DNA of 60,790 nt, filler included, from Sphacelaria rigidula (Eukaryota): assembly GCA_964200075.2 (NCBI GenBank). It is 8 parts of 8 records of this genome, joined end to end, with 100 filler letters (N's around TTAATTAATTAA, not from the genome) between each part and the next. Parts side by side here need not be neighbours in the genome. Positions count along the whole stretch, not along the records: positions 22,837 to 30,348 come from CAXNAA020014570.1; 7 more parts are not named here. One strand, written 5' to 3'. Under the pieces are notes generated by a model. The model did no database searches and was not told where the DNA came from. It worked only from the letters and a program-made list of their open reading frames with translations. Each line of letters begins with the position of its first letter. The first letter of the stretch is position 1. The translations under genes and the position numbers were made by a program. Shown here in pieces: positions 1 through 60,790 of the stretch.

Positions 1-86
1 ATCAAGTCATTGATGAATACCTTGAACAGAGTGGGTGATAATGTACATCCTTGTGCAACCCCTTGTAAGATATCGAAATATTTCGC
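1..86 (-). pseudogene. Non-LTR (LINE) reverse transcriptase fragment
   Basis: Minus strand reads AKYFDILQGVAQGCTLSPTLFKVFINDL, matching the LINE RT motif GVxQGxxLSPxLFxxxINDL. Truncated by the contig start. Confidence 0.8.
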
Positions 87-348
87 AGGGGGGGGCGGAA
101 GAAAAGACATTACTCTCCTGAACTGTACTGAGACTTGTTCGGCTTTATCCATTTATATGCAACCACCTTCAGGGAGATTAATCGGTTGTGCATTGACATA
201 AGTTTGTCTTAAAAGATGAATGCAATACCCAGGTGACCCACCGTAGAGGCTCACAGGTTCAACGCTTTCCAAAGGTCTCACGTTTATCTGATCATTTATG
301 TGCCCACTGCAGAGGGGAAAGACAGCAGCGGGGAGAGAGACAAGAAAA

Positions 349-381
349 TACTGTACTGTACTGTACTGTACTGTACTGTAC
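349..381. repeat. (CTGTA)n pentanucleotide microsatellite
   Basis: About 6 perfect CTGTA units, with degenerate continuation to about 430. Confidence 0.9.
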
Positions 382-2174
382 CACACAGCTTTTGTACTGC
401 ACTGTCCTACTCGTACTGTTGTTGTACTCTGTTGTTGCTCTCTGCTTCATTTCGGCTTCGTCTGTTGTCAACCCCAGGGTGGGCATCTGCATCGAAAAAA
501 TCTTGATGAATGATCAGTACGCCCATGAGCGATGCACCTGCGATAGTGTGTGTGATCTGCGCAGAAGTCCTCCCGGGGTCCTCTTAGAACCGACCGGACG
601 GATCTCTTGTGTCTGACTGGCTAGCTTGATTCGTCCGTCAGGAAGAGCCGGGACACCTTCGGGGGAAAATTTCCCATACGTTTTGTGAGCGATTCGCATC
701 CCCAACAGTGCAGTGTCTTCCTATTCTCTTCCCCCCTCCCGCTGCGTTCCTCCCTTCGTCTATGAGTATCACTGGAGGATCACATTCCACCAACCCCCCG
801 GGTAGCGTGACCCCTGTCTGTGGTCAGCTTTTAATTTTTTAACCCCTCGGCCGCCAGGGCAGGCATTTTTGAAGTGAGAATTACGCCGAGGAAAGAAAGG
901 ACCCACCGTTAAGGTTACACGTTCTCTATGTTGTTTCAAACAGTGGGCGGATGCTGTGAAGACGGTACGGTGCACATAGATGGCGGTACCGATAGACTCA
1001 ACTCCACTAACAAACATAGGCGCATGGTATAGTCGCCATGATGTCGTCTGTTTTGGTATACGCCACTCTCTCTACCTTAGATTTTCTGTGCCTCTCTGGG
1101 TACACGGAGCGGCAGCTCTTTTCCCTTGATACTTTGCCGGTGTGCATCATACATGGATGGGAAGTAAGCGACCATAAAATTCCGAGCTTTGAAATAATCA
1201 ACACGGGGCAGTAGTTTTTTCATGTTCGAGCTGGCAGTGGGAAGTCAAACAGACTCGACCACGCGATGGGTAGTGAGAGATGAGAGAAGGTGCGACATCA
1301 TGTTACTGTTGTACTACTGACTGTATTCTGCGTTGGTTGTGCTGGCTCCGACCGAAAGTGTGATCCAACTCACCACGGTCGGGATGGTCATGCGGCACAG
1401 GCGAGCCGCACGTGTGTTGCCACTATCCGAGGGTGCAGATGGTGCACCCGGGTGCACATCTAATTTTTTTCGGGAAAAATCAGCGTCGAACGGTATTGCA
1501 AGTTGTTGGAACTTCATGTGAAATATATTCCGAAATTCAGTCGTGGAGTGCGGCGGCATCACCCCTCACGAAGCCGGTTGGCTCCTCCTGCTTGCCTCTC
1601 TCAAGAAATAGTGCATGGCGTGGATTGTAAAAGAGCACCTGCGATATAGTGCTCATCACGACACAGATCATGAAAGAGCACCAACTGCGAGCACCAGCCA
1701 CGCCGAACCAAAGGTCGAGCGCGTGGTGTTTGCCGGAACAGACGACATGTCATGAAGACTGTATCATGTGCTTCTGTTTGTTGCTTCTTCTGTTGTTCGC
1801 TGCGAGGTTCCGAGAACCCTTGGAGTGTCACGAGGTCTGAGTTTGTTTGTGTCGCATCTGCTGTCGCGATACACACGTTTCAGTCACGCATAAAAATCAA
1901 ATGAACTAAATGCTGAGCAACGCTACGAAATCAAGATAAATGCGGAGCAACTGTCCTCCGCCACAGATCATCACGTGCAGTTGATTACCCACTACAGAAC
2001 AAAAAGCGGAGCAACTATCCACTGACATAAACAGTCAGCTGCGACCGTTCCCTCAAGACTGCTTTGTGTACATTGGCAAGGACTACCGCTCGAACTAATG
2101 CGCATAAATAGCACGTAACTGTGTCTGTTGTTCTGGCGGCTCCGTTGTACGTGTGAAGATGTGGATCAAATTAA

Positions 2175-2313
2175 CCCTTTGGGAACGCAAGTGCTGATTC
2201 TTGTTTTGTGAATCTTTGTGAATCGGCATCAGTTTGACTTGAAAATGACTGAAAATGATGCCGATTCACCAAAACAAAAATCAGCACTCCCTGGGGGTCT
2301 AGTTCCCAAAGGG
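2175..2313. mobile_element. piggyBac-like MITE, copy 1
   Basis: TTAA|CCCTTTGGGAAC ... GTTCCCAAAGGG|TTAA: CCC/GGG termini, TTAA TSD and an internal palindrome. Confidence 0.8.
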
Positions 2314-2317
2314 TTAA

Positions 2318-2415
2318 CCCTTGAACCGCGAGATTAGTCTTTCTGGATCATGCATACTTTTCTTCACTTGAAATTGATGCCGATTCATCAGAAGACTGAC
2401 TTCGCTGTCCAAGGG
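2318..2415. mobile_element. piggyBac-like MITE, copy 2 (shares the TTAA at 2314-2317 with copy 1)
   Basis: TTAA|CCCTTGAAC ... GTCCAAGGG|TTAA. A degenerate third relative lies at about 2478-2580, and another left end (TTAA|CCCTTTTGGGACC) lies at about 7429-7445. Confidence 0.75.
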
Positions 2416-3604
2416 TTAACTGTAGTTATACCCGTATGTTTCAGTACCCATTCACGAAACAATGACGCAGCCATAAGCCCTAGATTGCGAGGGCAGTCCA
2501 TCCGGACCATGCATACTTTTCTCAAGTGCAAATTGATGCCGATTCAGAAGGTGACTGAGTTAATCCTTGCGGTCAAAGGGAAACAAAGGATCTTTTCCAA
2601 CGGACGAGATACGCATGTTTGATTTCGGGAAAATTATATATGGGTTCCGGAAAAATGATGTCTGAGCGCCGCATTACGACCCACACCGTGGCGACTTGAG
2701 CCATACTTTCACACTTTCAAATGAAGCCAGCACAACGGACGACAACGGACGCAGGATGCAGTACTACAGCTCGACCGCAACATGATGTTGTACTGTTTCT
2801 TATCTCTCACTTCTCATCCCCTGGCCAACTTCCTTTTGTCCCAGTGACTTCCTCATTGCCAACTTGAAAATATACCAACATTGATCTGTGTTTGTCGTTC
2901 CAAAGCTGAACATTCTATGCTCGCTTACTGCCCATCCATGTATTGTGCGCGCCGACATATCATGAAGGGAAGAGAGCTACCGCTTTGTGTACCCAGCGGC
3001 ACAGCGAACCCGAGGTAGAAAGTGTGGCGTGTACCGGGATAGACAGCATCATGGCGACCTTACCGTGACGACGATATGTTGCTCTCATGTCTGTTGGTTA
3101 TATTGAGTCTATCGATACCGCCATGTTCGCCGCGCCGTCTCTATAGCACTCATCCTCTTTTTGGAAGAGCATGGACCGCGTGTCACCCACGGTCAGATCA
3201 GAAAGCCGGAAGTTATACACTTCGAAGTATTTTTTTTTTAGGTTTAGAGGGTATTCCCTCAAAGCAGGAGGACGAGACCACTGCTATAGGGTGCGAACAG
3301 GGAGGGTGTTGCCTGCGCCTGCGATCAACCCGTCAAGAGATGGGATTGTAAAAGCAAATGTGTTTGGGCGGAGCATCCCAGGACAAAAAAGGAAAAGGGG
3401 AATTTTTGTCTGTGGTCGTTTTGATTTCCTCGAACAGCCTATTCCCTTTTTTTGCACCGATTAGCATGTCTGACTGTACTACCGTACTCTGCGTTGGTTG
3501 TGCTGACTCCGATTGCAAGCGTGATCTAAGTCATCGCGGTTGGTGTGTTCATGTGGCACTGACAAGCCCCAAGTGTTTTTGCCGTTATCCTAGAACAGAC
3601 AATT

Positions 3605-3967
3605 ATGTAAAATGAGGTTGTACACTATATGAAGGTTCAAGCCCAAAATAGTGCTTTCAGCCTGGTGCCGAATGAATTTTTTGTCGGTCTCTCGATCGCG
3701 TGGATACTTTTCCAGAACATTTCACCGACTCTGTGAGCTTACAGCAGCGCTGATCGAAACCGCCATTTCCATGTTCTTTTTTGGGGGGGGGGGGGTAATA
3801 GAAGGGAAAATGGCGGTTTCGGTCAGCGCTGTAAGCTCACAGATTCGGTAAAATGCGCTAAAAAAGTATCTACACGATCGAGGGGCATGTGGGCATCATC
3901 GCTGAAAGTGTGGGGAAGGCACTGTTTTGAGCTTGAACCTCATTTTAGTGTACAACCTCATTTCATA
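3605..3967. mobile_element. Foldback/MITE with long inverted arms
   Basis: AAATGAGGTTGTACACTA...GGTTCAAGC pairs with GCTTGAACC...TAGTGTACAACCTCATTT. Inner arms CTCGATCG...GAAACCGCCATTT pair with AAATGGCGGTTTC...CGATCGAG around a T/G-run loop. Confidence 0.75.
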
Positions 3968-4121
3968 GTGTTGCCTGTTATAGGGTGCACACGAATGTCG
4001 AGGATACACCCGGGTGCACACATAATGTTAGCTTCCTTAGAACAGAGTTTACCACTCGGTGGGGTGAAGTTGTCCCCACTTGATTCCAATGTGGACACTG
4101 ATATCTGGAAGTCTAATGAGC

Positions 4122-4457
4122 GCCGGTCGCCCTGGTGGCCCATAACCTCGAAACCTTCTGACGGTTGGGTCGTGGGTTCGAACCTCGGAGCAAACTGGGA
4201 TTTCCCCCCACACAATGCCCAAGAGTGGAGAGGGACTACCATGTCATTGGTACACAAAGCTCGACTTGGTGGTCAACGAGGGAATGGGACTGCTGAAACA
4301 CTCGCGATTGAATAAAAAAGGCAAGCACCGCAGAAGGAAGGACAAAAAAAAAGAAACTCCTGTGTTGGCTTTCTTCCTGTGTGACCCCGGCTGGTGCGGT
4401 GCACCCACATATACCTCCAGGTGTAGACCGGCGCCCAGAATAAATGGGAGGACACAT
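4122..4457 (+). mobile_element. tRNA-derived SINE
   Basis: B-box GGTTCGAAC in the 5' head. The body is homologous to minus-strand copies at 40856-41197 and 41458-41700 (shared CCTGTGTGACCCC and TAGACCGGCG). Confidence 0.75.
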
Positions 4458-5892
4458 AATGGGCGCTGCGCTCCTAGCTCGTGCAGTACGCACTTTTGTC
4501 TATATACCGTCTTGCAACGCACAATTTGCCTAGCTACCACCTCCACCGATTGACAAAAAGCAACAGAACGGCAGAGTAGAACCAGTTTCACGGGCCATTT
4601 GTGCAGACCCCCCGGTCCAACCAACACCATTCTTTAATCCACCCGCACGCGCGCCAGCAGATAGCGCACGCCACAGCACGCACACCCCCAACGCCACATC
4701 TCACACGCAAACATACACGGACGAATCAACGTTGGCGGAAAAAGCCAAGAGATCATGCAGCGGAAAGACAGAGCCCATCGCTCCTGCTCGACAAACGCAC
4801 ACAGGAAAGATATCGACCCAGATATCCTCATTAGAGGAAAAAAATTGAAAGACCGAACGACTCTTGATGTTATTTTCACCCACTACAAGGCCGGAGCGTG
4901 TTCGCTGTTTTTTGCGTTGTGTGCTTCGAACCCGAATGCACCCACCAGGTTATAAGATTTTTGAGGGCACGTCCCGTGCTCAGCGGTAAAAATCGGAAGG
5001 TGACCTATTTCTGCTGGTTTTGAGGGTAAGCTTGAAAAACACTCGAAAAAATGGTTCAACCCCGGCATGTGTCATTGGTGTGCAAGTGTATGTTGCGTCT
5101 GATTGGGGAACGCGTCGCCTTGACGCACGATTTCTCCATGTCAAGGATGTAGTCTACAATCAAGTGTATCCGAAGAACAGAGAAAAGTGGGCAATTTACG
5201 GTAACATGTCGTCAAACAGCCCGGACACTTTTCGGGGGCTAACACCCCCCAAGTTTAGCACCCCTGACGATCACGTTAGCCGTGGGGCTGGAAGCTCTTA
5301 TCTGCTCACACTTTTATACTCATGAATTATGGTTGACGTCAGGGTCGTCTTCTCAATTTTGTTCAAAACCATCACGCGTGCGAGACCCGTGGCGTTGATA
5401 CCTGTGGCGCTACTGCCAAGTGCGTCAGCCGTGGCTTACCACTAGTTATTATGATCAAATGTATTATTAGCCTAAATGTCTCCCCGCTTGGTACTGGAAT
5501 CAAGTAAGTCGTGTCGTTTTTGTCTATACTTTATCCAGATGATCGAATGATCCTTCTCGGAACAGTATTTTACACCACACGCACGGACTGAAGAGGAGAA
5601 AAAATGTCGCTCTTCTCGATCGCCCTGCACATGCAGACCGAGAGATAATCTGGGGCAAACGGTCAAGTTTCATGAATACCAATAGAGTTAAAAAACCCCG
5701 TTGTCTCGACAGTACCACTACGAAGTCCATCCTCCTATACCAGTACTGTATTGTGAAACACAACGGAAAATACCCACTCCGCTACGGTACAAGTACGAGG
5801 TATGCGGCGGTGTGCACACAGCAGTGCAGCTGGTTATGATGGTAGCTTTCACACTAATACATGTACACGGTGGTGCTGTACACCCTGCTGTG

Positions 5893-6606
5893 CTGTCCCT
5901 TTCACGTTGCTCGGCGTTCACCAAACACCAGGGTTTCATCTGTACACCCTTTACTGTACTATGGGTATGGACCATCGTAGACATAAAACAGTGCGGTACA
6001 GGAGTGACTACGAGTTGTTCTCCACAAGCACTGAAGCCCAACAGAGCGGTGCTAAAGAGCCGTCACAATGTAGTACTGATTCCGAAAAAACGAGCAGTTA
6101 CAAGACATGCTGCAGCCTGGGTCGGGTCGTTCCACATACAACAAGATGTTTTCGACCCAATACACAGCCTGCCGCGGAAGAGCGGACAAAAACATGTACC
6201 TGTCCCTTTCACATTGCTCGCGACACCCTGCTCTGTACTGTGGCTATAGGCTTTCGTTGATATAAAACAGTGCAGTACAGAAGTGACGACGTGTTTTTCT
6301 TTACAAGCACTGAAACCCAACAGAGCGGTGTGGCATGGCATGCTGCCAAAGAGCTGTCACAATGTAGTACTGACTCCCAAAAAAACGAACAATTACAAGA
6401 CATGCTGCAGCCTGCGTCGGGTCGTTCCACATACTCGTAAAACAAAATGTTTTCGACCCAGTACCCAGCTTGCCACGGAAGATAGGACAGAAGCATATAC
6501 CTGTCCCTTTCACATTGCTCGCGACACCCTGCACTGTACTATGGCTATGGGCATTCGTCGATATAAAACAGTGCAGTGCAGGAATGATTCTTTGCAAGCA
6601 CTGAAA
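5893..6606. repeat. Tandem repeat of a ~300-bp unit, about 2.3 copies
   Basis: CTGTCCCTTTCAC recurs at 5893, 6200 and 6501. Internal blocks (ATAAAACAGTGC, CAAGCACTGAA, TACAAGACATGCTGCAGCCTG) recur in register. Confidence 0.9.
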
Positions 6607-7512
6607 TATTTCTCCCATAGTAACCACTGTACTGTACATCACGACAAACCGTCATTGACTGCATCCACACTTATCACCGGCTAATTGGCAGCACGCCATG
6701 CCCACTGACTCCTCGCATCGATGCTCACCGGCGGCTTACACCCTACCGTCCCAAACTCAGCGCTTCTCTTTGCCATGAAGGATGGCGTTCAGCAAACACC
6801 GGGCTTTTATTTGTACCGCTCGACATGCATACTCTCATACGTTTTCTGAGGTTTGCCGCAGGCAAGCTTCGAGCTTCGTCTCGCAATGCTGTATATAAAT
6901 TTCACGACCTCCGTGTACTTGCCTGTACACGGGGCGAATACACAGAATCTGCCTCTACGGTAGAACCAAATCCCCAGCATGTTTGAGCAGATCCGCCAGT
7001 CCGACGAACATGTTTTTGAATATACCCCTACACAACATGGGCGGCTCATCATAACGACACGCACAGCAACAGCTCACACACAGAGACTAACCACCACCAC
7101 CAACCCTTCAACTTATTGTACATGCCTGGCAAGCAGGAAACCCGGTTGCTTTTGTGTGTACAGATTGGGGGTGTTTATTTTACATATGCACTTCTGTAGA
7201 CGGTACATTATCATCGCAAATATTTTTCGCAATGCAATTGTGGTGACCGCAGCGTGTGTGGGTCTCGACGCAGTGAGCGTGACAAATTGTATATACCGCC
7301 AGCATATTATACCATGTGGTAAAATAACAAACTAGATCGTATCGTTCCACAGGTATAGCTCTGATTGTGTTGGGTTGTGCGGTAAGCCTTTGCATGTGCC
7401 CTCGGCAACCGGATATGTATGTTCCCATTTAACCCTTTTGGGACCGGGCCTCCAGAACGATCAATGAGGCTGGTCAGAATGACGTGTCTGGCGGCTAAAC
7501 GAAACAGTGGCG

Positions 7513-7612
7513 NNNNNNNNNNNNNNNNNNNNNNNNNNNNNNNNNNNNNNNNNNNNTTAATTAATTAANNNNNNNNNNNNNNNNNNNNNNNNNNNNNNNN
7601 NNNNNNNNNNNN
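7513..7612. other. Artificial contig linker N44-TTAATTAATTAA-N44 (also 15125-15224, 22737-22836, 30349-30448, 37960-38059, 45571-45670, 53181-53280)
   Basis: Seven identical 100-nt spacers with stop codons in all six frames, separating segments of 7512-7510 bp in descending length. Confidence 0.97.
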
Positions 7613-8852
7613 AGCAAGGGCAGGGCTTTAAAGTGTGAAGGAAAAAAAAAACATGAGCTCTCGGATGTTGATGACTTGGGTGTTGGTGACTCAGGGGTGC
7701 CTAGGGTCAAGACCTGCCTGCTTTTTCGTGATGCCGGCGACGGCCTTCAAATCAGGACGCAAAGTGAAGTCAGACAAAACGAAAATACATCACCCCGAGC
7801 GAACACCCCCGACTTCCGACTTTTCGCCGGAGATGAAAAGGAAAAGCGCGCGTCAATACCAGATGGGCGCGCCACTATTTTTGACGCATATCTAGATACT
7901 TCGTACACAGTAATGGCGAAGACGCCACGTGTAAACGAAAAAATACTCGTCGACGTCTGGGAGTTTTAGGAAACCGACTGGTGCGCTGTCGTCCGCCGTG
8001 ACGCCAGCTAGTGGTCTACCCAGTGACGATGTCGGGGCGTACAAGCAGTCATGCGTGCAATTGCCAGATTATTCTCAAAATGTGGCGTAAGGTGGATGGT
8101 TTCAAGCTCCAGACGACTGTTGTATCTCACCATCAGACACGTGGTGGTGAGTGTGAACCCGAGAGCAGTCGTCTATCGAGAGTTCTGTTGTTTACATACG
8201 CAGTCTATTTTCAGTATACACGATCTTACGGAGGCGTCGGCTGAGCGTCTGAACCGTCCGTTCATTTTTTTCTTATTTATTTCCTCTTCACGAAAATGAC
8301 AGCAATGCAATCCAGATATCGGCAACAGTGAGGGACAGCTGTGGGCATCGTGAAACGCATGTCGAGGTTGTAAGAACAGTGGCGTTGGACCTTGTTGGAG
8401 CTTCTTGCATGAGGTGTCATCACTTCATCACTCAACCCAGACCAGACGATGATGCTCGTCTTTTCACCAGCTCGTCGCGCCTGACTGACGCCTCCATTGA
8501 TACTTTTGGTGCAGGAACTAAGCCTTATGCGACGGGGGCGTACTCATTTGTTGTTGTTGGTGGGGAGGGGGGGGCTATGGTGCCTGATAAAACACGGAGG
8601 ACCCCCCCTTGATCCGTTCAACGTTATCCTCGGGTACTTTTCAATGATAGCCCTACAATGCTCTCTTTTGGAGTGATCGCACGACGTACAGCGGGGGCGT
8701 GCAATCTGATCAATGCCGTCCTCCAACACTGCCATCAATACTACCCTCGTAATTTTCGTCACCCCGCAACTGCCACCCCTTCTTCCCCCGCCTCTTTCGT
8801 TCACTTCAAACCGCTCGTTGTTCAACCGCCGGCACCAATCACACGCGAACAG

Positions 8853-10700
8853 GCCAGAGCTCTGAATGCGGAGCTGCAGACAGGTATCGCCAACCCCCTC
8901 CTGGGCGATGCCGGGCTCCCGAGCAATTCAGACCAAGACGAAGTGACTTATGACTTTCTTACAGGAGATGACTGGGACGACGTGGCAGAGCTCGGATTTG
9001 CCGGCGGCAGGCCGAGTGGTCGACCCGCTGCCTCGGAACCTCTTCGCTCGACGAAGGGTTCTGCCTTGGGTTCGCTTTTGTCGCGGTGGTTCGGTTGCTC
9101 TTGTTGTGGGCTGGAAGGGAAGAAAAAGGTATGCTTGTGTATGCGTGTGTGTTCCACCAATGAGGAGGGCACAAGGACGGTATATTTTTGTATTGATAGA
9201 TACTCCTCTTCGCTTTGTGTTTCAGCAGTGTTGACGTCCACTTTGCAAAAGCCCAAGGAGTACTTGATGATCAGGTTCACAGACGAGTAGTTGCCTACAT
9301 ACTGAGTGAATGATCAGCGCAAGACAAGTCGCATGTGCAAGTTTTCTTGTGTCATGAACGTTTTTAATTGTTTACGGACGTCGCCAGCTCAGTTGACACT
9401 TCCTCTTTGGCATCTTATTTCCACATGAAACCTTTTCATACATGTATATACGTATAAGTGTGCTCCGCGTGAGAATCCGCGGTCGAATGGGCTGTATCCG
9501 CGGGGAATATGGCTTATCTTGCTTCCGTCATACGACGTCGACGAACGTTTCATATGGGACGAGTTCCATTCCGTTCACTTGGGCTTTACGGTGAAGTGAT
9601 GCACATTATCATGAAGATCGCGTTTTTCCACATGTGTACTCGTGAACACTGCAAGCCTAGAAGGACCGAGACATCTTGGCAGGATTGTCCCACGCCCCAA
9701 GCAAGGCGATATTAATCAAACTACGCTTCGTGTAGCTTACGCTAGCTCACGTGCCCCAAGACGACGAGTCACACTATCCTCCTCTATGCGCGCGTTCTCT
9801 AGGCGGTCATGAGCCCGCTCGAGCTGCGACAGGAAAACGATAGACGGAAGACGCTGGGAATGCCGTTGCTGACTGGAGATGAAGGCCTAACAGCGAAGGA
9901 GGCCGCCAAGAAACGGAGAGAGGCGAGTGAGCGGGTGGGCGGGCGGTTGCAGTGATGGTAGTAATGGTAATGATGGTGGTGACAATGGGAGAGCATGCGG
10001 GGGGAATGTACCGCCCTTCGCTCCGGTTCCCGACCATGTTTCATGAATCGACGATGTCTCATGAAGCCATGCTACGATAGGGGTTGCATTTCTTGTTTCT
10101 GGGTCTGTTTTTCGTAGGAACCCAAATGTATGGGGCTTACTGTGCAACCCAAGTCTCCGGGGAGCGGACATGGAGATGCACGCAGGGGACTTTTCGTGAA
10201 TCGGCATCATTTGCAGTCTTTTTCAAGTAAAAATGATGTCGATTCTCAAAATGACCCGTCCAACACCCCGAGAAACATTTTGGCCACAAAAGTGCACCCC
10301 TACCGTAGCATGGCTTCATGACGTAAACGGTCTATTGTTCTTGTTTTGCCATTTCTCAGGATTACGTGGAGCAGTGCATCGTCGTGTTTTGGGGGTTGAC
10401 GTGTGTAGTACGGACATCGTCGTGGGCAAGGCACTCTCACCGGGGACAATACCTCGTCTATAAACCGTGCCCGCCGAGCCGCAACACCGAAAAACAGTCA
10501 AGAGGAAATGTGAAAATGCACGAAGAATCTCCAGATCGCCATCTTGTGTCTCATGTCTCGTTCTGCGTTTGCAGGAGGGCGACGAGGAGGTGAAGGACTT
10601 GATCGATAAGGTGAAGGCCATCACGGGCCTCAGCAGTGATGATCCCCCAGATACGGAATGGGTCGGCCTTGAGAAGATTGACAAGAACACGGGCAAGAAG
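8853..10700 (+). CDS. Partial spliced gene of unknown function (exons 8853-9128, 9803-9922, 10575-10700)
   Basis: Three open, phase-0-compatible exons with AG acceptors and donors AAG|GTATGC, GAG|GCGAGT (GC donor) and AAG|GTAAAA. They translate ARALNAELQTG...RWFGCSCCGLEGKKK / AVMSPLELRQENDRR...AAKKRRE / EGDEEVKDLIDKVKAITG...DKNTGKK. No family recognised; it may be a pseudogene. Confidence 0.55.
10064..10316. mobile_element. MITE with RAGCCATxCTACGATAG-type TIRs (Sola-like, 4-bp TSD)
   Basis: CATG|AAGCCATGCTACGATAGGGG ... CCCCTACCGTAGCATGGCTT|CATG. Lies in an intron of the fragment above. The TSD is palindromic, so the boundary is ambiguous. Confidence 0.65.
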
Positions 10701-11779
10701 GTAAAAAGTGGCGACCTCACGATGGGGATGTTGCAAATCTGTCGAGCGTCTCTTGGGGCATGTGCTATGTGGTGATGGTGATGAATGTTTGTACTCCTTG
10801 TTAACATTGCATATCACCACCTGTCAGCCTGCACCACGATAAAATACCTGCGCTTGGGCGAGAGAACCAAGAGGAGGCAATCCTTGTAACCACAACCTGC
10901 ATGGGTTCATTTTGGTAAGTTGCATTGAAAGGGTGCGAATTATTTCATGACTAATCATATTTTGTCCCCAGCCTCGCTTCGCCGCAAAGTCGTCTTCGCC
11001 TGTGCCAGTTACCGTTGGGCCTCTCGGGTCTGCTGCTGGATCTTTCTTGCTCGCCTTGATAAGACACAACACATGTCCAACACCTGTAGTTTGTGGTAGA
11101 GGTGCTGAACTATCCCCGATGTTGAATTTCCACACTCGCAAAAACGTTTCAAGTGCGTGATGTTTCCAGGTCGTGCTTTTCAAGTGATAATCTCGGAAAT
11201 CCCTTATGTTCAGTTTCCACGAAACATCGCTTTGCTGTGAGCTTCGAGACTCGGACACGCCTAAAATATTGTTACTATGCAAATGTCGCGGACCTGACGT
11301 CAACATCCGCCTGCCCCGACGCGTGACTAGCGTAAACGTTCTGACGGGCCCTTCTCGTGCGCGCTGCTGAAACCCACCTAGGAGCCCATGGGACGGTGTC
11401 TAATCGGCATCCAGCTTTACCCTTTGGAGGCGGCGCAGTTGCAGCCTGTCGGTACGGGTCGTTTGGCGCCCAATAACACTCCTTTCCTGCCTCCTCCATC
11501 TGGACGCCTGTCGTTTACGTGGAACCCCATTTCAATGCTGTATCAACTCTTGGGACCACGTCTCTTTGGCATATTGACCTGTCTTTTGTGTGTGATCATC
11601 ACGGTAGCCTTGCTGATTTTGTTCCAGCCTCTCTGGAACTTAATGATCACTTTGTTCGTATCGTAGTGTAGATGACGTGCCACTGAAGACAGGGCCGTTT
11701 CTGCTGGACTGCGCCACTTGCGTGCGAAGCCGAGAGCAGACAGGGGTGCTGTTTTGTGGCACCGTATATATTTGGTCAT

Positions 11780-12720
11780 CACTTACGTCGCGGAAAACGG
11801 GTACTGCTCCCCGCATCGCGCGCAGAGTCTTGATGCCGTTTCGATTGTTTCATGTCTGAAGAGAGCTGAAGTTCTCGCTCCACGTATAGTACTGGTCCAG
11901 CGTGGTGGTGCCTCCTGAGTCGGCGGTAGAGGGGACGTTCATTTTTTTGGACGAGCGTTAGAAGTATGTACTCCAAAGTGGCGTTTCTTGGCGTACCATG
12001 TTGACCTGTTGTGCATATGTGTTTCAATCTTCCCGAAGATCCCTCAGTATATCTCAGTCTGCACCCCATCGTGAGAGTATATTAGGGTATCTACGTAGAA
12101 ATAAGGCTATAGAACAGATGGTTGTGAAGAATGGGAACGGAGGTTTCGTATGAGAACGAACTGAGGTCGAGATTGTGAACGGTTGTGGGAACTGGTACTC
12201 GTCAAAGGTACCGTTCGGCCCCACTGAAGGTGGAACGGGCGAAGTCAGAGACAAGCGAGGTAATTGTCTCCGCATGTGCCGGGCACGTCCCGCGGCGTTG
12301 TTTGTCGTGTTGTTGCGAGGTAGACCGAACACGACTCGGCATCACCGGATCGGGACAGTTTGAGGGTGTTTGAGGAACCTCAACAGACCACACCGCGCCC
12401 CGCTCGTGATGAGTGTACAGGCCTGTGGGACGTGGAGCTCTAGGATGGATCCTTGAAAAACGAGCTCGAAGCGGCAGCAATTTAGCTCGTGGATCGATTG
12501 ATGGATTTGTGATCCGACGGTTTAATAACAATTGATCATGACGTGTTTATTCCAGTGACCTACCAATTCGAGCACCCGACTGCCCAAAGTGCAGCAGCAG
12601 CAGTGAAGTGGACTGTACACAGCACAAATTGCTCGTACAATCTCAGACAACATTGCCTGTATCGGGGTAGCCGATCTCTACATTTTAAACGGAAAATGAT
12701 GTCGATGCAACGTATGCCTG
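11780..12720 (-). pseudogene. Probable Mutator-like (MULE) transposase relic
   Basis: In order on the minus strand across frameshifts: DR...EQFVLCTVHF (CxxH motif), RFSRIHPRA...W, VFGLPRNNTTNNAA (resembles the TxNxxE catalytic motif, with E lost), then a weak SWIM-like CTTGQHGTP. Confidence 0.45.
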
Positions 12721-13486
12721 TGTAAGTGTAAAATTGTCAGAGCTCTCAGAATGCCCCTGTAACATTCTTTCCCAACTCATCTGCACGTTTCACCCGTCTC
12801 CGCAGTCCGCGAGAAACACAAGAAACATTTGCCGCGATCAGCGAAGCAGTAAGAGTTACCGATGAAATTGCTGGGTATTCTGATACCTAACAACCATAGG
12901 ATATGTCCTTTCTGGCCACACGGTACAACAACGACGGGAAAACCGAAGTGGAGGCACCGTTGGCCGAGACAACAGGCTTCATAATGACATCTCCAAAAGG
13001 ATGTCACGAGAGGAACCTGAGAAATGAGTTTGAACAAAAAATAAGTCTCAACTTCAAAACACTGCTTTTTTTGCTGAACTGAAAGTAATTATGCCCGAAG
13101 GTTTGTCGGCCTAATGCCCCTCGATTGCGTGGAAACTATTTCAGTGCCTTCCCCCGACTTGGTGAGCCCACAGCAGTGAGCAGAAGCGTCAGACTCTGGG
13201 AAAATCCCTAATCCCAAGATCAGGACAAAATGGCACTTCCATGCAAGAGATCTCTCGGCACATACCAAATGACAATCTCCACATCACCCTCCCCCCACAG
13301 ATGCGCCTCGAGTCGATCTTACAGGCGCGTGGCGGGCATTCGAGGAAATGATATTTTCAGGAGTGGCCTGTAGTTGAACGCGTCATATCCTCTATATTGG
13401 GTGTTGAAAAACACCACACCTTCGACAGTACAATATGTTTGTAATAAATAATAGTCGATCATATCGCAATATGGGGATATATTGCC

Positions 13487-13739
13487 GAGCCATTCTACGA
13501 TAGGAGGGGGGTATTTGACTGCACGAAAAAGAGGCTCAGAAGTGTGTCAGACGACCTGCCACACTCGCGGTGCGCTTGTGTTCACTTCAAAACGGCATCA
13601 AGCTACATAGATTGGCGTTTTTGATCTATAATAACAAGCTTGTTCGAATAACCGTTGCTACTTTCAACAACAATTTGACTTAGAATTTTGTGTAAGAAGT
13701 GGTTCAAAATATCCCCCCCCCTCTATCGTAGGATGACTC
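13487..13739. mobile_element. MITE with GAG...CTC termini and 4-bp TSD (Sola-like)
   Basis: TGCC|GAGCCATTCTACGATAGGAGGGGG ... CCCCCCTCTATCGTAGGATGACTC|TGCC. Further right ends of the same family lie at about 22869-22894 and 30552-30576. Confidence 0.8.
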
Positions 13740-14427
13740 TGCCGGCGTAATATATATCGGCACTGTGGGACTCCAAACAACACTATATTCGTGAGATTCA
13801 GAGTGTAACATCGGATTCAGAGTGAGACCCGGAACAATTGACTTTCCCGTCGATTTTGACATCGCCACAGTTCGAGGAGTAATGCGGAGTAATGCGCCCA
13901 GCTGGTGAAGCGGTGGCTTCAATGAAAGCTGTCACCTACACGATCAAATTGACACATATTTGATCCTAACGACGTAGTCAGTCCATTGCAACAAGAGATC
14001 CCATCTTTCAGGAAAAACGGATTAGCCCCTGAAACAGTTTCAGTTCCGAAATGCCCCCAGGCGTGAAAATGCTTTGTGCGGTATCTCACCAACCAGACCG
14101 TCGAATTCCTCGAACGGGGTACTGTACGGTAGCTGCATGCACAGGACGTGTGCTCAAGCAAAAAAGAAAATAAAAAAGTTGCCTGAAGGAACGCTAGAGC
14201 ATCCACTCTGAATTCGATATTATGCTCTAAATCTCACGAATATGTTGTTAAACGTACTACTACTCGCTAAATATATATATTGGTACCATGGGATTGCACC
14301 CGTATTGTCTCGCCAATATATATCGGGGCTGTGTGGGCAACGACATATTGCACGAGCAATATATTGTGTTGGGGTCGCATTGATGGCAACATATTCGTCG
14401 GTCGATATATATATTGTTGTTGCGTGG

Positions 14428-14676
14428 TGTGACGCCAGCCAGTGGAAGCACTGTTGGATCACTGCCGTTGAGGGACTCCCCAGTCTCACTGGCCTCAGTT
14501 TCAGTTGTCAGCCTTTACAGCATCTCATTAGTCAGGAGTGACCTTTCAGGCGGCTCCATAAACCACATCAGGGTATCACCCCTGTGTCCATGTCATCATC
14601 CATATCATCACTGCAGACCCCCAGTCATCATCCAATCATCACTAAATACTCAACGTGACGGCGTGATTTCATCTCA
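14428..14676 (-). mobile_element. Probable 3' LTR of a chromodomain-bearing Ty3/gypsy element
   Basis: Minus strand TGAGATG...CGTCACA, preceded by the purine-rich TTTGGGGGTGC just downstream of the chromodomain ORF. Confidence 0.55.
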
Positions 14677-14755
14677 GCACCCCCAAAGCGCGTTGGGCGA
14701 AAATCGATCAACAAGCTTGACACTCAAAAAAATAACGCCAAACCGATTGAGCAAG

Positions 14756-15124
14756 TCAAAACTGAATCCCAAACTCACGCGTAATGCGAGCTGCAATGGA
14801 ACGAGTTACTCGCACCTTACGCAACTCCTTTTTGAGAAATTTCGGAGCGGCCTCAAAAATATTTTGAAAAGGCTCCCACGTACGCTCCTCGACTCCAAAA
14901 CCTACCCAGTCGACCAATACGATCAACGAACGATCCGCTGCCTCTGCCACGCTAATAATCCCAGCCATCTGAAGTTGCCCCTGGTTAAAAGCGTGCTGAA
15001 ACACATCCTTCACGTCTGCCGTTACATTAAGCTGTGAGTCTGCATAAAAACGCAAATGAGCTACATGGGCGGTCTGAACACGACCTGAAACAATGTGTTG
15101 GATCTCAAACATATGCGGGTGATG
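14756..15124 (-). mobile_element. Ty3/gypsy integrase C-terminus plus chromodomain (partial)
   Basis: FEIQHIVSGRVQTAHVAHLRFYAD (integrase tail), then LIVLVDWVGFGVEERTWEPFQNI (chromodomain core). Truncated by the contig end. Confidence 0.85.
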
Positions 15125-16346
15125 NNNNNNNNNNNNNNNNNNNNNNNNNNNNNNNNNNNNNNNNNNNNTTAATTAATTAANNNNNNNNNNNNNNNNNNNN
15201 NNNNNNNNNNNNNNNNNNNNNNNNTCAGACCACAAGAGTCCTTTGAATCATGTGGACGTAGTTGAGAAAATCGAACTGTTTTGTTTTTACCGCTTTTGCG
15301 AAATTCCGTGCATGTTGTTACGGTGGGTGACCTCTGTGCAGGTGGCAGTCAGTACAGTGGAGCAACGAAAGCTATCCATGATCGGGTTTGCCTTCCGTAC
15401 TGCTGCCAGCGTTGCTTGAAAGCCACAAAACCTTTGCGGTCGGTGGCTGATGGCGTGGGTGTCAAAGGCAACGACAAGTGGTTGATCATAGAGCACTGTT
15501 GTTCCTCTTGGGGTCATATCTCGCTCCAGCTTGTAGCGCATGACCTCCTTACATCGGAATTGACTCTGGAAAGCTACTGTGTCATAATGATAGGATAGCT
15601 AATGCACTGGCTGAGGTTTCTCAGTACGAGTACCAGGAGATACCATTGGGTCCAGCTAACCCAAGCTCCCACGTGGGCACAACGTACGGCCTATAGCTAT
15701 CCACCAAGAACAATCACATAGTAGGCTCATCCATGTGCAGACTGTTGATTAGGAACTCACGTGTTTCATAGCGTCATGTTGTATCTACAAACCTCTCTTA
15801 CTCAGTATAGCCGGGGCGCAGCCATAGGAGCAGAGCGTAGTGATGGCCCAGGGTAGAGACCAAGGCAAGCCGGTTACTGGCAAGCCGGTAACTGGTTGAC
15901 ACGGATCAACGCCCTGTGGCGAAGCCGGAACAATCCCAACTAATGACAATAGCAAACGCGATAAAAACGCGTCACGGAACTCAGGGTCTACGAGCAGACC
16001 CGCACAGCGTATATCTTGCAATGCCTCCGAGCTTCATCACAACTGGACCGAGGTGTTCACGCAGCCAGTGTGTGCTCCAGATTGCAGCATGGAGGCACCC
16101 CTCTGCACTACGACGTCCCAAAATACCCCCGACGTCTACCATTGATTGCCACCACGCCAAACCGCCAGAAGCTCAGCGTTTCGTTCGGAACTGAACTAGA
16201 GGACAGAAAATGTATGACAAGTGCGATTCCTCGTGCTTTTTCACTGGGCTGTCGACGCATTCCTTTTGAATCTACTATGCAACAATGATAGATTGCTCTG
16301 CTTCGCAATCGCGCTTCCAATTTTCTATTTTCCTTTTCCTTTGTTA

Positions 16347-17168
16347 GGGCCTGTCTTAGCACCTTTTTCTTTTCGATAGAAAAAGTGCGGTCGAATTTGT
16401 TTTTGCCGAACTGATAGGTCCACCGCATTTATGTTTCTCGGAGGGTTCAACTCAAAATTATAATTGGCGGCGCGCGGAGAAGAATGTAACGAGTGAAAAT
16501 ATATTTTTTTCGATCGAAAACATGCAGTCGAAAGGCACGAAGCGGCACTTGACTCCTATCTTACAGACCACCACGCCAAATAACACCTGCTCACAGGACC
16601 ATGCAAACTCCATCCAACTCATTCTCTCAGCTACCACCGCAACTCTGCAGCATAGAGCACGAGCTGAGCACAGGGATAGATACACTACAGTAGTCGGGTG
16701 TGCTTTGTTTATTTTTTGTTGGCGAAAACTTGCGCATCTTCTCTCGTGGTAGGTATCAGGGACGGAACTAAGGTACGATAGGCAACCGAGTTGCGTGCAC
16801 GCTCATGGACAGTGCAGGCAGTAAAAAGCTGCACGTTGCTGAAGTTATTTTCACGTCGCATTGTAAGCAGAGAGAACTGAGAGTCCTGGGCTGTCTGCAC
16901 TGCACGTTGTCCGCTTCTCCTTTATATCCTCCTGCACGAAACACGCACACACGTACTCAAGACACCCTGCTTGCAAGCAGGGCAAACAGTACAGACTGTC
17001 TGTACTCTACACGAGTGACCATGTACCGTTTCACGAATTTCACTGTCTTTTTTGGATCGAAAGCTTGAAAATCCATGTGCACCCAACTGCATCAAAACGA
17101 GAAATTTCGCTCATATCGATTCCACCGCCCCATTTATTCGATCGAAAAAAAAGCGCCAAGACAGGCCC
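16347..17168. mobile_element. PIF/Harbinger (Tourist-like) non-autonomous element
   Basis: TTA|GGGCCTGTCTTAGCAC ... GCGCCAAGACAGGCCC|GTA, with subterminal TTTCGATCGAAA repeats. Another right end at about 44790-44832 ends GACAGGCCG|TTA. Confidence 0.65.
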
Positions 17169-17849
17169 GTAGGCTACTTGTTATTTGTGTATCGAAAAAA
17201 ATATAACTTGTTGAAAGTGCTTTTTTTCACCCTTCTCAGTCGTTTTTGCCCCGAGAAGAGGGCTCAGCGGATGTTGACACCTCAGACCGTTCCAGAGCAC
17301 CTTTGCGTTTTCCGTAGGTCACAGTGTAGTGGGTGAGAAGACCCCGTGCTTAGAGGACCGCACCGTGGCTCGAAACACCTCAGTCTCGACGTTTTCCAAA
17401 ACCTATCGGGTCAGTCCCTGCAGGTACCACGATCCTGACCCCAACACTAGCACTAACCCTAAATTAACCCCAACCATAGGGATGTTCAACTTCCGACGCG
17501 GTCCTCTCACGCATTACAACAGTTTCGTTCTTGGCCAAATATTAGACAGAAGAACAGTTATGGGTAGGAATTAATTGCAGATCTTCGGTACTATATTCAT
17601 AGAAAGTGCAAGCTGAACGCTACATGCGTCAGAAGTAGCCGGTAATCCAACGAGTCATACAGTATCAACGGAAAATACAACCGTCACATACAAATAATGA
17701 CGATTTGGGTCATAGAAGATGAGCTATATTTCTAGTACATTTATTCAAGTCTGGGAGTGGTCGGTGTTGAGGTGATTTTGTTCCTCCGGAAAGCTCGCTC
17801 CACATCAGTAGATGGACAATCTTGTTGCACTAGCGAGTGTCCTGTCTTT

Positions 17850-18296
17850 AACACGGGATCTTACAAATTGGGGATGGATCATTTATTATTGGGGATGAGA
17901 AACCCGGAGAATTAAAATCTTCGTATCTACACCAAACCTTCGAAGCATGGTTCCATTTCTTCACCTAATGATGGCTATTGATAACTGCTACACGCCATAG
18001 AAATTTGGATTTCGATCACCGAGATGTTGGGTTCCTAGGTGGAAAACCATTTTTTTGGAAGTCCGGGTGTCCGAACGGACGCCAAAATGGTTCCGAAATT
18101 GTTTTTTCACCTAGGACCCGAACATTTCGGTGATCGAAATCCAAGTTCCTACGGCGTGTAGGAGTTGTCAATAGCTATCAGTAGGTGAAGAAATGGAACC
18201 ATATTTCGAGGATTTGGTGTGGATACGCATATATAAATTCTTCGGGTTTCTCATCCTCAATAAATGATCCATCCCCAATTTGTAAGATCACGTGTT
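17850..18296. mobile_element. Foldback element with ~200-bp inverted arms
   Basis: AACACGGGATCTTACAAATTGGGGATGGATC...CCTAGGTG pairs with CACCTAGG...GATCCATCCCCAATTTGTAAGATCACGTGTT. A related copy lies at 51732-52096. Confidence 0.85.
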
Positions 18297-19054
18297 CTTT
18301 GTCTGTACCAGTCGGGAAGCACACGCCCCCGGGCTGCCACCCCGCGTTTACCGTCATTGCGAAGATAACAAGGCAAGAGCACGAACACCAGCTGTTGTGG
18401 CAGCTACACACCAACGTAACCGCAGTGAATGCGCATGGCGAGTATCCTTTGAATTGTCGAACTACAGAGGGAGAGTTGACAGAAGAAAGACAAAGCTGGC
18501 GGCTGCTCCATGTCAGGGCTCCAGTGCAGAAAGGTCCTCTAGATCTTGTGTGTATGCGGGGGGCTGTCAAGTGCCGTGGACCGTCCGCACGAGAAGCAGC
18601 AGCAGCAGCAGTATCAGCAGCATATGTGTTGTCAGTAAATGTACGTGGCTGGGGGTGAGTCTGAATCAACCGGCGGCGATGCTGCTGCTGCTGCTGCTGC
18701 TCTTGATCATAGACGGTCCGCGTGTCTCGACCGTGCGACAACACCCACGCTCCTTGCCAGTGATAGCCACCGTGCTGGACAGCGCTGACACACACACGAA
18801 GCGGCACCGGCTGATTTAGACCCACCCTCAGCCGCGTACATCTACTGGCAGTAACGATACTTCTGATACTGCTGCTGTTGCTTGTTCTCCTCGTGCGGAA
18901 CGCGATTAGAACGGCGCGTGATTTCTCGTGATGCTGCAGAACTGCTGTGTTGTTTTGTGTTGACTTTAGTGGTCTATACTCCATACACCACTGCAAAAGT
19001 ATATTGTTTTGAGTGTACTACCCTGTACTCCATATAATGGTGTCATGGTTCGAG

Positions 19055-19145
19055 CAGTTTTTCAAAAAGTTCTCGTTTTTTGGAAAGTTCGTTTTCCAAA
19101 AAGTTCTGCTCGTTTTTCGAAAAGTTCTGCTCGTTTTTTCAAGTA
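19055..19145. repeat. Short tandem array of a ~21-bp AAAAGTTCTGCTCGTTTTTC motif
   Basis: About 4 degenerate copies; probably a transposon subterminal array. Confidence 0.7.
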
Positions 19146-20734
19146 TTCCGAAAAAAACGAGCGTGTTTTCTGTCACAGAAATCTAATGCCGAATCTGGAA
19201 TAGCCTGAGACAACAACCAATTTGAAAATTGGAACAACGCTCACCTCCCGCGTCGTTTGTGACCATGCCAAACCGAAAGCTCCATGTGTCGTTGGAAAGA
19301 TCTTCCGACCAGACGAAAAGATGTCTGAATCGCGGGCTCTTGGGACTTCTTTCTTGCCTATGGAAAACTGTTTTTCATTTCGAATCGACGCTTCGAAAAA
19401 AGCGCCCGCTTCACGCGTCATTTGCGGCCACGTCACGCCATTTTTGCAGCTACTCTTCAGACGAAATTTCTGTGTGCAGTTGGAAAAATCATCCCACAGC
19501 GAGACATCGATCCATACAACAGAGTGCGCGCGGGGGGTTGTCGCGGCTTCCTGTTCGTCTGCTGATATGTTTTCTTCTTTTCACGTAGATGCTTTCAAAA
19601 ATATCTGGGATTCATCACTCCAGGGCTGCTCTACCTAATCCCGTGAGTTAGATACGGTATACGATACGGTATACTGTACTGCGTGTACACTCTGCCTCTT
19701 CGCGCAGTTAATTCAGGCACTGAAATACTCAGAAAAAGCATCAGGCGAACACCTCTTCACCACCCCGCAATGATGAGAGCAAGGAGGGAAAAAAATAAAA
19801 TAAACCCACAACATTACCACACAAAACAAAACACACATCACACAAAACACGTAACACGAAATACGAGCGCGAAAAAATGACCACACGCGACTTGTGTTGG
19901 AACGAAAGACACCCACAAAACATTAGAGTACAAAACTAAGCACAAACCTAAGCTCCACCCCAACCCAGCAAACTCCCTGAAAACTAGAGTTAAGCTATTT
20001 ATATATATATATATATATATACCTACTATCAATAGATCCTGGCGAGCTGCACGCACGTCCTGACGTGGCAAGCTACACCAGTGACCCAGGTCACAGACAC
20101 ATGCACCAAGGGCTGCATGATCCCGTAACCTCAACCTACTCCCGTGGTCAGCTGCTTCCGTGTGAAACTCCTGACGCAAAGGCACCACCACCAACAACAA
20201 CAGCACCACCCAAAAGGCCCAAAATGTGACTATCGGTGCGCTGCGTATGTCCCCCCTCCTGCTCCGCCTCCGCCGCCGCCACCACTTCCGCCTATTCCAT
20301 TCTCTGATCCTGATGGCGCTGCTGCCGGTGCCCCAGCCCCACCAAACATACCCGCAAAGTTTGACATCCACGCCATAGTTTGCGTATCTCGCCGATCTTT
20401 CAATTCCTTCCTCTCCTGTGTAATTGTCGTCGCGTTTACATGCGCGAGACAAGTGTGCGGGGGAGAATGTGACATGAGATGGACAGAAGCGGCAGCACCA
20501 ACAACAGCAGTAACCGCAACAGCTAGAAACCGTACACACAGGACTACGGAAGAGAGGAGATTGGAAGGGGCAGGGGACAAGGGGGGGGGGGGGGGGGTGG
20601 GGGCATTCAACGATATCAACGAAAAAACAGAAACGGCGCAGTGGCACACAAGAAGCAAAAACGGTAGGTAGGACGTTCTCCGTGGACGGTATTGGCGAAA
20701 CACCCATGAGGCAGGGTAACCCGCGCAAGTCTCT

Positions 20735-20985
20735 GGAAGTGGCGGAACCAGAAAATGAGGTTGTCATCCCTATGCAAGATAACCAGCACTCTTCGGGCCA
20801 AACAATCTTGGCAGGATGCAGCTCACTCTTCATGCGACTCGCCAAACACACCACGGCGCTTCGCGCTTGGTGATTGATTGCCAGCCTGGTCCGGCGGAAA
20901 CCCGGCGTGCTCCGTCGCGGCTTTGCAGGGATACGAGGTCAACGGCCATATGATTACGGCATGCAAGATTATAAGTACACCTTAG
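20735..20985 (-). repeat. Dispersed repeat family (also 37850-37959 -, 39945-40495 +, 53281-53672 +)
   Basis: Shared core GACGGA(A)GCACGCCG...CGCCGGACCAG and flanking blocks are found on four different contigs. Confidence 0.8.
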
Positions 20986-22656
20986 ATGGTCAATCCTTCT
21001 CTGCGGTGTCTTGGTCCCCAAGCAAAACTTCCGAAAAAAAATCATGACCATAAACCCAAACAAACACAACCAGCGGTCGCGATCACCCGGGCATTCTCTA
21101 TTTTTGCCGTACCAGTGATTCAAAGCTAGAATCCAGTATACACGCCGCTTTAAAATGAACATGAGTTCAAAATTGCTGAACGAACCGCCTCTACTGTTGG
21201 ACTAAATGTTTTCGTCGCTTTTCCTTCAGGCAGGTAAGGAGCTTTCGTAGGTGGTGGGATGAGAAGCCACGGGCACTTACCTGCCCACGTACGTACGTAC
21301 CTACCGACCTACCAGGGGTGTCACGGGAGGGTTTAAGAAGGTGTAATTACCATCCACCTTGTTAGGACGATCCACCTCATCAGCACAGTCCGAACTCACA
21401 TACCCATGATTTGCCCCACTCAACTCACAGCCAAGAGGGCAGCAAGGGCCATCAAATGAAAATAAATTATGTCGTGTCCTCCCTCGCGATCAGAAGTAAT
21501 TAGGGCACACAGTGCAACAAAGCGCCACATGACTCGTTCTTCCTGCCGACAATTCTAATCTCATCCTCAAATATGGCGGATGATCATACCCTTCAAGCAG
21601 GCACTCCACTACACGAATTTCAAGTAAGTGGGAACACGGATAAACTGAGCAGGGTCGCGTGTCTGACAAAAGGTGTCGAAGATAAAACAGTTCTTATCCG
21701 CAGACCTCCTTCACAAACAGCAAGCACCAACCATGTTTTGACGACACGCGCCATCGACAAACAGCAAATTCATCGATCGTAACAGCCCCGGAAGCCAGGG
21801 TCAGGGTTTGCGTTTGCCTTGCCAACACGAACAGTGCGTGTTTCAGTCAGTCCCTTCTTCGGCCCGTCGCGATCTAGGCAAGGAGTAATGCTTCGTCGAT
21901 GGTGGACTGAGCCTCCCGCGAGTCCCGGCGCGGTATACACACACATCTATCCTTTTTCGTTTCCAACTTTTTTCTTCGCTATTACGCCGATGATGGGCAA
22001 TGCAAGAAAAAGCAAAACCTACGAAATAATGCTCAAGGCAGGCCGCTTTCCATGAAAAAAAGAAGGAGAAAAAGACACGTGAATGAAATAACGACAACGC
22101 ATCGGGTTTCCCTGCCATAAGATCCAACGAGAAAACCGTAAGGCCCGACAAGAAAAACGACAACCGTCTTTTCTTGCTTCGCTTGTCTACGGTAGTGAGA
22201 AAAAATTAACTGGAAGTCGGCCGGTAGCATTTTTGCGACAACAACGTCAAAACGAAAGACACTATTCCACACCCCCAAATATGGTTTCCTCCTGTTGTTT
22301 AGCTCCGTTTCGCCTGGCTCAGTGTCTTTTTTTCCCAATTCCGTCGGTCTGTCACCAACCTCACCAGACGTTTCCTCCGGGGGGAAGAAAAAACGAAAAA
22401 GAAAAAAATGAAACTGATCCGCTCTTCGAAGTCGCAATATGTCTCTCATCACCTGTTCTGCATCTGCCTACTAACGTACAGCGGTACAGTGAACATCCCA
22501 CTGCAGTTCGGCCAGTACATGGCAAGTCCGATTCGCTACACTAGTATCAACTCAGTATACCATATTAGCAGTAGTGCCGGGTCCCGGGATGGTGCCGCCA
22601 TACCGGGCTGTCGACCTACCGCACCATGTCGAGACTCTCGCTGTACTCCAAAAACG

Positions 22657-22694
<38 letters not shown>

Positions 22695-23099
22695 ACCACC
22701 CCCCCCCCCACCCCCCACCCACCTACCCAGCCCCCCNNNNNNNNNNNNNNNNNNNNNNNNNNNNNNNNNNNNNNNNNNNNTTAATTAATTAANNNNNNNN
22801 NNNNNNNNNNNNNNNNNNNNNNNNNNNNNNNNNNNNCGTATGAGCCTATTTTTTCGTGCAACCAAATACCCCCCCCCCTATCGTAGGATGGCTCCTATTG
22901 TAATTGTCAAAGGCTATCGTTCGACTATTGCAACATCTATTGTCCCTTGCAATACATATCAATAGATGTGTTTCACCATCTATCGTGTTCGATAATACAT
23001 ATCGATAGATTTTCCCGTGTGTCTATTGCTGAAGCAATGAACTATTATTATTGTGTCCATTGTCCACAGTGTGAACTTTTCTCCTCGGCCAAGACTCCT

Positions 23100-23600
23100 C
23101 TAACAGAGTACCGGAAGAATAATATCTAGATATTGTAGCCTCTGCCAGACGATCTGGACAAGAGGACTATCCACGAGGGACTCGTAGAGTTCTCGACGGT
23201 CTAACACGGTGACAAATTCAGGCAATGCAATCCAACACGGTGACAAATTTAGGGGCAAATTGGAATGTGGGTGTCGCGCTCCAGTTTGTTCCCTCAATGT
23301 GGAACGCAAACGCTTCGGGTATGGAGTGTTCTAGATGGGGTGGGCGGATATGGAAGGAACTTCTTACTTTCGAGACAGCTGTGGTATGTGTGTAATGTTT
23401 ACGGCCAGTCCAGAGCTCGAAGGGAAAAGTGTCAGACGGTAGCATGGCGTCGGGTCGTCGGGTAGGGTGCGATTGCCCAAGGGTGTGGGTGAAACATACT
23501 CAGTCCATCTTTGAGGCCAAGATTTGTACAGTTCCGTAAACATTTCAGCAGCCGTCCCCCCAATTCCTCGAATCCTGTAAAACTGTAGACATAACCATGG
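23100..23600 (-). pseudogene. Degenerate Ty3/gypsy integrase fragment
   Basis: ELYKSWPQRWTEYVSP...TLPD / LPSDTFPFELWTGRK resembles the post-catalytic W......PFELxxGR region. Confidence 0.6.
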
Positions 23601-23849
23601 ACAAAATAAAATAAACAAGGCATGCTGAATAAACTATTATGATAATGAGATACAATGTACTAAGTACATGGAGATAAAGCACAGAAATGACAAGATGCAT
23701 GACCTCACCCGCCTGAGTTATACATTCATGGTTGTTGGGCGAGTCTCAAGTTCGCGTGCCTTATCCTAGCTGAGCCATTATTAGACGACCGGATTGTGGT
23801 AGTGAAGTATTGCTGCAGTTGTACAGCACATAAGTTTGACAGCGAAAGG

Positions 23850-25130
23850 AGGGTGTGCGTTCACCTGTATCGTGTCGCAATATTGTTGGCCTTCCTTCTT
23901 GTTTAGAATATCGGTCAGCGGGGCGACTATAATGCTACGCTTCTGGACAACGTCTAAAGTACCCGGCGAGTCTAGAAAATAACGTCGTTCTTCGAGTGTG
24001 TGTGGACGTGACATCTTAGTAATTGTGTCGAGTTTGGACGGGGCTGGTTGTATGTCGGTATTATCGATCAATAGGCTAAGGAACTTCTCAGATCTTGCAG
24101 TAAAGATGCATTTGGCGAAGTTCACCGAAAATAAAATCGTGTTGTCGACAAACGACGCGGGAAAAAGTTGAGTTGCGAGCAGCACCTCAGTCAAGAAGCT
24201 TGTGAATTTCTCCTGTGATCATGCGGCCTTTTTCTGATTGGAGGCTGCGTTGTTTTGTAGCAAAGGGTGTGCACGCGGTACAATAACCAACAAGACAATT
24301 GGAACTCGTACTTCGCCCCCCCATGGGGAATCAGCGACCACATCGGCGAAATAAGTGTCTGAAAACTATGTGTAGGACCTGTAAGAAGCGTCAAACACAA
24401 GATATATAGTCGCGCAGTCCACTTGCATGGTACGCTGGGCATGAAGGGTAAAACGGTGAAATATAGAAACTGCGTAAGTGTGCGTACTGAAGTAATAACA
24501 AGGCAATGCACGGGAAGATCAGTAGTCGCATGATATCAAAAACCAAGTTTAAAGCAACTGAACAAAGTGATATCCAACTTCTATACAGGGTGCGTCAAGA
24601 AGTCAACCTGGTGAATAATGAAGCATACAATCGATTACCGGTGTGGGATAGAATGGGGATCATGTTCAGTTACACCAAGGTGATGACCCTGCTACCAGAA
24701 TGCTATAAAAAGGTGCACGGAAATAGCTAAAACAAGCCAAATTGATGACACTCCACGATGGAACATACCGGCATTGGCAAACCGTTCTGTGCTTCCTGCG
24801 TGTCCTCCCCGACGCAATCACGTTCAGCGCCGGTTCCCTCATCGGGATGCGACACACCCAGGACAAGAATGTAGGTCGAACAAGGGCGGAAGTAATAGAG
24901 GGCACGGTTAGTATACGTTGGAAGTCTCGGGGTACATGAAAACATGGGTCGGTTTCAGACGACCTGACGCAGATCGAAATGTCCTGCGCTGGGCGGTAAA
25001 TTCGACGTTGCGGACCAGACTGATGAAACGAGTAGAAGCGGAATCCTGCTCAAGCATGATGAGTACAGGCCGCGCAACAGACAGGGTCATGCGGATCGCC
25101 TACACCCGCACGGTCAAAAGAAAACCATCA
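23850..25130 (-). pseudogene. Degenerate Ty3/gypsy protease/RT remnants
   Basis: FSVNFAKCIF...KFL...IQPAPSKLDTITKMSRPHTLEERRYFL matches the gypsy RT C-terminus and connection region. The upstream part is heavily decayed. Confidence 0.6.
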
Positions 25131-25774
25131 TGAGCGCAAACACAATACAAAAATTAACAGAAAATGAGATGAAAATGGCGCAGCTTTAATGAGCAAGACG
25201 CGAAAATTATAAAAAGCTCAAAACACAATCGGGTGGCTCAAAAGACAGTTAAGGTAGACACGACACCCGGAGATACAGACAATATGGGGATGTAAAATTA
25301 ATGGAAACAAACAAGACCGAAATAAATTGGAAGCTTTACCGCACGTGCATTTCGCAAATCCCCATGGTCACAATAAAAATGCAACCCCGGAAACAAAATA
25401 TATACTGATCATGGTGGATTGATTGTCCCAGTTCAATATACAACAAAAATACCGAAAACAAATGGAGAATGCCTGGAGCACGATCGTTGCTGGTTAGGTA
25501 AAGCAATGATATCATAGGTGGCCAGGTGCAGGTCAGGAGAAGTTGATACAAGGCAGGTGATAATGACAGAAACCGTGCGTTCAAATTAGAGCAAGGTAGA
25601 AAATGATGGGAGCATAAGAGCGGAAAATACGCGTGAACATGACAACATGCGATGCGATGGCAAGCAAGAAAATCGAGCAAGAAAAGTACAGTCGACAGTA
25701 GGCGGCCGAAGCAAAAACAACAACACCACAAGCGGGATAAAACAGCAAACCAGGGTAGCGAAAAGCACGGTGAA

Positions 25775-25925
25775 AACAGCAGCAGCAGCAGCAGATAACA
25801 ACAACAACAACAACGATAACAACAACGATAACAACGGTAACAACAGCAGCAACAGCGCAGCCGCGCGGCGAGCAGCAGCAGCAGCACACAGCAGCGGCGC
25901 GGCAGTGACAAACAACAGCACAGAA
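25775..25925. repeat. (CAG)n/(AAC)n low-complexity tract
   Basis: Mixed trinucleotide runs, which account for the long shadow ORFs here. Confidence 0.85.
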
Positions 25926-26741
25926 CAATAGCACAGCCGCGCGGCGAAGACACTACAGCAACATGGATAGACACCACGGCTATGTGCAACAACAGCCCCG
26001 AGAAGCCCGGAAGAGTAGCCGTCTCCATCAGTCTGAGGTAAAATCATGAGTCCGCCGAGATGAAAAATTGTAGTACCTTCTGGTTCGGATGCTCGTTCGT
26101 GTTCTCGTGCGACTGTATTTTTCATTCAATCATTTCGGCTACGTCATACAACTTTTGCTTTGGAGGTAGGCAACGTTGTGATGAGCTCGTTCAAGATGAA
26201 AAATTGTAGCGCATGCTGATGAACTCGTGTTGATGAGTCGCCCGTGCAGAAAGCTGTTGGTGGCGCTATTGTTTTGGGTTGTGTGTAACAAAGTGCAACG
26301 CGGCGGGAAAAACGACGCAACGCGAGACACCGACGGAACAAAGCAGCCTACCTAGTTCTATGCTGCTTTTACTGTTCAGCGTACTTTGCCCTGTTGAGAC
26401 AATCCGAAAAGAGAGTGCAGGGAACCGCAAGCTGCACACCATGGTGCACTGTTTTTGCTCTTGAAACTCATGAGTGACATACAGCTGTGAAGTAGTGCGC
26501 TCTGTCTGTTTCATACTCATTAGAAAAAAGGCTATGTTGCAGTTTGGATTTACTTCACAACTTGAGAAGCACATTATTTACCATATATTAATGAAGTAAC
26601 GTGTCGCCACGCGAAAAAAATCAAACCTCCCCATCGTAAACAGAATTGTGTTGGGAACATGCAAATTGTGTTGGAAGCATGCCACGGTTGACTCTACACA
26701 AGCACGCATTGGACACCATGTCACGGTTCGATACTTACCGT

Positions 26742-26816
26742 GACTAATTAATATAGTGGTCAGTACACCACATTGTGACTGTGGAAACCCGAGTTCGATT
26801 CTCGGATTGGTCACCA
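26742..26816 (+). tRNA. tRNA-His(GUG) copy with encoded 3' CCA (probably retro-copied / pseudo-tRNA)
   Basis: Acceptor GACTAAT/ATTGGTC, D-loop AGTGGTCA, anticodon arm CCACA-TTGTGAC-TGTGG (GTG at 26775-26777), T-arm CCGAG-TTCGATT-CTCGG, discriminator A 26813, CCA 26814-26816. Has an A10:C25 mismatch and A37. Confidence 0.85.
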
Positions 26817-27274
26817 TGTCACGGTTCGATACTCACAGTCAAGGGGTGTAAGGTGCCAGTTCGTGGGCACCTGGGCCGTCGAGCCCAAACACAATCAAGT
26901 GTATCGGTCCGTTGAGCTCGACTTTCCTGAGTGTAAGTCAGCCGACAGTTTGTACCGTCGGGCGGCATACCCTTGAGCAGCACAGACGACAGAACAACAT
27001 CTGTTGCATGGAAGTCAGGCTTGCACTATGAGAAGACCAGAGATCCCTCTGATATCGCAGGCCGTGATGGTGTGAATGCTTCTTGTATCATCGACGAACA
27101 GAGGCTAATAGCTGCCGTGCTTGGTGAGATGCCTTTCCTAAAACGTTGTCCGCACATGAGGGCACACAGCCAAATTGTTTGACACAATGTAGTATGACCC
27201 ATCGGATACCAAGCATAACAAAGTATGACACATGGAACCTAGTCGGCTGGAAAGTGACCAATAAATCTGTAACA
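26817..27274 (-). mobile_element. Ty3/gypsy LTR (3' LTR of the adjacent integrase fragment)
   Basis: Minus strand TGTTACAG...CCGTGACA, immediately followed by TGG (PBS signature) and preceded by a weak PPT, AAAGGGTGTC. The 27274 boundary is less certain. Confidence 0.6.
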
Positions 27275-27399
27275 GACACCCTTTGAAGCAGAGTTCAAAA
27301 CTCACGAAAAATCTTCTGCGGCGTTTGGTGTTTGGATGACCAAACACACGTAGAAAATACATGAATTAGAAGGCAAGGTTCTAACCGCTAGCCGGCGTG

Positions 27400-28580
27400 A
27401 AAGTTTATTTCTACATAACCTCCAAAAGTTTCATGGAACGGGGGGGCGATGTGGGAACCACCACATAAAATGAACAAATTCCCGCAAGTGTCTGTCAAGG
27501 AACCACCTTTTCACACATTTCCCTGAAGGTCGCGAGGGAGATCAAGATAAAGCAGATTGTCGCCAACAGGTTTTCCATCAGGGGATGATGGCGATGGCCC
27601 GGCTCCCACGATCTTAAATTGTCCTGTCCAGTTGAGCGATAATTTATTGAGTCTTCAAGACTGTCTCGTTGGCGGCTATATCGGCGCCTTGGCGGATGGT
27701 CGACAATCTGTTGTCAACCAAGACCCAATCGCCAACTCCCACGCGGGCCGTTTGGACATCAAGTTGTAGAGAGCAGTATTGAACCTCTCAAGGCGCGAGG
27801 CGTTGATAGCGTGTTGTTCATGCACAAGAGTGAAGGTCTGTTGCTCGAACACTGTGATGGGCAAGCGGGGGTAGTGTCCGAGGTGCAGTTCGTTCGGAGA
27901 AACGTTGGTAGCGGCGTTGACTGAGTGGTTGAAAGACAGCATGACATGTGAAAGATGGAGATCCAGATCGTTTTGACAATTGTTGATAACCACAGGGAGC
28001 ATCTGAGCCGTGGTGTGTTCAAGTCTTTGAGTGCCACCATTACCATTTGGGTGGTAAGCGCTCTTGCGTATGCCCAAGAGCCAATAGAGTTTGTCCGAGA
28101 GGTCTGGGCAGAATTGCTGACCATTGTCGGAGAGGAGCCGTTTCGGACAGCCATAGTGATTAATGTGTTCGTGAACTAGGGTGTCAGCTGTGCCTGCGGA
28201 TATGAAGTCTCCAGCGGTTTACTGCGTACATGGGCGCATGGCGGCTGATTCGGTCGGTGAGGGGTAAAATGTAGATGTTGCCACGATTGGTCGTTGGTGA
28301 AGGACCGAAATAGTCAAACGGTACAAGGTGACCAGGGGTGTTGGGAGGTTCCGTAGAGATGACGGGCCAACGTATTGTCCGCCGTGAGGTTTTGCAGGCT
28401 TGGCACTTGAATCATCGCCGAATCCAAAAGCGGGTGGCGACTTCCATGCCGATCCATCAGTAGAAATGTTCAAGTAGCGCCAAGGTGCGCGTGACACCAA
28501 GGTGGCATAACAAGTCAGTGTGGCAGCCTTTCATGACCCACGGGTGCATCAAAAATGGAAAATATATGCGGGTGGGCTCG
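27400..28580 (-). pseudogene. Ty3/gypsy integrase (HHCC finger plus core), frameshifted
   Basis: GCHTDLLCHLGVTRTL...FY*WIGM...KCQACK, FDYFGP, LTDRISRH, SAYHPNGNGG, FNHSVNAATNVSPNELHLGHYPRLP. Confidence 0.9.
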
Positions 28581-28582
28581 TC

Positions 28583-30348
28583 TGTTGGAATATTCAATGT
28601 CAGTCATTGGTAACGACTACTATCTATCGTAGGTTATCGTAAACAAGATTGAAACCATTTGAGTGTTCCAGAAATAGTATGTGGTATATTCTGCGGTACA
28701 TTATGTTTCCAGAACAAGTTGTCGGGGGATTAATCGGGAGTTATCGGTTGCAATATCCCGCGAGTGTTCTAGACGTGTGGAAGTTCTGGAAGTTCATTAG
28801 CTGATCGGTAGGCTCGCACACTTGGTGCTCGCCCACCTGATCACTCCTCTACTACTTCTCTCCTCATACTCTTCTCTTCTATGGGTTAGAGTCTTCGGCC
28901 ACATAAGCGCCAAGTTTAACATCTCCATTCTCAAGTCAAGTGCCTTAACCGTCACTCTCTGCACCTCTGCATAAACTGCAGAAGACAGTTGCCACATCGG
29001 CGCACCATCAAGAGTGAAGCCATATTCCTTCAGGTTATGAGCCTCGAGCTTCATCAATAAGCAGAGCAAGGAGCCACAGCGTCGTCAGCGATCAACACGT
29101 TCTCAAGAGGATCGGCACCCCTCTTCCAAGCAGAAGACGGATATCGCACCAACGGGAACTTCAAGTCCCTTCTCGTCAATCAAATTGAAGTTCTGTGGAG
29201 GTCCATCAAGATCAGGCGCGTCGGCATCATCCACGTCGCCAAGGCATCACTACAGCAGTTCAACGGAGTCAGCTCAAGACTACATCTCCACGCTCCTCTC
29301 GCTAGTGAGCATCTTCGGTCATCAACAAGATTGACAATCGACCGCCTCGCATCGGCAAGTTCCGAGCTATTCCTCCGCATTTTTGTTGCGTGAAAGTTTA
29401 TCCGAGAAAAGAGAGATATGTCGTCATCAGCTACGACACTCAGCTACGTCGTCTTCAGCTACGACATCATCACTTCGGCAGGTTCTTCTAGCAACACTAG
29501 CCAAAAGGCACGGACTTCGGATCCATCAAGCCTATCAACTGGCATTCGCAGCCAACACCCGTAGGTAACTCAAACCTGGGTGCATCATCATCTTCTGTTG
29601 AGGGATTGTCAGTTTCTCTTGGAATTTTCAACGTCATCGTACGACTGCTGTACGAGTACACGTCATCTACACGGACGGCAACAGCAACAGCAACAGCAAC
29701 AGTAGCAGGATCACCGCACCATGAGGGAGCCATTGACAAATGCTGCTGCGGCGGACGCAGTGGATAAGTTCCACTGCGTCTCGCTCGCAACGGTTTTTTC
29801 ACCACCATAGGTATCTTTTTTCACTCCGCATGTCAAGAAGGTCTGCACAAGTGTTTGATGTCTCATACACCCCCCTCCCAACTGGCGTCTCGCACGCTCT
29901 TATAGTCGCTAAGCACCCAGAGGGTCGCTCACATACATGTCGGGTAAAATCAACGATGAAGAACACCCCCCAAGTTCAAGACGGATATATCTGTTGTTTT
30001 CGCCGCCCCACCGCCCTTGCTGGCATGTGTGTGACAGAGAACAGTAGTAGCGGTGACGGGAACATTGCCCTATTTTTCAACGACATGTTTGTCATCGCAC
30101 AGAGGCGCGTCCTCTCCAAAAAGAGAGGCAGAGAGGAATCGATCTTCGCATTGGTGAGCTCGACAGGCAAGAAGAGACGGAATCTCTCCGCACCTCGATG
30201 TTCTGGAACATGGAAAACTGGGTACATACTGATAGTATCGATGATGTCGGTCTCTCGAGCGATTGATAAGCGAGGGCACACAAAGGACACGGGCGAGGAG
30301 CTTCCTCTCTATCGTCGCTTCTCTCTCTGGTGATATCGTCATCGACAC
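28583..30348 (+). mobile_element. Nested Ty1/copia-type element, 5' part (LTR 28583-29032, PBS 29033-29043, decayed leader/gag)
   Basis: TGTTGGAATAT ... ATATTCCTTCA terminal inverted repeat, followed directly by GGTTATGAGCC. It begins where the gypsy pol homology stops and is truncated by the contig end. Confidence 0.7.
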
Positions 30349-31404
30349 NNNNNNNNNNNNNNNNNNNNNNNNNNNNNNNNNNNNNNNNNNNNTTAATTAA
30401 TTAANNNNNNNNNNNNNNNNNNNNNNNNNNNNNNNNNNNNNNNNNNNNCCATACTGCCTGACACCGTTTGGAACCAAAAACAAGCGCAACGTAGGTGTGT
30501 GGAAGGATGTCTGGCACACTTATGAGCCTCTTTTTTCGTGCAACCAAGTACCCCCCCCGCTATCGTAGGATGACTCATAAAAATTAAAATTCGTGCTCAT
30601 TAAGCTTTAATTCTTTGCATAACTTCTGAGCCAAGTAAGGCTAAGTTATATTTATGGGTTTCGGCAATACATTATACATCGCTCTTCCACGACAAGAACA
30701 AGACCAGACCAATACCACAATGCTCTGCAATGCTTGCTCAATCAAGCTTAACGTATCTATCTGCCCCGTCAATTTGCGTCAAATGTGCGTCGCATCTTGT
30801 GGTGGCAGATAGGGCCAACAATCAGGAGCGCTGCCTCATCCAAGTCTCCTCAAAATGGCTATTTATTGAGTGTTTCTTAATGTGAAAAAAACAAAAAATT
30901 TACGACCGCCAGAAGGGGGAGGGGGGAGGGAGGGGTGTACTCATGATCATGCATGTCATAGTCATAAGACCAATTGGGGAGGAGGAGGGGGGTGTACATA
31001 GAGTCTCGGAGGTTTTTTGGGGCACTCCTGCGTCATCTAAGACTTTCAGCTCCTCAATGTGAGGGGTGACATTTCCGACAATTTTTCACATTTTCGAAGG
31101 AAAAACAAGCCAAATAATGCAATTTTTGTCGCCTCCGGCAGCACTCGCGCGGGACCCCCTCACCAGCCGCGGGGGGGCGTTGGCGGCTCGCGGCGGCTGC
31201 GACGATTAACCGGAAAACAATCGATGTACTGGCCGCGCCAGCGGCCAGTTTAAAATTAAGTGGCCAGAGCAGCCAGTTCACAGCCCTATCAAATGCGTAT
31301 CTGACACATTGGAAAGGCTATTTTTCCTTCCGGTGTCATGCGGTAGGTATACGTGGCTATCAATCATACAAGAAGCTTCTCCTCACTTGTTTGCAGATTG
31401 ATTG

Positions 31405-31736
31405 TGTCAGAGAATGAGGCTGTGAAGCCATGCTCTTCAAAGCTTCGTATGGTATTGACTATATATATATGTAGTGTTGGAATCGCAGGTACCGGTCACG
31501 AAGGTTTGGTCTGATGTGGGGGCGTATAATGTGGGATAGCAGCTGTTATACATAAAATACTCTTCTCTTTGACCGTGTACCCTGGTGGGTTGTTTGTATT
31601 GTCTTGCCCACAAGTGGCACCTTGAACACTATCTTCTGTCTACCCTCCGAAGCAGCCTGTCTGCTTGCTTGGCTTAACCGCCATTGCGCCAACTCTAGCG
31701 ACCACGACGAAGGGGTTCCGAGTGAATCCTCCAACA
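31405..31736 (+). repeat. 5' LTR of the copia element (332 bp)
   Basis: TGTCAGAGAATGAGGC...CCTCCAACA; direct repeat of 36470-36799. Confidence 0.93.
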
Positions 31737-32473
31737 GGTTTATTAAGCCTCGATTCGTGTCGGTGCTGACGGAGCGGACGTTGGACCTTGGAAAGAAGGA
31801 AGGAAGGGCAGCAGCAAAAGGACAGATCTTTGCTGGAAAACAACGTGAGTTGCGTCATAGTAAGACGGCACTGTGTGTGTCTGGCACTACAACAGTGCGT
31901 TGCGTTACGATTGAGGACGGCACTCACTTTGTGCGCACCTGGCATCATCGCAGTACGGAGATATCGCTGCGGTACGAAGTGATAATTGTTGAAAAAGCGG
32001 GACAACCGCAGGTGATCAGGAGCAGCTTTGCAGCTGTGACGACACGCATCTACTCTCGACTGGCGCTACAGCAGGGTACCACAACCTGAACCGAGTAGGG
32101 CGTGTGATCTATTCTTTGAAGAGACGACAACAGCGTGCGCAGGCAGTACCACGGCTGACCTGCGGAAACAGTAACAGTCAGTAGTCGGATCCTTCTTCGG
32201 AAACAATTTTTTCCGCACCTACTACAGAAATGCACAACTATGCGCAGTGTTTGTAGCATCTTGTACACTGACTGTCTATCTACACCTGTCAGGCTGCCCA
32301 AGATTAGCGGCGTTCTGGGGGGGACATATCTGGGTTCGATCCATCTGCATTCTTTTTTTTCGTGACCTCCCTCGACAAGTCAAGCGGCGGTGATCAAGGC
32401 CGATTGTGTGGTGGTATCGGAACACGTTATAGTACACTCGTTACGTTGGAGCAAAGCGACGAGGAGGATTATC

Positions 32474-35400
32474 ATGGCGGGCAATGAGAGTATTCGTGTG
32501 AGAGGCGCAATTTTAATTTGTCGGACCTCAGATACATGGTCAGCACCATGTATGCTGACTACCTTTCACGACCGTATGCCACCAACTCGGTCGCAGGCCG
32601 CGGGGTTGGTATGCAGGCTAGTGGACGGAATGGTGGCAAAAACAGAAATCAAGTAACATGCTACCACTGCGGAAAGCAAGGTCACGTTAGGAGAAATTGC
32701 CCCGCCCGAAGTGCGACCCGAGCACTGACAGGGGGAGGCGGTCAGGACGGGGGAAACAATGGGAATATAGCCAAGTGGTGCTCTTTCCACAGGTCAACAA
32801 CCCACAGCGAAGAAGAGCGCCATTCCTTGCAACAGCGCAACCAGCAGACAACCAATGTCGCACAATAGCCAGGGTATCCACCAGCCACCGGTACAAGGGA
32901 GCACCCTCCCGTCATCTCCTTCAATGCCCTAGAGGCGCCCAAAGCGAACCATCCCCAAGCGGACAACCTTTGGCCTTTCGCTCCAACGAGCAAACCCGTT
33001 GCCTCTTTTGACAGCAGCGGCCTCTTCGGCGCCTTCGAAGGGACCGACGGAGAGGAGGCCGGGGATCCGGGGTTCTGGCGCAGAGTTCGCAATCTACTGT
33101 GGGGAATCAGGGAGACACTTTCCCCACTAGTGCGCGCTCTGGCCGTAATAGCCGTAGTCCACTACGTCTGGTTGATGTTCGGGAACTCATTATACCCCCG
33201 GGCCACGTCGAACCTCGACGACACCGCTGAAACGTTTGGCGGAATCACCGATGCTGATGATGGGACGGCTCTGTAATCTTCTCAAAAACGTCGGAAGCAA
33301 CGGGGTGGATTTCGGTGGAGCCGTTCCGGTCTGTGATATTTGTGCTGTTGGGAAAAGTCATCAACTGGCCCACCCGAAGACAGCCAACAACAAAGTGCAA
33401 CGCGCTTTTCAACTAGTCATGACAGATTTGATGGGACCGATCATGCTCCATCGGAGGCGCTGGGACCCTTCAAGTGCGTCTGCAAGATCTCCGATGAGTA
33501 TACCAGATGGACAGAGATTTACCTCCAAAAAATCAAGGACGGCACTCTTCATGCATTTCAGTCCTACGTACAGTCAATGGTCATTCCTGGCGGTGCTCGG
33601 GTCGAACGACTAAGGGCAGACAAAGGCGGTGAGTTAATTGGCAACGACTTCAAGTCGTACTGTCGATAGACAGGCGTATTGCTGGAGTTTGTAAGCACCA
33701 ATACACCACAACAAATCGGCCTGTGAGAACGCGTAGGAAGGACGCTTGCACCCATGGTCCGGTGCATGCTCGCTGACAGTGGTTTGACGACTTTTCTCTG
33801 GGGGAAATTGATGTTCACAGCGGCCTATCTTGCAAACAGATCACCGCATTCGGCGCTTGACATGCAGTTGCCTCATAAGATGCTGAAGGGGACAGAACCG
33901 GATCTCACACATCTTCGACTCGCCGGAGCCAGGGCTTGCGCACATATCGAGCGGCATACTTCGAAACTTGCTCTCAAAGCAGTCGAAGGACGACTAGTTG
34001 GGTACAGTAATGACAGTAAGAGCTACCGAGTCTATAACCCGGCCACCCGACGTATCATTGAGAGCAGGAACGTCGTCTTCATCGAGACTCCGACACACCT
34101 TGCCACGACGGGAGAGCCACAACTTCGGATACACTCATTTTCACTTGGTGACCAGGACTCCAGCAACAGAGAGAACCACAATGACAGCACTGACGACGAC
34201 TTCTTCCGTGATCTTCGCGATCACACCTCCGTACTAGCTCAACCGGCTTACGCCTCCGTTGATCATATCACTGCCAGCGGGATCTCTAACGATCCACAGG
34301 TGGCCGAGCTTCTGGAGAGAATCAGCGCCTTCACCAAGCGGGACATGCTGCACGACGATTACACACCTCGTGAAGAGACGTCACCAACAGCATCACCGGA
34401 GAGCCATGCGCCGCTTGAACAAACTGCACCCCCTTCTCGGGACGAAGTTAGGCAGTCCACATCATCAGCCGAATCACCACTGCTCAACCGCTCTCGACAC
34501 TCTCGCCATCAAGCACCTCCCGCCGTGACGTGCGCAGGCATTGCAGCGCGCTCCTTCAGGGAACGCAACACCAACAACGACGGCGCAGCTTCTGCGCACC
34601 TTTCAGTTACTGTGGACAACAAAATTCTCTCCGAGCTACGGCGACTGCAAATACACACCAACGCGCTCCTACCAGATGTCGTGCACCAGACGTATGGGGC
34701 GGAATCAGTCGTGGAGTATGCCTACACAACTACCAACCTCTCGAGCTGTCCAGTGGGGGAGAAAACCGAAAGAATCCCAAACACGTTCAATGAGGCCATG
34801 AGTCTCCCCGAAAAGGAACAATGAAAGGCGGCATCAGATAAGGAGATGTATTGCCTAAGAAGGAACAACGTGTATACTCTAGTGCTGTCAAGCTTCGTCC
34901 CAACTGGACACAGGTTGATCGGGTCTCGATGGGTGTACAAGAAGAAAGCGGATTTCTTGCACAAGGCCCGAGTCGTCGTGCAGGGTTGGGGACAAGTCCC
35001 TGGCGTCGACTTTGGCAGCACTTTCGCACCGGTCTGCAGGATCCAAAGCATCCGCATGGTATTAGCTGTAGCGGCGGAGTATGACTTAAGTGTTGGCAAT
35101 TGGACTATAACACCGCCTTTCTGAACGCCGAACTCAAGGAAGACGTTTACGTCAAAATGGCGCCAGGATACGAGGAGTTTGACGCCAATAGAACTTCGAT
35201 GGTAATGCGACTCCACAAAAGTCTCTATGGCCTCCGTCAAAGTCCAAACTGCTGGTGGGAAACGGTTGACACACACCTAGCGGAGATTGGACTCACGAGC
35301 CTTGAGTTGGACCCTTGCGAGTACATATACCAAGGGAACGGCGACGTCTACATTTTTACTTCATACGTCGATGATGTCCTACTGCTTGGGAAAGATGTCA

Positions 35401-36326
35401 AAGTGCTGGGAAGTATCAAGCATAAACTGATGGGACGTTTCTCGATGACGGACATGGGGGATGCATCGTTAGTGCTGGGAATAAAGGTTGTTCGTGATCG
35501 CGTTAGGAAGACAGTCACCATCAGCCAGAAAAGTCACACCAAGTCCCTCCTGGAACGAGACGAGGTGGCGAATTGCAACCCAGCGTACACTCCCGGTGTG
35601 TGACAAGAACTATCTATCACTGGACCAGCCGAGGGAGCTTTGAACGACGAGGACAAAACGCGTTTCCAGGCCATTACGGGCAGTGTGTTGTATCTCGCTC
35701 ACGTGACACGCTACGGCGTTGGATACGCCGTGAATCAACTGGCGTGGGCGATGTCCAATCCGTCGAAGGCGCATATGGCAGCTGCAAAACACTTACTTCG
35801 ATATTTGGCCGGCACTACAGATCATGTCATAACCTACAACCAGGGCGGTTTCCAATTGACGGCGTTCTCAGATGCGAACTGGGGTAACAACCCAGACAAT
35901 GGGAAATCCACATCATCATATCTTATCTTTTTCTCGAATGGCCCCATCAGTTTTAAGGTAGGATTACAAGGACTCACCGCGAAATCGACGATGGAAACGG
36001 AACTCGTGGCCGCTGCAGTCACCATGAAGGAAGACATATTTTGCTCGAATATGAAGCGGGAAATGGGATTTGGCACACGCTTCGACTCCGTTCCTGTCTA
36101 CATCGACAATACTTCAACTCTCCACGTCGCAGGCAACCGAACTTGCAGCTCGAGAGTCAAGCACGTAGCTCTACGGTACTTCTTCATTCAGGAATTAGTC
36201 AAGGAGGGAAGGATCGACATTCGTTACGTCAAGACCGAAGACCAACTTGCAGACATGGGGACCAAGTACCTCAGCAAACACAGGCACCGCCATCTCGTCA
36301 AGCTGATCAGTACATTCAAAATATGA
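32474..36326 (+). pseudogene. Copia gag-pol pseudogene
   Basis: Zinc knuckle CYHCGKQGHVRRNC; CDICAVGK; integrase TDLMGP, DEYTR, LRADKGGE, TPQQIGL*ER; RT DYNTAFLN, KSLYGLRQS, YVDD; RNase H FSDANW, DNTS, QLAD. Has in-frame stops (32866, 33724, 34822, 35601) and frameshifts. Confidence 0.93.
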
Positions 36327-36469
36327 GTACAGCCTGGTTGTAGCTTTGAGTTCTTATTTCGTCCATGAGTGCCGGAACGGTTGTACTGATGTGGGTGTTT
36401 GAAACTAGTACGTATTTGCATTGAGGAGGAGCGTGAAGGGTTAAGAGTGATACTTGCGTTGAGAGGGAG

Positions 36470-36799
36470 TATTAGAAAATGAGGCTGTGAAGCCATGCTC
36501 TTCAAAGCTTCGTATGGTGTTGACCTTGTATATGTAGTGTTGGGATCGCAGGTACCGGTCACGAAAGTTTGGTCTGATGTGGGGGCGTATAATGTGGGAT
36601 AGCAGTTGTTATACATAAAATACTCTTCTCTTTGACCGTGTACCCTGGTGGGTTGTTTGTATTGTCTTGCCCACAAGTGGCACCTTGAACACTATCTTCT
36701 GTCTACCCTCCGAAGCAGCCTGTCTGCTTGCTTGGCTTAACCGCCATTGCGCCAACTCTAGCGACCACGACGAAGGGGTTCCGAGTGAATCCTCCAACA
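36470..36799 (+). repeat. 3' LTR of the copia element (330 bp)
   Basis: TATTAGAAAATGAGGC...CCTCCAACA following the PPT. Confidence 0.93.
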
Positions 36800-38190
36800 G
36801 CTTGATCCTCATTTGTTGCTCCCTCGCATGAGATTGATCACCGATATCATGCTGAAACGGTCCATCATGTCACACTGAACGCTTTTTCATTATTGCATGT
36901 AATCCTAAATGTCAATATGATGTGACCATGTCACCACACTCCGCCGAGTACTTTGATGTTGCCCACTTACTTGCTGTATCCTTCCTTCCCAGGTGGCTAT
37001 CCCTCAGGCGCCGTTCGCTCTGCTTCCCGCACTGCCTGTGCTGCAGCGATCGACTCTATTCACGCTGTGGTTTCTGTGCTGTACTTCTGCACTACCGTGG
37101 TGCAGTGCATGCACTTTACTATTAATATTATGGAAGTTGCTCTCTACCCGCATCGTAGCCTCGCAACAATGCACAGCGTCTGAGCGACCAGCGGTGATCC
37201 AAATGCTACTGTAATAGTCGTTTGCCATTTACGGTACGTCGCAGTAACCTCGAATTTTGTTGGCCCAAGAGTCGGTTAAAAACATATTTCGGGACACCCA
37301 GGCCCCACGATTGAAAATTCGAGTTTGTGAGGGGGGCGGGGGGGAACATCGAGCTTGCTTTCTCCTAGATTATTGCCGAGGCATTGGCGGATGCGATCAG
37401 CTACCGTGTACAGAGATCCTTGGCATGGAGACCGCCGAGATGATGGACACACCGCCCCTCCAAGCTCATCACCTACCATGATTACATTGATGGGATCATG
37501 TTCCGTATCGTGTGCCGCCTAGACTCCCCACCACTAGTCCGGGAAAAATTTAGCGAAGGGTGAGATCATGTTGCTACTTTGGCCACAGGCTGTCGCTGAC
37601 GTGCGCTCGTGTATCGTACATAGATGTGTGTGAGCGTTGCTGGCATTCGAGGTCATCGGGACAGGGCGGGCAATAAGGAGCAGAAGCAAATATACGAGCC
37701 CCGCAAAGCCCGCCAGACTTGTCGGTTTTGGAAGTGTTTGTACATATCAATATCGTTCAACAATGTCAACAAAAAAATCACGAAAATTTTCGATAAATTG
37801 CCCTCCGGGAGGGGACACTTTCTACGATAGCCCCCCTCCCCCCCCCCAAAGTTCAGCCTGGTCCGGCGAAAACCCGGCGTGCTCCGTCCCGGCTTTGTAG
37901 GGGCGGACCCCCGATGGGGTTGGCGTCTGTTGGCGATGACACTGTAAAACACGCCACTCNNNNNNNNNNNNNNNNNNNNNNNNNNNNNNNNNNNNNNNNN
38001 NNNTTAATTAATTAANNNNNNNNNNNNNNNNNNNNNNNNNNNNNNNNNNNNNNNNNNNNCGGAAGGGATACGTGGTCAGTGGTCAAACGATTAAGGCAAG
38101 CAACAAATGCGTCCCCCCCCCCCCCCCCACCCCCCCGAAACCGAACAGAACAAGTTCCCCAGCTGCATGCATGCATCTTCACTCTCTCAC

Positions 38191-39143
38191 CTCCCGCGTC
38201 CGCGAAGCTGAAGCCGGCCACAAGCATACTCCAGCTGCGTTCCAGATTTTTTACGGTGCTCTCCGCGAACCGCGGGAACGGGCCCTGCGCGAGCATATTC
38301 TCTACCTGCGTGCACATGCGCGCGCGGGTTGACGAGCGTGTACGTGGAATAATGGGTGTTGGTGATCAAACGACCACGCAATAGTTGACAAACACGAACA
38401 GACCACGACAGCAACGACAACGAAAACGACGACAATAAAAAAACATCAAACATCAAATCAAAATCAACATCAAAATCTACCTATGTCGTCTGTTGTGGAT
38501 GTAAAAGAGCATCGAAATATTTCATCAGCTCAGTCAGCCGCTAGCCCAGCGTGTATGCCCTGGAACACTAGACAAATATTTTATACGAAGTATTTTCGAG
38601 GCTCAATACCCCGCGTACCCTGCAGCACCGGGTGCTGTATTCCGAGTGTTGTACCCTATGAATTCAGGCTACCCCCCCCCGGGTACGTATCCTATCTACG
38701 TACGCCTTAAAGTCCCCAGTACTCGACGGTTCAACTATGATAGGCACTCTTTGGCTACGGAGCACATGGTCTTGTTTCAGCCCGCTAGTTACTCAGTCAG
38801 CTAGTCCTCCTCCATACGTTGTCAACGCGGACGTACGTTTCCATACCTTTGTGCTTCTTTTCTTCCGTTCTCGCCAAAAATGCGGACGGCGATAGGTCTG
38901 GGATTTTTCTTCTCCCACTGTTGGAACATCTGCACGTGTAGTATTTCATATTAATAACTAAATCCCTTCGAAATTATACTGTATCATACCAAAGGCCCCC
39001 CATCATAAAGGTTGACCACGGCCGGGAACACGTTAAGAAACAACTGCTTTCCCATCCGTCACACGAAATCTCACCGGCCGATAAATCATGATTCTTCCAA
39101 AATCGCTATAATGAATCTTCTTCGTCGCCATAGGTTCGCGCCC

Positions 39144-39201
<58 letters not shown>

Positions 39202-42200
39202 AGGGGTGTACTCATGAGAATGCATGCCATAGTCATAAGACCATTGACCTCGCTGTGTGGGAGGGGGATCACGCGACCCAGAGAAATCTAGGCGCAATTC
39301 TTGCGCTACATACTTCACGTGCAACAACATAAGAGAATAAAACAACGAGAGTCAGCGGGATATCAGATAGGCATGTACTTATCGTACTGCACCGCGCAAC
39401 AGATGGGTTCGGTTTGATCTCTTGAGTGACCGCGGGTTTTGTCACGATGAAGAACGTATGACAACAAAAACAACGGGAAAACACACTCACACGCACGCAT
39501 ATGCGACCCAAGTACACCATGGGTACACCGCGAAAAAAAAGGTACTTTTCTGTTAGTCACTTTTGTCACTCGTCACCTCTACATGTCACCTCACCTCTAT
39601 CAACACCTCATCAAATAGCCCGGTGCCTAATGCTTGGGCTCCCTTCCTGTCCTCTAGCGTCGCCAGAACGTTCTCTCGATCCTCCCACGAAATGTTCACC
39701 TGTGTACCCCCCGCGACAACAACAGAAGCAGCAGCGGCAGCAGCAGCAACAACAACGATAACAACAACGGCGACGACGACGACGAGGTCAAGAGTTTTTG
39801 ATGGAGATCGGAGAGGAGCGGGGAGGGGGGGGGGGGGGGGGTACTCCTGACGGTGGAGGCCCTAGTCACACGGGCGGTGGCCGCCCATCCCNNNNNNNNN
39901 NGGTGGGGGAGGGGCGGTGGGAGGGGGCGGGGGGGGGCAGGGTAGATGTACTCATGATCATGCATGCCATAGTCACACGACCATTGACCTCGCATTCCTG
40001 CAAAGCCGGGACGGAAGCACGCCGGGTTGTCGCCGGACCAGTCTCGCAGTCAATCTCCAAGCGCGAAGCGCCGTGACGTGTTCGGCGAGTCGCATGAAGG
40101 GTGAACTGCATCCTGCTAAGATTTTTCGGCCCGAAGCGTACTGCTTATCTTGCGTTTCAACGACAGCCTCCAATGAGTTGCTTTATTTTCTGGTATCACC
40201 ATTTCAACACTACGTAGTATCATCATCTCCTCCGCGCAGGGGTTGAGTTTCTCCCACCCCGCACAATATGGTCTAGCTCGACCACCATCATGGTTACCGC
40301 AAAAAAAAACGCAAGCGCTCGACAAAAAACGCTTTCACCTGGCTGCCTAGCTTACGCAATGAGTGGCGTGTTTTACAGCGTCATATGACCAACCGACGTC
40401 AACCCCATTAGGGGATCCGTCCCTACAAGGTCAGGACGGAGCACGCCGAGTTTTCGCCGGACCAGACTATCGCCACTTCCAGAGACACGCCACTTACTGG
40501 GTAAGAGGAGTGATGGGGGGGGGGGGGGGGGGGAGGGGGGGGTCGGCGAGACCCCCAGAAAGGGGGGCGCCGGGGGCGGGCATACTTGGGGTGGGTTTGT
40601 TTTGGGGGGNNNNNNNNNNCCGTTTTAGCAGCGGGCCGGTAGTGGGGGGGGTGAGGGGTGGGTGGGGGGGGGGGGGGGCGGGGGACGCGATGTGTCGATG
40701 AGACCACAGAATAGAGGGCTACGAGGACGGCATTACATGGGAATGCTTGCTGTTGCGGTGACCGCAGAGTCGGGTTAGGTTGCTGTGGAGCAAGTCCTGG
40801 TATGATTTGAGGGTGCTTGTCGAGAATGAGGGAACACACGCTATGATCATGATAGTGTGTTGTCATCTCCTCTATTCTGGACGCCGGTCTATACAACTCT
40901 CGGTATATGTAGGCGTACCAGCCGGGGTCACACAGGAGGGGAGGCCAACACAGAAGGCTCTACTCCTTCCTTCTGCGGCGCTTGCCCAAATATTTATTTG
41001 TCGCGAGAAGGGTTCAGCAGTCCCTTTCCCTCATCGACCGTGAAGTCGAATTTTGCGTACCCACGACATAGTCGCTCTCCACTGTTGGGCACTGGGTGAG
41101 AAAAAATCCCAGATCGTATGAATGCAACGAGATTCGAACCCACGACCCAACCGTCGGAAGGTCTCGAGGTTACCAACTGACCCATAGGGGCGACCGGTCT
41201 GACGACAGTATTCATGAATCATTTCGAGGGCGACTGCAGCTTGTTGTGGTGTAGTCTGTAGTCATATTTGCTGCGTCTCCCCACGCGGAGTCCACTGTAA
41301 GCACAGTCATATTTCCTTCACGCTGACCCTCTACCCTCGACCTCGAGACGACCCGTAAGTCGAAGGGTATCTTTCGGGTACAGTATCAAGTATATGGTGG
41401 AAACATTTGTCCGAGACACGATGCTGCCGGTTGGACAGAGACGTCAAATCGAATTACATGTGTGTTATCGTCCCCTCCATCTATTCTCGACGCCGGTCTA
41501 CACCTTTCGGTATATGTGGGCAATTCAGCTGGGGTCACACAGGAGGAAGGAAGGCCAACACACAGGAGTTTTTTTTCTTATTTTCTAGTACTCTACCTTC
41601 CTTTTGCTGTACGTGCTTGCCTTTTTGTTTTGTTTTTATCGCGAGAGGGGTTCGGCAGTCCTTTTCCCTCGTCCACCGTTAATTCGATTTTTTTCACATG
41701 TACACAAAAAACGTGAGCGATGGACTGTTGGGGGCAGAGAAGTGAAGTACAATCATGGAAGATCGTAGCCAAACGTTCAGCAAAGCATCTTCGATCGGAA
41801 TCGCAACGCTTTCAAGGTTTCCGGTTACCACGACTCGTGACGGTTTCTGTTTGATCCTCAACTGTGGGAATCGAGAGGCATGAGTACCCGACACTACTTC
41901 CGAGAAAGTGAACTGCAATCCACAACCAATTTCGAATGAAATGCGGGCTCACCGGTCTTCCGGGGTCTAACAAGCGTACAGCCCCTGGTTCTCACTCTTT
42001 GATATTTTCACTCGACCGAACAGATCCGGATCGTTCGAATGAAAAAAAAAAGAAGTAATGTCCACAGTTTTTCAAGTTTTTCGATATTCTTTGCGCTACA
42101 GCCGAAAACAACGTATTTTTGGGGTCATATGCGGTACAAACATGTGGCGCGCTGTTTCACGTGCCTGGGGTGCGGGTACCTGGGTTTTGTTGTTGTTGTT

Positions 42201-42790
42201 GTCTTCAGATTAAAAACCGTTCCGATATCTGCGGAGTACTCTGCACTGGGCATCTGATGCGGACGCCTTCCGTAGTCACACGCTAACCACCACAAGATAG
42301 GATAAATAAATAGAGCAACAAATAAAAAAAAATCGAACCCAGAAGAATTCACAAAGACGCGATACGAAAAAAAATAGAAAAAAAACGAATAAAATATGAA
42401 AATATTAAGAAACAAAGTAAGACATGAAATAATACAGTACTGCTATTATATTCAGCCTCCTGAGATTCGATGCCGTATGCGACCATTTGGGCTACTGGAG
42501 AGCAACACTAAATATACCCCCCTCCCAAGGATTGATTAGTACCGTACGAATCAATCACACCATTAAAAGTAAGTAACCATAAGATGAATCATTATTCGTC
42601 CGACCCCTTAGAAACGCTTTGATCACGTACTGTACACACAACGTGAGCGGTGGAGGAGTGATGTGCAGCACGCACCTGGTCGGGAGCATTCTCGGCGAGA
42701 AAAGAGTTGTAAATCGCCTCCGCCTCCTGTCGCCGCCGCTCCATACTCTGAAACGATGACTGGCGATATCGCATCGCCCGCTTCCAGAAC
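38191..42790 (-). CDS. Partial spliced RGS-domain protein gene (exons 42790-42676, 39699-39595, 38305-38191)
   Basis: All exons have CAG| acceptors and |GTG donors and join in frame: FWKRAMRYRQSSFQSMERRRQEAEAIYNSFLAENAPDQ / VNISWEDRENVLATLEDRKGAQALGTGLFDEVLIE / VENMLAQGPFPRFAESTVKNLERSWSMLVAGFSFADAG. RGS hallmarks are present: FW, A..IY..FL...AP.QVNI, LFD, FPRF. Confidence 0.9.
39145..39198. repeat. (GT)n microsatellite
   Basis: Perfect dinucleotide run in an RGS intron. Confidence 0.95.
40856..41197 (-). mobile_element. tRNA-derived SINE (full head)
   Basis: Minus strand head CCGGTCGCCCCTATGGGTCAGTTGGTAA (A-box-like) ... GGTTCGAATC (B-box); homologous to 4122-4457. Confidence 0.8.
41458..41700 (-). 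mobile_element. 5'-truncated copy of the same SINE
   Basis: Shares GGGGTCACACAGGAG, GACGCCGGTCTA and CAGTCCyTTyCCTC with the other copies; lacks the tRNA head. Confidence 0.7.
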
Positions 42791-43044
42791 CTGTTCGTGG
42801 GGAAAATGAGGCAAGTAAATGAAGGTGGCATGATGAAATCGTTTGAAGCACTGGACGGTAGCGAGAAAACGTTGGCTGCACTGGTAATATATATACATAT
42901 ATATATGATGACCACAGACTACGAAACAGCACGGGGATAAGATGTGTATGAGGTCTTTGTGCAGTGTATGAAATAAACGTAATGAGCGTCCAATTGTTGG
43001 AGGTGTCTCTACTACAGTAATACCAGGAGGAGTAGGAACGGCGC

Positions 43045-43165
43045 TCCGTCTCGAAAGGGATACGTGGTCACGGGCAAATGACTGAGGCAAGCAACAAATG
43101 AGTATCCCCCCCCCCCTCCCCTCCCCACGAAAAATAGAACACAACAGAACAGCACAAGGACAATC
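43045..43165 (+). repeat. Short dispersed repeat (also 38060-38150 and 45671-45750)
   Basis: AAGGGATrCGTGGTCA...AGGCAAGCAACAAATG followed by a poly-C tract, in three places. Two contigs begin within it. Confidence 0.8.
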
Positions 43166-46100
43166 TCAACCCAATGGAAGGGGTATCTACATCTACATAT
43201 GTAAGTATACAGTAGTGGGCGCCTGAACTACTTTTTGTTCAGAACGGCTTTTTTCTCGTGACTAGTCTTCGATAGAACTTGAAAGTGCAAGCGTCGGTAG
43301 ATTTCGGTGAAATAAACAGATCACTTTTCCCCCACCCAGTGCTCAAATTGGTGTTGATTGTTTTTTTTGGGTAATACGAGTACATACCCAGTTTATCAGG
43401 AGGGTGTTATTGAGCATGAAACACAGTTTTTTTCTGGCCTAGTGCAGTGAGTAGGTATAATAAAAAATTAAAACTGTACATTTCTTCACAAAAACGATCG
43501 GGACAGGCTCGATCGACCGAAACACCGAAGAGTCAAGAAGTGGGCTCAAACGTGTCAGGACCCCCGATGACCGATCAGCCCGTAAGTCTCTCAATATTCA
43601 GTGCATATTATTACTTTTTTTCATGTGGAGCGGATACAAGCATCTTCAGATCCCCAATGTGATGAGCGATGGCAAGCGAAACAGCGTGAGGAAATCGCCA
43701 AATACGAAGAAGTTACAAAAAATGAACAGTTCAGGCGCCCACTACTAGATGAAAGAAAAAAGCAATTCAACAACCGAGCGTACAGAGAGTAGTTCTGTAA
43801 CAGGGCTGTAGCACTGTAGGTCGCCCTCCAGTATATCGTTGACCGAAGAGTAATGCCGTGCGATGTTTCCCCCCCAAACCAGCCCCAAAAAATCTGTCAC
43901 GAAGACTATGGCCGTACAGCCCAGGATAGCTGGTTTCAGACTCCTTCAAGAGCCTCAAATGGGCGATGTTGGCCAAAACGACCTCAAGAACTAGAGTTCC
44001 CAGCTGCTCGATGTGCTCGGCTTTTGTCATTTTGACTCGCATGTGAATCTCGCCTCTTCAAATCAGGCACTTTTCTGGAGGGGGGGAAAAGGGGGGGAGA
44101 GGGGGGCTACCGCGGCATACTCCAAACTACCTTTTGCCCTTTGAGCATTCGATCTCTCTGCGATGCTATTTTCACGCAGATTCACTCTCTCTATTCATGT
44201 GTCGTGCATCGTGATTACTGTACACCACACCACCGTGATTACGGTACAGTGCAAAACACCCAAAGTCGTTACGGTACGGTGCGGTACAACAGTTCAAGTG
44301 TCGCATCACCAAATCTACGATTTCTCAGGCCTGATTGCTCGCAAGAGGAAAAAAAAAAAAACATGACCGCGGTCGATCAAAAACAAAGTATCTCCGCATT
44401 TATTTGTCTCGCACTTTTGAACGTGCTTCAGGTGCGCGCGTTACGTGGGGTGCAGTGCAACATCGAAAATACAACTCCCGCGGGATTAATCCGCACCGTA
44501 CAAACCCTATTACCGCAAAAAAAAAAAAGTAATTTCATACGACCCAATCACTACTTGGCAGAGTCAGTTGGCACGGTGATGGAAGCTCCGGCGGAGGAAC
44601 CTCCCGGTGAGGCGCATCAAAGACGACTTGTTGATCCTTGGGCCCTGTCCTCGCACATGAGTTTTCGATACAAAAAGTGCGGTGGAAAACAAAAATCGCG
44701 ATCTGGTACGTCGTGATTTCAACCATCTTCGAAACCTTCGACGATGGTTGAAATCACGCCCTGTCAGATCAGGATTATTGTTTCCCACCGCACATTTTCG
44801 ATCGAAAACTCATGTGCCAAGACAGGCCGTTAGAGCGCAAGGGTAGTCCATCTGCATCATGCATACTATTTTTTCAGTGAAATTAGTGCCGACTCAACAG
44901 ACGACCCGTAATAATGCTTTCTACAATACTTAGAGTAAGAGGATACGGTTGAGAGTGAAATGCGGTCAGTTTGTGAATGAATCGTTTCAGTTCCGAAATG
45001 CCCCTTCACGAGGCGACCTAACGTTTCGGTCGTGTATCTATGGTTGCTCTTTTCGAACAAACTAACGCCAACCCTAACCCTAACCTGGACTCAAGGCGTA
45101 CGAGATCCCCAGGCAAGGGGGGGGGGGTGCATAGGTTCCCCTACAGTAGGCGAAGTGTGCGTTGGGAGACCGCAAATCGACGCCGCAGGCGCCGATTTCG
45201 ACAAAAGCACGTTCTGGACGAGCTGAGTCCACTGCTCATCTGCCCCAAACCATTATTTTTTCTCAGAACTTGCTGAAGTCTAAAATCAAGTGGTGATGTT
45301 GTCAACCATACATGTACGACCAAGGCTTCATGGTAGGTTTATAATAGTGGACAAAACGACGAAGCCAGTCGCATGTGCATGCATGGCATACGATAGACCA
45401 CCACACCCTTACTGCCACCGCGGGATAAACGAAGTTGATTCCTCGAGACAACGGACTCTTATCGAAGAATTGGAGTGGAGGTAACGAAAACATGATGGGG
45501 AGCAGGGGGCAAAGGAGAGGGTGAACTAACGATCTTCCACGCCCTAGTCAGAAAAGTGGACGAGTGGGGGNNNNNNNNNNNNNNNNNNNNNNNNNNNNNN
45601 NNNNNNNNNNNNNNTTAATTAATTAANNNNNNNNNNNNNNNNNNNNNNNNNNNNNNNNNNNNNNNNNNNNCCGTCTCGAAAGGGATGCGTGGTCAATGGT
45701 CACACGATCAAGGCAAGCAACAAATGATTGCGCCCTCCCCCCCCTTCCCCCCAACAAACTAGCCCAAAATTGTCATGAAGATGGTCATAACGCCTGATGT
45801 TTGGTTTCAGGCTGCATGAAACGTCTTGTATGGAAAATATAGCGAAATCGAACCCAATCGTGGGAATTCCCAGCTGCTCATTAGAGAGTTTCGGAAGATA
45901 TTTTTTCTCATCAAAGCGTCAGAGTGCAGAGTGGAAGCGCTGAGACTTCAGAGTGGACGCTGAAACGTTCATAGAGGAAGCTGATGTGGCATGGCTTGTT
46001 GTGGAAGCCTTTTCTTCGCAGCGATTGGCCGCAGGTTTTGCCGCCAAATATGCGATCGACCAGCGATGAGTCCGAAAATGCAGAAGTCTACATAGCATTG

Positions 46101-47971
46101 ACGGTACCATACCCTGCGGCACCGTACGTACCGTAAACTACGCTTCATTGCACCTGTAGTACTTCAATTCACCACGGCGCACCGCAGGGTACTATCATGC
46201 TGTAGTTCTGTGCAGTGTCCAGTACAGCCAGTACAGTACAGAGGATACAATGCAGGACCCTACAACAGTACATCGCGGTACGGTGAACTACGGCGATACC
46301 GTACAGTCAGTCGTACAGTAGTACAGTAGTAGTTCAACAGTACGCAGCACATTCAAACAGCAGACAAGGCCGCATCGTGATGATTTCTCAACATGCCACG
46401 CGTAAGGGTGGTGCGAGAAGTTTTGACCTCTAACGGAATGGCAATGCAGCCAGGTGTAGTACTGCTTGTGCGTTGTAGACTGCGAATCGTTCACACCGTC
46501 TTGTTACAGCTGAAGCTGGCAAAAATGAGGAACTGCACCCATGGCAACGGCGTGTATCCGCCGAGCATTTGATTTTTCACTCATCGCAACCGAGCGAATG
46601 CTGATACCGTGGCAGCGTCAGGGAGGTCTTCTGATTGCGATGCAAAGCGTTTCTACTTCGTGAATGGTCCATTGTGATGAGCCGTACAGTTATGATGGAT
46701 GTCTCACTTTGCTTGTTAGGGTATATTGATTTTGAACTGGCCGTGATCATAGTGGTGAAGGTGGTCGTTCTTCGCTCTGCTATGAACTATGAAGAGGCAA
46801 AACGGTTTTCAGAATGGAGAGGTGCCAACGGCACTCTCGCTTTGGAAAATTCGCTCTAAAAAATACTTCACAGCGGAAAGTGCACCGCTACCGGCTATTT
46901 TTTCTTCCACTCTGACTCTAAGATGGAAAAAAAAAACGTTTTCCGAAACTCCTACTGTATTGTGCTCGGCATTGTTCATTTCAGTTTACGAGTAGATGTT
47001 GCCTCCCCAAACCAGCCACTTTTTTTGGGAGGGGGCTATCGTAGAAAGTGTCTTGATCGGGGGGGGGGTTTCAGTCCACCATTTGTGACTGTTCCAGCTT
47101 CATGTGTTTCTGCATCTTTCCTTCTGCGAGTGTTTCCGATTTGTTTCACGTCGGGTACGTCCATCACGCCACCACCTCCGGATCCCTAGAAGGTCTGTTT
47201 CTGTGCGACAATAAATAGATCAATCAATCAACCGCAAGTCCGACATGTTCCAAAAGCTAACCAGAAGCTAACGGCACTCCAAAGTAAGCTCACATGTATG
47301 TACCGTACGCGTACATTGCAGTATCTCACACAGGGATTCTCGACCACACAGCACCTCCCGCACTCGAAATGTAAACCAAGACCCACACGTCATTGCCAAC
47401 CGCTCACGTACCGCTGTCGGCTGGATTTTCCGAGGAGGTCCGGAGATGGCTTCTGCCCGCCGCTGTAGCTCAGCCCCGTTCGCCCCCGTATGGTTCTCCA
47501 TCACCTCCACCCTGTCAGTGAGGTCATCAATCTGAAGCCCTCGGTTTTCGGTGGTCTCTGCCAGAACATCGGTTTGATCCCTGGTAGGGTCCGCGGCGTC
47601 CTTGATACACTGCTCTTTCCTTGCCCGCGCTGCCTCGCTCAAAGTCTCAGTTTTCATCACCTTTTGGGCGTACCAGCGCGGCCTCTTGCTTTGCTTTTCC
47701 TGCGCCACAGCAGGCAACGGCCCAACAGTCATGCTACTGAAGAGGTTGCACATTGGGTCCAGATGTTTCTCATTGAAGGCTCCTCAGATTAGGAGCTACA
47801 GCAGAATTTGGGTCAGGACATTCCGATATCAAAATACGTTCGAGGTATCCCTCGTTCGTCAGAATGTTAATCGTGGCGAGCTCGCATATTGCATGAAGTA
47901 GTTTTTTGGATTAGATAGAAGGCTCCTAACGACTTAAACATGGGAAATATCCTGTGCATCCGATCGTGGGC

Positions 47972-48597
47972 TAGAGGTAGGCACCTGTGACAAAAAAACG
48001 GTTACAACCGTTTCTCGGAAACCCCAAAAGGCGTTTACCGGTTACAGTTCTGAAAAAAAATCCGGTTGAACCGTTTCACCGGAAAACCGGTTTAGCCGGG
48101 GAAAGGGGGCGTTATTATGACGGTCAAACCGTTTTTCCGGTGAACCGGTTGAACCTGCTGAGCAAAAAACGGTTAAACTGGGTATTTTTCTGAGAATAAT
48201 GCCCCTTATCCGGTGACCGTTTTTTTCCGGTATCCGGTGCCCACCTCCAGTATCGTCCTACACCTGCTTGGAGGTATGTGTTAACGGAAATATACACCTA
48301 CTTCGTACATGAAAACTCCCCACTTTAAGAGCAATGGCACACGGGAAATACTGTACCGAACGCCAGGAACAGCACTACAGGGAGTTCCATCACCCACCAC
48401 ACACGAAACACACGACAACAACGCCTAACTCACGTGTGCTTCAATGATTCGAAGGCGCCTTGCTCATCAGGTCAAACCGGTTCTCCGGTGAACCGGCTAA
48501 ACCTGCTGAAATAAATCGGGTAAATCGTTTTTTTTTTTTTAGAATAACGCCTCTAATCTGGTAACCGTTTTTTTATTGTATCCGGTACCCACCTCTA
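47972..48597. mobile_element. hAT-like non-autonomous element with two right ends
   Basis: TAGAGGTAGGCACC ... GGTACCCACCTCTA, with flanks ATCGTGGGC / ATCGTGGC (near 8-bp TSD). Many AACCG/CGGTT subterminal motifs. An internal extra end, GGTGCCCACCTCCA, lies at about 48236-48249. Confidence 0.7.
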
Positions 48598-51500
48598 ATC
48601 GTGGCACGACTCCCAAATTATCGAACGTATACCGATATAAACTGTAGACGTTTGTACAGTAAACGTATACGTATCGTACGCACTCGCTTTGCAATCGAGT
48701 CCAGGTTTCAGGCGTGTTGCTTTGCGGTAGGGTTGATGGTGGGAGCTTCTTCGCGGCATTTTGCGTCTCCCAAGAAAGAGATGAGAAAAGGCCAGTTTTG
48801 TGAATGGGCTTTGACTGGTATAGCAGCACCGTAGGCGCCCCGTATAATGATCATCCCAAATAACAGCATTGAATAATTTTTCTCCATATTGCCACACGGG
48901 TAATCGGTACTTTAGGAGCTACGACGGTTTGCGTGTGCTGACTGCATGGACTGTACTGACTGTGGTGACTGTAATGGCTGTACTTCCGCGACAAGAAAAA
49001 TTACTCCAATTCAGTGTAAACGACAGAAGCAAAGGAATAAATGGCTAAAACATAGTACAGACAGTACCTATCATAGCATCTTTGAGCTTTATGAGTGGAA
49101 AATGTGAAGTAATTGGGGTATGCCACCAGCAGTGTTAACAACACGCATCAGCAGTCTATGGAGGTACTGTCGTGCTTTGTGAGTGTCATGAAACAGTGTG
49201 CCGTCTGAACAGCTAGGTTGTACACTATGTGCGACTGATGGGAAGGGTAGGGTCGGGGTGCACAGGTACGCTTGGCATCTCAAATCTCAAGAATATATAT
49301 ATATATATATGCTGTACCGCGTTTCCGTTGTACTCCATACTTTTCATCCCACAGGCTCGGCACTGTTTCCCCCGAAAACCACTGACATCTCGATGGTGGG
49401 TAAAGAGGAGCGTGCTCTACTGTCTCTATGGCGGCATTATCAATTTGGATTAAGCTCTCGTCAACATCCAGACCTGTTATCGTCGACGGCACCGATCTTA
49501 TGGGCATGGGTTCATACCCGAAAATTTGAGAATATTTGAAGTCAGTCAGTGTCAGTGTAGAAAGTGAGTCAGTGAGGACCGGTGCGGGTACAACGATACA
49601 AAACTTAGGGATAAGCGGACTTAGCAAATTATGAGGTACGTCAAATCACCACAAGTTGACACCCATGTTGAGTGACGTACATTCGATGGGTTTCACCCGA
49701 AAAGCTCACAACGAGAGGAGCGCCTTCTTGTATCGCGCCTGGATTCAATTCTTGGTGTTGAAGGTGACGTCTGCACTGTTCAGCCTGTTTATAGTAGGTG
49801 CTCACGCACACCACCCCCCACCTCTCGTGGTCTACATCGCCGTTGCTCGCGCCTTCCTGTTCTCAGGTGACCGAATGACCAACGCTTTCGAGATGGCATG
49901 AGTCCATAGCTGCAATGAGCTACACCTCAAATGTCAGTTCCACGGAAGGACTACCCTGGGACACAACTTGTTTACATGGGGTCAGCTATAGCCTCTTCAC
50001 GCTGACCCCGCTAAAAATCGTCAAAATCACTGAGCATTATTTGTTTTTTCGACTTCGGCTTCTATATCGTTCTGTTCGACTTTTTTTTTTTCTGTTCCTT
50101 CTTTTCTTCAGAGCGTGTTTCAGTTTCGTATTTCTTGGGTACGTCTATTATGAGACCACGGCTGGACCCCTGGGGGGTCAGTTAAAGTGCGACAATCAAT
50201 CAATCAATACTCGTAGCCGCCACCGAGCCGAAAACCTGACTTCGAAATCCAAGTGCTGGAGGCGGTACAGGTCGTCCGTCACACGGGCAGAAAACGATTA
50301 TAAGACGCACGACGAAACGAAACAACGTGCAAATAGTGAGGGAAACAAGAAAGATACTCTCGGTAGACGCTGTGCGTCACAAGGGGACGGGGCAGTTCAC
50401 TAATAGAAGCAGCTCTCTTTTGTGCTGCTGTTGCAACATCAGTAGGAGCACCTGAAGCTGCGTCGTGAAATAGGCTGCTGCGAAGCAGCGAACACACAAG
50501 TCGCCTGCGCCGTGCGGAGGGCGCACGCTTGTGACTGCCAAGCGTGGCTGAGGCAAGCCGATACTACGCCCTGACAAACAAGGTATGTCTTAAGTATTGC
50601 CTCAGGGCCCCTTTTAAGAAAGGGTTGCCTAAAATCGGTGTTTTTCGCCTGAAATGCGCTCATCTTCCCCGAGGCACACGAAAGCAAGCATGAAATAACG
50701 CGGTTAGGCGACAACTCTATAAAACTGCGGGCTAGAGAACACAATTACCTCAGAGGGTCATGGGGAGATATTTTCATTTTTTTTCTACGGGACGGGGCCC
50801 ACTTTCCGAGGCAATTCCGCAGAGTGCACACAGCAAACTGGTACCGGAGGCTGCAGAGTGGAATACCACGACAAAATATACCCCTGCTAGTGAGAACTGG
50901 CCGGTATCATGTCTGCGCAAAGGGGTAGTTTAAATTCCGCAGCGTCGCCGCCACGGGCTGATCAAGCTGCTTATCGTCCCACCGGCGCGGAGCAACCTCC
51001 GCCTGAGGTAGCAGCGGCGCAACCTGCGATTGCCGTAGCGTCCTACGGTTTTATTGCGTTGTCGAGTGCTCAGTCAGGGCAGAGAGCTGATGGGAAAATC
51101 TAGGGCGAGCGAGAAACATGGTCGAACCCCACGCAAAACTGGAGTTCTGCTTTTATTTCCCATCACCCCATATGAATTACCTGTCAAGTGGTCAGCTTTG
51201 CTCGCTGCTGTGCGTGTGTTGTACTATATGCAACAACACAAGCGTGTGTGTTCTTTGACTTCTTCCGTTATCTCTAGATTGCGTTCACTGCCAGTAGGTA
51301 GATCAAGAGAGGAGAGGATCCAATTTAATGTGATACGAACGATAGGACGACTAGGTGACGCGACACTTCCCCGCCATTACATGCTTAATTATTGCTCTTA
51401 CTACCGCTCGCAGACGTTCTGCTGTTCACACATACCCAAAGCACTATCCCGCTGGTGCGCGCACATAATACGCTTGCTAATATGCGTTGAGCACTGAACC

Positions 51501-51731
51501 GTGCCGCCGTACTAAAACGTGCATCAAAGGCGAAAGGAAAAAAGCCGTGTGTAAGGCATTACCTGAGGCGCACCTAGGGCATGAATGGGCGTATACCGCA
51601 CATGCCTTGAAGTTGTTTCACCCAATATATTTCCCCCCCCGGCGAGCATTGCTGCGCATGCCTTAGTACGCCTACGGCTTGCTTTCTTTGACAGGAACTA
51701 GGCGAAACCCATCGCCGGCGTAGGCGCAGCA

Positions 51732-52096
51732 AACAGCCGATCATCCATTTTGAGGATGGAGCTTTTAATTTGAGGATGATAACCCGGAAAGTTAAAAGCT
51801 TCGCACCCAGACCAATTCTTCGAGATATGGTTCAATTCCTCCATCTGCTGGTAGCTATTGACAACCACTACACGCCATGAAAATTCGGAATCCGATGACC
51901 GAAATTCGGGGGTCCTAGGTGAAAAGAGAATGTTGGAAATTCAATTGATTCGGCCGGATCATCAAAATTTCCAAGGAATGTTCTTCACCTAGGACCCCAA
52001 ACTGCGGCCATGGGAATCCAAATTCTCATGGCGTGTAGCTGTTGTCAATATCTACCAGCAGATGAAGGATCGGAACCATATCTCGAAGAGCTGGGA
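51732..52096. mobile_element. Foldback element related to 17850-18296 (right arm truncated)
   Basis: CTTCGAGATATGGTTC...GGGGTCCTAGGTGAA pairs with TTCACCTAGGACCCC...GAACCATATCTCGAAG. Confidence 0.8.
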
Positions 52097-52114
52097 TTGA
52101 TAGAAAGACTTCAA

Positions 52115-53180
52115 TTCTTCACACTCTGGACAATGGGCACAATAATAGTTCATTGCTTCAGCAATAGGCTCGGGGAAAAATTTATCATTGTATATTATCG
52201 AACACGATACATGGTGAAACACATCTATTGATATGTATTGCAAGGGACAATAGATGTTGCAATAGTCGATCGATAGCCCTTGGCAATTACAATAGATAAA
52301 GATCACTCGGCATCGATGGGCATCGTGTACCGCAATAGATTTTGGGTTGTATGTATCGATAACCATTGCCGAAATCAATAGGTTTGGTGAGCCATCCATC
52401 GATAGTCATCGCCGTTATTAATAGGTTTGGTGAGCCATGTATCGATAGTCATTGCCGCCAATAGATCAAGTGAGTTATCCATCAATACCTATTACCGCTA
52501 TCAATAGATTTGGTGAGCCGTCTATCGGTAGCCTCTGCCGCCAACAATGCATTTTTTGGTATCTACCAACATGGGCATTACCGTCAACAACCGATTGCTC
52601 TCGGGAGCACCTATCGACAGCCAGTGACGCCAACGATAGGTTTTGAAAAATATATTGCTCACTGCAGTGGTCTCATGATATCAACGGCAATATCCCTTAC
52701 ACATGAATACGCAACGAGCTTCTGTGGGATCAAGTGGAAACATACATCGAAAAATGTGCATACATTGCGCTAGTTATCGATGCCATTCAGCTACCTTTGT
52801 GGTCAGCAATAGATATCGGTGGCCGCGATTCGAATTGCATTGTGACCAGCGGTAGACGTTGGTGGCCGCGATTCAGATTCTGTTGTGATCCTAAACAGAC
52901 ATTGGTGGGCGCAATTGGTATCCTATTGTGACCAACAATATGTATTGGTGGCCGCGTGGTAGATCCTATTGTGATTGGCAATGAATATTGGTGGCCACAA
53001 TTCAGAGCCTATTGCAACAAATAGAATGTATCGATAGACATCTGGGCCCCTCCATTGTCACGGCAACGATACATCACGTCCCTCGTCCCGAATGTATTGC
53101 CGCCTACAATAGCTATCGATAGACTTTGATGCCAGTAGATTATGACTGACAATGAACATTGGCAGTCAATTTTTCGGGGC
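52115..53180. repeat. Dispersed repeat with two 43-bp-period minisatellite arrays
   Basis: 52120-52295 is the reverse complement of about 22896-23075. The arrays lie at about 52335-52550 and 52810-53025. Confidence 0.75.
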
Positions 53181-56100
53181 NNNNNNNNNNNNNNNNNNNN
53201 NNNNNNNNNNNNNNNNNNNNNNNNTTAATTAATTAANNNNNNNNNNNNNNNNNNNNNNNNNNNNNNNNNNNNNNNNNNNNGATTGTTTGGCCCGAAGCCT
53301 ACTGATTATCTTGTATTTGGATGACAGCCTAGAATGAGTTGCTCCATTTTCTGGTATCGTCACTTCCAGAGACAGTCATGGCTTATACACCGCCTCATGG
53401 GTGTCTCACCATTTAAACACTACGTGGTACGATCATCTCCATTGTGCGGAGTTGAGGTCCTCCCACGCCGCACATCATGATCTAGCTCGACTACCATCAT
53501 GATTGGGGGAATAAAATGCAAGTGCGCAAAAAACTCGGTAACCTGGTTGCCTAGCTTACGCAGTGAGTGGCGTGTTTTTTACAGCGTCATCGCCACCCGA
53601 CGCCAACCTCATCGGGGGACCGCCCCTACAAAGCCGGGACGGAGCACGCCGGGTCCTCGCCGGACCAGGCTGGGTCAGCTATGGGGCTGAGCCCAAGCTG
53701 TAAAGTCTCTCGAGTCGAACAACTCTTCGAAACTGAAGAACTATACACTGTTACGCGAGGCTTATAAACCTGTCGGAATATAAATGGCTATCGTGGCTTG
53801 CGTACAAAATACACAGTGCAACTGTCAACCTGACAGGAACACTTGCTTCAACTGGTGAACCCAGCTCTAACAAGAGAGCTCGCAGAGGCTGCACAGTGTT
53901 GGTTAAACACTTGCTTGTGCGATGAGAGAAATATCCTTGAACTTGCCGCTTCGTCTGGGCTTTACTTAAATCAACCAGTCTCTACTTTAGAACACTGGTG
54001 ATAAGCTGGTATGCTTCCTTGAGGTGGGTCGCTTTGGAGAGTAAATAGCGTGGAGCTATTTCACTCTGTTGACAAAACCTCTTGGACACTAAAAAACTGT
54101 TTATCCAAACCGTTGATACCTTGGTCTCTTCGTACTCAACTCTTCAGTATTCTGACAATATGCTGACTCTCTGTATACGAGCTATACAGTACATGACCTA
54201 TTCAGTATTCTACGATGAACATCTCACACACTGCGCTACTTCGGCTATTCCGACGATCTTTATTCTAACGATGAACTGTTACTGGTTTTCCCGCTAATCT
54301 CGAGTACGTATATTCGGAACTGTTATTTCTCAAACTTCCAACATACACGACCTTTCGTCCTAGAAAGCTTTATAGCAAATCCTTCCGTAATTGAAACCTT
54401 TATGTCCAACCCTTTGAGACTTGACTCTTGGTAATCAACCTTTCGACATTCGACCATTTGTATCTTGAGTACTTTCCCTACCCTAAACAGTAGATTGCAC
54501 CGTGAAATGTTGAATCGAACGGTCGCTAGCTGTACTGTCACGTGCTATGATTGATATCTAAATATCTAAACAGGTGATACGCCCGAAAAAAACTTTTTTT
54601 GGGTGAATACGGTTGGGTGGCCCCGTTTCATGATGGATCAAATGCCTGTGCGCGAAGTGCGATACCATACGCTGCTTCGTGGTCCGCAGACTTCTCCTTC
54701 CTCACAATCCCAACTCACCCTCCATGGGAGACGGATTGAAGCGCAGAGAGGAGGCACTGCTCGGAGATTTTCCCTCGAAATTGGCGAGCCAGTGCTCTCA
54801 TCCCCGATATTTGTGGCCGCGCTGAACATGAACCGACGGATGTTGGACCGAAGTTGCGGAGTACGAACATGTTGAAACACCTGGATACAATATCACAAAA
54901 TTGGGAGCTAGGAACCATGGGCACGTAAAAGAGATGAGAGTAGTGACGAATGTGCAACATATCTGGGCTTGTTGCCTCCTCACTGACGCAGCCTTCTCAT
55001 CGACGGCATAATGTTTTGCTTTCGAGTATACTTGAACAATTAGCTCGGCAATAGATATTTACGCCCATAACGTGCACAACTCGGAGCTGTTTTCGAGATT
55101 TTTTTCGGGATGAGAAAAACGCGAGATGATGCATCCCTGTGTAATTCTCGCCGTGATGATTTGTCTCAGGCCGACTCCCACGGCAGGCGATCTGGATATG
55201 AAGACGTTACACTCAATCACTCGGGCGAATAGGGTAAAATTAGAGTTCCCGAGATCACCCGGACCAACAGAATGGGACTTTTTTTTTATGGTGAGGCCAT
55301 GTTTTATCAAATCGTTTTCGACTCGAAAGTGTGCGGTGGAATTGATTTCGCTCGCATCTAATACGTCCACGGCGTTGATTTTCTCAGATGGTTGAGAACA
55401 TGCATGCCGTGGGCATATCAGGTACGAGCGAATCCGATCCGACCGCACGTTCTCGACACCGAGCCTGTTTTGTTGAAGACACGACCTGACCGTGAAATCG
55501 TAGACCGTGTTGAACATATCCCCGATACATGATGAAGGTTACAGTAGAAAAGTGTATCGACAAGCTGTGTGATGTATGACCAACCACCGCTCGAAAGCAC
55601 GACGAGCACGACAATGCTATGGCCAAGGTCGGCACGACTGCGACGACATCTTGCAGCACCTACACTCCGACACCAAAAGTTCCGCTCGATTCCCGATGTA
55701 GCATGACTTTCGTCCAGGAATGGCATAAACTGAGAACGACAAAATATTGCGTGGTGCTGACAATCGTGGCCGTGACCGTGACTCGCATCACGCGTCTGTT
55801 GGATATTTCGACAACCACAATGACATTATGGGTGCAACCACTTCGTTTTCTGAACGACCACAACGTCGGCAGTTCGTGGCTTGCGCGAGCTGCATCCTCC
55901 CTCTCGTGTTACCTGGCTTGTCCAGCCAAAATGACGGCTCGATCCGGGCACAGGAGCCACAGCGGCAACCATCGATGCAGTCGCCATACTCTTCGACAAT
56001 GACCATGCCCCACAGGTCCAGAGGTCGAATTCTGCGTGTGGTCTCAGGCCGGATCACTTGACTCTCGTGGAGCAAATAGAAAGAACTATATGAAAAACTG

Positions 56101-56316
56101 CGGGTCGAGCGGGGCACCCTTTCATAATCTTGGTAAGGATGACTTTGCGTTTAGGTAATCTCGGGTTCAGGAGATCGGGTGAGCCGTATGATCTGATATC
56201 TAGATCCATTCGCTGTGGGAGTAAGTGGTGAGTGTCGTTCCTTCGTTCTCCACGACAAGAAACATGGACTAGAGCAGCCGAAGGGCAAATATACCGCCTT
56301 CCTCCACATGATCAAG

Positions 56317-58014
56317 CCCTCGATCCCTCAAACGCGACCCGACCGCCTTGCCCTCACCAATGCACCGAACCGCCTCAAGAGATTCGCCGGAGCGCGCCAA
56401 CTTCCGGAAACCTGACGGCAGAGCCGTTTCATATTTGAGCGGGCGAGGATATTCCCAGGCTGTATCCCTGCAACGATCCGAAAATGGCGAGTCGTGCATG
56501 AGATCGGATACCGCTGTTGTTGCCCCCAGGGCAAAGATCGAGCAGCAGAGGTTAGGACGGGAGGAGCTAGGAGGAGCGGATCTTGATCGGCGTTTGGCAT
56601 CCGAGGTCGTGGCTGGAATATGGACATACGAGCGCGTGGCGGCGGTGCCGGAGTTCGCCGCCGCCTTCGACGAGTTTGCCCGCAAGGCGCTATGCCAAGA
56701 GTCCGTGCTGTTTCTTCAGGAAGTTACCAGGTGAAAGCTCCAAAACTGACTTGATTTTTCTCATCATGTCAAGAGTGTCGTGCACAACAGCTGGTTGTCA
56801 CCCCGCACATACGTACGTGGGTGACGACTGGTACACATCATATCGTAGGGTTACGCACGGACAACGCTAATCGGGTCTACATAAGTTTCGTAGAGTGGGA
56901 TGTTACGCAACGCAAACATGCGAAATGTCTGGATTACATAACCCCCATGTTCATAAGGTATGCTTGGTTTTCGAAATTGTCATAACGTCAGTGGTAATTC
57001 AACTTGGGTAATACCTTGTAGGCTTTGAACTCGAAAAAAGTAGTTTCGCAATGAATCTCGACCAGTTCAGTATCGGCATCGAATCCTCAGCTCTGAAGTC
57101 AAATAGTTCAGTACTACCACTATACGCGAGTGGTTGAACATCAACACTTACTGGGGTGATGGTAATGAACCACACTTGGATAGTCCGACCACAAGTCTCA
57201 TGGAACTACACTTGACACTTGGATATTCAATGTTCGCGAGAGGTCATGGCCGCATCCATACCCCGACGTTTGAAAAGCTCGCAGTCTGCAGTACATCACA
57301 CCGACCACTGTTGTTTCTTTCATCCACCATTGACCCGTCATGTCTTCGAAACGCTTGGTAGACGGTGTTTTTTCTACAGAGGAAATTCGACACTCGTGGT
57401 TTCCGGTGTCTAACACAATCTGGCGGCCAAAAGGTAGGTCACACGCGCATATATTACCCCGTTACGTTGCCAGTAGCCAGCGGTGTGTACACACAATGAA
57501 GAAATTATATGACTTTCAGTACGCGTAACGGTTTTTACCCGAGAACGTTGATTCGGCGCCCTGAATTGCCGCCAATACAATCTCTTCATGGGCTTCTGAG
57601 GAAGTTGACCCGCAATTTACTGTGCCAAGAGTCGATGCTCTCTTTTTACATCTATCCCATTTAGCGCGAAGCTTTTGTAATCATGACTGTTGGAGTATCT
57701 ACACGTTGAAACCCACTAAACCATATGCATTGGCATAAATGAACCGGCTGGGAGGTGACTACTTCACAGTCCAAAATGTGTAGGTTGCAGAGGATGTGCA
57801 CTCAGGATACCCGTCGAGTATGTGCTGAATCACCGCGATATCAAGAATCATTTTCGAGGTGCTCAACCTTCGTCATCTGCCGCAGGTACCAAAGGCGCAC
57901 AACCGACGATAACATGGGAATCAATCCCCCCGAACCGGATGCGGACTTCGCTGGTTTTCAGGAGATCACGAAGGGGTTCATTGTCGACGGGTCGCCAGAC
58001 GAAGTCAACATAAG
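56317..58014 (+). CDS. Partial spliced RGS-domain protein gene (exons ~56317-56730 and 57886-58014)
   Basis: ...IWTYERVAAVPEFAAAFDEFARKALCQESVLFLQEVT-R-YQRR...FAGFQEITKGFIVDGSPDEVNI. Donor CAG|GTGAAA, acceptor CGCAG|, donor AAG|GTGGGT; phases are compatible. The 5' boundary of the first exon is uncertain. Confidence 0.85.
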
Positions 58015-60790
58015 GTGGGTCAATGCATCGCCGGCCACGTGTGATGAGGGTTGGACATGTCTCGGTAGGCGTTGATCTCACGGAGCATTTTCACACAGTT
58101 TTCGATCCCAAAACAGACAGTGCTGTCACTCCTTATCTCAAACACTGTGCATCACACCGCTGAGAGGAGTCTAGCCTACCTTTCCGATCCAGTTGGGTAC
58201 GGGATTTCGAGATCGGCCTCTGACCGGAAATCCAACGGGTCTTACACGAGTTGATCCAGCCTAGACACGGGTTGTAAGCTCTCTTAAAGAAAAATGTCCC
58301 ATCGACATAGACGAGTTGGGCGGTGATCCGCACGTCGTATAAATCGTTTAAATCATGGGTAAGATGCTCATGTGCTCAACAGTCTGAGCCATTGTTTTCT
58401 CGTCGTCGATCAAACGCAATGTCTAAACAGTAATCCCTATACCGTATGGAGATGGGGCCCATGCTAAAGTCTATACGAAACCCCAAACGATGCATAAAGC
58501 GGACGATGACGATTTTTGATGTGGAATCCCTGGAGCACGGGGAGACGATCAAAACCCTCACCGTCACCTGATCCACCATCTATCTCGAGATGTGGCGCAC
58601 ATAATGTTCTATACTGAAATCAATATATTACGAGCAGAGGTATTAGATGCAATGTATCTGGATTCCGCGTCTCAGTTTCAGAGAGTCGTGCTGTGAAATT
58701 TGGTGTGGAGAATCGCTAGGAACAAATAGGAAACAAACTTAGCGTCTCGCAATTCTGTTCTCATTTGATTTTTTACCTTCTTGGAGGAGTTTTAAGGAAA
58801 TATGGACATTTGTCTTGAGCCTTATCTCAGGTTTTCACGGTTAGGACGACTCATCACGACTAAGAATCACCAAATCCGCGATTTCTTCGGCCTGATCGCC
58901 CAAAAGGGAGAGAAGAGTTCACCGCTGGTCCAAGGGGTGTCCACGCAACTTTTGCGCCATTCCACGTGCCTGGGCTGCGTGTACCTGGGTTGCAACGCTG
59001 AAAACAAAGCCTAGGGATTGATTCGTACGAGTCGAATCAAATATGCTAAAACCAAGTAATTTCCAGACGAATCACTATTTGTCCGACCCTTGTAGGTTCT
59101 CAGCTCAATTCTTGAAACCGTGATTCGAAATTCAGCACGGAAAATAGAAAGGGCATGTCGAAAGAGAAAAAGAGGTTTTTGTTTTTGGAGAGCTAAGGGC
59201 GTTTGGAGGAGACTGTGGTCTTGACTACACTGGAACGTCCTAATAACTTGGCTCGATATTTCCTGTGTTGGGGTTAAAATTGTGTCCAGTACCTCGAAAT
59301 TGGAGAGTCCGATCGAAGATGGTTCCATCCTCTATAAACTGTGATTTGAGGTATGACAAAACTGGCTACATTATTGAGTTACTTTGTTCGATGTATGTAC
59401 TAAAAAACGACTATTCGTGAGAGAAGGGACCAATGCAATGTTGGGAACGGCGAGGTCCCGGCTCACCTTCACGCACGCTATGACGTCGAGATGAACGAAA
59501 CAGACGTCGTGGAGAGCCTCACACGAGAACGGAGGCTCGCAGCTCTAAGCCGGTTCCTTTCTGACCCAATCTACCAGTTTGCGGTACTGCCAGGTGACTG
59601 TTTTTTCGCATTTTGCTGGCGAGCAGGTCGATTTCTGGTAACAGCGCTCTTGTTTTTAATGCCTACAACCGTGCATGCCAAGACATCTGGTCGACGCATC
59701 GGACGTTGCCAAACAGGGTGCCCAAGTGCCCCTACTACTGCAAATAGCTTTTGCTTCTGATACAAACTGGTCGAGTCGGCTAAATGGTCAAACAACTGCC
59801 CACTTTTGCGTGCCGTCTCTGGAAATACGCCGGTCCTGTATCCCACGTACTGTAAACCTTGCTGACGACATGAACCTGAGTTGGCAGGTACTGTATAACT
59901 CGCTTGCAATTATATGCTCACGTTGGTGACGATCACCTGTGACCTCGAAAATCGTCGTCTCTGCCATATTTTTGACGCGATTCTCGCTTGTTTCCGACCC
60001 TTCGACTGCACAGAGGAATCGCTACGTTCAGTCGGCATTTTTTTCACTCTTGCAATACGAGTGTCACACACCGGTGTCCACATGTAGACCCTCGGAGGGT
60101 CCGGCAGCTTCGTATGGCGATGCCAGAAGCCGAGTTGGAAGTTTGAGTTTTGCGACACTGCGATAATTTCGTCTCTAAAACAGGAGACAGGGAATACTGC
60201 CACCGTGTGTGTTGGACGGACACCGTGCATCACCTCACCAAGAGGAGCCTGCCGACATTTCCTCCGCGTTGGGCACCAAGGTTTCGGAAACGATGACTTA
60301 CTAACAAACACACCCTGGATGATAGATTATATTGTGAAAAAGTGTGCAGCATACAGTATCGATTATTGCGTCTATTGCAACTTTGACAATAGATTACATA
60401 CTGCATGCAGTACGCCTTTTTTCAACTTCATCCATTGGAATTACCCAGGGTGTGCTAACGACCGAACTGCCCATGAAAATATTGGTGATATTTACGACAA
60501 TTCCCCGTTTTCATATTTTCCCATTTCCTGGCAGAATTTCGGGAAGTAGATATTTGTCATAGTCAGAGGCCCAACGAAACGAAAACGTGTGCTGGCATCT
60601 TCGCGATGGGACCACACATACAGCAGTGCCCTGATATTAGTTGTGGCTACGAGCTGGGCCAGCCTAGAAACGGATTTAACCTCTAAAAGCAAGATCTCAT
60701 CGACACGGACGAGTTGGCCAATGATCCGCATCAATATTATTAATAGCCAAAATGATGTCCCGCTCGATACTGGGATCAAGTGACCAAAAT

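Follow-up and report, generated by a model that had tools for sequence, protein, structure and literature searches.

We found a complete, CCA-tailed copy of tRNA-His joined in antisense to the end of a long terminal repeat (LTR) in the genome of Sphacelaria rigidula. The copy has the exact ends of the tRNA, its 3′ end lies at the position of the primer-binding site (PBS), and behind it the end of U5 and the PBS occur a second time. We consider it probable (roughly 60%) that this locus is the fossil of an aberrant reverse transcription, in which the plus strand copied the whole mature tRNA-His primer and then a second U5-PBS-leader template. In that case the element would belong to a Ty3/gypsy-type family of high copy number whose primer is tRNA-His. 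All positions given below refer to the window, the whole stretch of 60,790 nucleotides that was analysed.

A CCA-tailed tRNA-His copy adjoins the end of an LTR

ARAGORN predicted a single tRNA in the 60.8-kb window, a 75-nt tRNA-His with anticodon GTG on the plus strand (26742-26816), which includes the terminal CCA encoded in the DNA at 26814-26816. The Rfam tRNA model (RF00005; gathering score 29 bits) aligned with 26742-26813 over its full length, positions 1-71 of 71, with a score of 58.9 bits and an E-value of 3.4e-10 for the window. No second tRNA-like match was found in the window by the Rfam search, even at E-values up to 5. An earlier note on this DNA had described a complete 75-nt CCA-tailed tRNA-His, which ARAGORN recovered in full. 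In the Rfam alignment, the conserved positions of the cloverleaf are present and the only non-standard pair is A10-C25. Position 37 is also an A, and these are the two positions at which the note had placed deviations. The base preceding nucleotide 1 of the tRNA (26741) is a T, meaning that the copy has no G-1, again in agreement with the note. The minimum-energy fold of the copy contained the acceptor, anticodon and T arms of the cloverleaf and was no better than that of shuffled sequences (z −0.78; 36 of 200 shuffles were at least as stable). Exact-pattern searches with a 23-26-mer of the T arm and acceptor gave no match in metagenome, viral or genome contigs.

On the minus strand, the tRNA copy follows directly on an LTR of ~699 bp (26817-27515, TGTG...GACA). 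One end of this LTR is defined by the terminal CA adjoining the tRNA-complementary sequence, the other by the loss of homology at 27515, where homology ends in 42 contigs of the public sequencing run X4 (loose ends). The LTR starts 160 nt past the end of an open reading frame with similarity to integrases, and self-BLAST revealed no second LTR copy in the window. This reading frame, a 180-aa open stretch on the minus strand (27676-28218), appears to be a remnant of the integrase catalytic core. Among solved structures it matched best to residues 1217-1332 of the Ty3 Gag-Pol polyprotein (7q5b), at a weak E-value of 3.2e-4, followed by retroviral integrases; it had no Pfam match at E≤0.1 and no match to longer proteins at E≤0.001. 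Also on this strand, at 28388-28543, stop codons interrupt a putative relic of the zinc-binding (H2C2) domain of integrase. It was matched by Pfam PF17921 (Integrase_H2C2) at a weak E-value of 8.1e-6, over residues 602-653 of the reading frame that begins at 30346, in which stops were read as X for the Pfam search. Single ORFs around the locus had no Pfam match at E≤0.1. The integrase gene is decayed, with stops and frameshifts. The order characteristic of gypsy elements is present, with the H2C2 zinc domain and the core last in pol and adjoining the LTR, both by weak matches. The upstream element appears to be a decayed Ty3/gypsy-type element, with integrase remnants nearest to Ty3. Since the LTR lies 3′ of integrase and 5′ of a PBS, it is common to two tandem internal regions.

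Resident nuclear tRNA genes are not expected to carry the CCA in the DNA, and a T-run is expected close by. Here the CCA is present in the DNA, whereas the plus-strand T4 run nearest to the 3′ side of the copy is located at 27508-27511, 692 nt away. Moreover, the LTR adjoins the CCA at zero spacing and in the orientation of a PBS, and the 5′ flank of the tRNA consists of the LTR-end repeat and a PBS. Although LTR elements are described as well known to target tRNA genes (PMC5006619), we regard it as exceedingly improbable that the element simply inserted beside a resident nuclear tRNA-His gene by targeting, as Ty3 or Dictyostelium elements do.

The LTR end and the PBS are duplicated around the tRNA copy

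Read along the minus strand, the integrase remnant is followed by the ~700-bp block ending in CCGTGACA and then by TGGTGACCAAT, which continues as the antisense of the whole tRNA up to nucleotide 1. The tRNA copy is thus, on this strand, an antisense primer copy. It begins at the first base past the terminal CA of the LTR, where the PBS must lie, so that its first 11 nt (TGGTGACCAAT, 26816→26806) sit at the PBS position. Behind the antisense tRNA follow 23 nt that repeat the end of the ~700-bp block, and then TGGTGTCCAATGCGTG. This second U5 end (26719-26741, minus strand) is identical to 26817-26839 at 21 of 23 positions and directly abuts nucleotide 1 of the tRNA, with no clear microhomology at the junction. 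The neighbour of the insert on its 3′ side (minus strand) is therefore U5 end and PBS, not U3.

The second, ordinary PBS, TGGTGTCCAATGCGTG (26703-26718, minus strand), was found by a pattern search allowing three mismatches and is complementary to the 3′ end of tRNA-His at 13 of its 16 nt, including 10 of the first 11. Both PBS sequences lie directly 3′ of ...CCGTGACA on the minus strand, TGGTGACCAAT matching the tRNA-His 3′ end at 11/11 and TGGTGTCCAAT at 10/11 positions. Aligned in register, 26708-26741 and 26806-26839 are identical at 31 of 34 positions. The mismatches are at 26713, 26736 and 26739, and the longest perfect run is 22 nt (26714-26735); in the self-BLAST of the window the repeat appeared as 37 nt at 89%. 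The mismatch at 26713, inside the PBS, would fit a first PBS copied from the tRNA and a second one copied from the RNA genome. The 28-mer that the note had placed at 26708-26735 and 26806-26833 is found at both places, and the 18-mer CGTGACATGGTGNCCAAT occurs twice in the window, both times in the copies of the LTR-end/PBS repeat. A 27-mer of the LTR-end/PBS had no exact-pattern match in metagenome, genome or viral contigs. U5 (26834-26841) and the anticodon arm (26776-26783) share an identical 8-nt stretch, which we attribute to chance.

Retroposed small RNAs are known to include CCA-tailed copies of tRNAs and to have direct repeats at their flanks, and the insert is directly flanked by a repeat. 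The copy might accordingly be a tRNA retro-pseudogene that arose through a different reverse transcriptase, such as that of a LINE, or a capture at the DNA level inside the U5/PBS of an ordinary element, with the 34-nt repeat as a long target-site duplication. However, the inserted piece would then comprise only nucleotides 1-64 of the tRNA, and the duplicated PBS must supply the 3′ 11 nt in perfect register. Only pairing of the tRNA with the PBS would account for such a register, and this leads back to a primer. There is also no poly(A) or LINE-type tail, and we consider a retro-pseudogene or a DNA-level capture very improbable.

The leader behind the second PBS (26606-26702, minus strand) was delimited by depth bins, a loose end and joints in contigs. 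Apparently only its first ~15-20 nt adjoining the PBS are of high copy, with a loose end at 26687 in the contigs. Two paralogous contigs break at 26605/26606, with the joints 26605→26744 and 26605→26805. Beyond the second PBS, Pfam gave no match on the minus strand between 26700 and 22840. The only lead is an ORF at 23781-24218 (minus strand), ~2.5 kb downstream of the second PBS, which may be a remnant of the RT/RNase H connection of a downstream element. In an ESM Atlas feature search its top match carries PF17919 (RT_RNaseH_2) at a score of 0.86, below the 0.9 level, and nine of the ten best named Atlas clusters belong to the same family or clan as this match; the ORF had neither a Pfam match nor a PDB sequence match. 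The minus-strand order given in the earlier note thus held from the integrase through the LTR end, the antisense tRNA and the 23-nt U5 repeat to the second PBS. The 'internal gypsy sequence' that should follow was not directly recognisable, the weak RT_RNaseH-like lead being its sole support.

The junction is of very high copy in public sequencing runs

Between 1,538 and 1,655 contigs per run (X1, X2 and X4), and 539 in X5, matched the 2.2 kb around the locus. The LTR-end/PBS junction is of very high copy: the summed contig depth at 26709 was 9,484 in X1, 33,391 in X2 and 25,958 in X4, compared to a depth of 10-38 for single-locus contigs. At the second PBS (26703-26718) it reached 5.8-33 thousand in the same three runs. 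Ordinary LTR-end/PBS junctions without the tRNA were found in contigs of all these runs (X1, X2, X4 and X5), and family copies lacking the insert showed up as the joints 26706→26807/26812 and 26740→26850. Among the contigs listed, none spans 26700-26840 without differences, and among the perfect-identity pieces listed none covers 26606-26871; contigs break at repeats.

The missing perfect-identity pieces over 26606-26871, the extreme repetitiveness of the family and the direct repeats at the flanks, which are typical of template-switch chimeras, would all suit an artefact in which the tRNA-His came to lie between two copies of the junction through read chimerism or an error of the assembly graph at the short repeat. 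A random chimera would, however, not place both junctions exactly at the mature tRNA ends and the insert in the orientation and position of the primer. In addition, the left junction (26741|26742) has no repeat that could mislead an assembler, and the three differences among the 34 positions of the repeat argue against a simple duplication error. An assembly or library artefact is therefore improbable.

The tRNA-bearing structure itself occurs once in the window, as an unusual, decayed locus. The joint 26605→26744, seen in one contig per run (X1, X2 and X4) at single-copy depth (10-37) and with a side of 29-44 letters, hints at a second tRNA-bearing locus. It places a stretch resembling the tRNA body beside another copy of the low-copy repeat 26200-26605, which would fit a propagated variant better than a one-off event. 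The tRNA could then be a module borne by the element, created by one read-through and now inherited by a subfamily, since priming at the first PBS retains everything downstream. It may serve as a Pol III-transcribed gene, either for primer supply or as a tRNA-U5 antisense proto-SINE, or as a 75-nt super-PBS. The nearly intact cloverleaf, with one non-standard stem pair against three differences in the 34 nt of the flanking repeat, would agree with this, as would the plus-strand order of tRNA-CCA and antisense U5, the arrangement predicted by the strong-stop model of SINE origin.

In bin 26718-26791 the summed depth equalled that of neighbouring bins (4.0k in X1, 10.1k in X2 and 10.6k in X4). 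However, this is about what the 24 nt of LTR end in this bin alone would give, as 24/74 of the depth at 26709 amounts to ~3.1k, 10.8k and 8.4k, respectively. Likewise, a decay of ~4-9% predicts 3-7 changes in 75 nt, and the stem mismatch together with A37 does not fall clearly below this. Family copies that lack the insert exist, the window contains no other tRNA copy, and there is no Pol III terminator within 692 nt. Finally, for an 84-aa open stretch running across the LTR end, the tRNA and the second PBS (26578-26832, minus strand), which served as a proxy for further copies, no similar predicted protein was found. We thus consider a propagated module unlikely.

The earlier note had left the choice between a primer copied end to end and a tRNA gene borne by the element. 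Reverse transcription of a mature tRNA is upheld by the exact ends, the antisense orientation and the PBS position, and the event may have been a one-off or may have been propagated. The note's suggestion that the deviating bases might be a footprint of RT misincorporation is matched at least as well by simple decay of the sequence. Both A10 and A37 would be G-to-A changes. Differences of this class are the commonest between copies of the family, with G>A at 103-124 places in the contigs of each run, and the two copies of the flanking repeat also differ at 3 of 34 positions.

A model for read-through of the whole primer

Plus-strand strong-stop DNA normally comprises U3-R-U5, for which minus-strand DNA is the template, and beyond it no more than a copy of the 3′ part of the attached primer tRNA; this short copy of the tRNA 3′ end regenerates the PBS. 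In our model, the plus strand would have run past the DNA-RNA junction to nucleotide 1 of the mature CCA-tailed tRNA-His, yielding the LTR plus 75 nt of antisense tRNA. The growing 3′ end would then have moved, without obvious homology, to a second minus-sense template, the 3′ end of which lay 23 nt inside U5. Synthesis on this template would have proceeded through the U5 end, the PBS and the leader and onward into the internal region. The final product, LTR - antisense tRNA - 23-nt U5 repeat - PBS, may have been integrated, for which it would be competent as it keeps normal LTR termini, or may have been recombined into a tandem array.

An origin from mature tRNA by reverse transcription is suggested by the ends of the insert, which are those of the mature tRNA (nucleotide 1 and CCA). 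That this tRNA was the primer is supported by the antisense orientation of the insert relative to the element and from the complement of CCA adjoining the terminal CA of the LTR, which is the PBS position. The next 34 nt (23 of U5 and 11 of PBS) repeat the junction at 31/34, as would be expected of synthesis resumed on a second U5-PBS template. We infer the order of events and the template switch, the latter only being postulated because there is no clear microhomology between nucleotide 1 of the tRNA and the U5 repeat. The copy is presumably that of the host's own primer species and is probably functionless now. A hairpin in which the read-through strand primes on its own PBS predicts ACCATGTCACGG... 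after the tRNA end; this is absent, and we rejected it.

Some features fit the model less well. Mature tRNA-His of eukaryotes usually bears G-1, and the lack of this base in the copy weighs against read-through. Furthermore, integrase directly precedes the LTR, unlike in a plain 5′-LTR read-through product, so that either multimeric cDNA or a second event is needed. The plus strand could have begun upstream of the LTR, as in multimeric cDNA, or a later LTR-LTR recombination could have made a tandem of two elements with one common LTR.

Textbook reverse transcription relies on the plus strand halting within the primer tRNA. If our reading is correct, a chromosomal copy of the whole primer, CCA included, would show that read-through occurs in vivo, that a template switch can rescue it into integration-competent DNA, and that antisense U5 thereby becomes joined to a Pol III-type gene. 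It would bear on how strict the m1A58 stop is outside retroviruses, and on the long-standing, unproven proposal that tRNA-derived SINEs arose from molecules of primer plus strong-stop DNA. With the tRNA-His genes of the host for comparison, the copy could moreover reveal, as a natural record, modified bases that were misread by the RT of the element. We hold it to be quite doubtful that, in the gypsy-type family of this alga, complete copying of the primer gives integration-competent, heritable elements whose tRNA-CCA-antisense-U5 fusion keeps working Pol III boxes. Were this so, the locus and the hinted second one would be a living intermediate of the strong-stop SINE model, or an element supplying its own primer.

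Comparison with known systems

No report of an integrated full-length primer tRNA was found in the literature searched. Tandem LTR elements with one common LTR (LTR-internal-LTR-internal) are known from yeast Ty1 and from plants. The Sphacelaria locus has the same succession of integrase, LTR, PBS and another internal region, whereas tandem arrays have an ordinary PBS at the junction and lack the extra tRNA and U5 repeat. The Cassandra TRIM elements, reported by Kalendar and colleagues in 2008, are said to carry a 5S rRNA gene in their LTRs, and are likewise LTR retroelements holding a Pol III-type small RNA gene. In Cassandra, however, the 5S gene is in both LTRs, in sense, and kept across many copies and species, in contrast to the one antisense tRNA outside the LTR, at the PBS.

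For the origin of tRNA-derived SINEs, Ohshima, Okada and colleagues reportedly put forward the strong-stop DNA model in 1993. As in this model, the plus strand reads tRNA - CCA - antisense U5, that is, a primer tRNA joined to minus-strand DNA. Unlike tRNA-derived SINEs, the locus gives no sign of a short defined unit, a LINE-type tail, amplification or, as far as its sequence indicates, Pol III transcription, and its antisense LTR extends for ~700 nt and into integrase.

Colicelli and Goff reportedly cloned, in 1986, a retroviral circle with tRNA sequence between the LTRs. In such imperfect 2-LTR circles, as here, primer-derived sequence stays on the U5 end of the LTR because primer removal or the stop failed. 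The circles are, however, unintegrated and have the order U5-insert-U3, while the present insert is genomic and followed by U5 end, PBS and leader. For PopRice of rice, imperfect 2-LTR circle junctions are described that keep PBS or tRNA-derived sequence (PMC5338827).

A further close process is primer read-through by retroviral RTs (HIV-1 and M-MLV), which in vitro is described to pass m1A58 and m5Um54 of the primer if the modification is missing (PMC8599865). There too, plus-strand synthesis does not halt after the usual 18 nt of tRNA, and U5 is directly extended by additional antisense tRNA sequence. That report treats read-through as a dead end, its in-vitro product being stated as unable to complete synthesis and expected not to integrate (PMC8599865). 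In contrast to those products, the Sphacelaria copy reaches nucleotide 1 of the tRNA and is chromosomal, and behind it lie a 23-nt U5 repeat and a second PBS.

A complete tRNA-His copy between duplicated LTR ends

ARAGORN identified a tRNA-His with anticodon GTG at 26742-26816 on the plus strand as the sole tRNA in the 60,790-base window, the terminal CCA being part of the match. Positions 26742-26813 aligned with the entire Rfam tRNA model (positions 1-71 of 71) with 58.9 bits (gathering score 29; window E-value 3.4e-10), and no further tRNA-like stretch emerged when the full window was scanned against Rfam at a permissive threshold. In the Rfam alignment, A10 opposite C25 is the sole non-standard pair. 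The minimum-energy fold contains the acceptor, anticodon and T arms, and its stability is not above that of shuffled sequences (z -0.78).

Read on the minus strand, a block of ~700 bp (the candidate LTR) ending in ...GAGTATCGAACCGTGACA is followed by the exact 75-nt antisense of the tRNA, from CCA to nucleotide 1 (TGGTGACCAAT...TTAATTAGTC), a 23-nt repeat of the LTR-block end (ACGGTAAGTATCGAACCGTGACA) and a second, ordinary PBS (PBS2, 26703-26718; TGGTGTCCAATGCGTG). When 26708-26741 and 26806-26839 are compared in register, 31 of the 34 positions are identical, including a perfect 22-nt run, with mismatches at 26713, 26736 and 26739; self-BLAST reported this repeat as 37 nt at 89%. A junction 18-mer has only two sites within the window, namely both repeat copies. 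The earlier note had described a full CCA-tailed tRNA-His, duplicated junctions and this minus-strand order. Given the ARAGORN and Rfam matches and the in-register repeat, that description is correct wherever it could be checked. Its further claim that G-1 is absent also holds, since base 26741, directly before tRNA nucleotide 1, is T. This may reflect a lineage without G-1 use, an immature tRNA or a template switch one base early.

The presence of the whole tRNA-His at the LTR end is real and precise. As both junctions coincide with the ends of a mature tRNA, an artefact of assembly or library preparation is improbable. In the leader after PBS2 (26644-26700), a tandem duplication of ~20 nt was observed (AATTGTGTTGGGAACATGC / AATTGTGTTGGAAGCATGC on the plus strand).

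The surrounding element

On the minus strand, the LTR block is preceded by a decayed integrase, with an H2C2 zinc domain recognized at about 28388-28543 (Pfam PF17921, E 8.1e-6, stops read as X). A 180-aa core stretch (27676-28218, minus strand) had the Ty3 Gag-Pol polyprotein as its best solved-structure match (7q5b, E 3.2e-4), with retroviral integrases ranking next. Pfam gave no match for this core stretch alone. The block between integrase and tRNA starts with TGTG at 27515 and ends with GACA at 26817, and homology is lost exactly at 27515 in 42 contigs of the public sequencing run X4; we read it as a candidate LTR. Self-BLAST found no partner copy of it in the window. Downstream of PBS2, no Pfam domains were detected on the minus strand down to 22840. 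A 145-aa stretch at 23781-24218 on this strand had no PDB match, and its Atlas search pointed to RT_RNaseH_2 as a lead only (score 0.86). The arrangement looks like two tandem internal regions with one common LTR, of which the downstream region is weakly supported. Where the gag of the downstream element would be expected, a low-complexity stretch (25336-26125) has long L, C and A runs in its minus-strand frames and N, A and S in a plus-strand frame.

Direct repeats at 31404-31743 and 36469-36806 (278 nt at 98% plus 65 nt at 89%, spaced about 5,065 bp apart) bracket plus-strand ORFs with zf-CCHC, SH3_retrovirus and RVT_2 domains and form with them a fairly young Ty1/copia-type element adjoining the gypsy remnant. 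A 61-nt repeat (family D5) with a long C-rich tract at its end is present in three copies (38081-38141, 43072-43132 and 45698-45758). Pairs of 44-N runs recur each 7,610-7,612 bases across 7513-53280, and two 10-N runs are located at 39892 and 40610. These look like masking or scaffolding, not biology, and none overlaps the tRNA-His locus.

Proposed read-through of the primer tRNA

The insert has exactly the ends of a mature tRNA, is antisense, begins with the base that directly follows U5, and includes an encoded CCA. These four features suggest that a mature tRNA paired to a PBS was reverse-transcribed; a gene or random capture would not yield them combined. The encoded CCA, the lack of a nearby terminator and the 5′ flank speak against a resident tRNA gene as the target of the element, which is extremely improbable. 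A LINE-type retro-copy of a tRNA with a long target duplication is very improbable, since the PBS would have to supply the rest of the tRNA exactly in register.

In the read-through model, the simplest route, plus-strand synthesis would pass from U5 over the DNA-RNA junction and copy all 75 nt of the primer. The strand would then switch end-to-end to a minus-sense template with its 3′ end 23 nt inside U5, and copy U5 end, PBS and leader. Since an integrase immediately precedes the LTR, multimeric cDNA or later LTR-LTR recombination would be needed as well. Retroviral reverse transcriptases are described to read through primer tRNA in vitro if it lacks m1A58 and m5Um54 (PMC8599865). The model accounts for the duplicated segment, which corresponds to U5 end plus PBS, and for the junction at tRNA nucleotide 1, where no clear microhomology was found. 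In reverse transcription, the tRNA is reported to be the source of the plus-strand PBS and the RNA genome that of the minus-strand PBS (PMC7472051). PBS1, the first 11 nt of the antisense tRNA (26816-26806), complements the tRNA perfectly and PBS2 has one mismatch, as would follow if PBS1 came from the tRNA and PBS2 from the RNA genome. The product would keep normal LTR ends and could therefore integrate. A10 and A37 would each be a G-to-A change, the commonest difference class between copies of the family, with 103-124 places in each run. Plain decay, also seen in the flanking repeat with its 3 differences in 34 positions, fits them as well as the misincorporation opposite methylated G suggested in the earlier note. 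By its anatomy, the read-through origin is well supported; for read-through and template switch as a whole we estimate a probability of about 0.62.

Copies of the family in public sequencing runs

Five public runs from two studies, labelled organism A or 'algae metagenome' and with no RNA run listed, contain part of 26300-27700. Contigs of runs X1, X2, X4 and X5 were aligned to 26200-28400 at a likeness of at least 80%, which placed 1,538, 1,605, 1,655 and 539 contigs, respectively. Summed depth at PBS2 (26709) was 9,484, 33,391, 25,958 and 1,981, and contigs matching single stretches perfectly had depths of about 10-38 (X1, X2 and X4). The element family is very abundant. Ordinary junctions without the tRNA were seen as joints 26706 to 26812 (X1), 26706 to 26807 (X2) and 26740 to 26850 (X4 and X5). 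The bin 26718-26791, covering most of the tRNA body, had summed depths of 3,977, 10,068, 10,612 and 402, of which the 24 nt of LTR end within it could arithmetically alone yield ~3.1k, 10.8k, 8.4k and 0.6k. No full-identity contig piece spanning the insert was found among the matches listed. Exact patterns from the LTR-end/PBS junction and from the 3′ part of the tRNA had no match in metagenome, prokaryote-genome or viral contigs.

In each of X1, X2 and X4, one contig (depth 10-37, short side 29-44 letters) joins 26605 to 26744, setting a tRNA-body-like stretch beside a further copy of the repeat 26200-26605, itself of low copy number; one more contig per run links 26605 with 26805, with an ordinary LTR-PBS beside this repeat. 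Taken together, the two joints are a hint, on thin evidence, that a second, differently built locus carries the tRNA. The first joint and the near-intact cloverleaf would suit a propagated or functional tRNA module borne by the element, identical in origin to the read-through product and different in fate. However, its terminator is missing (the first T4 run lies 692 nt downstream), ordinary copies exist and modest decay is expected anyway; such a module is unlikely.

Beyond 27515, the U3 start, the 42 X4 contigs have the plus-strand consensus TTGGCGACACCATG... with an agreement of only 0.48. It resembles the complement of a PBS running into the terminus of another, different LTR; other copies of the family would then have an LTR-PBS-LTR order. 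A 9-mer of similar sequence, TGGCGACAC, is found at 26609-26601 on the minus strand. Within the LTR, summed contig depth reaches 17,000-45,000 at 27162-27309 (X1, X2 and X4) and only 74-133 in the adjoining bin 27088-27161, with loose contig ends concentrated at 27184. A short unit of very high copy number thus seems to be embedded in the LTR.

Comparison with known systems

The strong-stop model of SINE origin postulates the order tRNA-CCA-antisense-U5, and the same order is found on the plus strand at the tRNA-His locus; of the features that define a tRNA-derived SINE, none was observed there. The locus works in like manner to plus-strand strong-stop read-through. Colicelli and Goff reportedly found a primer-derived insert at an imperfect 2-LTR circle junction in 1986. 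For PopRice, such an insert is likewise described in imperfect 2-LTR circle junctions (PMC5338827). The tRNA-His insert is similar, but unlike those at circle junctions it is chromosomal and full length to nucleotide 1, and it is followed by the U5 repeat and PBS, whereas the circle insert is followed by U3. Literature searches in a collection lacking most subscription journals turned up no integrated LTR element described as containing an entire primer tRNA, a weak sign of novelty. The tRNA-His locus is best read as a variant, probably new, of a known kind of replication error.
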